A stretch of DNA of 64,000 nt, taken from NCBI GenBank assembly GCA_051047955.1, contig JBPGPT010000017.1, positions 186,001 to 250,000 of the forward strand, given 5' to 3'. The first letter of the stretch is position 1; every line of letters starts with the position of its first letter. The notes under the pieces are model-generated. The model worked only from the letters and a program-made list of their open reading frames with translations. It did no database searches and was not told the origin of the DNA. Source of the stretch: Cystobasidiomycetes sp. EMM_F5 (taxonomy: Eukaryota). Shown piece after piece: positions 1 through 64,000 of this stretch. Both the position numbers and the translations under genes were made by a program.

Positions 1-1799
1 CGCGGAACAGGGTGGGTATTCTACAATTACCTTCTGATCAGTTACTCGGCGCTTCCAGCTTTGGCGGCAGCGAATACACAGAGTCGAGAACCCACGTTAC
101 AGCCCTCGCATCCAAAGATGATGGCTTAAATCTAGCCGTCGGCACTTCTACTGGACATACGTTACTGTACGATCTTCGCGCCAACGCCCCATACACCATC
201 AAAGACCAAGGTTATGGCCTACCGGTGAAGAAAATCGAATGGTGTTCGGCCATGTCTAGTGCGGACCATGCGAATGAAGCAGCCGGGCTGGTGGCATCGG
301 TTGACGCCAAAGTAATGAAGATCTGGGGCAGCCAAACTGGCAAGAATCTGATTTCCATCAACCCACCCAACGACATCAACGACATGCACATCTATCCCGG
401 ATCCGGCCTTGTATTCTTAGCCAACGAGGCTTCACCAATAACAGCATACTATATTCCCCAATTGGGCATGGCGCCGAAGTGGTGTCGCTTCCTGGACAAT
501 ATGACTGAAGAACTGGAAGAGGATACTGTCGATACACTATACGACGACTACAAGTTCATTGACCGCAATGAGCTTCGCTCGCTCGGTATGGATCATCTTA
601 TCGGCACTGACGTCCTCAAGCCATACATGCACGGCTTCTTCGTCGACCTTCGTCTATATACGCAAGCTCGCGCTATCGCCAATCCATTTGCGTACGCCGA
701 GCACCGAGATAAATTGGTGCGGGACAAGCTGGAGAAAGAACGGGAGAGTCGAATCAGACAAAGCAAGAATTCCGCTACCAAGCAAGTGGACCAGAAACTT
801 CAGGAAGCCCTCCACAAAGCGAAAGTCAATAAGGATCTAGCGGAGAAAATTCGGCAACGAGAGGATGAAAGAGACGGCAAACACAGTCGGAAACGGGCTG
901 TGCTTGCGGACAGCGATACAGATTCAGAGGAGAACGCAAATGAGGAGTACAGCTCCGGTCATGAGGACGAGCCCATCGAAAAGACATCCAAGAACGGTAA
1001 AACGAAGGCGGGCAAAGGGTCTGCCAATGTTCTCACAGATGATCGTTTCGGTGCATTGTTCCAAGATCCTGAATTCCAGATTGACCAAGACTCAGTTGAA
1101 TACGCCATGCTCAATCCATCAAGCGCTGCCCAGCGAGCCAACAAATCTGCAAAGGACCGGCAGAGTCTCGCCGAGGCTGCAGATGCTGCGTCCGAAGATG
1201 GTGATAGTAGTGATGGCGATGATTTGCTGGAACGGAACCCATCAGCAAGCGGCTCCGGTCGGTCACTGCCCGAAGCATACCAGCGTCGCAAGCTAGAACT
1301 CAGAGCGGCAGAGAGGGAACAGAGCACACACAAGCCCCGGCTTGTTGCAGGGGACGGACGCCTCGGTGAACAAGCACAGTCCAACAGCGACCCAAGAAGC
1401 ACTACTTTTGGACAAAGAGCAGCGAAAGCGGTCAACGGGACATCGAACGGTTCCGGTCGCTCCGGGAGAACTGTGTCGCGCGGCGCAAAGCTAAGCAATC
1501 GTGACGAGGGGCCGATGCGCAGCACATCGGGCGGCGGTATGGAATATACATTCACACCGTCTACAACGACTGCAGACGATTCTAGGACGGACAAAGAGCA
1601 GTTGAAGGCGATGCGGGTTGAGAAGCAGGCGCGCGAACGCCTTGCTGCTGGCAGGATCGGCGCTGGCTTGGAGAAGGGTAGTGGTGCTACGCACAACGCG
1701 CGCGAGCAATTGAACCTCAGCGAGAGTGATCGTGGTGGGCGGAAAACGATGCGACGCCAAGTACGCAGTGCTAGTCGCAACAAGACACGCTTCCTTTGA
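1..1799 (+). CDS. ENP2: Ribosome biogenesis protein NOL10/Enp2 (WD40 + NUC153), 5' end outside window
   Basis: Motifs LAVGTSTGHTLLYDLR, YYIPQLGMAPKWCRFLDNMTEELEE, YDDYKF, LKPYMHGFFVDLRLY, ANPFAY and the NUC153-like DDRFGALFQDPEFQID; stop TGA at 1797-1799. Confidence 0.92.
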   Translation, partial: RNRVGILQLPSDQLLGASSFGGSEYTESRTHVTALASKDDGLNLAVGTSTGHTLLYDLRANAPYTIKDQGYGLPVKKIEWCSAMSSADHANEAAGLVASVDAKVMKIWGSQTGKNLISINPPNDINDMHIYPGSGLVFLANEASPITAYYIPQLGMAPKWCRFLDNMTEELEEDTVDTLYDDYKFIDRNELRSLGMDHLIGTDVLKPYMHGFFVDLRLYTQARAIANPFAYAEHRDKLVRDKLEKERESRIRQSKNSATKQVDQKLQEALHKAKVNKDLAEKIRQREDERDGKHSRKRAVLADSDTDSEENANEEYSSGHEDEPIEKTSKNGKTKAGKGSANVLTDDRFGALFQDPEFQIDQDSVEYAMLNPSSAAQRANKSAKDRQSLAEAADAASEDGDSSDGDDLLERNPSASGSGRSLPEAYQRRKLELRAAEREQSTHKPRLVAGDGRLGEQAQSNSDPRSTTFGQRAAKAVNGTSNGSGRSGRTVSRGAKLSNRDEGPMRSTSGGGMEYTFTPSTTTADDSRTDKEQLKAMRVEKQARERLAAGRIGAGLEKGSGATHNAREQLNLSESDRGGRKTMRRQVRSASRNKTRFL

Positions 1800-1936
1800 T
1801 TCACAGGGGATGCCCCGATACTGGCTTGGAGTTGGATCGTGTTGTTGTTTGCATTTAGCAATTGTTCTCTTGGGTCTTGGTAGCCTACGGTATGATGACA
1901 ACAGCTGTTACGGCTTTTATGCTCTTGCACGATTTC

Positions 1937-3275
1937 CTATTCATCGCTGTCACTTTCAACGTCCATATCCTCGCTATCGGCTGGACTAGCAGCACGCTTC
2001 TCCTCTGGCTTTGAGGGGCGTGTGGTCACAGGCGAAGGCGATTTCCTATTCTGCAACGGCTTTGGCACTGGCGAACGAGACCGCGACCTCGAGGGTGACC
2101 GGCTGTCATCTCTTCTCCGTCTCACAGGCGGTGGTGATCGAGAGTCAGACCTGGACCGCGACCGTCTGTTTAGACTCGGGCGGGATCTGCCGCCTCTACT
2201 CGAAGCTGAAGAGTAGGATCTACGGCGACGCGGGGGAGAGCGAGATCTGGACATTGATCTCGATGACGACCTTCGTCGACGTCTTGGCGGTGGTGACCGG
2301 GATCGCGATAAGGTGCGTGACCTGCTGCGAGACACTGGCCGTCGTGGACTGCGGCTTCTACTATCTCGGTTCTTGTCACCATTGCGTCCGCGAATCTGGA
2401 TATTCCTTCGAGGCGGCGAGCGGGATCGCGAACGTGAAATGGACAGGGAACGTGATCTCGAGCGCGAAGGTGATCTGCGTCTGTCTCTGTCGTCTTGCCG
2501 CGATGCAGACGGTCTTGACCTGTAAGAATCGACGAGATCGTTCCGCACGCGGGGTGCGCTTTGCCTATTGTTCTCTTCCCTGTTTCTCTGCTCGGTTCTG
2601 AAGTGCTCCTCTCTTGCTCTAGCCCGTTCTTCCATGTCCTTTCGTTGTCGTTCTCGATCTTCTGCCTCTTGAGCCCGGCGTTGTAATTGCTGAGCCTCAT
2701 GAGCTTGTTGCCGCTCTGCTTGCTCGGCCTCCTTCTGCTGCCTCTCGGTGATTCTTTGCTGTCTCAATTGCTCCTGCTTTTCCTTATCGATACTCTCGCC
2801 TTCAACGTAATCTTTTCGAATACCGAATGCTCGTTCGAAGCGAGCATTGTCGACTGCCTTGGCAGCAAGGCTTTCGTGGCGCTGATAGCTCTTTATGCTA
2901 CCCCTCTCGGGTTGACCAGTCTTTGCGCCACCGCTGCGAATCAGACGTTGACGGAGTTCGTCGACACGTTCTTCAATCTCTGCGGATGGAACGCCTTGCT
3001 CCTCGAGCTCGTCTTGCAGTTCCAAGCACTGAATCTCGACTTTGCGTTTTCGCTCGTGATCCAAGATGGATGCATCTGGTGCACGATGCTTGACTACCGC
3101 ATCACGAATGTCATTAGGCCCTCGAAACTCTTCTCGAGGCCGTAGATGCGATAGATTTCGAGTAACGTGACTGTAGGCAATGGTCAGACCTGATTAGACA
3201 TCCCGACAGCAGAGATTCTCACCCAGAAGTACCCGAACCTCGCGGAGTGACTAAACCAATCCCGTTGTAAGTCAT
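1937..3275 (-). CDS. CWC21: Pre-mRNA splicing factor Cwc21/SRRM2 with RS-rich tail; 2 exons (intron ~3171-3222)
   Basis: Exon 1 MTYNGIGLVTPRGSGTSG (canonical Cwc21 N-terminus) splices GT-AG to HVTRNLS...ILDHERKRKVEIQCLELQDELEE; long SR repeats. Confidence 0.93.
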
Positions 3276-3559
3276 GGTGTAGTTGAACGAGTCTCACGGC
3301 CTTTATCGCGCCTGTATCTGGATTTGTAGTATTAGACGACCAGACGGAGAGCGGAAGAACCGTAGCGACAGGGCTCAGCCAAGCGAGCAGCTGCGGTTGC
3401 TGGTACCAAGCGGTGAAACGTTGCTGTCCTTGAGCTGCTTGGAATTACGATCTGTCGGACTGCGGTCAAGCTGCCGCTGCCAATTTCAACGAGTCCATCT
3501 CATTTCTGCTTCAACTGCTTCTCGAATGGCATTCGGATCAAACATTCTGTTTAATATCT

Positions 3560-3990
3560 GAAGTCCGGCAACCCGCAGACAGTCTTTGGCAAACCCTCGA
3601 CGGTCCTCTTGGTGCCCTCAGAGGATCCTGCGCCGGGACGAAATCCGTCATCTAAGCCAAATCTGATGCGCGACACGGCAGTATCTCGCAGGCGTACTGT
3701 ACAGGCCCCTAGGAAATACTCTGAGGGAGTGGGCATGCCGTTTGCGACTTGCGCCGTTGCAAAAGATTACAAAAATGCCAATTTACCACCGTAGCCGGGA
3801 TCTTCTCTATACTACCTCGTGGGCATCAGGAGACTGCCTGGGAGCCTAAAGCTTCTCGGATCGTGAAGAGAAGAGCAGTCCGCAATGAAGAACTTACAAG
3901 GTTTCGCAGAGAGCGAGATGTCCTGTAAAGCCATATCGCTCGAAACCGCTGGTCCAGTGCGAAAGCACCTCTGGCCAGATAGTCTGAGCG
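3560..3990 (+). ncRNA. Candidate structured non-coding RNA, family unassigned
   Basis: No credible ORF; many nested complementary segments (CCCTCAGAG/CTCTGAGGG, CCTGCG/CGCAGG, TTTGCGAC/GTTGCAAA, TCTTCTCT/AGAGAAGA, GAGCGA/TCGCTC, GTGC-GAAA-GCAC); G-U pairs and a GNRA loop favour the + strand. Confidence 0.4.
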
Positions 3991-4076
3991 ACGCATTCGT
4001 TTACATCCGCATCGTGTACTTTTTCCATAACTTCGTGAATCATCATGTATGGACTAGGTTTGCGTTATTACATTTG

Positions 4077-6842
4077 TCAATGCCCCCACGGATTGAAGCT
4101 TTCCTCCCCACTCGCAACTCGCTGGCGATATTGCCGGCGCTGTTCCTCTTCACTGTCATCAAACGGTCTGCCGTTATCCAAGTGGTGAAGACGAGCAAAT
4201 TCGGGAGGGGCCACAGCAGCAGCGTATTCTCCGTGTTCGCGGTCCTCATCATCCGCGACAGGATAGGGCTTCGTTACTTGATTAAGCTTGGAGTACGAAG
4301 GTCCAGCATCTGCAATTTCCGTAGGATACCCGTCTTGTGAGCTGTACGGCTGCACACGCGGTAATTTGCTCCCCGAAGCACCCTGGCTAACAGACGGTGT
4401 CGCCCGAACTGGCCTGCTTCTGCTAGAATTGGATGGTCCAGCTTCCATCGTACCGTATGTACGCTTAAACACCTTCTTTGGGATTCCAGTTCGGAAAGTT
4501 GGTTCGACCCGTTCTCGTTCCAGTTCTTCGGCCTCTGCTTCAGCAGCCTCATCCTCAACCAGCAGGTCAATGCAGCCATCTGGGGTCTGCTTGCCTTTGC
4601 CCTTGATCGTATTACGTTGTCCCCCTACATCAGACGAACTCGATGCCGACCGGTATGACTTGGTTGGACGCAATTGTGGTGGGGTCTGCGCGGCTTTCCA
4701 TGCACGCTGATCAGCAGCCTTGCTTATTTGCCAATGCGTGCGACGTCCTTTCACAATGTCCGTCTCAATCTCGCGCATGGCTCGTCTCGCTTCTTCCTTG
4801 GATGCGTCAAGGACAGCTTACAGCCACGCGTCAGACTTACAGACTGTACAGCAAATTTCGGCGGAAACTTACGGTAGTTATAATCGCCAAATTCCAGTTG
4901 TCTTGCATCATCATATAGTTGTTGTTCCTCCTCCGTGACTTCCGGAAACTCCAAGTTATCGTCCTCATGTCCCAAGGTCGGACTGCTTGGCGTCCTATGC
5001 GTGTGCGGTCGCTGTTGCCCATGCAAACCTGCAAACGGCACAGAACCCGCAGCCGCAGCCCGCATGAATCCGAGAGTATCTGTCCGTCCTTGTGTGCGGT
5101 ATCGAGAATCATCGTGCACCACTTCTGCCGCTTGTTCAGGCGCAATTGGCGCGTATCCTCGTCGAGCATCCCGTTTCTCCCTGATTTTGCGACCAATGGT
5201 CTGTACCGGACTTGTCAACATTTCAGCAATAGCGGTCCCAGGTGAAGCGACATCAAAGGGATGTTCAAGTACGTCTGCGAATCTATCGGTCGCATCGGTT
5301 GCAGTATAGCCTGGTGGCAGGGGTGCATAGGCGACCTTACTAGGCCTACGTCCATATGCTTCGGTCTCGTCGGCGCCCGGCATTGGTAACCAGTACTTTG
5401 TCTTGCCGCCATTTGCGTAGCGAAGACCAGCTCTGGCTCGCTTGGCCCTGGCATCTCCGGTTGCACTATGCAAACCTCCTTCAGCAGGTTCGAACGTTCT
5501 ATAGCTGAAGCCAGTTCCTCGAAAGGTAGTCAAGCTATCGTCGAGGACATCTTTGTATCCAAGCAGCGAATCTCGGAAGGCGTGCATAAAGGGAAGTCGT
5601 CCAGAGTATGTGCGACTTTTACTGGGTAGGTAGTCCTTGTGCGAGAAAGCATACAGATGCAATACGGCGAAGAAAGGCATTTCTAGGCATAGACATGCGT
5701 CTTGTATCGCTATGGAGAAGTTTTCGCTCGTGAAACGGTCTGCACAGCAGGTTCAGTCGTACGATATGTCAGGTAGGGAAATATAAGCAATCCTACCAGA
5801 ATGGATTATCCTCAATCTGACCAGAAACGATATTGCTAGTCCTTGCCAGAAAGTAAAGACTGCAGCAGGACAATCAGTGCCTTACACGCTTGCACGACAA
5901 GCTGCCTTCTTACAGATCAACGCTTTTACGCATATGAATTTTGGCATCGGCCTGGCACATAAATTGTCAGTCTTGTACGGCCGCATGCAGGTAAGCACCA
6001 ACCGGAAAGGCTTCAGGTCGTGCGTCGTGCACACCCAAAACATTGCCAGACAGTACAGACTGACAGTGACACTTATATTGTACGCGACAGAAATGTATGT
6101 GTAGCCTGCATCGACATTTAACTGTCCTTCTGCATACGTGCCGGTCGCTTTGAGCAGGATGGTAATAACAGCGAGGACAGGCTTTATCTGCACATATTCT
6201 ACACACGTCGTCTCAGCCTAATGTTTCGAAAAAAGACTGCTTTGAACAGCTTACGTAGTATACCCCGCTTGAGAAACAAAAAGCTGAATGGGTCACTGAT
6301 GTCCAGCGGACGAAGGACGAGGCATACAGGCCAGGGATGCGGCGTAGGCTCCCGACCATGCAGTAGAATGAGCAGTGACCGCTCGCCTCCGAGAAATGTC
6401 AATAGCAGCGAGAAGAAGCAGCTATGTTGTCAACGTCAATTTAGCCAAAATCCTGCATGTATGAGAGTATACTGCATACTAAATGGAAAAGGCTTCGTAT
6501 AGATCTCTAATCAGGTCGATGAGAAATGCAGCATCCAGGGAGTATAGAGCTATTAGGGAAGCCAGTGCGAATATCGGTACCATTACGAGGATCCGGACGA
6601 CCCATCTTTGTCTAGCATGACGCGTGATGAGAAGACATCAAGCTTTGAGCCTAAAGGGCCCGGGGACACGTCGAGTAATTAGCTACGCACAGTAATGGCT
6701 TGCGGTAGTTCTTGAGCTGGAGGGTTATCGACCATAGCGACAAAGCAGTAGCGACGACCGAAGCGGCTGTTGCGAGACTGAGAACAGACGAAGGCAGCGA
6801 GCTGCCGGTACCGCCGTCCGAGCTGCTGGCATTGGTGAGCAT
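4077..6842 (-). CDS. Organic solute transporter Ost-alpha / TMEM184 family membrane protein, multi-exon
   Basis: SITLQLKNYRKPLL..RWVVRILVMVP, RDLYEAFSIY, FLFLKRGILQY.QIKP, VSLYCLAMFW, PMPKFICVK, EMPFFAVLHLYAFSHKDY; last intron gives DYNYPVLDASKEE. Confidence 0.88.
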
Positions 6843-7150
6843 TTCATGGATGGCAGTCCTCGCAGAATTGTATAGCTGCTTGCATCCAGCTCAGTGCAAA
6901 GCCAGCATCAATTCAGATTCAAGTCAGCGTCGTCATTGTCAAAGCACGTGAAAATCATACATCTGCGCGACTGGCGGAAAACATAGCCTGCGCAGCCAGC
7001 ACTATGAGTAGGCATTCCGCTCTTCTACTGTCTACAACGACAACGCTCGGTAGTGCGGTTTATTCTATTTACAGATACGTTCCGTCTAACGATACATGCG
7101 AAAACGTCGGAAATCTTCATAAGGACACGATTGCTTAGCGTATCAAACAA

Positions 7151-8829
7151 TCATTTCCGATCTGAAGGTTGGATGGTAGCCAAAGCATCAAGTAGCGATG
7201 GCAAGCTGCTGGATCTTCTGACCGTCTTTGCGGGACTTGCTGGGGACTCGTCACCAGAGCTGCCACTCCCTTGCCGGACCCAATCCTGACGATGCAGGAC
7301 GGGTACCGGTAGCGTTATCTCCATCGGCGCTTTCTCTTCCAAAGGCGAACTGGGCGGTAGATGTAAGCGACTGAGAGATGACAGCCGGCTAGGGCGGATG
7401 TTTCGGAGTGGAACAGAAAGAGTCGCGCGGTGGGTGAGATCTGCCGATTGAGGGTGATCTATCGCAGTCGACGATGTGTGACCTGTCGGAAGATCCATCA
7501 CGGATCTTCGAGCGGCTTCCAGGGAATTGAGCTCATTCAGTTGCCTATCCACCATGTACTGCTCGTCCGGTCTCGACACCTTGCGGAATGAGTTGCGGGA
7601 ACTACGCAGAGTAGATTTAGCACATGTACCAACTGTGCCGAGGCCTCGTAACGTACTTGAGGGTAAAGAGGACGCTCAACGCGTACATTTCGGATATGAT
7701 CCTGTGGGCATCGCTCAATGACTGCTGCATTTGTGAACTTAAGTCTACCTACTCAATGAAGAACCAGAATGCGTTGGTAGTAGTCCTCGAAGTAAGCCAT
7801 AGCACAAACAATGTCGCGCCGATAATATGCGTGAGCAGGACTGGTTGACAATCAGAATGACGCGCCAACGCCTGTATAGCTTGTTGCAGGACATACCTGT
7901 CTCGAGAGTGAGTCGTATTACATTCATAACAAGTGCCTTCGTATGCCGATAATCGTGCTTCTCCCGGTACAGCATGTATACAAGCGAGGCGGTTATCCCG
8001 CCATCGATACACGCCGCGCAAGATAGCCATACGGTAGGGAGAGCATTTGCGGCCGGCCCAACGGATATATCCTGGAATTGTGCGTATGGGATAAAGGGAT
8101 CCTGTGCCCACAAGCGAGCCAAGACTCCAAATCTGTTGTAGATTTCCGTCGTAAGACCTTGGGTGAATCTAAACGATGATAGGTATTAAACAACTCACGC
8201 AATACCAAGAAGGAACGTCACTGCAACAAAAGCTAGGAAGAGATACCACCAGCGTGTCTTTATGCTAGAGAGCCCATAAACACGATATCCAAAGAAGACG
8301 TGCGACACAGCAGAGACCGTCGGGATCAGGCAGTCTTGCGCTGGATAACCTCATGTTAGATAACAAAGTCGTAGTGGGTAGTATTCGTGTATGCATACCA
8401 GACAGTGACTGCAGTTCGTTTTGTCAGTTCCATGAATGACGAGCTTTTGGTCAGACGTCAACTCACCCAGTAGAAATATCCCCACACATTCTCTTGGACA
8501 ATGCCCTGCACAAAGTAGTGGTACATTGCGATGATAATCTACAAATGCAGAATACGGTTAGAGTGCCAGTATACTCGAGAATCCAAAAATTTGTGGCAAT
8601 GAGAAAGACCTACCATGGCAATATGGAAGCTTGACAGGGTGAATACGATAGGGACCAGCAGAAAGCGGTAAAAGGCTCTGTCACTTGCTCCGAATCTATG
8701 GTAGTACCGTGTAACTTGACTGAGATGAATGCCGTAGAGAACATGTGTCGTGAGCGCTCCCAGTAGAAATCCGCCAGCTGCAACCGGGTAAGGGTCTGAA
8801 GACCCAGGATAGGGGACAACGCCCAGCAT
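7151..8829 (-). CDS. Fungal multi-pass membrane protein (DUF6534-like), multi-exon, low-complexity C-tail
   Basis: GGFLLGALTTHVLYGIHLSQVTRYYHRFGASDR; TVWLSCAACIDGGITASLVYML..RHTKALVMNVIRLTLET; KLTNAAVIE: pattern typical of this basidiomycete family. Confidence 0.7.
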
Positions 8830-9543
8830 CGTGCACTCGTCACCAGGAGAGTACTAGGCTTCGCTTCACCGCTGACTATCGGGAGGGATTGTCCACAATT
8901 ATGACGGTAAGGTTGGACAATTTGACCGTGCATATTCTATCTTCGCATAGTCGCGGAGGTTGCTATAGTACGTTTGCTGGCATGCATGCAACATCCAATA
9001 CTGCAGCACATGCTCAATTTCATCTTTGGTAGTGAGTGCTACCGGTTCTTCGCTCTGAACAAATTGTCTCTACTCGCGACCCGATCGCCCTCACCCCGCG
9101 CGAAGCTGCGGAACACCCGACCAGTTGTATTGCCGTTCTCGCCCTTGCAAATTCTGTCGCAAATTGTCAAGACACTTGACAGACCACAACTTCCAGTCGA
9201 TTGCCAAGCTTCATGTCTCTGACCAGCATGACCTTGATCTTCGAGGGCCGCAGAATGCTGCTTCTTTTCCTAACTCTTAGTGGTCTTATTGACGCAACAC
9301 GCTGGGGGTCGACCGAGTCAGTACGTATGGCGAGCGAAGTGCGCATGACTTCGCAGCGACTTCGTCAAGAGCCGTCCACCGCCATCAGACGCCACTCCGC
9401 AATTTAGCGAACGCGTAAATAGGTCTTGCAATCTGTCGGCCGAGATAGCGGTGTCGGCATGGGCAAGGTCTTATTGACAGTATATGTCGCATCCTCAAAA
9501 TCAATGACCATGCCTTCATTTGGCTGCTCTTGCTGAATCGTTC

Positions 9544-10225
9544 CTATAAGTGCTTCTTTGCGCTAGCCCGTATCTTGTTGTCGAAAGCGCGGCTTTTTAT
9601 GCCAGCATTGACCTCGTGAAACGGGTTTAGCAACGTCTGCGATGCATTCCGCATGTTAGCTCCTGGACACCCGCACATGCTGTGTCCCAGCAAGTATTGC
9701 ACACCTTCACGTAGTTCTCCCATGATTCATGGAGAAAGAGCCTGATACCATCGTCATTGCGCGTATCCCACAGAATGACAAACTTCATGCCTGTCGTCCA
9801 AATCTTGCTCAGCCCTATGCATACTGTTTGTCATTAGCATTTGTTACAAACCTCCAGGAGTCGCCCAACACGAGATGTTCCATTCGTGGAAACGGTCAAT
9901 GCCTTTCATATACCTTGAATGGTATACACATATCGTCAGCCTTCTGATAGCTATAAATGCCAGGTCCTCCAATCTCCTCTCACATCGTAGTCGTTGTCCA
10001 CTGGACTTCCTCAATAACGTCCAGACTCGCATGGGCTACCATTTGCATGACATGCTTGCTGTTCTTGTGCCCGTAGCCGGGCGTTGCTCCTCCGCTCGCG
10101 AACAGCGATGCTGCAGACACAACGTTGGGCGGTAAAGGCGCCGGTGCAGGGAAGCGGGACGATGTGAGGTAGGCTTCGTATATCGGATTGTCCAGTGTCC
10201 CGATAATCACAAAGTAGTACGACAT
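9544..10225 (-). CDS. TRS20: TRAPP complex subunit Trs20/sedlin (TRAPPC2), multi-exon
   Basis: MSYYFVIIGTLDNPIYEA, QMVAHASLDVIEEVQW, YMKGIDRFHEWNISCWATPG, C-terminal LLNPFHEVN..IKSRAFDNKIRASAKKHL*. Confidence 0.92.
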
Positions 10226-10314
10226 GGACTGAATCGGCAGCAGTTGTACATGACCCAAACCTGGGCGCCATGATTTCATGGCTTTTAACGACAGACTGAC
10301 AGCTTCTAACCCGA

Positions 10315-13300
10315 ATGGCAGACGCCAAAGGCAAGGGCAGAGCTAATGTGACGCCCGTCTACATCTCGACTGGCTGCAACCGCTATTCTAGCGTGGCTGA
10401 TGTCCGCCTGGACGATGGCCTCGTCGCCTATGGTGCTGGAAAGCTGATCGCGTTGTGGCAGTCCGAGGTACTGGACCGTTTTTGCAAGATATACGAGAAA
10501 TGGTCTGTGTGCTAACGCTGAGACTTACGCGCTGCCTTGTGCGAATATGTTCTCATTCAGGACCTCTCCCAAAAAGGTGTCTATCAAACGCTGTCAGGCC
10601 ATACTAAAACGGTCACTGTCGTCAAATTCTTGCAAGGACCGCATGGCCCGGTCAAATACTTTGCGACCACCGATACGGCTGGGCGAGTTGTAATATGGCA
10701 GGAGGCTGGAGACGATTCTGTAAGACAAAACGTTGCAACCCCGATATCCTGACACTACTGAACTTAACTTCTTAACGGAATTAGTGGTCAATCCTGTCTA
10801 CTCTGGAGACAGGATCTTCAATAGGTGCCCTAGCCACCTGCCAAGCAACGATTTCGTCGTACATTATTGCGATCGGATCTGCATCTGGCAAAGTAATTCT
10901 TTTCAATTTGGCGATAGACGGTCAGTATTGCCGAAGAATGCATCTGCCTTCTCCTCAGCTTGAAATACCGATTCATGATTTTCGACTATCAGATGGTACT
11001 CTGCATCAGATGCAAGACATTGACCTTGGTGGAGTCATGCCTATGGACATTGCCATCACATCCTTGCCAAATTCGAGTTGTGAGCTGTCTTTCTGAATCG
11101 AAGGCATGTCTGCCAGAGCCGCTGACCTAGTGTGAAGGTCATGTAATGGCAGTAGCTGGCACCAGCAATGATATCTTGTTATTTACTCGATCCGGAAATG
11201 CCAAGGTGACTTCGTGGAGCCTGTTCTGCAGCACTCACTAAATGCAGTCCATCTTCCAGTCATTTACACAACAAACAAGCCTCCCAGGTCATACAGATTG
11301 GGTTCGATGTCTCTCTTTCTCTTTATCCCTTGATCACTACACTGCCTCCCAACAGACAAGCAACAGAGATATTCTCCTAGCATCCGGCTCGCAGGATAAC
11401 TACATTCGTTTGTGGCGTATCTCTCAGCGGCAATCTTCAGTTTCCAGGGATAAGTCGGAAGCTCCGTCATCTGCTCTTGATATCTTGGATCAGCTTGAAG
11501 ATCCGAATGACAGCGAGATAAGTAGTAAAGAATACCCGTTAGGTATTGAAGGAGAAAGGTTCGCAGTAGTCGTTCTTGATCCGGCCGACTCCGTGCTGAG
11601 ATTCGCGACAGCTCGCATTACGCATGCCACGCCGAATCTGTCTTGCTAGGGCACGACGGCTGGGTGACAAATCTACATTGGCGTCCGCCAGCGGAAACCG
11701 ATAGCGCACAGTCTCTGCACCTGCTTAGCGCTTCTGCAGACCGTTCCATGATATTGTGGCAACAAGATGCAGCTTCTTCAATCTGGCTGACCCATCACCG
11801 TTTCGGCGAAATGGGAGGCACGAATCTTAGCTTCTTTGGCGCTTTATGGGGCAAGAAAAGCAGGGCAGTTATGGCGCACGGCTGGGGAGGAAGTTTCCAT
11901 GTCTGGAAGACCGAAGCTGACCTTGAAAGTCAATGGAGATCTGTGACCTCAATCACCGGACATTTTGACGAAGTTTCAAGCCTCGCATGGGAGCCAAATG
12001 GGGACTACCTGTTGACGGTCAGCGCAGATCAGACAACTCGCCTTCATGCCCCATGGCGCCGCAAAGGCGTAGAGACATGGCATGAGCTGAGCAGACCTCA
12101 TATTCACGGCTACGACATGTTCGATATTGCGTTCCTGTCGCGGCAGCGGTATATTAGCGGTGCGGAAGAAAAAGTCATTCGCGTATTCGACGCGCCCAGC
12201 CTGTTCTCCCAGTCGATGAGATCACTAGGTTCGAGTGCGTCGCTAGGCGAGGCCACACCTCGAACAGGTGGAGACCGGCCGAGTGCTGCGGCAGTTCCTG
12301 CGTTGGGTCTGAGCAATAAGGCGGTGTTCGAAAGTGGGTACCGTCCACTAAGCATTGTGATCGGTTGCTGAGGAAGCGCGACTTGCAGACTCCGGCGTGT
12401 CTGAAGTTAATGGCAGCGTAAACGGGACACAAGATGTTGTTCATTTCGTCGCCTTGCAGCAGCCTCCATCAGAAGAACAGCTACTTACGTCGACCTTGTG
12501 GCCAGAGTAAGCTCGCAGCGATCGCAGTATTCCGAGATGCTACTAACAGCTCTATCTGCAGAACGGAGAAGCTCTATGGCCACGGATACGAAATCAGTGC
12601 TCTAGCTGGCTCACATGACGGTACCCTGATTGCATCGGCTTGCAGATCGACGACAGCGGAACACGCAGTCATCAGAATACATCGTACATCCGATTGGGCA
12701 CAAGTGCATCCGCCATTAGCGGGTCATACTCTGAGCATTGCTCGAATTGTCTTCAGTCCGGATGATCGTCATATCCTGAGCGTATCCCGGGATCGGAGCT
12801 GGCAGCTGTATGAGCAGGACAATTCGAAGGAACGGTACACAAGGGTTGCGCACCTGCCAAAGGCACATGCTCGTATCATCTGGGATGCAGCTTGGTCAAA
12901 CAATGGAGCATTATTTGCAACAGCATCTCGGGATAAAAGCGTACGCCCATCTGATCTACTACCCATTTGCTGAGCTGAAACTCCCGTATCAGGTCAAGAT
13001 CTGGTCGGAAAGAGCTGATAAGCAAAGTTGGGATCTTCTGTCGGCCTTGCCCCAGAAGGACGCTGCAACATCGGTCGCCTTTACGTCAGATGCCACCGAT
13101 CATGTCCTGGCCGTCGGCCTCGAGCGCGGCGGCTTGACAGTGTATCGCGCTGAAAAAGGTGACCCACAAATCTGGAATGTTACATGCCAGCTGGAATCCA
13201 AGTGAGTCTTGAATGACGCTGATGTATTGCAGATACCTGATTGTCATTGCAATCAAGGCACTTCCACAATGCGGCAATCACGCGACTCGCTTGGCAGCCT

Positions 13301-13384
13301 GCGTCGCGTCACCCGCATGCAAAGCTACCCCTCCTCGCAAGTTGTAGCGATGATCGCTCAGTCCGGATCTCATGCATATCCTAG
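10315..13384 (+). CDS. ELP2: Elongator complex subunit 2 (WD40), multi-exon
   Basis: YISTGCNR, LPGHTDWVRCLSF, LASGSQDNYIRLWRI, LLGHDGWV, DQTTRLH..WHELSRPHIHGYD, SGAEEKVIRVF, VPALGLSNKA, EKLYGHGYE, AHARIIWDAAW, LASCSDDRSVRI. Confidence 0.93.
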
Positions 13385-13871
13385 TGACCTGTTGCGATGT
13401 ATGCCATCACAGTAATGCACTTCAAGTTGAAGTAGTGCCGCATGAGTCGATAATGCCGTTCAATGCCGGATTGAAGCTCAGCAGCTTGGATATGCAACAC
13501 TGAGGCGCTCAAACATTCTTCATCTGCCTTGTGTGACCTGCACTCGATCATTGGAGCGTTTTAAACATCCGCCTTTCGATGCAATGAAAGCTGTACAAGC
13601 CTAGCTATTATTATGCAAATTTTACAAGGTATACTTTGAAGGAGACGCGTATACAGACGCGCATGCGCGCAGATTGTAGTCGGACAAGGCGAGATACATG
13701 TAGTTGCAAGAAGAGTACATCGACACACTGATGTATAGATTAGCGAAGCACTCAGACTGCAGATTGGAGAACGCCAGCCAAGGCGAAAGGTAATGGAGAA
13801 AGATAGCGTTTTTCGACAGGTTTAGTCGCTCCGCGTGATGTATCGACTTTCTTGCCCCAACAGCTCCTTAA

Positions 13872-16944
<3,073 letters not shown>

Positions 16945-17228
16945 TGCAGCCCATATGCGCAGTCCGCACAGAGTCAGTCGTGTCCTGGTTGAAGCATGTT
17001 TGCACTCTGCGGAGTTTGGGCCAAAAACCCCGCGTAAATGGCCAACGCAAATACCGCGTAAAGCGCCAAGTCAACACATACACGGCGGACGATGATGGCA
17101 GTACTGGTATAGAGACTAGTACAGCAGAATGAGAGGACTACATGTACCGAAAACACACATCACTGACGAGAAACGAAAACGGAAAAGACCGAAGGACCAG
17201 CGTGAGAACTTTCTATAGTCTTCTGCAC

Positions 17229-19281
17229 CTACACAGCAGCCTCGCTCTTGCGCTTCTTCTTCTTCTCCTTGCGCTCTGCCTTGCTTATGCTTGCATCGCC
17301 TACTTCGACTGGATCGACCGTCATCTCGGCCGTAGACGGATCGGTGATCTGAGAGTAGAGGGCGGGAAGATGGTCAGCGATGACTAGAGTCGGCGAAACA
17401 TGCTTCAAACTCACTGCTGCGGCATCTGCGGCTTTTCGTTTACTCTTCTTCTCTTTCTTTGCCAACTCCGTAGTCATGCTGACGTCTGCTACATCCAGGG
17501 CAGGTGGAGCGGCTGCCAACGGTCCTCCTTCGATCCCATCAGCAATTTTGCTCTTCTTGCTCTTTTTGATCTTCTTCTCGCTGGCATCAAGGGCAACTTC
17601 TCCGCCATTGGTGATGACTCCCTCCATCGCTGAAGCCGTGCTTTCCCCTCCGGCACCAAGAACTTCGGACTTGCGCTTCTTGCTGCTCTTGTCCTTCTTG
17701 TCCTTCTTCTTGTCCTTCTTGCTGGAACTCGCTTGCGCATCGTCATCTACGACAACTTCGACAACTGCACCATCGGTACCTTGCGATCGCAACAGATTCA
17801 CAACGCGAGCCATCGCTTCCGAGTTTTTGGTCGGTTGTGACCCAGTCTCGTAGAATGCCAGACGCTCTTCCACCTGCGATCTCAACGCCTCGCCGAACTT
17901 TGTGGTAGGAGAGTCGGTGAAGCAGTCGATACGTGATGCAATTGAACATTTGTTGGCCAAGAAGCGAGAAATTCGGCCCTTGTTTTTCGAACCCGCACGT
18001 CCAATAAAGGTGCTCTGTGAAGTTTGTTTTAGCAATCTGCCAATCTGCACCACCACAAGCGGTCAATGGCAACGCACATTATATATTAGGCCATACTTTG
18101 GCGTGTTGCCCTTAGTCTTCAACGCTCGGAAGAGCGCCTTCTCCGCACCCAAAATTTGCACAGTACTGGCCGGATACTTTGAAAGGTTCGTGAGACTGCC
18201 AGCATGACTAATGAGACGGGCGCCGACAGTGTCGCCAATGAGGCTTGCGAGGTTTGGTGCAACCAGGTTCATCTTTTCATTGAGATACAGTTGTAAAGAT
18301 TTGCGGAAGGCGAAAAGGTTCTTGACGCGGTCTGCAAAATTGATGACGTTGAGCAAGTCGATAGGAGCTATATCTTGGCCCATGGATGTCCGGGCTCCGT
18401 CGATGACGTTTCTCGCTCTGACAGTATCATCATCCAAGATTTCTGCCAGCTTTTCGATATTCTCCTCGTCGTTTGCCTTATCCCTTAGACTACTCTTGTC
18501 TTGTATAAGTCCCACCACTTGAGCGTACTGGTAGTTGTCTGGCACAATCTTGACGAGTTCTGGGAAATGCCAACCGTACCATTCGCGAACTCGCATGGCA
18601 AAGGTATTCACGTCCTTGTCAAGTTGATCGAGCATAGCGATAGCCTGGATGATCATGTTGTCGGACCGATTGACGTTGAACTTTACCTTGCCTCGAGAGT
18701 AGGCATGTCCGAGTCCAAGCTGTGATCGTCCTACATCACCAGTTTCAAGGCCTTTCAGGAGCTTTTCCGCATGGAGACGGATGCCACGTATTAGCTCGAG
18801 TGTGCGGTCAGAGGCGTCGCAGTTGATGCCCAGCGCATTTTTTATTGCTCCACCGAGCTGTTTGTCGGATACTCCAAGCACAACAGTCGATTTCTTTGCC
18901 GGCAGATTCAACTCGAGGAGGGATTGAAGGTATTCATTGACAACGCCTGAGACAGCACTGTGTCAGTGTGGGATACATGGTGAAGTGGCTAGCTTTATTG
19001 CACCTTCTGAAACATCATTTGCATTCTCCAGAGCATGTGCGGCATCCCTGTTGGAAAATTGTCAGCCGCAGATGTAATTGGAGTGCGCCAGAAGCGACGG
19101 GGACAGCATGATGGGCGCACTTGAACGGCAAGAAACTCTTCAGCTGGACCATCTTGCCAAACGTCGCCAGGCTGGAAATCTGCTCCTGAACAGCTTTGCT
19201 GCGTTGACCGATCTCCTCGTGCAAAGTGCTGGTGAAGAGGGCATAGCCCACAGCGGACTCGAACAGCACATGTGTCGCCAT
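17229..19281 (-). CDS. NOP56: Box C/D snoRNP protein Nop56
   Basis: [122 protein letters not shown] tail. Confidence 0.96.
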
Positions 19282-19868
19282 GTCGGAGCGCTGGATCAGC
19301 TCGTTGGCCCAGTGACTAGTGTTTTCAGGATTTGGAGTCGGTGTGCAATCAGACGGCAAAGCAAATTTCTGGAAGTGAGCACGCTAAGTCGTTTTCGAAA
19401 CTAGCGACGGCACTGTCGAAGCGCAACAGCTACACAATGTAACACATCATCGAGAAGCTCACTGCCAGGGCGCTAGAAGCGCATTCGTCGTCTTTGTCGT
19501 TCCCTACAGGCAAACGCTGTTATTCCCAAGTGTTCTGTTCAAAGAACTCGGAGCATCGCTACTAACTCGCAGATGCAGTAGTCACTACAGCTAATGATTG
19601 CTTTGATAATAAATATTATGCCATGCAGATTCGTAACGTGACCCCAGACGAAAGCAATACTCCCGAAAGGACATACAACATCAGACAATCGACAGGAAGA
19701 ACGTGTTGCCTTACCCGCGGACTATTGTGTATTATCCCAACTGGACTGGACCCTACAAAGCGACTGTTTCAAGCATTATTCTAATATTCGAGCTCTTCTC
19801 GATAAGCCAGCGTGAGCATCTGGCATGATCTCGGAGAGGGATCGATTGGCACGGGCGCTCAAGCAACA

Positions 19869-21944
19869 TCAGAACATCTGTCTCTTGCGCATCTCTACCG
19901 GTAGGAAGATGCAGATAAAAGAACTGAGGAAGATACCGCCAGCGCCCAACCAGAGAATACCGGAACTATTGGAAGCAAGATAGTGCTGTCCAGCAAAAGG
20001 TGCGACAATACCAGCAATACGTCCAAGGCAGGAGAGCATGCCAACAGCGGATCCGCGCCATGCAGTCTCAAACAGTTCGGGCGCAGAGGCATACAATACG
20101 GCGTTGAAGTACTACATGTCTAGGTGGTCAGCAAAGCGTGTGAAGAATATACGCGCTAGCACTCACAGTCTGCATGATGTACTCCAGAGCATTTAAGCCG
20201 ACGTAGCCGGCAGCTGTTCGGACTTGAGTGTAAAGTGCCATCGATAGACCCTGCATGGCAGCGGAGAAGACCAGCGACCACTTTCGGCCTACGAGAGGAA
20301 GCTGGATAGAGAAAAGTGCCAGAACAGCGCCGATAACGCCTGGCGTGTAGATGTAAATATATTGCTTGTATGTCTCCTTGACGGTGCTGGCACCAGTGGA
20401 TACGTTGAATTGCAGTAGAACCAAAGGTAGGTAAGACCCAGCCAGATTGAAGGACCAGTAGTCTCCCTGTTGCGTTAAACATTAGCTTATTTCTTCGCGA
20501 TGCGGATATCGTATGTGTACGGACCATGTATGCAATTGTAAGCAGACCAAAGATGAGCGCCTGCAGCTTATTTCCGAACAATCCGCCAAAGGAGTGCTTC
20601 AAGCTGCGGCCGGTATTGCGTAGAACCATTCCAGCGGTAGCTTTAGTGTTGAGTGGAGCCTTCTCGTAGCCGGACATCTGCGAAGTCCCTTGGTCGATCT
20701 CGCGGAAGTGCTCGATTGTGAGCGTTGGCGCGGGGGCCTTGTTGAATTTTGCAATTTTGTGCAGGACTTCGATGGCCTCAGCTTCCTTGCCCTTGCTCAA
20801 CAGGAACTTCGGGGATTCGTGGAAACGGAATACAAAGAAGCGCAGGAAGAAGATGATAAGGGTAACGCCGCCAAGTACGATCAGAAGATATCTCCAGCCC
20901 ATGTTGCTCGAGACTGTGCAGCACGCGGTGCCGTCAGGAACTGCGTTGCAAGCAGGAAGTGCGGGATCGCAACGATATTCGGCGGCTGTGCCGTAAGCGA
21001 CACCGGTAGCGAATATGACTCCTAGGGGCTGCCAGATAGAGAGCAAAGCCACCAGGAATCTGCGGTTCTGTGGTACAAACTCCAGCATGATTGTGGCGTC
21101 AATAGGAATATTTCCACCGAGACCAATTGAAGCCAGCAGGTAGATAGCACAAACAGCACCATAGTTGTAGCGAGGCGCAGCCTACTCGAGCTTTATCAGA
21201 CTGACTTCCACGAACGCCATGTCAATATACTCACAACCAACAGTCCGAATACTGATGTGATCAAGCAAGTGAGATTGAAAGACCATTGACGTCCGATGAT
21301 ATCGACAAGAAGTCCCCATCCAAGGGCACCGACGCTGTAGGTCCGGGAAGAGCAAAGCTAAGTTTGAAGTCGAGCGCCAGATAGTCAATACTCACGCTAA
21401 TCCAGCATTGGCGCAGGAAAACAAAGTTCCAGTCTGGTCAGCTGGTACACCCATCTCTTGGCTGGTTGTGGGACAAATTAGCCAAGCGGGAGAAGGAACA
21501 ATGTAGAACCCACTATAATCCAGACGAGGCAAGTCCGACACCCTGAGCCCAAGCCAAATCCAGAAAGTATCCGAACCCCGTCAAGAACCAAATACAAATC
21601 TAGCAAAGCGTGATCAATCAGAACCAAATACTTTGTTATTTGTATTTTTGAATGTATTTAAGTACCTGGTAGCGACCCATACCAAACTTGTCAAGCTCGC
21701 TGAATGCGATAACAACTTAATCAGCTGTTTTGCCAGACATACAAAGTTATCTGGAGATTGGAGCGCACGCGTTTATAAGAGCCGCCTTGCGGTCAAAGTT
21801 ACTGAGCGGGGCAGCGGCAGAACCCCGAAGAATGTTTCCAAGCGAAAGATCTGTCTCGGATACATCGACCAATCTGAAGTTACCCTCTGGGAGGTCGCCG
21901 CGCTTGAGGTCGCCCTTCTCGAATGCATCGGCTTTCGTCTCCAT
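19869..21944 (-). CDS. MFS transporter (SV2/sugar-transporter-like), multi-exon
   Basis: FDKFGMGRYQ, CIWFLTGFGYFLD, GLLVDIIGRQWSF, GGNIPIDATIMLEFVP, NMGWRYL, HESPKFLLSKG, YASAPELFETAWRGSAVG. Confidence 0.88.
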
Positions 21945-23748
21945 GTTGACGGGAAGCTCGAGATTTGCCGGGAGGAGAAAGGAAGATTGCTTTTCCTGCG
22001 AAACGTAGGTTGCCAAAGTTCGACAAGATGAGAAGTGACACTCTTGCTGGCAGGATGAAAAATAGGAGCCAAGGTGGACCAAGAAGGAAGAAAACGAGAA
22101 ATGCTGGGTGCAAGATCCTAGATCACGCTCATGCTGAATGTAGGGGTAAGTGGCGAAACTTTGCGTCCCTGGATGAATCGGGCATAAATGTGCGGGAAAG
22201 CGTGTCGAGATTGTGATCGTTACTTGCCACTTAGAGAGTTTCTGGCATTGAGCTTGAGTTTCGCACCGGCGGTCTGCTTCGATCGCAGATCTTGCAATGT
22301 TACATCCGGATACAGTACACCCAATCTCGAGAGCTAGGTTGCGCAGACAGAAGTAGAAGAAATTTCCGGTTTTACGAAGGTAGTAAGCAGCGACACTCCG
22401 GATCAATGCCGTGATGTTCAGCCTCTCTTCAATCATATACGTATGAACTCGAAGAATTCAAACGACGAGGCCACTACTACCGCCGTTAACGTATACCAGC
22501 TGGATAAGCCATTTGACGAATTGAAGCTCAGTACCCATGTGTTGCAATTGTAAACAACACGTCTTCCCGACCCGACATTCTGCCGCATGTTTGAGCGGAG
22601 ATTTATGCTCGGAAGCATCGCTTTCTTTACGAGTGCAAAGAGAGATCCCGTACAACCTCAGCAGGATGCAACTTGGAACCGTAGCCCAATTCTCGGATAC
22701 GGACGCCTGTTGGAAGCAGAACATTTTTGCCAGGTATCTCCGCATCCCTACGCGTATGTCGCGTCAGGTTTGGTCGATCATGTTTTGCAGCAGTCGTAGA
22801 CGTGTAGAGAAGAGCAGTATGAGTACACGTCCTCAGATGGTGTAAACCACAGGAGAGATGCTAATTCAAAACAGCTTTGAGAGCGCTCCCGTTAAGCGAT
22901 CTCCACACCCGATTCACTCTAAATCGCGGGCGACGAGGTCCCCCACGTATATTGAAAGGCTGTCTTCGACTCTGTTGGACTTTGTAGTCTCCGGAAATGC
23001 TCCCCGCATACGACGAGAGCGATACCGTATCACTGTTACATTACCCGCACTTTCCCTCTTCCGACAGATTGTTTCGATGATTATGAGGACACTGACCCTC
23101 AAAAGATAGCCATGAGATCAGTTCTGGTGGCCTCAAACCGTTCTGACACACTACTGAGAAAGCGTTGGAAGATAGTGGGTTCTGACATCGCTTGTTAGAG
23201 TGCCTGTATGTGCTCAGGTATTGCGAGAGTATGGATCTCTGGTATTTGACAGGCCTCGAAAACAAGCGGGTAGATGTAAGCGCAGATGTCATAATGTCGG
23301 TAATTTGCCTCTCATTCATACTGAACCGAAACCCAGATCCTCTGAGAGGTAGGTGTAACGTTGCCTTTCTCGAAGTATCTCGAGGGTCGCGTTCCAATGC
23401 CTGACGACATGATTCAGTGCGCCTTACACGATGTCGTTACGACAGAATCTTGGTACTGTTCGAAGCAGTAAGGCCTGCAGTGCATGGTTCGCGTCACGCT
23501 GTCAGTCGAACATAACAGATTTTGTAGCGGAGAAGCAGAATGAGCGAGCTTTACACGCAGCAGACATATCGCATGATCAATTGTGTCTAAACGGGTGTCA
23601 CAGCTGCTTTGCGAGCTTTGACTGCTTTTCGAATCTGATCCCGGCGCGTACAGTATTTTGAACGTCGTCTTGGCCTCAACGTAAATTAACAGCACGTCGA
23701 GCATACCAGCACTGCTGAGCCATACTGGCTGGGGCATAGAGCTCAGTG

Positions 23749-26700
23749 ATGGAGTCGGGGGAGAGAGAGCTGCCCACGCCAGAGGAGCCTGAAAGTCCAG
23801 CAGGCACACAGGCCCAGCAAGGCGACGATGGATCCAGACTCGAATTATCGGAAACTACGACACCACCGGCCACGCCAGCAAAGAACGGCCTCAGTTCTCC
23901 AGACGGGCTGAATGAAAGGACCAAGCCTAGCTTGAGGCTGGATGAGGGCGTTGACACGGGTTTAGATGAATCGCGAGCGTCGTTTCAGGATGTTACGCTC
24001 GATACGTCGGTAGCTTCAATCGCGTCTGGCAGTACATCATATGCGTCAAGCTCCGTTCATCTTCCCGACAAGGAATACCAATCCTCTCAGCCGCCCATAA
24101 ACCGCACTGTGTCGCAGGCCAGTAATGCATCAGTTTCAACGAATTCGACACCACCACCACATCCCTCTGTCGTGAATGGTTCGCCTAGATTCCGCGCGGA
24201 ACGTACATACTCGACAACTCCTAGTTCCTCGTCCACTCCGCATTCGACGCGAACATCACGCGCTTCGACTAGCACGACATACGGATCATCTGTTAGGCCA
24301 ATGCTTCAAGGTGTCCTGGTAGTAAGCTCCTTCGAGACGATACTCAATTCCAAGGAAGCAAAGCGGTCCCCGGCTTTGAAAGCAGCTGCTCAGACAGCGC
24401 TGGATATCCTCAAATCGCCTGCTCATCAAGGAACGAATGGTTCTGGCGGTGGCTTCTTGTTCTACGAAGACCGGCGCGAGGATGTCTTTGAACCTTTGCG
24501 GCTAGCGTGCGAAACGCACAGCAATCCGCTCATGATTACGGCCCTTGACGCCATCGGCAAATTAGTCGGATATGGTTTCTTCAACCCGCCGGCCGGTCCT
24601 ATGACGGAGCAGGAAGGGTCAGAACAGGGACAGGACCATCAGGAAAAGCCAGAACAATTCTCTTCAAGGACACCGGCTGCCGTTCAGTCACAGGCAGCTA
24701 GCCAAATGACAGACAATGGCCACGAACGGGACCCAAAGTCTGAGCAGTTGTCCGAAGCGGTTGTAAATGCCATCTGTGGATGCTTTCAGGACAATCCATC
24801 CGGAACGTCCTCATCGGCCCTGCAGGTCGGCAATAACTCTGGTCCCGATACCGTCAACTTGCAAATTGTCAAGGCCTTGTTGACTTTAGTGTTGCAAGAC
24901 TCAAATGGACGGGGCCTCAGCATACATCAGTCTGCCTTGGTACGTTCGCTCAATCACTTCCGTACAACGCGTTGCTGCCATCTAATCGTTCCTGTATGTC
25001 CTTGTCCAGCTTAAAGCAGTCCGGACCGTCTACAATATATTCCTGCTCTCGCGCAACCCGACCAACCAAATGGTGGCTCAAGGCGCACTGAATCAGATTG
25101 TTGGGAGCGTCTTTTCGCGAGTGCAGCCAGATCACAAGCTAGCCAGCCGACAATACAGCAATACCGGAAGATTCGATAACCGCGAAAACGGTATTCCAAG
25201 CCCGACGCTGCGGCCGGCCTCTGCGACACTTCCCGCAGGCCAGGTCGACTCGACTACATTGGCAACAAGCGAAACGGACGATGTTACTCTAGAAAGTGAA
25301 GCAGGACCAAGTCGACCCCATGCTGCTGCATATCAGCAAGAAAGCGCCTCACTTCCCAGCGACACTTCGTCTGGTGAATCCGCAGGCGACAATGGACAAG
25401 CCAGAGCCGCCAGCATTGATACAATACGCCCGGTCATCTACGAAGATGCAGAGCTTGGCGATCCGGCAAATTCGAGCACCCCTGCCACTTTAAGCGAAAC
25501 CAACGGGAACAATCAAGGAGAGTCACATGAAGAGTTGACAAATAAGCGCGGAAACCAAGTCGAAGAAAGCCCCGACACGCCGTCTATCGAGAAGCCACAG
25601 CCAATTACGCTATCACAATTCGAACTACACAACCGGTCTGATGGAGTTCGAACACCTGCGCCAGATTCTCAATCTCCTTTCTTCAGCCTCAACGAATTAC
25701 ATAACAAGGACGCATATTTGGTATTTCGCGCCTTGTGCAAGCTAGGGATGAAACCGCTAGGGGTCGAAAGGTGAGTAGACGAGGCACCTGACATTCTGTT
25801 GGAGGCTCATCCGAGTCGTCACAGTGAACGCGATATGAAAAGTCACGCTATGCGGTCGAAGCTTCTCTCGCTCCACTTGATACTGAGCATCCTGCATAAT
25901 CACCTCTACATATTCATCGATCCTTACGTGGTAATTTATTCTGCTTCTACGCGGGAATTCATTCCCTTCATCCAAGCCGTGAAGCAATATTTGCTTTTAT
26001 GTCTAAGTCGCAATGCAGTCTCATCGGTCCTTAGCGTGTTCGAGCTAAGCTGTGAAATATTCTGGCGTGCCGTCTCTGGCATGCGCACGAAGCTCAAGGT
26101 GGGTCGCTGGAAGTATACAGTAGCGATAATCATTGACGCCGAACAAATGCAACGTCACAGAAAGAAATCGAGGTCTTGTTGAACGAAATATTTCTCCCTA
26201 TTTTGGAAATGCGTAACTCGTCCGTGCGTCAGAAAGCCGTTCTATTGAACATCTTTGGTCGTCTGTGTCAAGACCCGCAAGCACTGGTAGATTTCTACAT
26301 CAATTACGATTGTGATCGGACTTCCATGGATAACGTGTACGAGAGGCTCGTCAACATTGTCTCCCGGATAGGAACAACCCAATTCAATACAATAACACCA
26401 GCTCACGCATCTCAGGGCAAAGATGGTCGGGAACTAGATAGCAATGCAGCTAGTACGGCGAGCTGGACAGCTGCTATGCCCTTCCTGCCAGCAATACCAC
26501 CTAATTTCAGTCAAACCTCACTCTCGTCATCGACTGCTGGTCAGGAAGTGATTCTCGCTTCGTCGGGCCCGTCGTCCGTCCTTCCCAATATGCCCATTGA
26601 GAGTCAGATTAAGCGACAGAGCCTAGAATGTTTAGTATCCCTCCTTCGCTCGCTTGTCGCTTGGGCGGGAAGAACGAGCGCTTCTGCTCACCCCGTGTCG

Positions 26701-29700
26701 AGTCAGCAACCATCTCACAATGCCTCGAGCTCAGCGTTACATGATGGTCTGGAATCACCGGCAACAGGCAGATTGAGCGAAGACGACGCAGAGAAATCTT
26801 TCGACACATCCGATATTCGCACCACGTCAAATGGGTTTGGCGATGGCAGCAACACGGCAGACGATCCGGCGAGGTTCGAGAACAGCAAACACCGCAAAAC
26901 TACCCTGCTTGAGGGTATCAAGAAATTCAACTTCAAGCCTAAGAGGGTGCGTCGTTCATTATCTTCTATCTTACTTAGCAGCGAGACTGACCGGTTTTAT
27001 ACATCAATAGGGTATTACCTTTCTGCTCGAGACTGGCTTCATTCGGAGCCGAACGCCTCGTGACATTGCAGCCTTCCTTCTTCACGCGGACGGATTGAGC
27101 AAGTCAATGATTGGCGAATATCTCGGTGAAGGGTGAGAGCCGCTCTGACCGGTAATGCTAGTCGACTCTTACTCTTTGGTCATGTAGCGACCCGGACAGC
27201 ATTGCCACCATGCACGCGTTTGTGGACATGATGGATTTCACGAACATGAAGTTTGTCGATGCACTTCGCATATTCCTACAATCATTTCGACTCCCAGGGG
27301 AGGCTCAGAAAATCGATCGCTTCATGCTCAAGTTCGCTGAACGTTTCATTGCGGGCAACCCTTCGGTATTTGCGAATGCTGGTAAGGGGCTTGTATCAGC
27401 ACCGTCAGAGTCTGCTCATATGTTCTCTGTTCGCAGATCCCGCATACATATTGGCATTTTCCACCATAATGCTCAACACGGACGCGCATTCGCCGCAAAT
27501 CAAAAGAGGCCGCATGACAAAAGCGGAGTTCATCAAGAATAATCGTGGCATCAACAATGGCCAGGATCTCCCGGAAGACTTTTTAGGGGCTATCTATGAC
27601 GAGATACAAACTAATGAAATCCGTATGAAGGATGAAGTCGAAACCTCGGCAGGCGCCCCTGTCCCTGCATCTGGACTAGCCACCGCTTTGTCGACCGTTG
27701 GGCGTGATCTACAGCGAGAGGCCTACCTAGTACAATCTGAGGGTATGGTCAGCAAGACCGAAGCTCTGTTTCGCACGATGGTGAAATCGCAACGGAAAGA
27801 TGCAAAAGCGCAAAGGGCGGGCGACGTCTTCTTCAGCGCCTCCCACGTTGAGCATGTCCGACCGATGTTTGAGGTAGTGTGGACACCTGTTCTAGCAGGC
27901 ATTTCGGCGCCGTGGCAAGAATCCGATGATCAGCTTGTGGTCGATAAAAGCTTGGACGGATTCAAGCAAGCTATCAAAATCGTCTGCCTCTTTGATCTGG
28001 ATCTGGAGCGAAATGCGTTTGTTACGACTTTGGCAAAATTCACGTCATTGACAGATTTTGCTGCCATGAAGCCAAAAAATGTGGAAGCTATTCGGTGCTT
28101 AATAGACGTCTCGGCCATCAATGGCAATTACCTCAAGACGTCCTGGCGAGAAGTCATTGTTTGCATAAGTCAGCTCGAACGGTTTCAGCTTATTACTCAA
28201 GGCGTCGACTCTCGCGCTGTGCCGGAGTTGGGTCGCAAGCCGTAAGTCTCGCGAATTTGCTCAAAATCGCTCGCAATGTTGACACAATCCTGTGTAGATC
28301 GCATCGGCAAACCAATGCCTCCAAGAAACAGCTACAACAATCTGGACGACCCACTGATCAGGTTGCGACGGAAGCCACTGCTTCGCACATCACAAATGCT
28401 GCTGATCGCGTATTCTCTTCGAGCAACACCCTGTCAGGCGTGAGTTGAAGAGAATGATGGCTGACATATATGCTACTGACCAATTGTGACAGACTGCAAT
28501 CGTTGATTTTGTTCGAGCGCTCAGCGAGGTCTCATGGGAAGAAATACAGTCCTCTGGTTTGGCAGAACATCCCAGAGTATTCTGCTTGCAGAAGCTTGTG
28601 GAGATCTCGTACTATAACATGAACCGTATCAGACTGGAATGGTCGCAGATGTGGGCCATCCTAGGCGAACACTTCAATCAGGTCAGTATCTGTGGCCCAA
28701 TTTGAGCACCTGAGTCACTAACTCGGTAGTTTTCCAAGGTGTGCTGTCACACTAATGCTAGCATCACTTTTCTTGCGCTTGATTCGCTGCGACAACTGGC
28801 TATGCGCTTCTTGGAGAAGCAAGAACTCGCCAACTTCAGCTTCCAAAAAGACTTTCTCAAGCCCTTCGAATTCGCAATGGTTCACAATAATAACCCTGAC
28901 AGCCGCGATATGATTTTGCAATGTATGCAGCAAATGCTTCAAGCCCGTGTGAACAATCTTCGCTCCGGATGGAGAGCCATGTTTGGGGTCTTCTGTGCGG
29001 CTTCCAGAGTGATTACAGGTGCGTCTCAGCATTCCTCCAGTCTGCAAGATCATTGCGGCTAACCGATTCTTCGTAGAGCGCGTCGCTAATCAAGCCTTCG
29101 ATATCGTTAAGCGGCTCAACAAAGAACACTTCGGCCTTATAGTAACATACGGGTCTTTCGCTGACCTGGCAGTATGCATCACCGACTTCTGCAAAATCAG
29201 TAAATATCAGAAGATCAGCCTGCATGCAATCGAAATGCTGCGCGGCTTGATACCGCAGATGATCCGAGCGCCGGAGTGCCCGATCACTGACAAAGGTCCT
29301 CCTGCGGTCGAAGAGGGCTCTACAGATGATCCGATGACGCGCTTCTGGTTCCCGGTGCTCTTTGGATTCTATGATATAATCATGAACGGTGAAGACCTCG
29401 AAGTACGAAAACGGTAAGCCCAGAACTTTGTGCGATGAACGTTACTGATACGTCCTCTCAGTGCATTGGACTACCTCTTCGAGACTCTGAAGACGTACGG
29501 CCATACCTTCCCAGCCGAATTCTGGGATTCCGTCTGCAAAGAAGTCCTCTTTCCCATTTTCTCCGTTCTCCGGTCGCGGTCAGACGTATCTCGTTTCAGC
29601 ACGCACGAGGATATGAGTGTCTGGCTCTCCACAACGATGATCCAGGCTCTCCGCGATCTCGTTGATCTCTTCACCTACTATTTTGATACGCTTGATCGAA

Positions 29701-30915
29701 TGCTCGCTCAATTATTGGACTTGCTTGTGGAGTGCATTTGTCAAGGTGCGTTACACGGTAAAATAGTTTCATCTCACGACGTATACTGACTTGTCGGATC
29801 CGGTCAAGCAGAGAACGATACGCTGGCTCGGATTGGAACATCTTGTTTACAACAGCTTCTTGAGAAGAATGTGAAGAAATTGACACCTCGGCTCTGGGAA
29901 CAAATTGTGTCAACTTTCGTCCAGCTTTTCCAGACTACCACGGCCGGTCAACTCTTTGATGAGAATCTGCGCATGCCGCTTGAGACCGATCTCGCCGATT
30001 CACCTAGTAGCGCGCCTTCTGGTGTGCAAGGTTTTGCTAATACCACATCGCTCAGAAGCCCCGAGGACGCAGCAAGATCGACACGCCTTCTCACGCAGTC
30101 CGAACGCCGACGCATCTTCCGCCAGATTATCGTAAAGTGCGTATTACAGCTGCTGCTCATTGAGACCGCCCACGACCTGCTGCAAAACGAGGAAGTTTAC
30201 TCCACCATACCGCCTGCTGATTTGCTCCGTCTCATGGCTGAGCTTGATCAATCATACCGATTTGCCAAGCGCTTCAACGCGGATAAAGACTTGCGCATGG
30301 CTTTGTGGAAAGTCGGCTTTATGAAGCAGTTGCCGAACCTGCTTAAGCAAGAAAGTAGTTCGGCTGCGACGCTTGTTAGCGTGCTGTTACGCATGTACAG
30401 TGACGCCCGACCCGACCACGTCGCTAAGCGTACCGAAACCCTCCAAGCGTTTTTGCCGTGAGTCTGAAGCAACATCAATCAAAACACCAGGCTAAATCTG
30501 CCTCCGCAGACTCGGCGTCGACATTCTTGAGGGCTACATTTCGTTGGATCCGGACGCACAGGCGAGAAACATAACCGCGTGGACTCCTGTCGTTGCCGAG
30601 GTGCTGCAAGGGATGTGCGCCTGGGATGACACAACTATGCGGGAACAAGCGGGCGTAATCTACCCGCTCGCAGTAGACCTCCTCGCGAGGGAAATGACGG
30701 GCGAGATTCGCGAGAGTGTGCGGGGTGGTATGTCTTACCTTGTTTCAGGTGTTCACATGCCACACACTAACTCAGTTACATGTCTAGTCTTCCACCGTAT
30801 TGGTCTTGTATTGAGCATATTCCAACTTGACGCTGTTTCCCTCGCGGACAGCGAAACTTTGGCGGAGCCCGCATCCCTCTCCGCCGAAGAGTCTGCGCAA
30901 CCTACCACTGAGTAA
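23749..30915 (+). CDS. SEC7: Large Arf-GEF Sec7/BIG (DCB-HUS-Sec7-HDS), multi-exon
   Basis: [30 protein letters not shown], Sec7 catalytic [58 protein letters not shown]. Confidence 0.95.
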
Positions 30916-31070
30916 GGACCGACACAGTAAACGATGTGTGTATAAAGAGGTGCAGTTTGCAGTCATCATAGATATCAATCTGGCTTTACACTGTTGTGAC
31001 GAATGTAACGTTGGATGTTGCCGGATTACCGAAACAAGTCTGACTTGCCGGCCTACTCACTGCCTGCAAG

Positions 31071-33246
31071 ATGCTCGACCATCTGTCTATAAGCACGCCC
31101 TCTGGTCTCGTTCTGTGGTCAAAATCCTATGCTGCGGCCGTCGGCGTGAATGCGGCCACCGCGCCCATCAACTCGCTCGTTCAGGAAGTGCTGCTTAACA
31201 GCGATAGCAGCGCTGTTGCAGCAAATAGATACGACAAGGACTCGCACTCTCTCATGTGGACACTGGCCAATGACTTTGGGCTGATCTTTATCGTCGTTTG
31301 GCCACGCATTCTGCACCTTACGTATCTGGAAAAGCTCCTGGATGCAATGAGGACGCTTTTCTGTAAAATGTATGGGGACACTGTGCGTGCTATCGTCAAC
31401 GGAGAGCGCAGAGACATCTACAATTGGCCTGCGCTTTGGGAAGGATGGGACGGTATTGTGTCTCGCCTCGTGAAATCGTTGGAAGACGAGGCAGCCAAGT
31501 CCAACAAAGGTCGCATGCGGTTGCAGCCGACTATAAGCAGCGATGTCAGTGGGCCCGTCACGCCATGTGATTCGGACGCAGATGGTCCGACCACTCCAAC
31601 ACTCTCGCCGACTAGAGGGGTTGTGACCGATGCCGAAACAATAGCTAGAAACATTGCTGCTTTGAAAGCACGCAACAAGGCGAAGATGTCTCCAGCAGGA
31701 AGGGTCGTCAGCGGCAGGAAGAAGGGCAGGATCAGTTCCGCTAGCGAAGCATCAGAGTACGTGTAGCTATTTCAAAAACAAGCTGCCTTGGCGAGATCTC
31801 ATATTTTCCCTTTCATTTACGATTGGTGAAGCTCAGAAGTGACACCCAAGAAATCGAGTACTCCAAGCAAAGCCGCAAGGAAATGGGATGACTCTGGCAA
31901 GGTCTCCCGAGCTGACATGGCAGATCTGGATTTCTCCGCCGACGCTCCGGATAGCGCAGATGAGCCAGCAGCAGAAAGTCTGGTAGATGCGCTATCGCTT
32001 GGAAAACGCAGCCAGGATGGATTGTACGAAGTGGCAGACTATCAGGACAAGCGAGCTTCCGACGTTGACGACAGTGACGATATCTTGGCCTCACTAGCTG
32101 CAACTAAGCTCTCAACTAGTACCGCTGTGTCTGGCACAAATGCAAACAAGTCTCGGTTTTCAAGCTTTCTCTCCAAGCTTAGTACCTCGGCGGGTCTTTC
32201 GTCCAAAATTATCACGAGCGAAGATTTACAGCCCGTGCTAGCGGCCATGCGCACGCATCTCATGGACAAGAATGTCGCGGCTGATATAGCAGACAAGATA
32301 TGCGATTCCGTTGGGCAAAGCATCGAAGGCAAGAAGACATCGGGTTTCGGTGACGGAGGGGTGCAAGCAGAAGTCCGGCGTGCACTGGAGAGCAGTCTCA
32401 CTCGTATCCTGACCAGTAAAACATCTACCGACGTCCTCCTTGACATAACCCGCAAACGTCAGGTCGGCGTCAAAAATCAAGCTTCCCAAAAAGCCGATCC
32501 GTACACAATCACTTTCGTTGGAGTGAATGGCGTAGGCAAATCAACGAATCTATCGAAAGTCGCATTTTGGCTGCTACAGAATCGGATGCGCGTGCTGATT
32601 GCCGCTTGCGACACCTTCCGATCCGGTGCCGTCGAGCAGTTGCGCACTCATGTCCGAAACCTAAGCAAATTGCGCGTACTCGGCGACGACTCTCACATTG
32701 ACAGCGCCGAAGCTGTAGCTGGCAGAGTCGAACTCTACGAGCGTGGGTATGGCAAAGATGCTGCCGGCATAGCCAAGGACGCCATCGCGTATGGTGAGTG
32801 TACCCGCACTGCAGGAAAAGAGTGATGCTCACCGTTTCTTGTTTTCAGCCAAAGACAACGGCTTCGATGTCGTGCTCGTAGACACTGCAGGTCGAATGCA
32901 GGACAATGAGCCGCTGATGCGCGCATTAGCAAAGTTGGTTTCTGTCAACAATCCCGACAAGATCTTTTTCGTCGGCGAAGCTGTCGTCGGCAACGAAGCT
33001 GTGGATCAGCTTACAAAGTTCAATCGCTCTCTTAAAGACTTTTCTGGAGTCAGCAGCGTCCGCGCTCGCGGCATTGATGGCATGATTCTCACAAAGATGG
33101 ATATCATTGATGACAAAGTGGGAGCTGCTTTGAGCATGACCTACGTCACAGGTCAACCTATCGTATTCATCGGCACAGGCCAAACCTACACGGACCTGAA
33201 GGCCATGAAGGTTGGGCATGTTGTGAACGCACTCATGCGAGCGTAG
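31071..33246 (+). CDS. SRP101: Signal recognition particle receptor alpha subunit, 3 exons
   Basis: N-terminal longin MLDHLSISTPSGLVLWS; GVNGVGKSTNLSK, ACDTFRSGAVEQL, DTAGRMQDNEPLM, TKMDIIDDKVGAALSM, GTGQTYTDL. Confidence 0.95.
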
Positions 33247-33368
33247 GCAGTATAGTACAGTCATTCAGTAGCAGCATCGTCTTTTTGCAGGCCTTTTAGC
33301 AGGTGTCGGCATCAGCGTGCACCCTTTGTACATTGCGGATTGTGCCTTTCTACTTTTATTGACTCGAA

Positions 33369-34268
33369 ATGCTGAAACGCAAAGGTCATTCTGTTCAGCA
33401 TGAGGAAACTGATTTTGCCATGGATGACAACGAAATGATGCGCATTATCAGCAACGCTGGCGTTTTGAAAGACAAAAATGGCCAAAGCGCCGCGTTCGAG
33501 ATGGTCAGGCCTAGCGAGCTGGATGACTTGCACAAGCGATACAGCACCTCCGCTAAGCTTGTGGAGCTCGACGAAGATGATATCGCCGTCGGCGAAGGTC
33601 GTCAACCTGGTGTCTCAGGTCATGCGAATGACGGAATCGACAACGAGGATGTTGCAGTCATTTCGGATTTCGGAGAGGAAATGTTCAGGTTATTGTTGTA
33701 TACCATCGTTTTTGGTACACTGTGGTTGTGCATGTACGTTAAAAGTCCAATAAACGCGTCCGTTCGGCCTACACTGATGCACGCCTCTAAAGGGATATGA
33801 TGGTTCATTCGCAATACAGTCAAGAAATCACATGGGCTGGGCAATGGCAGAGAGCTCTCAACGTTTTGCCTGGTGAGGAATGATGCTTCGGCTTCTGCAC
33901 CATACAGCGCATCATCGCCAACAATCTCCCCTAGGATTGGTCTTCACAATGTACATGACGTCCCATTTCCCCAACAAATACCTAACGCACCTCGTCCTGT
34001 TTGGCTTCTCAACTATCGGTGGTGCACACATGATCCACATTGTCAACAAAGCAACTTACATGGCAGGTAAGGTATGCGTGTCAATTGCGACAGGGCAGTG
34101 ATTGACGACAGGATGACTTCTAATCAAGTTATACGGAAGGCACCGGCGCTCGGCACATTGTGGATATGGTCGGTCGTGCAGATGGACCTGACCACAACTC
34201 TCGCCAGCTTGATCTGCGTTGGTGCTTATGTGAAATACGCCGGACTGAATCTGATCCTAGCGTCATAA
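33369..34268 (+). CDS. Conserved fungal membrane protein of unknown function, multi-exon
   Basis: Spliceable ORF with hydrophobic segments (LLLYTIVFGTLWLCM, IRKAPALGTLWIWSVVQMDL); GT-AG introns keep frame. Confidence 0.65.
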
Positions 34269-34384
34269 TCGGACGCGTAGCGCATTCGCCTTCATCGTCC
34301 TACTCCATAGCACGCACATTCACTGCAGAAGATTCCCAGATATTGAATGGAGCATCTCTAGATGATGTCCGGGCCCGAACTACG

Positions 34385-36118
34385 TTACTCACCCGTATCT
34401 ATGTGAGCCTCTGGAACAACCGTTACACACACGACGTGATGTATAAGTGGTATCTCGTCCGAGCCCTGAATGGACAGGTATCGCTCTCCAGTCGGAACAG
34501 GGTCGGATACGATGAAGGGCACATCTCTTTCTTCAGTATCCGAGCCCTCAAGTCTCGCTCGCACAATGAAACCACTTGGATACCAGATCTGCTCTTGTGT
34601 GAAGATGTCTGTCGACATGTCACACTCTCGGGCAGGAGCGTAGCGCAACTCAAACATAGCAGCAGTGGGATCGAATGACATCTGCTGAATATTTCCAGCC
34701 ACGCGAGGTGCGAAAGGACGGCTCATAAGCTTTTCCATTTCCGGGATGATATTGCCAGTAGTCGGGTCGAAGAGACTACCATCCCAAGCCTCATCGCTGC
34801 GGTCTTGCGAGAAGATTTTATACGACCAGCCAATCCAGCTTTGACGCAAGGCGTCTGCTGCTTCCAAAACGTCTCGCACACGAGCGAGCTTCTCTGATCG
34901 CTTTGCTAGCGTCCCAGGCCACATCTCGAACTCCGTCAAGAGTGTGCCGGCACCAAGTCGCCTTGCGGATGCGAGCTTTGCTTTCATGAATCGGTCTACA
35001 GGCATCCGAGCAGGTGGTTGATAGTAGTGATAGGCTAGGACTGAAGGCCCTGCCATAGTCTGGTGCACAGTTTCTCCGGTTTTGGTGGGCAAATGATGGG
35101 CAAATGGGATTTGAGCAAAGCCACTTGCAGTATCAAGCGTCGGATCGGCAACAAAGATCGGAGTGTGTAAATCTACGGCGCGTATTGCTTTTCCGACAGT
35201 CCCATTCAAGCGGTGTATATTGACACGACCGGCGCGTCCCGGAAGCAATAGCAGTGGATTCTTGTATATATTTCCGAGCCTTGTGGATGCATTCGTTAGG
35301 CATCGTGTGGATGCAGATACCGCGTCTTACCATGGCTCATTGATCAGCTCGTAGCCCAGGATGTACGGTTCGTCTTTGAAGAATGCAGCAACTGTTTGCC
35401 AGTATCTACCAAAGGCATCAAGCAGTCCATCATCGTTGTTGTAGACTGTAATTACAATGTCAATATGCCGGAACCGGGTGAGACCGAGTTAGCTGACCAC
35501 GCACACTTCTGCCAGGCTTGACAACCTGCGTATGTCAGGTAACCGAGATACCACTTCCAAGACTTTGCCTGCTCCGGGTCTGGCAAACTGGATTTCCCAG
35601 TGATGTCAAATGGCCTCCATCTTATAGGCCAGGGAAATCGCATCCATGAAGGAGTCCAGCCGGAACGATAGAACCAGTCAGGCGCGCCATGACCGCAGAG
35701 CTGCCGCTTTGTCCATGTGCACGTTAGCCAGGTTTCCGCCCCCTTAACAGAGGCCACTTTGGCTTACGCATAAAACGTCCTGATGAAACTCAAGGAGCGT
35801 ATAAATAGACCTTGCAGCACACATGCGTACGATACGGCGAATTGTGTGCAAGTACTCCGTGTTGTACTCGCCTCGAACAGGCTCCAAAGCAGCCCAGGAG
35901 ACGTGAAGGCGAATGACATTCATGCCCAGCCGTGCAAGTATGTTTACGTCGGTCTCGCAGAAGCTAGTGTGGACATTGAAACCATCCAGATCAGGATGAT
36001 ACGGCGCCTGTTTGAACACGACATTGATGCCGCGACACAGCATACTGCGGCCTCGGGATCCATCTGGCAGGACCTCGACCAATTGATTAGTTTCGCGGTC
36101 GATGGTACAAGTCAGCAT
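34385..36118 (-). CDS. Glycoside hydrolase family 5, endoglycoceramidase-like, with C-terminal beta domain; 4 exons
   Basis: RGINVVFK, NVIRLHVSWAALEP, FHQDVLCRQLCGHGAPDW, catalytic GYELINEPW, AYHYY, nucleophile LLTEF, WIGWSYK, SRPFAPRVAG. Confidence 0.88.
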
Positions 36119-36417
36119 GTATGAATGTTAGAGTCAGGTCATGTATCGTCAGTCAACAGTGTTGGCATGATTTCCCATTTTGTGTCAATTTCGCCGTTAC
36201 GATTGGCTCCGTTTCGAGGCGGAAGAGCTCGGCGCTAGGCCAGCTTGTCGCAACTCGACCTTCAGCACACCGGAGTTCCTGGTGAGCGGCTTGCGCAAAA
36301 GATCTCAGCAACTGGGAGAGCATACTGGAGCAAGACTGCTGACGTGCAGTCTGTGTCCGCACAAAACTATCGCTTCGCCGCCAACCCGCGATCTCGTTTG
36401 AAAATCGCCAGCAAACC

Positions 36418-37551
36418 ATGTCGCATTCGCTGGGTCAGCTGAGCCGCTACGGTATCAATGCAGCTCAGCGCAGGGCTATCAATGTCGGGCCAACAGTAGC
36501 AGTGTCCGCCCAGGGAGCGCCTGTTGCTAGAATGCTCAATCTCGATGCGCGGGGCAGCGCTCTGGACGAGCACGGTGACCACGATAGCGGAAGCGAGCAC
36601 GGTCCAAGCATGCACCGTGCAGACACCTCCGTACCCAAGTGGTCCGCTCGTATAAACCTCCCAGGCTCGTCCGGAGTCATGACTTCGACCACCCCGGTCA
36701 ACGGTAAGGAAGCGCCAGGCAGTTCCCAGTCTGATGTGGCCGCTCATCTCCTTTGATCCTCATGTAGCTCTTCCTACTGGCGTTTCCAGACGGACGTTCA
36801 CCACCTCGACCCGCAATCTGCAGCAGGGCGCTCCTCACGTCCCGCGATCACCTGTAGAAACCGAAGCTGGTCACCATACCGGCGAGGTGCCAGACTACAC
36901 AAAGTACTACAAGAAGGCAACAGAGGCTGCCAACAAGAGCTTTTCGTATTTTGCAGTCGGCACAATGGGTCTCATCTCAGCCTACGGTGCAAAAGCACTC
37001 GTCTCGGATTTCTTGCAAAACATGTCTGCATCTGCCGATGTTTTGGCTTTGGCAAAGGTTGAAGTCGAGATGGGTGCGATTCCAGAAGGCAAAAATGTCA
37101 TCATCAAGGTGGGTTGCGCGAGATTCTTTGTATGGATGCAAAAACTGATTGTTTCATGATGACATAGTGGCGTGGCAAGCCAGTCTTTATTAGACATCGC
37201 ACAAAGGCTGAAATTGACGAGGCCAACGCTGTCGACGTCAAGTCTTTGAGAGATCCGCAAAAGGATTCTGATCGTACTCAAAAGCGTACGTTTCAATGTA
37301 GTGCTTTGCAAGGCTCAAGCAGCTGACCACTCATGGTTAAATTTGCAGCCGAATGGCTCGTAATGCTTGGCGTATGCACACATCTGGGTTGCGTGCCCAT
37401 TGGAGAAGCCGGTGACTTTGGAGGCTGGTACTGCCCTTGCCACGGTTCGCACTACGATATTTCCGGTCGTGTCCGAAGAGGTCCAGCCCCACTCAATCTC
37501 GAAATTCCCACATACTCATTTGGAGAAGATGATAAGCTTATCATTGGTTAG
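36418..37551 (+). CDS. RIP1: Cytochrome bc1 Rieske iron-sulfur subunit, 4 exons
   Basis: [44 protein letters not shown] and CPCHGSHYD Rieske boxes. Confidence 0.97.
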
Positions 37552-37885
37552 AGTCGAGCATATCACGCGTTACTGGGCACGTAGACACTTCCGGCCGCGG
37601 AAATACTGAGACAGTGTCCTATCTACCGAAGTTGTACAGAATCGGTAAATCAGGCATGAAGCTTTGGAACTTACTTTATGTGCATCTCGCCATGACTGAT
37701 GCGAGCTGATTTGACGATTGAAGCCGAGTTCGTTCTTGAGCTCGTTTGGGCTCGGAAGGTGTCCGATCCGTCCCGTTGCCGAAACAACTTACAGCACAAA
37801 GAAGTGAGTAGGATCCTGCGAAAGATACCGGCGCGCCAGACCTTTACGGTTTTCGCGATCTACTTGAACAGCCTGACCGATCAGC

Positions 37886-39879
37886 ATGCTGTCTAAGCCC
37901 GCACTGAGAAAGCTAAAGCGAACATTCCACACACATGATGAACCGCCTCTCACGCCTGCCAAGCCGCATTTTGTAAACACGAATTCGACCAGAACGAGAG
38001 CTGATAGCATTGGCGAGATTTTCACCGTCTTGATTCCTCTCGTCTATGCAGTCCTATGCCCTTGGACCCGCATGGAGGAGAGGTGGACACTGTACGCCGT
38101 CCACGACATAGTGCATCTCGGTGTAGCAAAAGATGCGCTGGTGAACGTGAGTGCTGCGTGATGCTGATCGCAGGCACGGAAGGCTGACATCCCCAACAAT
38201 TTTAGTATGACCACCTTATATATACAGACTGGCAACCGGTACCTAGGAGTTTTGTTGGTCCTTTATTACTGGCCATACCTACAAAGGTCTTTTTGGCTAT
38301 CGCACATTTCGTAGGCCTGAGATTCTTGGTAGTTGAGCAGTTGATCGGCAAGTCCTGCGTCAACAAGCATTTCGTCTCACTTTTGCTGAAACATCCGTCT
38401 TCCCGCAGTTCGAATGGTTATCTCAATCGTAAATTCGGTTTGTCTAATTATGCTATCCCGTCGCGCGGGCTTGCACTTTGGATTAGACACTTCACGCCGC
38501 CTGGTCATACTGCTTTGTGTCCAATTTCATCTAGCCTTCTGGATGAGTCGGACGATACCGAACATGCTCGTTTTTGGGCCCAGTGAGTCAAGTAGACTTT
38601 GGCTTGAATCTTTATCTCATGGGCTCCCTGCGGGCAAACAGCACAATTGGCTATGGCATGGACGTTTTTCCCATCGAACAACTTTTCGTCAACTTACGCA
38701 GATACTCGAAGAGCAGTCGTCTTGCTCACAGTGTGCACTCTAATCTTTCGCTTGGAATTGATTGGTCTGGCCGGTGCACTGGGTCTTTACATGCTCTGGC
38801 ATAGAAGAATACCTCTTACCGATGCGATCAAAATCGCAAGCGTAACTGCGATTCTATCCATCGGCCTCACTGTCGTAGTTGACAGCTATTTCTGGCGAAC
38901 TTGGATGTGGCCGGAAGCCACTCAATTTGTTTGGAATGTACTCGGACGTAATAGCGAGCAATACGGCGTACGTTCGCAACTTCGCAACCGCCCTTCACGG
39001 GATTGACGTGCATATCGCTTGCAGGTGTCGCCTTGGTACGCATATATTGCTGCACATCTTCCTAAACTCATGGGCCTTGCTTGGCCTTTGATGCTGTATT
39101 CGTGCTATCGATCTACCGAAAGCAGGAGCATGTTCATGCCACTTCTAGCGCACGTATGCGTGATGAGCTGTCTCAAGCACAAAGAATGGCGCTTTTGCGT
39201 CTATGTCTTACCCATGCTCAATATCCTAGGCTTACAAGGGCTGGCTACGATGTGAGGCTGCCCTCACTGTCGTACCCGAGCTTGACTGAGCTTGTTTCCT
39301 CTGCGTAGACGGAAGCGTTCTGTGTTGCTGGCTCGATCGATGTTTGCCGCCATGTGCATCACATCCGTTGCATTTACCATTCTATCACTATTTGTTTCCT
39401 CAAGCAATTATCCCGGGGCCTTCGCCGTGAATCGTATAAATGAGATCCTGCGTAACAACAAGACTGAATTAGGATCAGCTTACGTCCCATCCACGGTATA
39501 CGTCGACTGGTACCCTGCCATTACGGGTCAGCTTACTTCGCATTTCGATCCGGCTCTGGCTCTTTACACGAAAAACCAGATAGCATTTGGGGTAGACGAA
39601 TTTGTCTATCCAGAGAGGTTCGAGTACGTTGTGACGCAACAACCGGAAGAATTTACTCGGAACGGCTACGCGGTCATCGACAGCATCACCGCATGGGGCG
39701 GACTGAAAGTGCAAAAGCATTTCTATAAACCTCTGATGAAGATCCACAGGAGCCGTAGTGAGGTTGTGGCCGATCCGCTGTCCTTCCTGCTGCGCATTCT
39801 CCCAGTTCGGCCCACTTGGAAGGAGATGGTCTGGATCATGCAATGGGAGAAGGCACATTATGCTGCCGTCAAGGGGTAG
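37886..39879 (+). CDS. GT22 Dol-P-Man-dependent mannosyltransferase, Alg12-like, multi-exon
   Basis: CPWTRMEERWTLYAVHD..YDH..PVPRSFVG, FHLAFWMSRTIPNM, IFRLEL, VVVDSYFW..WMWPE, SCLKHKEWRF, SSSNYPGA. Confidence 0.82.
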
Positions 39880-40008
39880 TTCGAGTCACAGAATGACCAG
39901 TGGTAGCTATGTCCATCAGTGTTTATGCCGACAATTAGCACAGATCGCTGTCAAGCCGCTGTTACGGGTGATTCATCGAAGTTGTATGCTACACAATCAA
40001 GTCTTCCG

Positions 40009-42173
40009 TCATGTATTCCTACGCATCTTGAGCTTAAAGCAAGATTCGCAATGCGGTTTCCCCTGGTGCACGAGGAATGTTCCATCACCGAAAGGCGCGC
40101 GACAACCCTGTCAATTTTGACAAGCCATCAGCTCCTGACTCCGCGCCAAGCGACAAGAGGCGCTCACCTCGCAGACAAAACAATCTTCACACCAATTCTT
40201 ACTGAGTGCGCGCAGGACATCTCCTGGTATCGGTTTCCTACAAGCTGAGCATTTCGGTTTGTGCAGTTTCAGATTACATGGTTCGCAATAGGCATGGCCT
40301 TTATGTACTGTAAATGGCTTTGCTTGATTTTCGGAGTATACAGCGCCATCGTCGCTACTGTCGTTTTGCGCTTTCGGGTCCACAAAAGGGTCGCCACAGT
40401 TCGCGCAGAAAAAGTGTAGCTCGTGATAGGTCTTCTTGCCTCCCAGATGTACGTCATCAATGGTAATGTACGTTTCATCGACGATGGGCGTCTGGCAGTG
40501 CGCGCATCGAATGGAGAAGAGCTGTGATTGGACATATAATAGCTCAGCTTTACGCAATGTAGAAAATCGCAATATAGACTGCAACTGACCTCATGGTAGT
40601 CGACATGACAGTAAGGCCTCCCATCTTTTGAAAAGAATTCGAGATGTTCCAATTTTGTCGAGCACTGTACGCAGACAAAACAATCTGGATGCCATCTCTT
40701 GCCCATGGCGCTTACTGTCCTGCCGTACAGGACCGGTTTCGTGCATCCCGGACAAGCGATTGCGTACGCTTTCGTCCTTGTCGCCATTGGGACAGAGGAG
40801 ACTGGCAGTGGAACCTTTTCATCCGTTTCTTGGATCGGCTCGAAATAGTCGTCTGAAGTCGCTGTTGATATTCTAGGAGAAGGAGGGGCAACGGAGATGG
40901 ATATAGTTGGTGCGCTTGTGGATGATCCATTCGGCTCATCGGATACTTCGTCAAAGCTGAAGGAGGGGATAGGAGGCGGTTCGTTGGGTCGCTGCTTTGT
41001 AGGTGTCTGGTTCGTATCGACAGCTATGGAGGGCACATTGCTTGTAGGGTTCTGATCCGCATCGACAGCTATGGAAGGTACACTGCTTGAAGGGTGAGGG
41101 GACCCTTTGGTCATGGTATTCAAGTCCAAAGAAACGTCTTCAACACCTTTACCCGTCCAGTGTTGGTTGCGGACATGCGCTCGAGCAGACGCAAACGATG
41201 CAGGCGGTTTAGAAATTGGGGAATGATTGGCCTCTCCAGGAGATGTGACGTCAAAGATCGATGGGAGGGACGGCGGTTTCGGGAGAGGCCTCCGCATACT
41301 CCCATTACTGGTCATGCTGGTAGTGGAGACTGTAGAAGCGGAAGACGAGGACCGCGACAGTACCGGCGATATATCGCCTTGAGGAGCTGTCGCTGCTCTT
41401 TGAGGGGGTATGCTGGTCGAGGGATGTACAGGAACGGTGGGCAGAGGGCGTCGGCCAGAGACGGACCCAGCTGTTCGAGATGGACTTCCATTAGACGATG
41501 GTTGAGGCTCTGTAATAGGGGATGGCAAGGTATTTCTGCGCGGCTGAGACGAATGTACACGCGGCGGAGGAGGATGAGCGTGAAGAGGAGGGTCGTGTAG
41601 TTCTGCATGTTGAGTGTGTTGGGTGACAGGAGTACTATTTTGAGGTGGATCAAAGAATGCTTGATTGAGTTGCGGTCGGGGGCTGACGGGTCGCACTGGG
41701 GATGAGTGCTCTGAGTCTGGTCCAGCCATGAGGGAGGGTTTTGACCAAGGGGACGATAAGTTATTGGCGCTTTGTTGGATGTATGTCGGCAATGCAGGCT
41801 GCGAGTGGTGTGGCGAATGACCTGGTCTCCAGTTGGTATTCACTCCATTCGCAGTGGGCAAGTGCTGCACCCTGTTACCGGTATAATCACGCTTCCCCGC
41901 ACTCTGCCATCCATTCGGACTCTGCTGCACCGCATTGCCATCACAAAGTCGCGATAATGTTTCGCTGCCAGCAGCAACTTGAACAGGCGACATGGATGAC
42001 GGCGACGGCGGAAAGTCTGGTGCACCGGGCAGGAGGGGAGGCAGCTGTGAAGGTGAGTGCACGCTGTATGGCTGTGGGACTGCATACCAGCTCGGTGATG
42101 GAGTGGGTGACGGTGACGGTGGATGGTGCATATTGCGCTGGAATGGTTGAATGGCTGGCAGCTCACTGCGCAT
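40009..42173 (-). CDS. Proline-rich LIM-domain protein (paxillin/Pxl1-like, 3 LIM domains), 3 exons
   Basis: CPGC...WHPDCFVCVQC...YCHVDY; CAHC...HELHFFCANC...YCEPC; CSAC...WCEDCFVCEGC...HCESC; long P/S-rich N-terminus. Confidence 0.85.
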
Positions 42174-42313
42174 CGACACTGGCAGCGTGTGTGGTACACA
42201 TCATGAATGCAAAGTAGACTGGATAGTCTGAGGAATAGCATGTACGCAACGATCATTTACAATTTATCACAAAGTGATATGCTAGCCCTCTGTAATAGCA
42301 CCCTGCAACACCC

Positions 42314-45300
42314 ATGTCCAGTACCCTCGTCAAGAGCAAGCTCAAAGCTGCTCGTGAGGCCCTGCAGGCCAGGGACTATGTCAAGGCAGAGCAGGCAGCG
42401 AGGTGGATGGCGCTGATTATGACGATAGTGAAGGAATTATTAACAAATACCATAACATTCGTTATCCATACAGCGACGCACTCACCTTTGAATCCTCCAA
42501 CTACAATGCTCGCGTATTCCTCGCAGTCGCAAAGCTCAATCTCGGCAAGCACGAAGAGAGCGAGCAGGCCTACCAGACTGCCATTGGCAACCAGCCAGAG
42601 ACTCTGTTGGCATGGCAGGCAAGCACTTCTACCACTCACATCTCACTCGTGTCACTACTAATGCCCCACGTATACAGGGCTTGGCAAGCTTCTACGAAAA
42701 GCTATACCAATGGCCTAAATACGTAGAAACGCAGAGAAAGCTGGCAGATCTGGCAAAGGCGGCGTCAGTCGTCTCGACTACATTATTGGTATTACGCTCA
42801 ACCTCCGTTGTTACTAATCCAGCCAGGATGCTGCGAAATGCGCCGAAGCTCTACAAAAGATCCTAAATACGCAACGTGAACATGGGTCAGACGCGGATGT
42901 AAGCTATACCGGTTGCAGTGTGCACGCACACTTACTGTACAATTCGTTTGCAGAAACTCGATGCCCTCAAGCTATTCCTACCGTCATCCGTATACTACGA
43001 TACACTCTCTATGCTTCCCCCACCAGACGCTACAAACCCCAGCGCAACGACAACGTATGAAGCACAGACTTTAATCCACAACTCACTTCCGATATACGAA
43101 GAGCTGTTGGCTGACGAGGAAGCGAAAGAGAGTGCAGCTATAACGGCAGAACTGGCGAGGCGGAGACAACGGTTGACGACCACGACATCTGCAGAAGATA
43201 CCAGACGATCAGTCATGCGCGAAGTCATGACGAGGAGCAAATTGCCATCCCTGTATACCGACATTATGCAGCATCACATGGCAGGTGATGATTTGAGGAG
43301 AGAGACGGAGAATAAGCTGTTGCAGTATCAGTATGACCTGCTACGAGCGTGGCCGGACCCTTTCGCAAATGCCCCTCAATCGGCAGTGACAGAGGAAGCG
43401 AGAGCAAATGCTGAGCGGGAGGCGAAGCTTGCAGCCAGAGAGAAGGACAAGCTACGGGGTATCCTAGTCGACATAGCAGCGGGTATGACGACGCTGCGAC
43501 TTCCCAACGAGCTCGCGTGGGCAATAAGACTCGAATGGGCCGACATGAAAGACGCTGGTAAGCTTACATGGCCCGCTCATTGCCGCTTTATTCATCTGAA
43601 CAATTGGAACCGCAGCCGATTTTGACGTCTATCAGCTTAAGCGATACATCGAGCTCTATCCAGAGGAAGGCCTGTCTCGACTCGCTATACTGGAACTGAA
43701 CCTCACAGACCCGCTCAAGGATGCAACTACCAAAGAGACGAAGCTATCGCTGGAGGAGTGGTCGTCGCAGATTGACGTTAGTACATATTTATTCAGTTTG
43801 GCTAGTGTATTCTTTTTGCTGATGTAGGCTGCGGTGGTACAGGCGGCATTCGAAGCGGCTCAAGACAAGTCTGTCAAGGCACATGTACTCGCTTCGACAA
43901 TCTATCTCCGTCAGAAAGACTATGAGCTGGTGGCTGATGTCGCAGAAGCCGGTTTAAGCGCGCTCGAGCGTCTCCAAGGCGAGATAGGGATGAAGCTTCC
44001 CGGGTTAGCCTGAGCATACTGTACAAGATACTGCCAAAGCCGATCATACTGATTATCTGTCCGCTCACCTAGAATATCATTCATTCTGCAGGTGCATCTG
44101 GCCATTGCTCTCGTCCACCTCAATCCCCCAAGTCATCACCTTCGCGCTCTTCGAATCTTGAATCCGCTTCTCGAGCAGTCGCCGGACAATCTACAGTGTG
44201 CACTTGCCAAAGCGTACATTCATCAGTACGCTGAACGATGGCAAGAGGCATTTGACCTCTTTTCTCGAGTCTACGAGCATGCAGAGGATGATGCCGTCAA
44301 GTTTGAGGCGTTGAGAGAGGAAGCGTGGTGTCTTGGTAACATCGAGGGTCGGTCTGAAGAAGCTTTGGAGGAGTTGCATGAAGTAGCAGTCATCATGGAT
44401 CCTAAAGCAGAGTTTCATCGCGAAGAGAAGGCTCAGGCATGGTGGCGATACGGAGTCTGTCTCGCCAAGCTCAAAGGTGATTGCCCCCCGTTAAGAGTAT
44501 CCACAGATGCATACTGATCTGAATCACCTCCCTAGACTCCGAACACCAGCAAGCGGCGTACGAAGCGTTTATCACGAGCATCAAGCGGGATAATGTCTAT
44601 GCACCGGCATTCAGTGCACTCGGCAACTACTTTTTGACAGGTATCGATCCTCCAGACAAGGACCGTGCTATTCAGTGTTTCCAGAAAGCCTTTGAGCTAG
44701 ATAACCGGCAAGACGAAGCTGCGAGACTCCTAGCGGAGGACTACGCGGAGAATGATGACTGGGACCTCGTAGAATCCGTCGCAAGGCGTGTGGTCTCGAA
44801 TATTACACTGCTTGCCAGACGGGGCGCATCTGCTGCTGCGAACACTGACGCAATGTCGTCCGGAAGCTACACTGCAGTCAAGATAGCTTGGGCGTGGAAG
44901 GCTATTGGTGCCGCTGAATTGGTGCGTACTAACGTTTACTTGCTAACTCGCAACGTAAGATAAGGTAGCTGATGAGCAGATCTGTCTACTTGTACGGATA
45001 CACAGAAGGCCAAGCATTTTCCACAAGCTATCACGGCACTACAGTCTGCTTTACGTGGTGCACAAGATGACGTGAACATCTGGGTACAATTAGCAATGGC
45101 CTATCGAGGAGCAGGCAAACATGTTGCAGCGCTCAAGACGCTCGTCCGAGTTACAACAATGGCTCTTGACAATTGGCACGCAGTCTACCTTATTGGCGAC
45201 ATACAACGACAAATGGGTCTGTTTCAGCCTGCGATCGACAATTTCGAAAAGCTATACAATGACCGACCGGAAGAATTGGCTATCAAAGTGGCCTTGGCAG

Positions 45301-47343
45301 AAACGTATTTGTTGCTCGCGCATAGTGAGACAAGGGCAGGATTCACGTATCGAGCATTTTCCAACGTCTCCTCCGTTCTATCACTCGGTCTCACGTTTGC
45401 GGCGGGCGAAAATGCAGCACCGCGCATCGCTTGGAAATTGATAGGAGACGGGCTCCTGATGCTGTCGAAATTAGTAATCGAAGATACGGACGAAGCTGAC
45501 CAAGAAGGTAGTGATGCTGCCGATGTCCGAGCAATGCTACAGCAAATCCTCCAAGCGATAACGACCGAGGATATCGATACCAAGAATCCGCTTCTACAAG
45601 CAGTTACATGCAAATTACTAACCGATGAAAAGATGAGCGAGATAGCATCAACCTCGTCAGCGTGTCTAGTAGTGGCTGTTCTCTCTTACTCATTACGGAT
45701 GTTATACGAGGGCAAGTCCGGCTCCGGGCGGGGATCAGCATGGTACGATCTCGGACAGGCATTGTTCCTTCTCCGTCCAGTCTACGCGTCGCTCGGATTA
45801 GACACCAAGCAAGATGAAAAGGACGTCACAATGCAGTCGATTCAGTGTCTACGTAATGCCCTGCAGAGAGAACCAATGAATGGCAACTTCTGGAATCTGA
45901 TGGGTATTCTGTCACTGGATACGTCGCCAAAACTGGCTCAGCATAGCTTCATTCGCGCAGTCGAGCTAAACAGTCGTGTGCGTGATGCATATTTGACGGC
46001 GAGGCCTTGGACCTAATGCATTTTGTGTGCAGAGTGCAACGCCATGGACTAATTTGGGACTCTTCTATCTTCGGAACGATGACATTCAACTCGCAAACAA
46101 GGCTTTCCTTCGAGCCCAAATTATCGATCCAGACTACGCACAAGCGTGGCTTGGTCAAGCTGCTCTAGCGCAGATCAACGGCGAGACTGCACAAGCTGAA
46201 GCTCTAATTGCGCATGCCGCTTCTTTCGGTAACGGGGCTGTTGTACGTATGGCTCTCCGTTAAAAAGGGCCGAGGCTAATGCTTCGTGTTACTTGCGTAT
46301 GACAGCCGGAAGCGGAGCTAGCGTTTGCTTTGCATTCATACGAGACATTCAAAAATACTAGACGCAAGAAGCTTCGCGAAGGAGACTCGTTGAATGACCC
46401 TACGCCATCGCACGCAGCAGAGTACATTTCTCATCCTCAATTCCTCGTTTCGCGCTTCAAAGCATCGCACACTACGTCCGCTACAGCTGCTCACCTGCAT
46501 GGCCTCCTGAGTGAACAGCTCGATCAGTACTCGCTCGCCGTCAAAAGCTTCTCGCACGCTGTCACAACCCTTGAAGCAGAATACGAGATAAGCGAGAGTG
46601 CAGAAGTCGAACGGAGATATATTCTCGCTAACATCAGCCTGGCCCGAAGTAGACTTGCCACGGAAGACTACGAAGGTGTTGTCAGTGCGGTCGAAGCTGC
46701 GGAGGCGCTTTTGGGAGAAGACGACGTGCAGGATCTAGAGGAAGAGGTCATGATCCTGCTCACGCAATGTCGACTGCTAAAGGCACTGGCTTGCCACTTT
46801 CAAGGCGACATTGAAATGTGCTTGGAGTTGTTCGAAGGATCCGCAACTACTCTGGCAGAGTACGCAGACACACACGGCAGTCCCAGTGACGCTGTCCAGT
46901 CCCTCAAGGCGCAGGCGACCATACTGCATGCCAAGGCACTCTATGCATCGGACGACGCAGCCCACAAAGAAGCGGCCGAGAAGCTGTTGCTGAAGGTTGC
47001 GGATGCTGACGACGCGACAAAGTCAACACCGTCTCCGCTGCTCATCTCCGCTCTTGGCGCCCTGGTGGTCATGGCTGAACGATCACAGAATGGCGCTTCC
47101 CGTGCTGCCGCTCTCTCCCGGCTGGACCGTCTTCCCATTGATGTGAGATTTGCGGACGATGTCGATGGCGACTTGTCTGCCTTGGAAAGTCTACGTCATG
47201 CAGGCGATGACGTGCAACAGCAGCAGTTGCAACATGCGCTGCACGCGAACCCTGCGGCATCAGGCCTGGCAGCGGACCAAGGCAATGACGACAATGATGC
47301 AATGCACAGAAGACCGTGGAGGGCACATATTGGGACAGGGTGA
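42314..47343 (+). CDS. SKI3: SKI complex TPR subunit Ski3/TTC37, multi-exon
   Basis: KSKLKAAREAL, SSNYNARVFL, LAWQGL..FYEK, FLPSSVYYDTL..LPPPDATNP, YAPAFSALG, CFQKAFELD, AQHSFIRA, WTNLGLFYL, RAQIIDPDY..AWLGQA. Confidence 0.9.
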
Positions 47344-47528
47344 GGATGACGTGATCGAAGTGCGAGGACAAACAGCGTCGTAGAGCGTTCCCATGTCAAC
47401 GGCTGGAGAAGGTCTCGGTAAAACAGGGACACCCGGGGGAGAGCAGGCGGAGAGCTTAGTCATCAGCGACCAAATACTCCAATCACGTCGACACTTAGGT
47501 AAAGTCGACTTCTAGCGCAGGACGTCAT
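47193..47528. promoter_or_regulatory. Cluster of four ATGACGT (CRE/M26-type bZIP) motifs
   Basis: ACGTCAT 47193-47199, ATGACGT 47207-47213, ATGACGT 47346-47352, ACGTCAT 47522-47528. Confidence 0.45.
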
Positions 47529-47561
47529 GGGAAAAGCGGAAACTTGATTCGTTCTCAGACA

Positions 47562-47567
47562 TATAAA
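47562..47567 (+). promoter_or_regulatory. TATA box of the secreted-protein gene
   Basis: TATAAA about 105 nt upstream of ATG 47671, followed by a CT-rich tract. Confidence 0.55.
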
Positions 47568-47670
47568 TTCGAGTCTGGTTCCTCGCCTCTCTCTTCCTTT
47601 TCTGCCATCCAAAGCACTCTTCAACCTCCTCGCTCTATAAACAACACCATCTCCACCACCAATTCGCACA

Positions 47671-48513
47671 ATGAAGTTCGGTAGCTTCCTGTCATCCGGC
47701 CTTGTCGTCGTCGAACTCCTCGCAGCCTCGACCTGCGCCAATCCCATCGACATTGAAAAGCGTGATGCCGTTAGCGGCGCCGAGGGCATTCTCAATTCCG
47801 CTACTGCCCAAGTCCACGGTATCGGTCTCAGTAAGTGTCCGATAACTCCCAATCATGCGTAAATGGCACTGAAATGATCCTTCACCCAGAAATCGCTGCT
47901 GCCGTACCTCTGACAAACTTTCATGATGCGGCATCAATCAAGACGCACATCGTTCCCCTCGTATCACAAATCAACGGCGTTGTCGGAGACGCAGCTGGCA
48001 AGATTAATGCACTTGCAAAAGCCAAAAAGGCCGGCGCAGCAAAGGAAAAACGCCAGAGCGCCGATGCTCTCGCTGCTGCTCGTAAGTCTGAGCACCACTG
48101 TCTTTGAACAACATGGATCTGATGTACCCGCTTGCTTGACAGTTGTTGCTCTGATCCAAGCAGTCTACGCGGCATTGCTACCTCTCCTTACTTTCTTGCA
48201 AACCATTCCTCGTAAGCCTATCACTACAGACATACTTAATAAACTCAGCATTCTAACTTCACTCTCGGCATGCAGTTGTCCTCCTGCTTTTAGGACCTCT
48301 CCTTGCAGGCCTCAACGGCAATTTGGTCCTCATTGCAACTGGTCTTGGCATTATTTTAGCTGGCGTCCTCGATGTCGTCCGTGATCTTCTTGCTGGCCTT
48401 GCTGGCGCTCTCGGAGGAAGTAAGTGATCATGATCTGTCTCAGTCATCTAACAGCTGACTGTTTATCCTTGATAGTTGGACTTGGTGGTCTTCTAGCCCT
48501 CCTTGGCCTCTAA
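47671..48513 (+). CDS. Small secreted hydrophobic protein (~200 aa, 5 exons) with two Kex2 sites; SC15/repellent-like
   Basis: Signal peptide MKFGSFLSSGLVVVELLAASTCA, NPIDIEKR and AKEKR sites; four GTAAG...AG phase-1 introns splice cleanly; ends LGGLLALLGL*. Confidence 0.8.
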
Positions 48514-48995
48514 ACCTCAATGCTGTCCTCGATACAGTCGCCCGTTCATTCGCGAAATACAAAAAAAGATAGAAGCGTGAGAAAAGTTGAAGAAAAGTGC
48601 AAAAGTAGCTACGGGAGTAATTTCGTAATCATTCCGTCTTCATAGTACACACGTAAGAAATTAAAGACATTGTTGAGTATTCAAGTCCTTTCCTTTGGCC
48701 AAGTCAACACAAAAATTGTTGGCACCATTGCCCATTTGGTGCAAACCCGCTTCCGTTCGTTCAAGCATGATAATGATTGCAGCACAGTATACCAACAATA
48801 GCCTAACCTGTACAGCGGCTGAAAAGTGCGAAGAAAGTCATTGGTACAAGCAGGCGTTTGGTGACTAGCAGCTACATAAATGGCGAGGGCGTGCAACCAA
48901 CAGACCGGAGACACTTGAGCACGATCAGAACGATCGTCTGAATTACTGTCATTCGGCTGTGCAGTTGACAGCTGTTAAGTGTGATCCTATTCCAG

Positions 48996-51363
48996 CTACA
49001 TGTGGTGTGGCATTGATCCTGACTGATTTTGCAGTTGATTCATGTATGCACCGACAGTAACGTTGCCATTGAGCGCTCCAGGAGGCAAAGGTCCGCCCAT
49101 GGCAGGATTGCCCAACTGGCAGTCCTTGTGCGCGATCAGTAGCCGCCTCAAGCCCGCCACTTCATCACGTAACGAAGTGACTGTAGATTGAAGAGTGTCA
49201 TTATCGGCAGTAAGGTATTCAACTCTTTGTTGAAGTTGCTGCAGCCATTGCTTCTTCCTTTGTCGACACTTGAGTGCAGCTATTGACGATGACAGGCTCA
49301 TTATTAGCTGCTGAACCAAGAGGACTACCTAGCATTGAATGTAAACCCACCCTGCCGATTCCTTTCCAGAAAATTCTTTCGCTTGTCCTCTTCGGTCTCG
49401 AATTGCTGCTTTGGACCCTTCTGGCCCCCTTTGCTCGACGGTCCAATGCTACCGCCTCGCTCTCCACCCTCAAAGCTGCCCGCTTGGCTAAGACCATCGT
49501 CCATATCATCGCCGTCATCCATGTCAAACTGCCCATTCCCAAGCAGCTGATCATCAAATTCATTGTCTGATGATACTTTCTTCGCTGCAGCTGAACGACG
49601 GCTCGTTGTTCGTTTTGCCTTTTTCGGCTCGACTTTGGGGACTTGCTGAGTGGATGCAGTTGTATTGTTGGCACCTCGTTTGCGCTTTGCGCCAGCCGGC
49701 TGCAGAGGCCCGTCTGCCTGATTTGACTCGTTCATGCCTGAGTTACCATTGCTTGGACCCTTTGCCAAAGCTGCATTGATTGCGCTGTCAAGCGTCATAT
49801 CAGGAGGTGCCACGGGCTGATTGCGCGAGTTTGTTGCTGACGGCAATTGCAGGTTCACTTGTGTCGGCATGTATTGGCGAAGTGCTGCAGAGGCATTGAT
49901 CATATTACCTGGATTCATAGTAGACGGCACGGGCGGAGGTCCGCCAACATAGGCAGGTCGAGGGGTGCTCAAGCCAGACAGGGCAGCCGCTGCGAGAAGC
50001 GCATCATCGTTTATTGCTTGCTGGATCGGGTCGAGCGGCGCACTCTCAATGTTGACGATGGGTTGGTTCTGCACATTATGCATTTGTGCGGGTGGAATAC
50101 TGTACGGAGGAAGAGGTCGTGGCATAGCTTGGTGCGCAAAGACATGTCGCGGTGGAGATGCATGAAGGCTTCCCGAATGGCCTCGACTATTATTACCAGA
50201 ATCGTGCGAGCCGTCCTGACTGCCAAGCGACGACTTGCCTCGCGTAGACCGATTCTGCTGCTGGGGAGAGCCTTGTGACAATACTGGACTCTCGTACATT
50301 GTGCTCCCAACACCAAACTGCGAATCAAATCGATTAGGCTCCGCATCATGATGATGTCGAGGATGAGACATTATAGTGTCCGTTACTGGTTTCGATACAT
50401 TCGTCACATCCGGCGTTTGATTAGTCATTAATGCAAACAGAGCTTGCGTTGCTGGAGAATGTGGACCATAGCTGCTGGTGTCGATGCCCGCTGGTGTAAA
50501 ACCTGTACGAATTGAAGATGGGTCGAAAGTATTGTGTGCTGTTAAGGGGACAAGGTCAATAAAGCACTCCTGTCTCGATTGCGTGTAGGCTTTCTGCTCA
50601 CTGGTGGCGTTTATAGCAGTGGCGTCACCGCCTAGAGCCCAGCCAAACTGAGAGAACTCGTTACCGGGAGTTTTGACGTAAGGATTTGCTCGATTGACAG
50701 ACACAGAGGGATGGCCAGCGGCTACACCAACAGCGAGCCCTCCCAACCCGCTGGACTGCAATTTTGGCGAATTTGACCGAGCTCGACGGGGTGACGCAGC
50801 AATGACGGATACATTCTTGTTTGATTGATGTGTAGTCGGAGCATACGAGCCCGTCCCAGAGAATGAGTGCTCGAAAGGATTTGGCTCTGCTGCTCTGCTA
50901 TGCTTTCCAAGCCATGCTGGAGATTGCCGGACTGGGGGATCGGAGAGAGCTCGAGTAGTTCTCGCGGCTGACAGGGAATGGAATCAGCCTAGTAGGCATA
51001 ATGTGCACTGTCGACTACGTGCTTACCTTCGTCAGCTTTCGCAGAGGTCTGATCTGCTACACCCTCTCCCCCTGCACCCTTTGCGTTTCTATCGCTGGAA
51101 AACGGTGTATCATTATCGTCGCCGTCGCTGTCCTCGGCTTTGATGGCCTGGGCGTCCTTCAAAGACGAGGCAGTGGAAGGCCTCAGCCAGGACGGGGTGG
51201 AAGCTCCAGCCGAGGTGGGTCCGCCAAAGTACAAAAAGTCGGGCGTTCCCAGTCCCGATTTTGGAAAAGCAAAACCTGATGACGAGCCTGGCCTGCCCGA
51301 GCTGCCGTGGTGGTGACCGTGGCCGGTTTCGGCGTGCGGTGAATGCTTCATCGTCGTAGTCAT
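48996..51363 (-). CDS. ATF1: ATF/CREB bZIP transcription factor Atf1, 4 exons
   Basis: AEPNPFEHSF (Aft1 osmotic-stress motif), IRTGFTP, bZIP EDKRKNFLERNRQAALKCRQRKKQWLQQLQQRVEYL...LIAHKDC. Confidence 0.88.
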
Positions 51364-52158
51364 CGCCTTTGCGATATCGTCCAGCTCTCTGCCGCCCAAC
51401 CGAACCCTCGGAAGGAGTCCACTGTATGACGCTTTCTCCCCAAGGCCGCCCACAGAGTGTGTGTCGTATCCGTCGCCGTTGCTGCTCAGCTGCTGCAGCT
51501 CCTCATCGATATATATGCCTTTGCCTTGCCTTTGCTGCCTATTAGTCCTTGTAATTATCCGATTACTCAGACTGGCTCCTGGCGGAAAGCGAGTGCCGTC
51601 ATCGAGCAAGGGATGGAGGCAGTTGAGGGGCTGACTAAGCAGATCCTAATTGGAGTAAGTTGGATTAGGCTGGATTAGCACCATGACTATCAAAGCAGAA
51701 CAGGCAGTCTTCTAGTACTCTACCGTCGAGTCCGTGTGGTAGTGCTGATAGTGCTTCAAATACCGAACGGCCAGGTGAAGTTCCGCAATAATGATGCGGA
51801 GAAGGGCGACAAACATAACGACTGCACGGTGAAGATAGCGTACCCCCCATAACTACATTCCAATACATGTAACCACATTGACATAGCTGATCCCTCGAAT
51901 GCGCGGATTACCTTAAAGACTGATTATGCCCGTGTTGGTCACACTCGAAAGTATATATATATGAATGCCCCGTCACTACCCTCATACTGCGCCTTATGGC
52001 CTCTTCCACGCGTACACTGACATCCACTCCTATGTTCATTCGGCGAACATCGCTGCGGTGCCCGCCCGGTAAGAGTGTGATAGGGAAGACTGAGGCAAGA
52101 TTCACGGACCTCCATTGAGTACGGCTTGCTTTGCGTGCTTGTTACATGACGAGCAGCA

Positions 52159-52800
52159 ATGCATCTCTTACCGGACCTGCTCACGCTGTGTTTTCTGCAA
52201 GCGTCTCTCACCCTCGCCATGCCCATGATCGACTCTGCACTGGGTAAGACCCATCTCATGGAGCGCAATCTCACAAGCAGAGGGGTCCCGGGATGCGACA
52301 CGATATGGAGAAGTGGCATGTCCGATTTATACGAGCTCGGCAATGGCGGCTTCGACGGTTGTAAGCCATACACGGACAGAGTGCCGCACAACGGCCGTGA
52401 TCCAGTATTGTATGGGGGACCATGCTACTCTGGCCTAAGTTAGTGCAGACCATTGGTCAGCTGTCCAATATTGCTGATACATAACCTCGCAGAGGACCGT
52501 CTTGCATGCAACACACAAGAGTCTCTAGGCCATCCGGAATCAAGCTGGGAGCCCTGCGTATTTCAGTGTCGAGAAGTTTCGGCAGGAGATTGGGTATGGG
52601 TCAAGGTCAGCACATGCAATGCACAGAACGTCGGACAGAACTCGATGACCCCGACGGGTCCCACCTCGTTTCCGTCTGGACATGGTCAGCTTCTCCCCAT
52701 GTGCGGCTACGCTGGATCGGGAGATAGTTGGTGCTGCGGGGCGTATGACCCGAACGATCTCATGTCAAAGGTCAGATGCGTCAGTAGTATCAGTGGTTAG
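52159..52800 (+). CDS. Small secreted cysteine-rich protein (~195 aa; intron 52439-52492), orphan
   Basis: Signal-like MHLLPDLLTLCFLQASLTLA, pro-region ending MER/TSR; GTTAGT...CTGAT...GCAG intron joins two ORFs in frame; 10-11 Cys in the mature part. Confidence 0.7.
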
Positions 52801-53252
52801 CGTTGTAGGCTGTTGTCTGAGTCAGTCATGGCTTCAGACGGTAGGCGTTAGAGCAGGCAGCTTAGGACGAGAATCAATCCGAAAGCAACTCAGTGTTACA
52901 AATGCAAGGTGCAGTTGTCCTCATCGGACGCTGCCAAGCGCCGTAACTATTGCAAGCGTGTTCTTTCTCTTCCGCCGCGTTCTTGAAAATAGGGGTCCAG
53001 AGCACGCCATCGTGGCTTACACAGGGACGGGCTCTTGCGAATTCCATCGAACAATCCTGAAAGAAGGTCGCTGCGAATTTCCCAAAAGACTTGTGTTTGT
53101 GCAAGTCTATCCTTCCAACCAAACTGGCTCCCACTACAACTTCTGAAAAGCAACCTGCTCCAGCAGCCGGAAAGGAGGAATCAGCAGCAAAGCGCAGAAA
53201 AGTAGACGAGACCAACGGACAATCAACGGCGACGCCTGAAGAAGAACCAAAA

Positions 53253-54203
53253 ATGTCACTCAGACTAGGATCAACCGCGCCAGACTTTGACGCAAAGACT
53301 ACCCAGGGCAACTTCAAGTTCCACGAATACATTGACGGCTCTTGGGCAATCCTCTTCTCGTAGGTCCGGATGTGATGCATGTTACGGATACTAAGCTGAC
53401 ATACATCCTACACTCCAATCAGTCACCCAGCCGACAAGTGAGCAACAAAGTATTGCTGCCTTTGAGTTCCGCCTCATTTCTTTCTGTAGGACTCCAGTAT
53501 GCACAACCGAACTTGGTGAAGTCGCCAAGCTCTCAGAAGAGTTCAAGAAGCGTGGCGTAAAGACTATTGGTCTTAGCTGCAATGACCTCGCTTCTCACGA
53601 AGACTGGATTGCCGAGTAAGTCGGCCCCTCACGAGTTTCCGAAAAGCAGCGATCTGACCTGCCGAACAGCATCAACGAGCTGTCCAATGTCGATCTCAAG
53701 TTCCCAATCATCGCTGATGAAGACCGCAAGGTTGCAAAGCTTTATGTACGCTCGGCTTCGACTTGGTCGTTTCCCGCCCACTAATCTCAATAATCCGACA
53801 GGACATGCTTGATGCACAAGACTTGACCAACGTCGATCAAAAGGGCATCCCATTCACTGTCCGCAGCGTGTTTATCATCGATCCCAGCAAGAAAATCCGC
53901 CTCACTCTGCAATACCCAGCCTCGACGGGTCGGCAATTCAACGAGGTTTTACGCTGCATCGATTCGCTGCAATTGGGTGATAAGAATCGCATCACAACGC
54001 CCGCCAATTGGGTACCAGGCGGCAAGGTTATCGTTCATCCAAGCGTTTCGAACGATGAGGCCGAGAAGATTTTCGGTGCCGGCAACGTCGAGTATGCTAG
54101 TGAGTCAAAAAAACGCCGAAAGCGACAGAGGAGCACTACTGACGGTCTGCACACTCTCTGTCAACCAGAGCCATACCTTCGCTTCACCAAGCTTGGCACT
54201 TGA
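53253..54203 (+). CDS. PRX1: 1-Cys peroxiredoxin (Prx6/Prx1 type), 6 exons including a 15-nt micro-exon (53423-53437)
   Basis: MSLRLGSTAPDF, WAILFSHPADKTPVCTTELG, FPIIAD, TVRSVFIIDP, YPASTGRQFNEVLRCIDSLQL, TPANW, KPYLRFT. Confidence 0.93.
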
Positions 54204-54425
54204 GCGTTCTTTTAGCAAACAAACCATGTTGTGCCTCTTTGTGCTCTCTCGCGCAACTGCTGCAAGGCTCTGTAGTCGCAAAAAAGCACATAAATCAACG
54301 CATATAAAAATACACGGTCGATTAAGCCTGGTTCTGCTGTTATGCCTATGTCTTTTTTGCTTGCATTGTCCCGCCTAATCGCCACTCAGCTTTGGCTCAG
54401 ACAAATACTTTCCGAACCTGTCAGT

Positions 54426-55195
54426 ATGGACGAAGTACAAATAGGGATAGCCCTGGTCGTTATATATCTCCTACATCGCTGGTGGTCTTCCTCATCAAGC
54501 GGTTCCTCAGCCCCGTCCAACGCCTCCGGACCGTCAAGTCGAGATCCGATAGCAGCTGCGGCTGACCGCTACAATGCGCTGGCTGCAACAATCCCCGCTA
54601 GCAGTATCGAACAAGCCTCTGCTATGTTTCCGCAATTTGACGACAGACACCTGAGATGGGAATTTGTGCGGACTGGACGTGTCCGTACTCTCGAACAGTT
54701 GGCTCAGGGTCTGTTGGATGACCGCGCTCCACCTCCACCTCCTGTAGGTCTACTTCATGTAACGGAAGACGCACATACCGCGCTCATGCTGTCCAATACA
54801 GCCCCATCCATCATTCTTGCCCGTCCAGCCAGCTTCCAGAAACATAGCCGGTGCCGCAAGCAGCTCGGTCACAACAAGAGCGAAAGTCGCCAAGCACGAA
54901 TCGCTCATAGACAGGTTAGGCTTACAAGCACAAGCTTCTGAGCAAGACAAAGAGTTTGCCGCGTCAGGAAACGTAGATAGTACGTCTTTACCAGAAGTCA
55001 AGGGTAAAGGCAAAGCAGTGGATGCGGGTTGGGCAGGGCTGAGCTTGCAGCAGAAGAAGGAGCGTTTCGTGTTGGAGGCGAGAAGGTGCGCTAATCATGA
55101 AGAAACCGAGCACATATTCGTGGCTGATTCGCTGTGCAATATTCAGACAAGCATTGCAGAAGGATCGGACGAAAAAGTTGGCATCGACATCCTAA
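54426..55195 (+). CDS. Membrane-anchored CUE-domain protein (Cue1/Cue4-like), 3 exons
   Basis: N-terminal TM IGIALVVIYLLHRWW, CUE-like IEQASAMFPQ..LRWEF.RTG, SLIDRLGL, C-terminal LQQKKERFVLEARR. Confidence 0.78.
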
Positions 55196-55797
55196 ATCAA
55201 ACGTTGGCAAACACTCATCCGCAAGTAGTAGTCTGTATGAGCAGATTCACACCATTGTATCCTTACGGCAATTTTAGTCGACATCCACACCTTATGCAGA
55301 ATCAAAGTTTCATTTCCCTCTGAGCTATGTCGCCCAGTCCACTGATCATCGATGACCAAACTGCAACATTCGCCGTCTACATACTTGCCTGTAAGTAAAA
55401 CAGGGCGAAGGCCAAAAAGGCTACAGAACATTCCTTACAGCCAGCCCGAGCCAATCATAGTCAGTGTGACGCTGCCAGCATGTATATTGTCCATCATAGT
55501 GTCCATGTATACTATTAATAACAAAAGAAGCGAGACGGCCTAGATTCAGCGATGGCAGGATAGGTAGCCTATGACCCAAACTCCAACATTCCATAATTCT
55601 TTTTTGCTCTCATCTACTTCTACGTGTATGCGCCAAACCACACTGTCAGACTTGATGTCTCCCCGGATTGCGTGGATTTCAAGTTCCCGGATTAGCTGGG
55701 TATGATGGAGAAAGCCTGATATCGTTCAAGCGAGGTATCGATAATAGAACAGAGGCGGTGACCGTATACTGCACTGATTGATCGCCCTGGAGAGTCC

Positions 55798-58219
55798 TTA
55801 CAAGACAAGTGCCAGACTGCTGAGCGTGAGTAGCAGACTTAGCGATACAGCTTGGGAAGATGCTGAAAAGGTGGACCATCCCGCATTCTTTGGTGTTGCT
55901 GACGCCGCAATTGCAGTCGCTTTGCTGCCAGGTGACGATGTCACCTTAGTATCATTGGAGGAACTAGCACCAATTACGCCAGTGGTGTTTGGAGTAGACA
56001 CGTTGACAGAGACCTGGTTCGCAGGATGACGCAAGAGGTTATTATATGTGATGCTATAGCGATAGTCTGGCCTCCTTTGACTTACGCTAGCCATATATGC
56101 CAAGGTGTACGTTGCGAGACTGCTGTTCGCTTGACTGATTATCCGGAAATCTACCGCGCAGAATGCGAGTCAGATGTGCGAAAGTGAAAGGATGACTGTA
56201 TGAGCGCACCCTCTTCCATCACCGGTGTATTATAGCCTGCATTCTCATCTTTGACCACTTCAAACTGTAGTGCCCAACCGTTCAGTCTCTTCCTTGGAGA
56301 GTGTACGACAATCACGCACCCAAGTGATAGCTCTCAACGATGGTAAAGCTTTCAGCGTATCTGGACCGGTGAGCTGATGCAACCAGTTGATTTTGATGTT
56401 ACTGTGATGACGGATGTCAGTATTGTACTCGCTGCGACATTAGCAATAGGAATTGCTTACGCCTCTGTCGCGTTGCCCGGTGCGGGTACACCAGTCTGAG
56501 GGTTTCGCGTGTACGAAGCACCAGTTTCTGCCAACACGAACGGTCTGTTTTGCACAGACCCAAACAGCTGCCAGAGATTACGAGCAAATCAGAGACCGCA
56601 GTGAAATCTGAGCAATTAACCATACCTTGTCGAACCGGTTCATTACTTTCAGTGCCTCATCGTCGGGCGGTAGATTGTTCAGACGTGCTTGCGTGCCGTA
56701 GTGACTGATGGCAGTCACAGATGACGTAAGTAGGTAAATGCGTTTCTTGCGGGATTACCAAACTTACTAGAACGATAAGCCGACAATACTGTACAGCGAG
56801 TAGGAATGGCAAGTTTAGCATGCGTGTCCGTCCCGTGTCAAGTTGGGTACTCACTCGACCATGTTTGCGCCTGGCCAGTATCCTGGGACAAAGACGAGAT
56901 CAGCCCAGACATGCGCTCCCACACCCTCCGGGTGACGTACCAGAATAACCACCCTGTTGACGCAGATATAACAAGTCAGACGCCCATCTCTACAGCGCCA
57001 CAATAAACGCACCCGAGTATCCCAAGTGTCATTACTCGAGGCGTACATCTCATTAGGCGCCCACAACATGTCTGTGCAGCTATTTATCAGTCTTTCGCTC
57101 AGGAATCGGATCGATTCGTGCCTGCTTACATGTATTATTCGTCGCTGCACGAACAGCATTTGTCACCAAATTCCACGATGCCAAAAAGGCGGATGGCTGT
57201 TGGCCCCATGCATACCTGCATGAACGACACATATCAGGGAGGAATGCTCATGATACAAAAGAAGAAGAGGGCTCACCAATCACCATTCATTTCGTGCGCG
57301 TATCGGAGCCACACTGTCACTCCAAGCTTATTGATGGCTGCCATTTTGGCTGCAATGCGATTAGCCTGGCCATATCAATGTGGGAGATGGATGGAGACGT
57401 CAAGCAATGCTCTCGAATACTGCCTGCCAGATGTCGTGCGACTTACGACTGCCGGTGTTATGCTCGCTAATCCCTCATCCGGCATCAGAGCGAGTGCTAG
57501 CGGCGGATTTCCTGGTTGTGCCTGTGTCGCTTGCACGTATTTGTCCTGATTGACGCCTCGATGTCAGGCAGAGGCTACCGATAACGCAACGAGCATGTCC
57601 TTACGATCTGCGAGAAGGTTGGGTCTGACGACTGGATCTGTCCATATGCTCCAATCTTTTACGAGGTAGTGGAGAAGACCCCGTCAACATGGCTAATGGG
57701 ACTAGGGACTCGACTTCCAACTCACAACCGCCATTGGCTTTGGCAATAGCTTGTTTAGCATTGTAGGATCATTTGGGTGCATAGGTTCTCCCCTGTTGCG
57801 TCAAAATGCCGATACACAACCAGAGTCAGCGGAAGCTTATCAAAATGCAGGGAGGCCTAATCTGGCGGGTCCCAGCTGCCGGCAATTTCCTCAACGCACC
57901 ATGCTGGCAGGAAGCCTGTGCGGGCGATAGAGAGAAGCAAGTCAGCGTATCAGAACATTCTCTTGAGACTGTCGTCTGCTCGTTTGCGAGACAAAGCTGT
58001 CAGTCCCTGAGAGTAGGGGCACCGCCACTCACCAACGGCAACACCGTCTGCATTCAGGTTTGCAGGATTGAGACCCAGAGGATCGTTCATACCGCGCTTG
58101 GTGTATGGAGCATGGCTGCTGCTTGTCGATGGTACTGAAGCTGCTGCAGCGAGTCCTGCGCTCAGAAGTTGGGCGGCCGACGCTGTCGCCGAGAGGAGGC
58201 TGGCTCGCTGTACCCGCAT
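55798..58219 (-). CDS. Secreted, probably GPI-anchored glycoside hydrolase family 26; 17 exons
   Basis: Manual splicing gives signal peptide, GFLPAW, WLRYAHEMNGDWY.WG (acid/base Glu), MLWAPN, YWPGANMVDIVGLSFYH, PFVLAETG (nucleophile), IKINWL, ITWFEVVK, S/T-rich linker and hydrophobic C-terminus. Confidence 0.85.
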
Positions 58220-58952
58220 GACTTTCAGGAACTGTGTAAAAGATTCGACGATAGCAGAAGCAGAGAGAGGGCCTCTGCAGAACCAGCTGGCTGCCCGCTG
58301 CTTGTTTATCGAATGCTCAGCACTCTCAGCGTGTCTTTGCTTTTTGGCTTCCAAGAAACGCTCCCCGACTGCCTGGGCAAACAGCAGATCCCGCGAAAAT
58401 AAACACCAGGCATTTTCGATCACCCCTGGGTTGAAGTGGATGCCACGGCGAGCGGCAGCTCGTTTAACTTAAAGAACAAGGTGCTTGGTAGCTATTTAGC
58501 TAGGAATGCAGAGCTTTTATGAGTCTGCAAAAGCCTTGAATTTGGGATTTTCGCAGGCTTGAGCTCAAGGACGTCTGTCAAAGGGCACGTGCAGAAGTGA
58601 ACAAGTCGTGTAAACATCGAAAGACGTGTGAGAACATAATTGACAAAGGATGCTGTCCGTCTGTTCCATAGAAAAAACACCCACGCTATGACTGCGCGAG
58701 GCCTAACCCATATGCAATTCTCGAGCTTCGTTAAAGCGAGTCGATAGCCAGAGAGCCGGGCTGATCATGACAGAATGAGGCAGCAGAAACGCATTCCAAG
58801 ACCGTCCACTGGAGCGCATGTTGTCGTGGACGTCGTACTGCCGTACTGCCGCAGTATACAGCTTCGACATAATGTCCGCGATCAACCCCCGTATGTACCT
58901 GGTTATTCCCAGGCGTGTATCGTACTTGCTCCCAATACAAGACACTGCAAAT

Positions 58953-60373
58953 ATGCCAGCTGCGACGAGTGAGGACGTGGTAGCGCTCAGCAACACGACT
59001 GTAGTGGTGCACCCGCTGGTTCTGCTGAGCGTAGTGGACCATGCGGCACGAGTAGGCAGAGACACAAAGAGGAGGGTGGTCGGTATCCTGCTGGGTCAGA
59101 ACGACGGAAAGAAAATCAATGTTGCAAACTCATACGCTGGTCAGTCGATATTGTTGGTATTCACAGCATCATTTGCAGCCAGTCGTCCGAATGGTCACAG
59201 GTGGCCTCGTCAGCGAGGTTGAGCGATGTGCAATCTACGCCATATCCTAGAACAGCAGAGCCGCATACATATCGACATGCTCGATACTTACCTGTTATAT
59301 ACCTGCTCCAGTGCCATTCGAGGAGGACGAGCGCGATCCACGGACGTGGTTCCTCGACCACAATTTCATCGAAGAAATGACGACAATGTTCAAGAAGGTG
59401 AATGGTGAGGCACCTTCTATCATGAATTTCCAATCTCTGCTACTCACTGCTGATGTATAACTCCTCGTCTTGACGTACTTAGCAAAAGAACGGCTCATTG
59501 GCTGGTATCATACTGGGCCAAAGCTACGCGCTTCAGACTTGGAGATTAACGAAGTAATCAAGCGATTTGTCAGTACAGACCAGAGAGAAAATCGTCGACA
59601 CCCATCTGACTGATAGTGGTACGTTCGCAGATTCCGAAACCTGTCATGGTAATCATCGATCCTCGGCATCGCGAATCTGGTATCCCTACAGATGCCTACT
59701 TCGCAGTGGAAGAGATCAAAGATGTACGTCAAACACATTCGCTTCGCTTGTCGCCTGACTCCGCGCTTATCTTCCTGTGAATATACAGGACGGCACGGCG
59801 ACGCAAAAGACATTCATGCATGTCCCTTCGGTCATTGAAGCGGAAGAGGCGGAAGAGATTGGCGTAGAGCACTTGTTACGCGACATCAAAAATCTGTCTA
59901 CAGGGACCCTATCGACGCGTGTCGCAGATCGTCTTTCATCCCTACGCGGACTAGCGACACATCTCGCAGAAATACGAGACTATCTCTCCCTCGTGCTCAG
60001 TGGCGAGATGCCAATCAATCATCAGATAATATACAACCTCCAAGACATCTTCAACCTCCTGCCAAACCTCGAAGGCCTCGAGCAAGCGAGCACAGATGGC
60101 AAACGACCATTCACGGAAGCGACAAACGACGAACTCCTCATACTCTACATCAGCTCAATGATTCGTGCAGTTATTGCGCTGCATAACCTGTATGTCTCAG
60201 TCCTACCTGCGATTCTTACTGCTTTGAAGACTGCTAACGATGTGCTCTCACACAGCGTAAATAACAAGCTGGAAAATTCAACAACGAATGCAGATGGTGA
60301 TGACAGTACAGAAAAGCCCAAGGTTGAGGCCAAGAAGGACGAGAAGGAGACGATAAAGGCAAGCAAGAAATAA
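58953..60373 (+). CDS. RPN8: 26S proteasome lid subunit Rpn8/PSMD7, multi-exon
   Basis: [84 protein letters not shown]. Confidence 0.96.
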
Positions 60374-60789
60374 GAATGTGCTGGTACGGTGTCGAGCGAG
60401 CCAGTCTATCGCATTTAGTCACTGCATTGTAATTTCTTTGTAGCCAGCCAGCAAGCGTCGTTCTCTGCAGTAGACAAGCTGTTGCAGCTGCTTGGTAGGT
60501 CTTGACGTGTCGGGTTCTGTTGAAACGTCAATTTCAAGCAGGCTCGATTGCTCGTTCTGCTCTGCCCCAGCGAGCTGCAGCCGGAACCAGCATATAAAGG
60601 TGAGGGCAGATGGCAGTAGCCTTGCGAAGTACACATGATGAGTATGAGCTGACTGGGTGATTTTATCCCGCTACCGCTGCTGGTCACCGACGTTGATACT
60701 TCGACTGCTCTTTGGCCCGCATCCCCCCGACCTCCACCCATCACCTCATACGATAGAGCGGTCACACACACGACAGCTCACATTACACA

Positions 60790-61139
60790 ATGGCTTTCCT
60801 TGGATTCCGATACTACAATACCCCGGTGTTGAGGCCACTGGCGCCCTTCATTGCTGGAGGAGCAGTCACTTTCTACCTCGTCAATCTGGCGCAAAAACAG
60901 ATGCTACAAGGTAAGATGGCGCGCAGTCCAGTCTGTCATTACATTTGCACATACTAATGCATCCGCATTCCCGTAGCGCCAGTGTATCGCGATGACCCGA
61001 GGAACCCATACGGTACGCTCGTCTACTGAGCAAGGCCGCCGTGGTGCCATCGCATTACAGCACAAATATTTACTGATATGTTTCTGATACAATCTTATAC
61101 TCACTTGTAGCCTCCGGCAAGAAGGCGGCTGCTCATTGA
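60790..61139 (+). CDS. ATP18: Mitochondrial ATP synthase subunit j (i/j), 3 exons
   Basis: MAFLGFRYYNTPVLRPLAPFIAGGAVTFYLVNLAQKQMLQ|APVYRDDPRNPY|ASGKKAAAH*; DPRNP motif. Confidence 0.9.
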
Positions 61140-61478
61140 TCCACCTTTCTGGACGCAATAGGCATGTCGATAGTAGACGGGGATTAGAGAAAAGCTTTTA
61201 CATTAACAGAAACACTGCAGGATGTCAGCGACTAGCCATGTCTGCTAATCTCGCCGGCAAACTATTCCTTTGGGGTTGACTGTGATCGCTCTAAGCGGGC
61301 TTCGATTGTATCCACGAGCGTTTTAGTGCAAGGCGACCAACGAGACACTAAATGCATTGCACTACGTCGAAGCCATGAAAGCTATGTGCATCATGAAGCA
61401 CGTCTGTTAGGACGTTTTAACCCACGCAAAGCTGTCCGCGACGGCCTTCCAGTTGCTCATCCGTTGCAGCGGCAGCGC

Positions 61479-63147
61479 ATGTCTTCGCCCACGTATTTTC
61501 GTCCGACGTGCGTTCGACCCGTCACGCGGAAGTCCTGGCTGAGCCTGACCGTCGCCGTATCTGCATTCTGCCTCCTCCTTCTGGTCACTTCTGCAGACCG
61601 TTTGCGTTATCTTTCGTTCACTCCTACGGCACGAACTGCTGCTGTATTTGAGACAGCCAAAATGGCCACGACCAGCAATGAAACAGCAAATGCTGTTCAG
61701 ACGACAGCTCTGCAAGACTACCTCAAGCAGGCGAAGGCCGCTTTTCTGGACACTCTCAAGACGCAAGACAGCCTAGCAGACTGGGTCATCGTAATGGGTG
61801 AGTGTGTGCCTGTCGCTGAGTTTGTTTATCGAGCTCTGACAGATGTCAATGAAACATTGACACAGGAAATGAAGCTGGTGGTGAGCAGTTTGGCCATACA
61901 TCATCCTGCCATCTCTCTAACCGAGCTATACAGATCTTGACTCTCTAGCCAGCGCAATTGGCTTTGCCTACCTGTCTGCGGTGTCCTCCGCGGAGCCGCA
62001 GCCCCGCTACGTTCCACTGTTCCAGACGCATGTCGAAGATCTCTATCTCCGAGCAGAGAACATTCTCGCCATAGACTCGTCAAACATTTCGCCTGGAGAG
62101 CATATTCTCTGGCTTAACGAGCTACCGAATGACTTGACTGAACTGTCTAGGCGTAGCGCCAAGTATGCGCTAGTCGACCACAATCGCCTCATCAGCAAAT
62201 TTGCTGGTGCCGATGACAGTGTTATTGCTGTTATGGATCACCATACCGATGAAGGCTATCACAAGTCTGCTGAGCCCCGTAGGATCCAGGTTCCGACCGG
62301 ATCTACCTCTTCTCTGGTAACTGAACATTTCTTCTCGAAACGAGGTGTGACATCCGTCCCGACAGATCTCGCAGACCTGCTGCTGGGTGCGTTACTCATT
62401 GATACAAAGAACATCACACCAGCTCCGAAAGGTAAAGCTGTTGACACGGATCTAGCATCTGCGTCCTTTTTGTTTCCGTACACAACGCTCGGTGCCAAAG
62501 CTCTCCATGGACCGGACGCTGCATCCTTTTCGACGAGCAGTATTAACGGCAAACCGGCCGAGCCGCTGGCCAAAGTGGATAACGCAGCCGTTCGAGCAGT
62601 ATTCCAACACACCTTCGATGCTATAGCAGACAAGAAGTTTGACCTTACAGCCCTCAACTCTCGCGATCTGCTTCGTCGAGATTACAAAGAATACGAATCG
62701 AACAATCAGCATATTCGTTACGGTATCTCATCAGTTCCCATGCCCATCACGGACTGGGTGGAACGGCAAGAGATAGGGAACGACTACAAAACACTAGCGC
62801 AGAAACTTGACGATTGGGGCGCTGAACGTGATTTGCGCATTGTCTGTGCACTCACGAATTATAATGTGCCTGGCAAGGAGAAGCGAGGTAAAGCACAAGT
62901 CTATCTGCTACGAACGAAAGATCCGAAACAAATAATTGCGTTGCGGAGGATGTTGGTGTTCATGGTGCAGGATTCGAAAGACATCTTAAATCTGAAGGAG
63001 CTGGATCTGCCGGAGACGGACATTACAGGTTCAGCTTGGGAAGGACATGTATTTGTTTATCGGCAGAAGGAGACAGATCCCACACGCAAACAGGTCGCAC
63101 CTGCCTTGGAAAAGGCAGTATCGTACCTCGAGCAAGGCAAATTTTGA
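61479..63147 (+). CDS. PPX1: DHH-family exopolyphosphatase (Ppx1/Prune); in-frame ATGs at 61479 and 61662; 15-nt micro-exon 61866-61880
   Basis: VIVMGNEAGDLDSLASA, LVDHN, MDHH, GSTSSLV, LLIDT, LLRRDYKEY, TRKQVAP. Confidence 0.9.
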
Positions 63148-63309
63148 GATTGAGTAGTGCCGCATGGGCAAGCGCGGTCAGGCATCGAGGCGTGATTTGC
63201 GCATGATCAAGTCACTCAGTAATAGCACAGTGGTATCCGAAAAGATTTGGGTACAACAGCAGACTTGCCGCGTGTCAAGATAATAGTATAATATGTCAAC
63301 GCCAAGCCT

Positions 63310-64000
63310 CTAAAGCGCAACAGCGGCGGCAGTGCGTAACGCTTTGATGTGCTTGACATAGTACGGATCTGGCGATTTGGCGACCCAATTCGCACCTCGA
63401 TACAGTCGAGCATACTCTAAACACATCCTGCAGAGTCTGTCAGCTCGTGACCCCTGTAGTCAGACGATTGAGAGCCACGCACCTATACACATACATATCG
63501 ATGTCTTCACGTCGAAACACATTCCGTTTCCACTCGGCTGCCTCCGTGCCAATCGTAGCCAGCTGCTCCTGGCGTTTGATTGCCGCAACCGATTTTTTCT
63601 CGTTAGGCTTCAAGCCAATAAAGTACGCAAAGATATCGTAGACTTCATCAAAAGTCATGGAAACGGGGATGAAGTGCATCCAGGGCTGTATCCAGTCGGA
63701 GTAGAACTCATCGTAGATTGTGGCCTTGAGTACAACGCCTGCGCTGGCCAAAAGCGCTTGGAATCGTGCAGAATAGGATAAACCGTCGAGATCCAGCAAG
63801 AACTTGTAGTCGTTGATCGAATCCAGCTTGAAGCGGCCGTCAAGGCGGCTGTAAATCCCAGAATGATAGAAAGTATCGCAAGCCATCGAACCTGCTGGTC
63901 CACATTGCTCGACCTGCAAAGTCGAAAATGCAACGTCCATGATTTGCGAATTGATTGCAGTGCTGTTAAGGTTTTCGATGTGCATGACGTGTTCCTGTTG
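63310..64000 (-). CDS. GT90 (CAP10/Cxt1-like) glycosyltransferase, 3' part only
   Basis: YKFLLDLDGLSYSARFQALL, KATIYDEFYSDWIQPWMHFIPVS, RREDIDMYVYR|MCLEYARL. Confidence 0.85.

Follow-up and report, generated by a model that had tools for sequence, protein, structure and literature searches.

The 5′ leader of a 1-Cys peroxiredoxin gene in Cystobasidiomycetes sp. EMM_F5 contains an upstream extension of the reading frame that begins at an in-frame CTG and has homologues in related sequences. The best explanation, which we hold with moderate confidence, is that a selected N-terminal extension with an NLS-like core is made from a non-AUG start, the long form probably being nuclear and the AUG-started form cytosolic. 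We demonstrate here the anatomy of the leader, conservation at the amino acid level starting at the start codon, and exchange of leucine, valine and methionine at the start position. The gene lies in a 64,000-nucleotide stretch (the window), for which the original prediction had proposed a minor nuclear peroxiredoxin started at CUG and a major cytosolic one started at AUG. This dual-form interpretation is partly supported. It has gained conservation in relatives; CUG initiation in this species, the action of the core as an NLS, the division into a minor nuclear and a major cytosolic form and the ratio of the two are what we infer from comparison of sequences.

The gene has six exons and opens at ATG 53253; all features given here are on the + strand. 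Exon 1 (53253-53359) starts with the annotated ATG (53253-53255), exon 2 (53423-53437) is a micro-exon of 15 nt, and exon 3 (53490-53615) carries the peroxidatic-cysteine motif TPVCTTE. These are followed by exon 4 (53670-53745), exon 5 (53802-54099) and exon 6 (54169-54203), which includes the stop codon TGA. The product is a 1-Cys peroxiredoxin of 218 amino acids, identical to a protein (P0001) with the source name 'peroxiredoxin 1 [Cystobasidiomycetes sp. EMM_F5]'. The source organism is a leaf-surface yeast. Residues 6-141 of the protein match the AhpC-TSA thioredoxin-fold family PF00578 (E = 1.5e-32, 112.6 bits, cut-off 26), and residues 163-197 match PF10417, the C-terminal domain of 1-Cys peroxiredoxins (E = 2.3e-9, 37.5 bits, cut-off 21.1). 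The motif in exon 3 fits the peroxidatic signature P-V/I-C-T-T/S-E described for enzymes of the Prx6 and fungal Prx1 type (PMC7417364), and additional cysteines are present besides the peroxidatic one. Three small-share sequencing runs yielded one short contig each. The contig from run X3 is spliced across intron 5, which identifies it as RNA and confirms the 3′ junction of exon 5. That from X1 spans 53887-54026 only, and that from X2 spans 53171-53333 unbroken; the RNA origin of the latter is unproven, its span stops short of the CTG, and the CTG itself may fall outside the main transcript.

The in-frame CTG had been placed at 53124-53126, 43 codons 5′ of ATG 53253, and these coordinates are exact. 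The contexts were also found as described, ACCAAA-CTG-G at the CTG and CCAAAA-ATG-T at ATG 53253. Neither a stop codon nor an ATG lies between the two, as had been claimed, and the translation is identical to that given in the original prediction. The proposed start context, ACCAAA-CTG-GCT (53118-53130), has A at −3 and G at +4; ten of its bases, CAAACTGGCT, are the same in the relative L001 described below. Start context is reported to matter most for non-AUG initiation, and the yeast consensus is A-rich (PMC5666671). Upstream, the frame is closed by a TGA at 53058-53060, so that it is open for 64 codons back from ATG 53253, with no in-frame ATG from the TGA to 53253. The 43-codon extension (53124-53252) reads (M/L)APTTTSEKQPAPAAGKEESAAKRRKVDETNGQSTATPEEEPK. 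It contains a conserved core, APAAGKEESAAKRRKVD (53157-53207), which ends in the NLS-like basic motif K-R-R-K-V-D (53190-53207). Seven glutamates and one aspartate are found among the 43 residues. A mitochondrial presequence was considered and rejected on this ground, as presequences are Arg-rich, amphipathic and nearly free of acidic residues. The extension is probably a disordered linker, acidic and rich in Ser, Thr, Pro and Ala, with one strongly conserved element, S-A-A-K-R-R-K-V-D.

Taken by itself, the extension in the window sequence is not beyond chance. The 129-nt stretch from the CTG to the ATG is 9.3% T and 38.8% A, and stop codons are therefore rare in it; its other two frames contain 1 and 2 stops. 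When the stretch was shuffled 20,000 times with dinucleotide composition preserved, 31% of the shuffles were free of in-frame stops, the motif K[KR]x[KR] appeared in 25%, and 8.3% were stop-free and contained the motif. The 300-nt leader was shuffled 5,000 times, and each shuffle was scored for three features together: a CTG in frame and with a purine at −3, a run of no fewer than 20 open codons, and a K[KR]x[KR] motif. Such an arrangement arose in 2.2% of the shuffles with CTG, and in 7.3% with any near-cognate codon. The extension rises above chance only when relatives are compared.

At the DNA level the extension was compared between two sequences, the window and L001. Exon 1 was compared with metagenome loci, of which 80 were kept, and a similar upstream frame was found in L001 only; a second locus with 80% identity (L061) starts within exon 1 and is without a leader. 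L001 is an intron-free contig of 1202 nt. Its identity to the window is 86% in exon 5, and both have the unusual motif HPADK. The ATG of L001 is at 270; its in-frame CTG, at 144, lies within the same CAAACTGGCT as in the window, and the contig extends 143 nt 5′ of this CTG. The L001 extension is 42 codons long and contains KEDSASKRQKVD, the counterpart of which in the window is KEESAAKRRKVD. L001 also has an out-of-frame upstream ATG at 41, which opens a long overlapping reading frame and on that transcript form would compete with the CTG and ATG starts. Of the 219 third positions compared in the coding sequence, 99 are not the same in L001 as in the window, which puts the two species near saturation at silent sites.

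Despite this distance, the stretch from CTG to ATG aligned with a score of 43, against 15.7 ± 2.3 for shuffled sequences (z ~12), and none of 500 shuffles reached 43. The leader 5′ of the CTG context scored 15 against 14.7, a value reached by 212 of 500 shuffles, and the 3′UTR scored 19 against 17.2 (107 of 500). Thus the CTG-to-ATG stretch alone aligns above shuffles; the upstream leader and the 3′UTR are at shuffle level. In the core, 38 of 51 nucleotides are identical. The greater part of the extension changes quickly, and 26 of 41 aligned codons differ non-synonymously between the window and L001.

Protein relatives were searched in several ways. With the window extension and exon 1 as query, 19 matches were obtained among 286 longer candidate proteins and 3 among 4 candidates of similar length, and the extension was covered by none of these. 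Extension-bearing relatives that a word-indexed search overlooked were recovered by a full HMMER scan. A profile search of 1.84 billion representative proteins gave 1967 matches at E<=0.001. Among the best 150 of these 1967, a homologous extension was present in the six top-scoring matches and in 10 of the 21 that were examined. A second search, with an 11-row profile, gave nine proteins at 105-134 bits with 88-100% coverage, the next match scoring 83 bits with 44% coverage. Together the two profile searches added 12 peroxiredoxin open reading frames with homologous extensions of 32-42 residues, bringing the set to 14 distinct sequences with extensions of 32-43 residues. Of ten HPADK-clade proteins, five begin at the ATG, which is neutral for or against the extension. 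Relatives with a stop or frameshift in the leader would be called from the ATG, and so cannot surface as counter-examples among open reading frames.

The residue at the start position is leucine in six of the 14 sequences, valine in five and methionine in three. The 12 relatives beyond the window and L001 are protein calls, in which the start is visible as L, V or M and not as a codon; P0024-P0031, P0044, P0122, P0142, P0174 and P0175 were read at the protein level. In P0122 the methionine is internal, and its codon must therefore be ATG; the first methionine of P0025 and of P0142 may come from the gene caller. Residue 2 of the extension is alanine in 9 of 11 aligned rows. All 11 have K23, K26 and V27, with either K or R at position 24, giving K-[KR]-x-K-V. 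The original prediction had proposed that orthologous leaders be compared, and the result is favourable to it. The CTG, the bases around it and the reading frame are conserved in relatives, third positions show synonymous changes, and the K-[KR]-x-K core is retained.

The classical monopartite importin-α NLS has the consensus K-K/R-X-K/R. KRRK in the window conforms to it, and K[KR]xK is present in 14 of the 14 extension-bearing sequences. Because the core fits this signal, the longer protein is probably nuclear, import being predicted here from a four-residue consensus. The core also resembles the proven signals of c-Myc (PAAKRVKLD) and SV40 (PKKKRKV) (PMC2817886). The K-R-x-K core is common to SAAKRRKVD (window) and SASKRQKVD (L001), and as in c-Myc small residues precede it and a hydrophobic and then an acidic residue follow. 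The likeness is one of sequence, whereas the c-Myc and SV40 signals are proven.

A CUG-made extension could also be under selection for something other than nuclear import. Its basic core might tether the protein to the nucleolus or to chromatin, bind nucleic acid or a partner, regulate turnover or serve another kind of transport. Selection is seen on K-[KR]-x-K-V and its acidic flanks and does not reveal function. Short basic clusters are also common. Among 104 peroxiredoxin open reading frames with at least 20 residues before the conserved N-terminus, K[KR]x[KR] occurs there in 15, which are 13 members of the homologous-extension family (L001, as P0023, and the 12 from the searches) and two unrelated proteins; the motif has thus arisen by chance in 2 of 91 unrelated upstream stretches. 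In the lineages that start with valine, KKQK is preceded at a distance of 13-16 residues by an additional KR, and the signal there could therefore be more complex than a monopartite NLS. However, the adherence of all 14 sequences to the classical pattern, the small residues before the core and acidic residue after it as in the c-Myc and SV40 signals (PMC2817886), and the position of the motif in a low-complexity, accessible stretch all favour an NLS, and we regard a non-import role as unlikely.

The conserved island might instead act as RNA or DNA, for example by enhancing translation, by recruiting an RNA-binding protein or as an element close to the promoter; in that case the T-poor composition would account for the open frame. 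The proportion of stop-free shuffles is in keeping with this. In addition, when the window and L001 were aligned as protein, frame 0 scored 61, a modest lead over the other two matched frames (49 and 47), which are themselves above background because the DNA itself is conserved. The 13 differences in the core fall 2, 4 and 7 by codon position, a 3-periodicity that is not significant on two sequences. Several observations argue for coding, however. In a frame-blind DNA alignment, the gaps 3′ of the CTG are 6, 3 and 3 nt, all multiples of three, and those 5′ of it are 1, 25, 24 and 9 nt. The dN/dS ratio of the 17-codon core is 0.24 in frame 0, compared with 1.63 and 0.54 in the other frames. Silent differences between the window and L001 are found within the motif (AAA/AAG, GTA/GTC). 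Position 24 is encoded by CGC (R) in both and is K in other lineages, an exchange in which at least the first two codon bases change and the charge is kept. The motif is retained as the length of the extension varies from 32 to 43 codons, and conservation begins at an NTG-type position read as L, V or M. Finally, neither the window nor L001 folded better than shuffled sequences (z-scores +0.30 and −1.13), and a search of 52600-53400 against Rfam gave no match at E<=1. A scan for promoters and terminators of the bacterial type was empty, which is not meaningful for a fungus. We consider a function in the nucleic acid alone to be distinctly unlikely.

There is a very small chance that the long form is real and originates elsewhere, at a different near-cognate codon or in an upstream exon with an AUG. 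The open frame does continue for a further 21 codons 5′ of the CTG and includes TTG 53091, TTG 53097 and ATC 53109, but these have T or C at −3, and similarity to L001 starts with the bases around the CTG, 5′ of which the alignment scores no better than shuffles. There is no ATG in any frame in 52903-53252. ATG 52902 is in frame and was tried as a start; TGA 53058 intervenes, and no phase-compatible splice to the extension was found by eye. The original prediction had named an upstream spliced exon supplying an ATG as a danger to it, and none is seen in the intron-free L001, which has an in-frame TAA at 27-29, 39 codons 5′ of its CTG, and no in-frame ATG in the interval. That the leader is untranslated and is open and spells KRRK by chance, or is the decaying relic of an ATG-started extension, accords with the weak single-sequence statistics and with the methionine at the start position of P0122, but this already disfavoured reading is highly improbable given the strong conservation of the island alone, the frame and motif kept in 14 sequences, and a CTG in identical context in two species near silent-site saturation, which is unlike a relic.

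In the favoured explanation, a non-AUG-started extension with an NLS-like core, the 5′ leader of the peroxiredoxin mRNA would also be coding. A fraction of scanning ribosomes would start at CUG 53124, the flanking bases of which (A at −3, G at +4) make a strong context for fungi. The CUG would be read by initiator Met-tRNA, so that the product begins with methionine, and a proteoform 43 residues longer than the annotated one would result. The remaining ribosomes would scan the AUG-free leader to AUG 53253 and produce the annotated 218-residue enzyme. The basic core would probably direct the long form to the nucleus.

More tentatively, and with less than even confidence, we suggest that, throughout a clade of cystobasidiomycete-like yeasts, non-AUG (CUG or GUG) initiation is the sole source of a dedicated nuclear 1-Cys peroxiredoxin, that evolution has adjusted the choice of start codon (CUG, GUG or AUG) to set the nuclear-to-cytosolic ratio, and that the nuclear form senses or relays peroxide or protects chromatin. 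If so, it would be a fungal counterpart, reached by another route, of the separate nuclear thiol peroxidases found elsewhere. The variation between L, V and M at a single start position would then offer a clean natural series relating start-codon strength to the split between two compartments. Should the dual-form reading hold, a housekeeping enzyme of peroxide removal would have an additional existence in the nucleus that protein catalogues do not show. Annotation that starts at the AUG, as in P0001, would overlook the conserved proteoform. The locus may also serve as a worked example of method, in which a leader seemingly open by composition alone is nevertheless indicated to be coding by comparison with relatives.

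Near-cognate starts, leaky scanning and targeting extensions are well known, and the peroxiredoxin adds a case and a family, not a principle. A literature search found no paper on a peroxiredoxin with such a non-AUG extension; it did turn up the precedent of yeast Gpx3, which has an 18-residue N-terminal extension from a non-AUG start (Kritsiligkou et al. 2017, PMC5368413). Gpx3 too is a thiol peroxidase with an in-frame extension encoded in the leader at a non-AUG codon. There, the AUG form is cytosolic and a minor part of the enzyme reaches another compartment, the same split that is proposed here. The two differ in that Gpx3 is a GPx-like enzyme and ours is of the Prx6 type, and in that the extension of Gpx3 targets mitochondria (intermembrane space), whereas that of the peroxiredoxin is on the whole acidic and contains a basic, NLS-like core. 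For Gpx3 a CTT or ACG start has been proposed, against CTG for the peroxiredoxin, and the Gpx3 case is proven by experiment whereas ours rests on comparison. Within the peroxiredoxin family, the Prx1-type 1-Cys enzymes of S. cerevisiae, A. nidulans and C. albicans are described as having an AUG-started mitochondrial presequence (PMC7417364), and so likewise use the N-terminus for targeting. Such extensions start with AUG, are rich in Arg, Ala and Ser and are without acidic residues, in contrast to the window extension with its CTG and 8 acidic residues in 43. Arg-rich, AUG-started extensions are present in several of the metagenome loci, e.g. L016, L021, L024, L043 and L050.

In vertebrates, the high-molecular-weight isoforms of FGF2 start at CUG codons (Kearse and Wilusz 2017, PMC5666671, referring to Bugler et al. 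1991). An upstream in-frame CUG extension shifts the protein from cytoplasm to nucleus, giving one mRNA two destinations. FGF2 is a growth factor with several CUGs and has no homology to the peroxiredoxin, and the parallel is therefore in mechanism only. Closer in phylogeny is Cryptococcus, also a basidiomycete yeast, for which dual-localised enzymes from alternative starts have been described (Wallace et al. 2020, PMC7049704). Near-cognate codons in strong context (AUU in ArgRS; ACG/AUU in LeuRS) give rise to targeting extensions, and GLO1 has cytoplasmic and nuclear forms from alternative AUGs (PMC7049704). Among the cases considered here from that study, the near-cognate ones are mitochondrial, the nuclear one is AUG-based, and none is a peroxiredoxin. 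The same study describes fungi as having repeatedly swapped weak AUG and near-cognate starts (PMC7049704), and this is the pattern seen as L, V and M at the start position of the peroxiredoxin extension.

The peroxiredoxin gene on the plus strand of the window was modelled with six exons (53253-53359, 53423-53437, 53490-53615, 53670-53745, 53802-54099 and 54169-54203), and all five introns have GT..AG borders. Its 218-residue product is exactly P0001, named at source 'peroxiredoxin 1 [Cystobasidiomycetes sp. EMM_F5]', and contains AhpC-TSA and 1-cysPrx_C domains together with the active-site motif TPVCTTE. The enzyme is an ordinary Prx6/Prx1-type peroxiredoxin. A genome announcement (PMC12697161) introduces EMM_F5 as a leaf-surface yeast of Magnolia grandiflora and assigns it to Microsporomycetaceae. 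A contig from sequencing run X3 joins 54099 directly to the start of exon 6, which confirms the modelled splicing of the last intron and shows that the gene is expressed in at least one public sample. The second exon (53423-53437) is a micro-exon of 15 nt. The active-site lead-in HPADK (53423-53437 and 53490-53492) stands where most Prx6 proteins compared have F or Y; it was found in 10 of 283 collected proteins, all ten from the clade of the window gene. Upstream, on the minus strand at 49325-51645, lies a large ORF of 552 aa with an in-line ORF of 218 aa. Its Aft1_OSA domain (PF11785, E = 5.5e-6) is of the kind that Atf1-type stress transcription factors carry. The ORF is transcribed away from the peroxiredoxin gene, so a stress regulator and the peroxide-removing enzyme may share a divergent promoter region of ~1.6 kb.

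The original prediction was of an in-frame CTG (53124-53126, context ACCAAA-CTG-G) 43 codons ahead of the main ATG (53253, context CCAAAA-ATG-T), with a stop-free extension between them. Inspection of the sequence found this exact, in coordinates and in the claimed translation. The leader frame is open back to a TGA at 53058-53060, and no ATG is present in any frame across 52903-53252. A contig from run X2, possibly of RNA origin, spans 53171-53333 unbroken; it links the interior of the extension with exon 1 and does not extend to the CTG. As the CTG-to-ATG stretch has a T content of 9.3%, stop codons are rare in it: among 20,000 dinucleotide-preserving shuffles, 31% were open, 25% contained K[KR]x[KR] and 8.3% did both. 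Of shuffled 300-nt leaders, 2.2% had the motif together with a CTG that has a purine at -3 and opens a frame of 20 or more codons. With a few dozen genes in 64 kb of fungal DNA, one such chance case is expected per one or two stretches of this size; the window sequence by itself is no more than chance would produce. A minus-strand ORF of 177 codons (52874-53407), antisense to the leader and exon 1, reflects the same composition effect mirrored, the plus strand being T-poor and the minus strand A-poor, and no evidence of a gene was found for it.

Two word-indexed protein searches with the extension yielded no match covering it. Metagenome contigs were then scanned with exon 5 as the query, giving 80 loci, the best of which (L001, 86% identical to the window in exon 5) has none of the five introns. 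For this reason L001 is most simply read as a cDNA-type contig. It shares HPADK with the window, instead of the aromatic residue of other Prx6 proteins. Its main ATG is at 270 and an in-frame CTG is at 144, within CAAACTGGCT, ten bases identical to the window; the extension between them has 42 codons (LASNSNTRSAPVDDKEDSASKRQKVDSAPAPAPAPASTDRAS). An upstream exon supplying an ATG, named with the original prediction as the alternative, was not seen in this intron-free sequence, where an in-frame TAA at 27-29 is followed by no in-frame ATG. L001 also has an out-of-frame ATG at 41, with no counterpart in the window, which opens a long ORF (41-570) with a Gln-rich beginning; its overlap takes in both the CTG and the main ATG, as well as ~100 peroxiredoxin codons. 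Possible explanations are an overlapping uORF with a regulatory role, a long transcript form that is rarely made, or a chimera of the assembly; in transcripts including ATG 41, both the CTG and the ATG starts would be disfavoured.

The window and L001 differ at 99 of 219 third codon positions of the CDS, which puts silent sites near saturation. In agreement with this, alignment scores were at shuffle level for the 3′UTR (19 versus 17.2 +/- 2.0, reached by 107 of 500 shuffles) and for the part of the leader ahead of the CTG context (15 versus 14.7 +/- 2.1, reached by 212 of 500). The CTG-to-ATG stretch scored 43 versus 15.7 +/- 2.3, a value reached by none of 500 shuffles; conservation of the leader begins at the CTG context. 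A frame-blind MAFFT alignment of the DNA placed gaps of 6, 3 and 3 nt past the CTG, and of 1, 25, 24 and 9 nt ahead of it. In a 17-codon core (53157..53207; APAAGKEESAAKRRKVD in the window, APVDDKEDSASKRQKVD in L001), 38 of 51 nt are identical, and the differences fall 2, 4 and 7 at codon positions 1, 2 and 3. Nei-Gojobori dN/dS for the core was 0.24 in frame 0 versus 1.63 and 0.54 in the other frames, and the protein-level local alignment score was 61 in frame 0 versus 49 and 47 in the other matched frames. These comparisons point the right way, favouring a coding frame 0, and with 13 differences are not significant alone. Relatives retain what had been proposed for checking: the CTG, its context, the frame and silent changes in the L001 DNA, and the K-[KR]-x-K core in protein relatives also.

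A HMMER profile of the two extension-plus-exon-1 sequences, run against 1.84 billion representative proteins, gave 1967 matches at E<=0.001; in the top six the alignment begins at profile position 2-4. Among the best 150 of the 1967 we examined 21 proteins, picked mainly by early query alignment start, and found a homologous extension in 10 and unrelated upstream sequence in 11; all 150 were later scanned by script. An 11-row alignment (A4) was searched against a collection of 5.8 billion proteins. Nine proteins scored 105-134 bits with 88-100% coverage and the next best 83 bits with 44%, a sharp break; this search added two holders, P0174 and P0175. The 14 distinct carriers (the window, L001, P0024-P0029, P0031, P0044, P0122, P0142, P0174 and P0175) represent about seven lineages by sequence comparison, and their extensions are 32-43 residues long. 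P0122 and P0142 are two lineages with a different intron position in exon 1. Annotated proteins of the clade start at AUG. Protein calls based on ORFs show only open, in-frame leaders: if the extension were broken in some relative, the call would begin at the AUG. For this reason an open frame in the 12 relatives represented by proteins only does not count as evidence, and the 5 of 10 collected HPADK-clade proteins that start at AUG are uninformative on the extension. In those 12 relatives the evidence is the conserved motif and the residue at the start position.

By window numbering, every row of A4 has K23, K26 and V27, position 24 holds either K or R, and P13 is present in nearly all rows; the other positions vary, with many S, T, A, P, D and E. 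Codon 24 is CGC in both DNA sequences and encodes K in other relatives, so that at least the first two codon bases are altered and the charge is kept. Within the motif the window and L001 differ silently (AAA/AAG, GTA/GTC). This pattern fits selection on a peptide, not on a nucleic-acid motif. Leader folding was not better than in shuffles (z = +0.30 for the window, -1.13 for L001), and the window leader had no Rfam match. The peroxiredoxin N-terminus could be recognised in 250 collected proteins; it is preceded by 20 or more residues in 104, and K[KR]x[KR] occurs within the 50 residues before it in 15 of the 104. Thirteen of these belong to the extension family (L001, as P0023, and 12 from the searches); P0011, whose motif comes from a run of lysine codons, and P0118 are unrelated.

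At the site homologous to the window CTG, 6 of the 14 carriers have L, 5 have V and 3 have M, residues that CTG or TTG, GTG and ATG, respectively, encode. The M of P0122 is internal to its ORF call, and hence an ATG is present there; in P0025 and P0142 the initial M, and in P0031 the initial V, may be a gene caller's way of writing a start. Nine of 11 A4 rows have A as second residue, giving G at +4. Read-through residues immediately ahead of the start position show no relation from one lineage to another. Four transcript-derived proteins of one lineage (P0024, P0044, P0174 and P0175) begin with M-G and then read through the same leader for a varying 18-25 residues up to the start-position L. 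In one frame, Met-Gly is what the 3′ end of a widely used template-switch oligo encodes; if that is the origin of the M-G, these are 5′-complete cDNAs with cap sites upstream of the start position. P0026, P0027 and P0028/P0029 share a read-through stretch, [IG][EG]KLHHR, some 45-65 residues ahead of their V start position, with unrelated residues in between. The stretch suggests that this lineage conserves a DNA element there, in the promoter or leader.

We consider it quite probable that the extension is translated as part of the protein and is under selection, and lean, with less assurance, towards the full reading of a CUG-started, NLS-bearing long form. Scanning ribosomes coming from the cap would reach the CUG first, in an A-rich context with G at +4, and a minority would initiate there; the remainder would pass 126 nt without an AUG to the main start, whose product we infer to be the major form in EMM_F5. 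The long form would carry SAAKRRKVD, a putative signal for nuclear import. The core consensus of a classical monopartite NLS is K-K/R-X-K/R, which this peptide fits. The peptide is similar to the signals of c-Myc (PAAKRVKLD) and SV40 (PKKKRKV) listed in PMC2817886. Use of non-AUG codons is described as governed by context, with an A-rich consensus in yeast (PMC5666671), and the strong Cryptococcus start context as ending in caaaAUG (PMC7049704).

With 8 acidic residues among its 43, the extension is ruled out as a mitochondrial presequence. It is unlike the AUG-started, Arg-rich extensions described for many other fungal Prx1 genes (PMC7417364). Among the collected loci, AUG-started, Arg-rich, presequence-like extensions ending ..EQPR right before LRLGS were seen in L007, L016, L017, L021, L022, L024, L043 and L050, and targeting sequences seem to have been added repeatedly at the N-terminus of this enzyme family. 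What is new here is the combination of a 1-Cys peroxiredoxin with a non-AUG, NLS-like extension, kept across a group of relatives; a literature search found no description of such a protein. The exchange of L, V and M at the start position is the pattern reported for dual-targeted fungal enzymes, in which near-cognate codons and AUG are swapped (PMC7049704). The proposed mechanism is like that of yeast Gpx3, where a non-AUG extension directs the protein to a second compartment (PMC5368413), of the CUG-started nuclear forms of FGF2 (PMC5666671), and of the dual-localised enzymes of Cryptococcus (PMC7049704).
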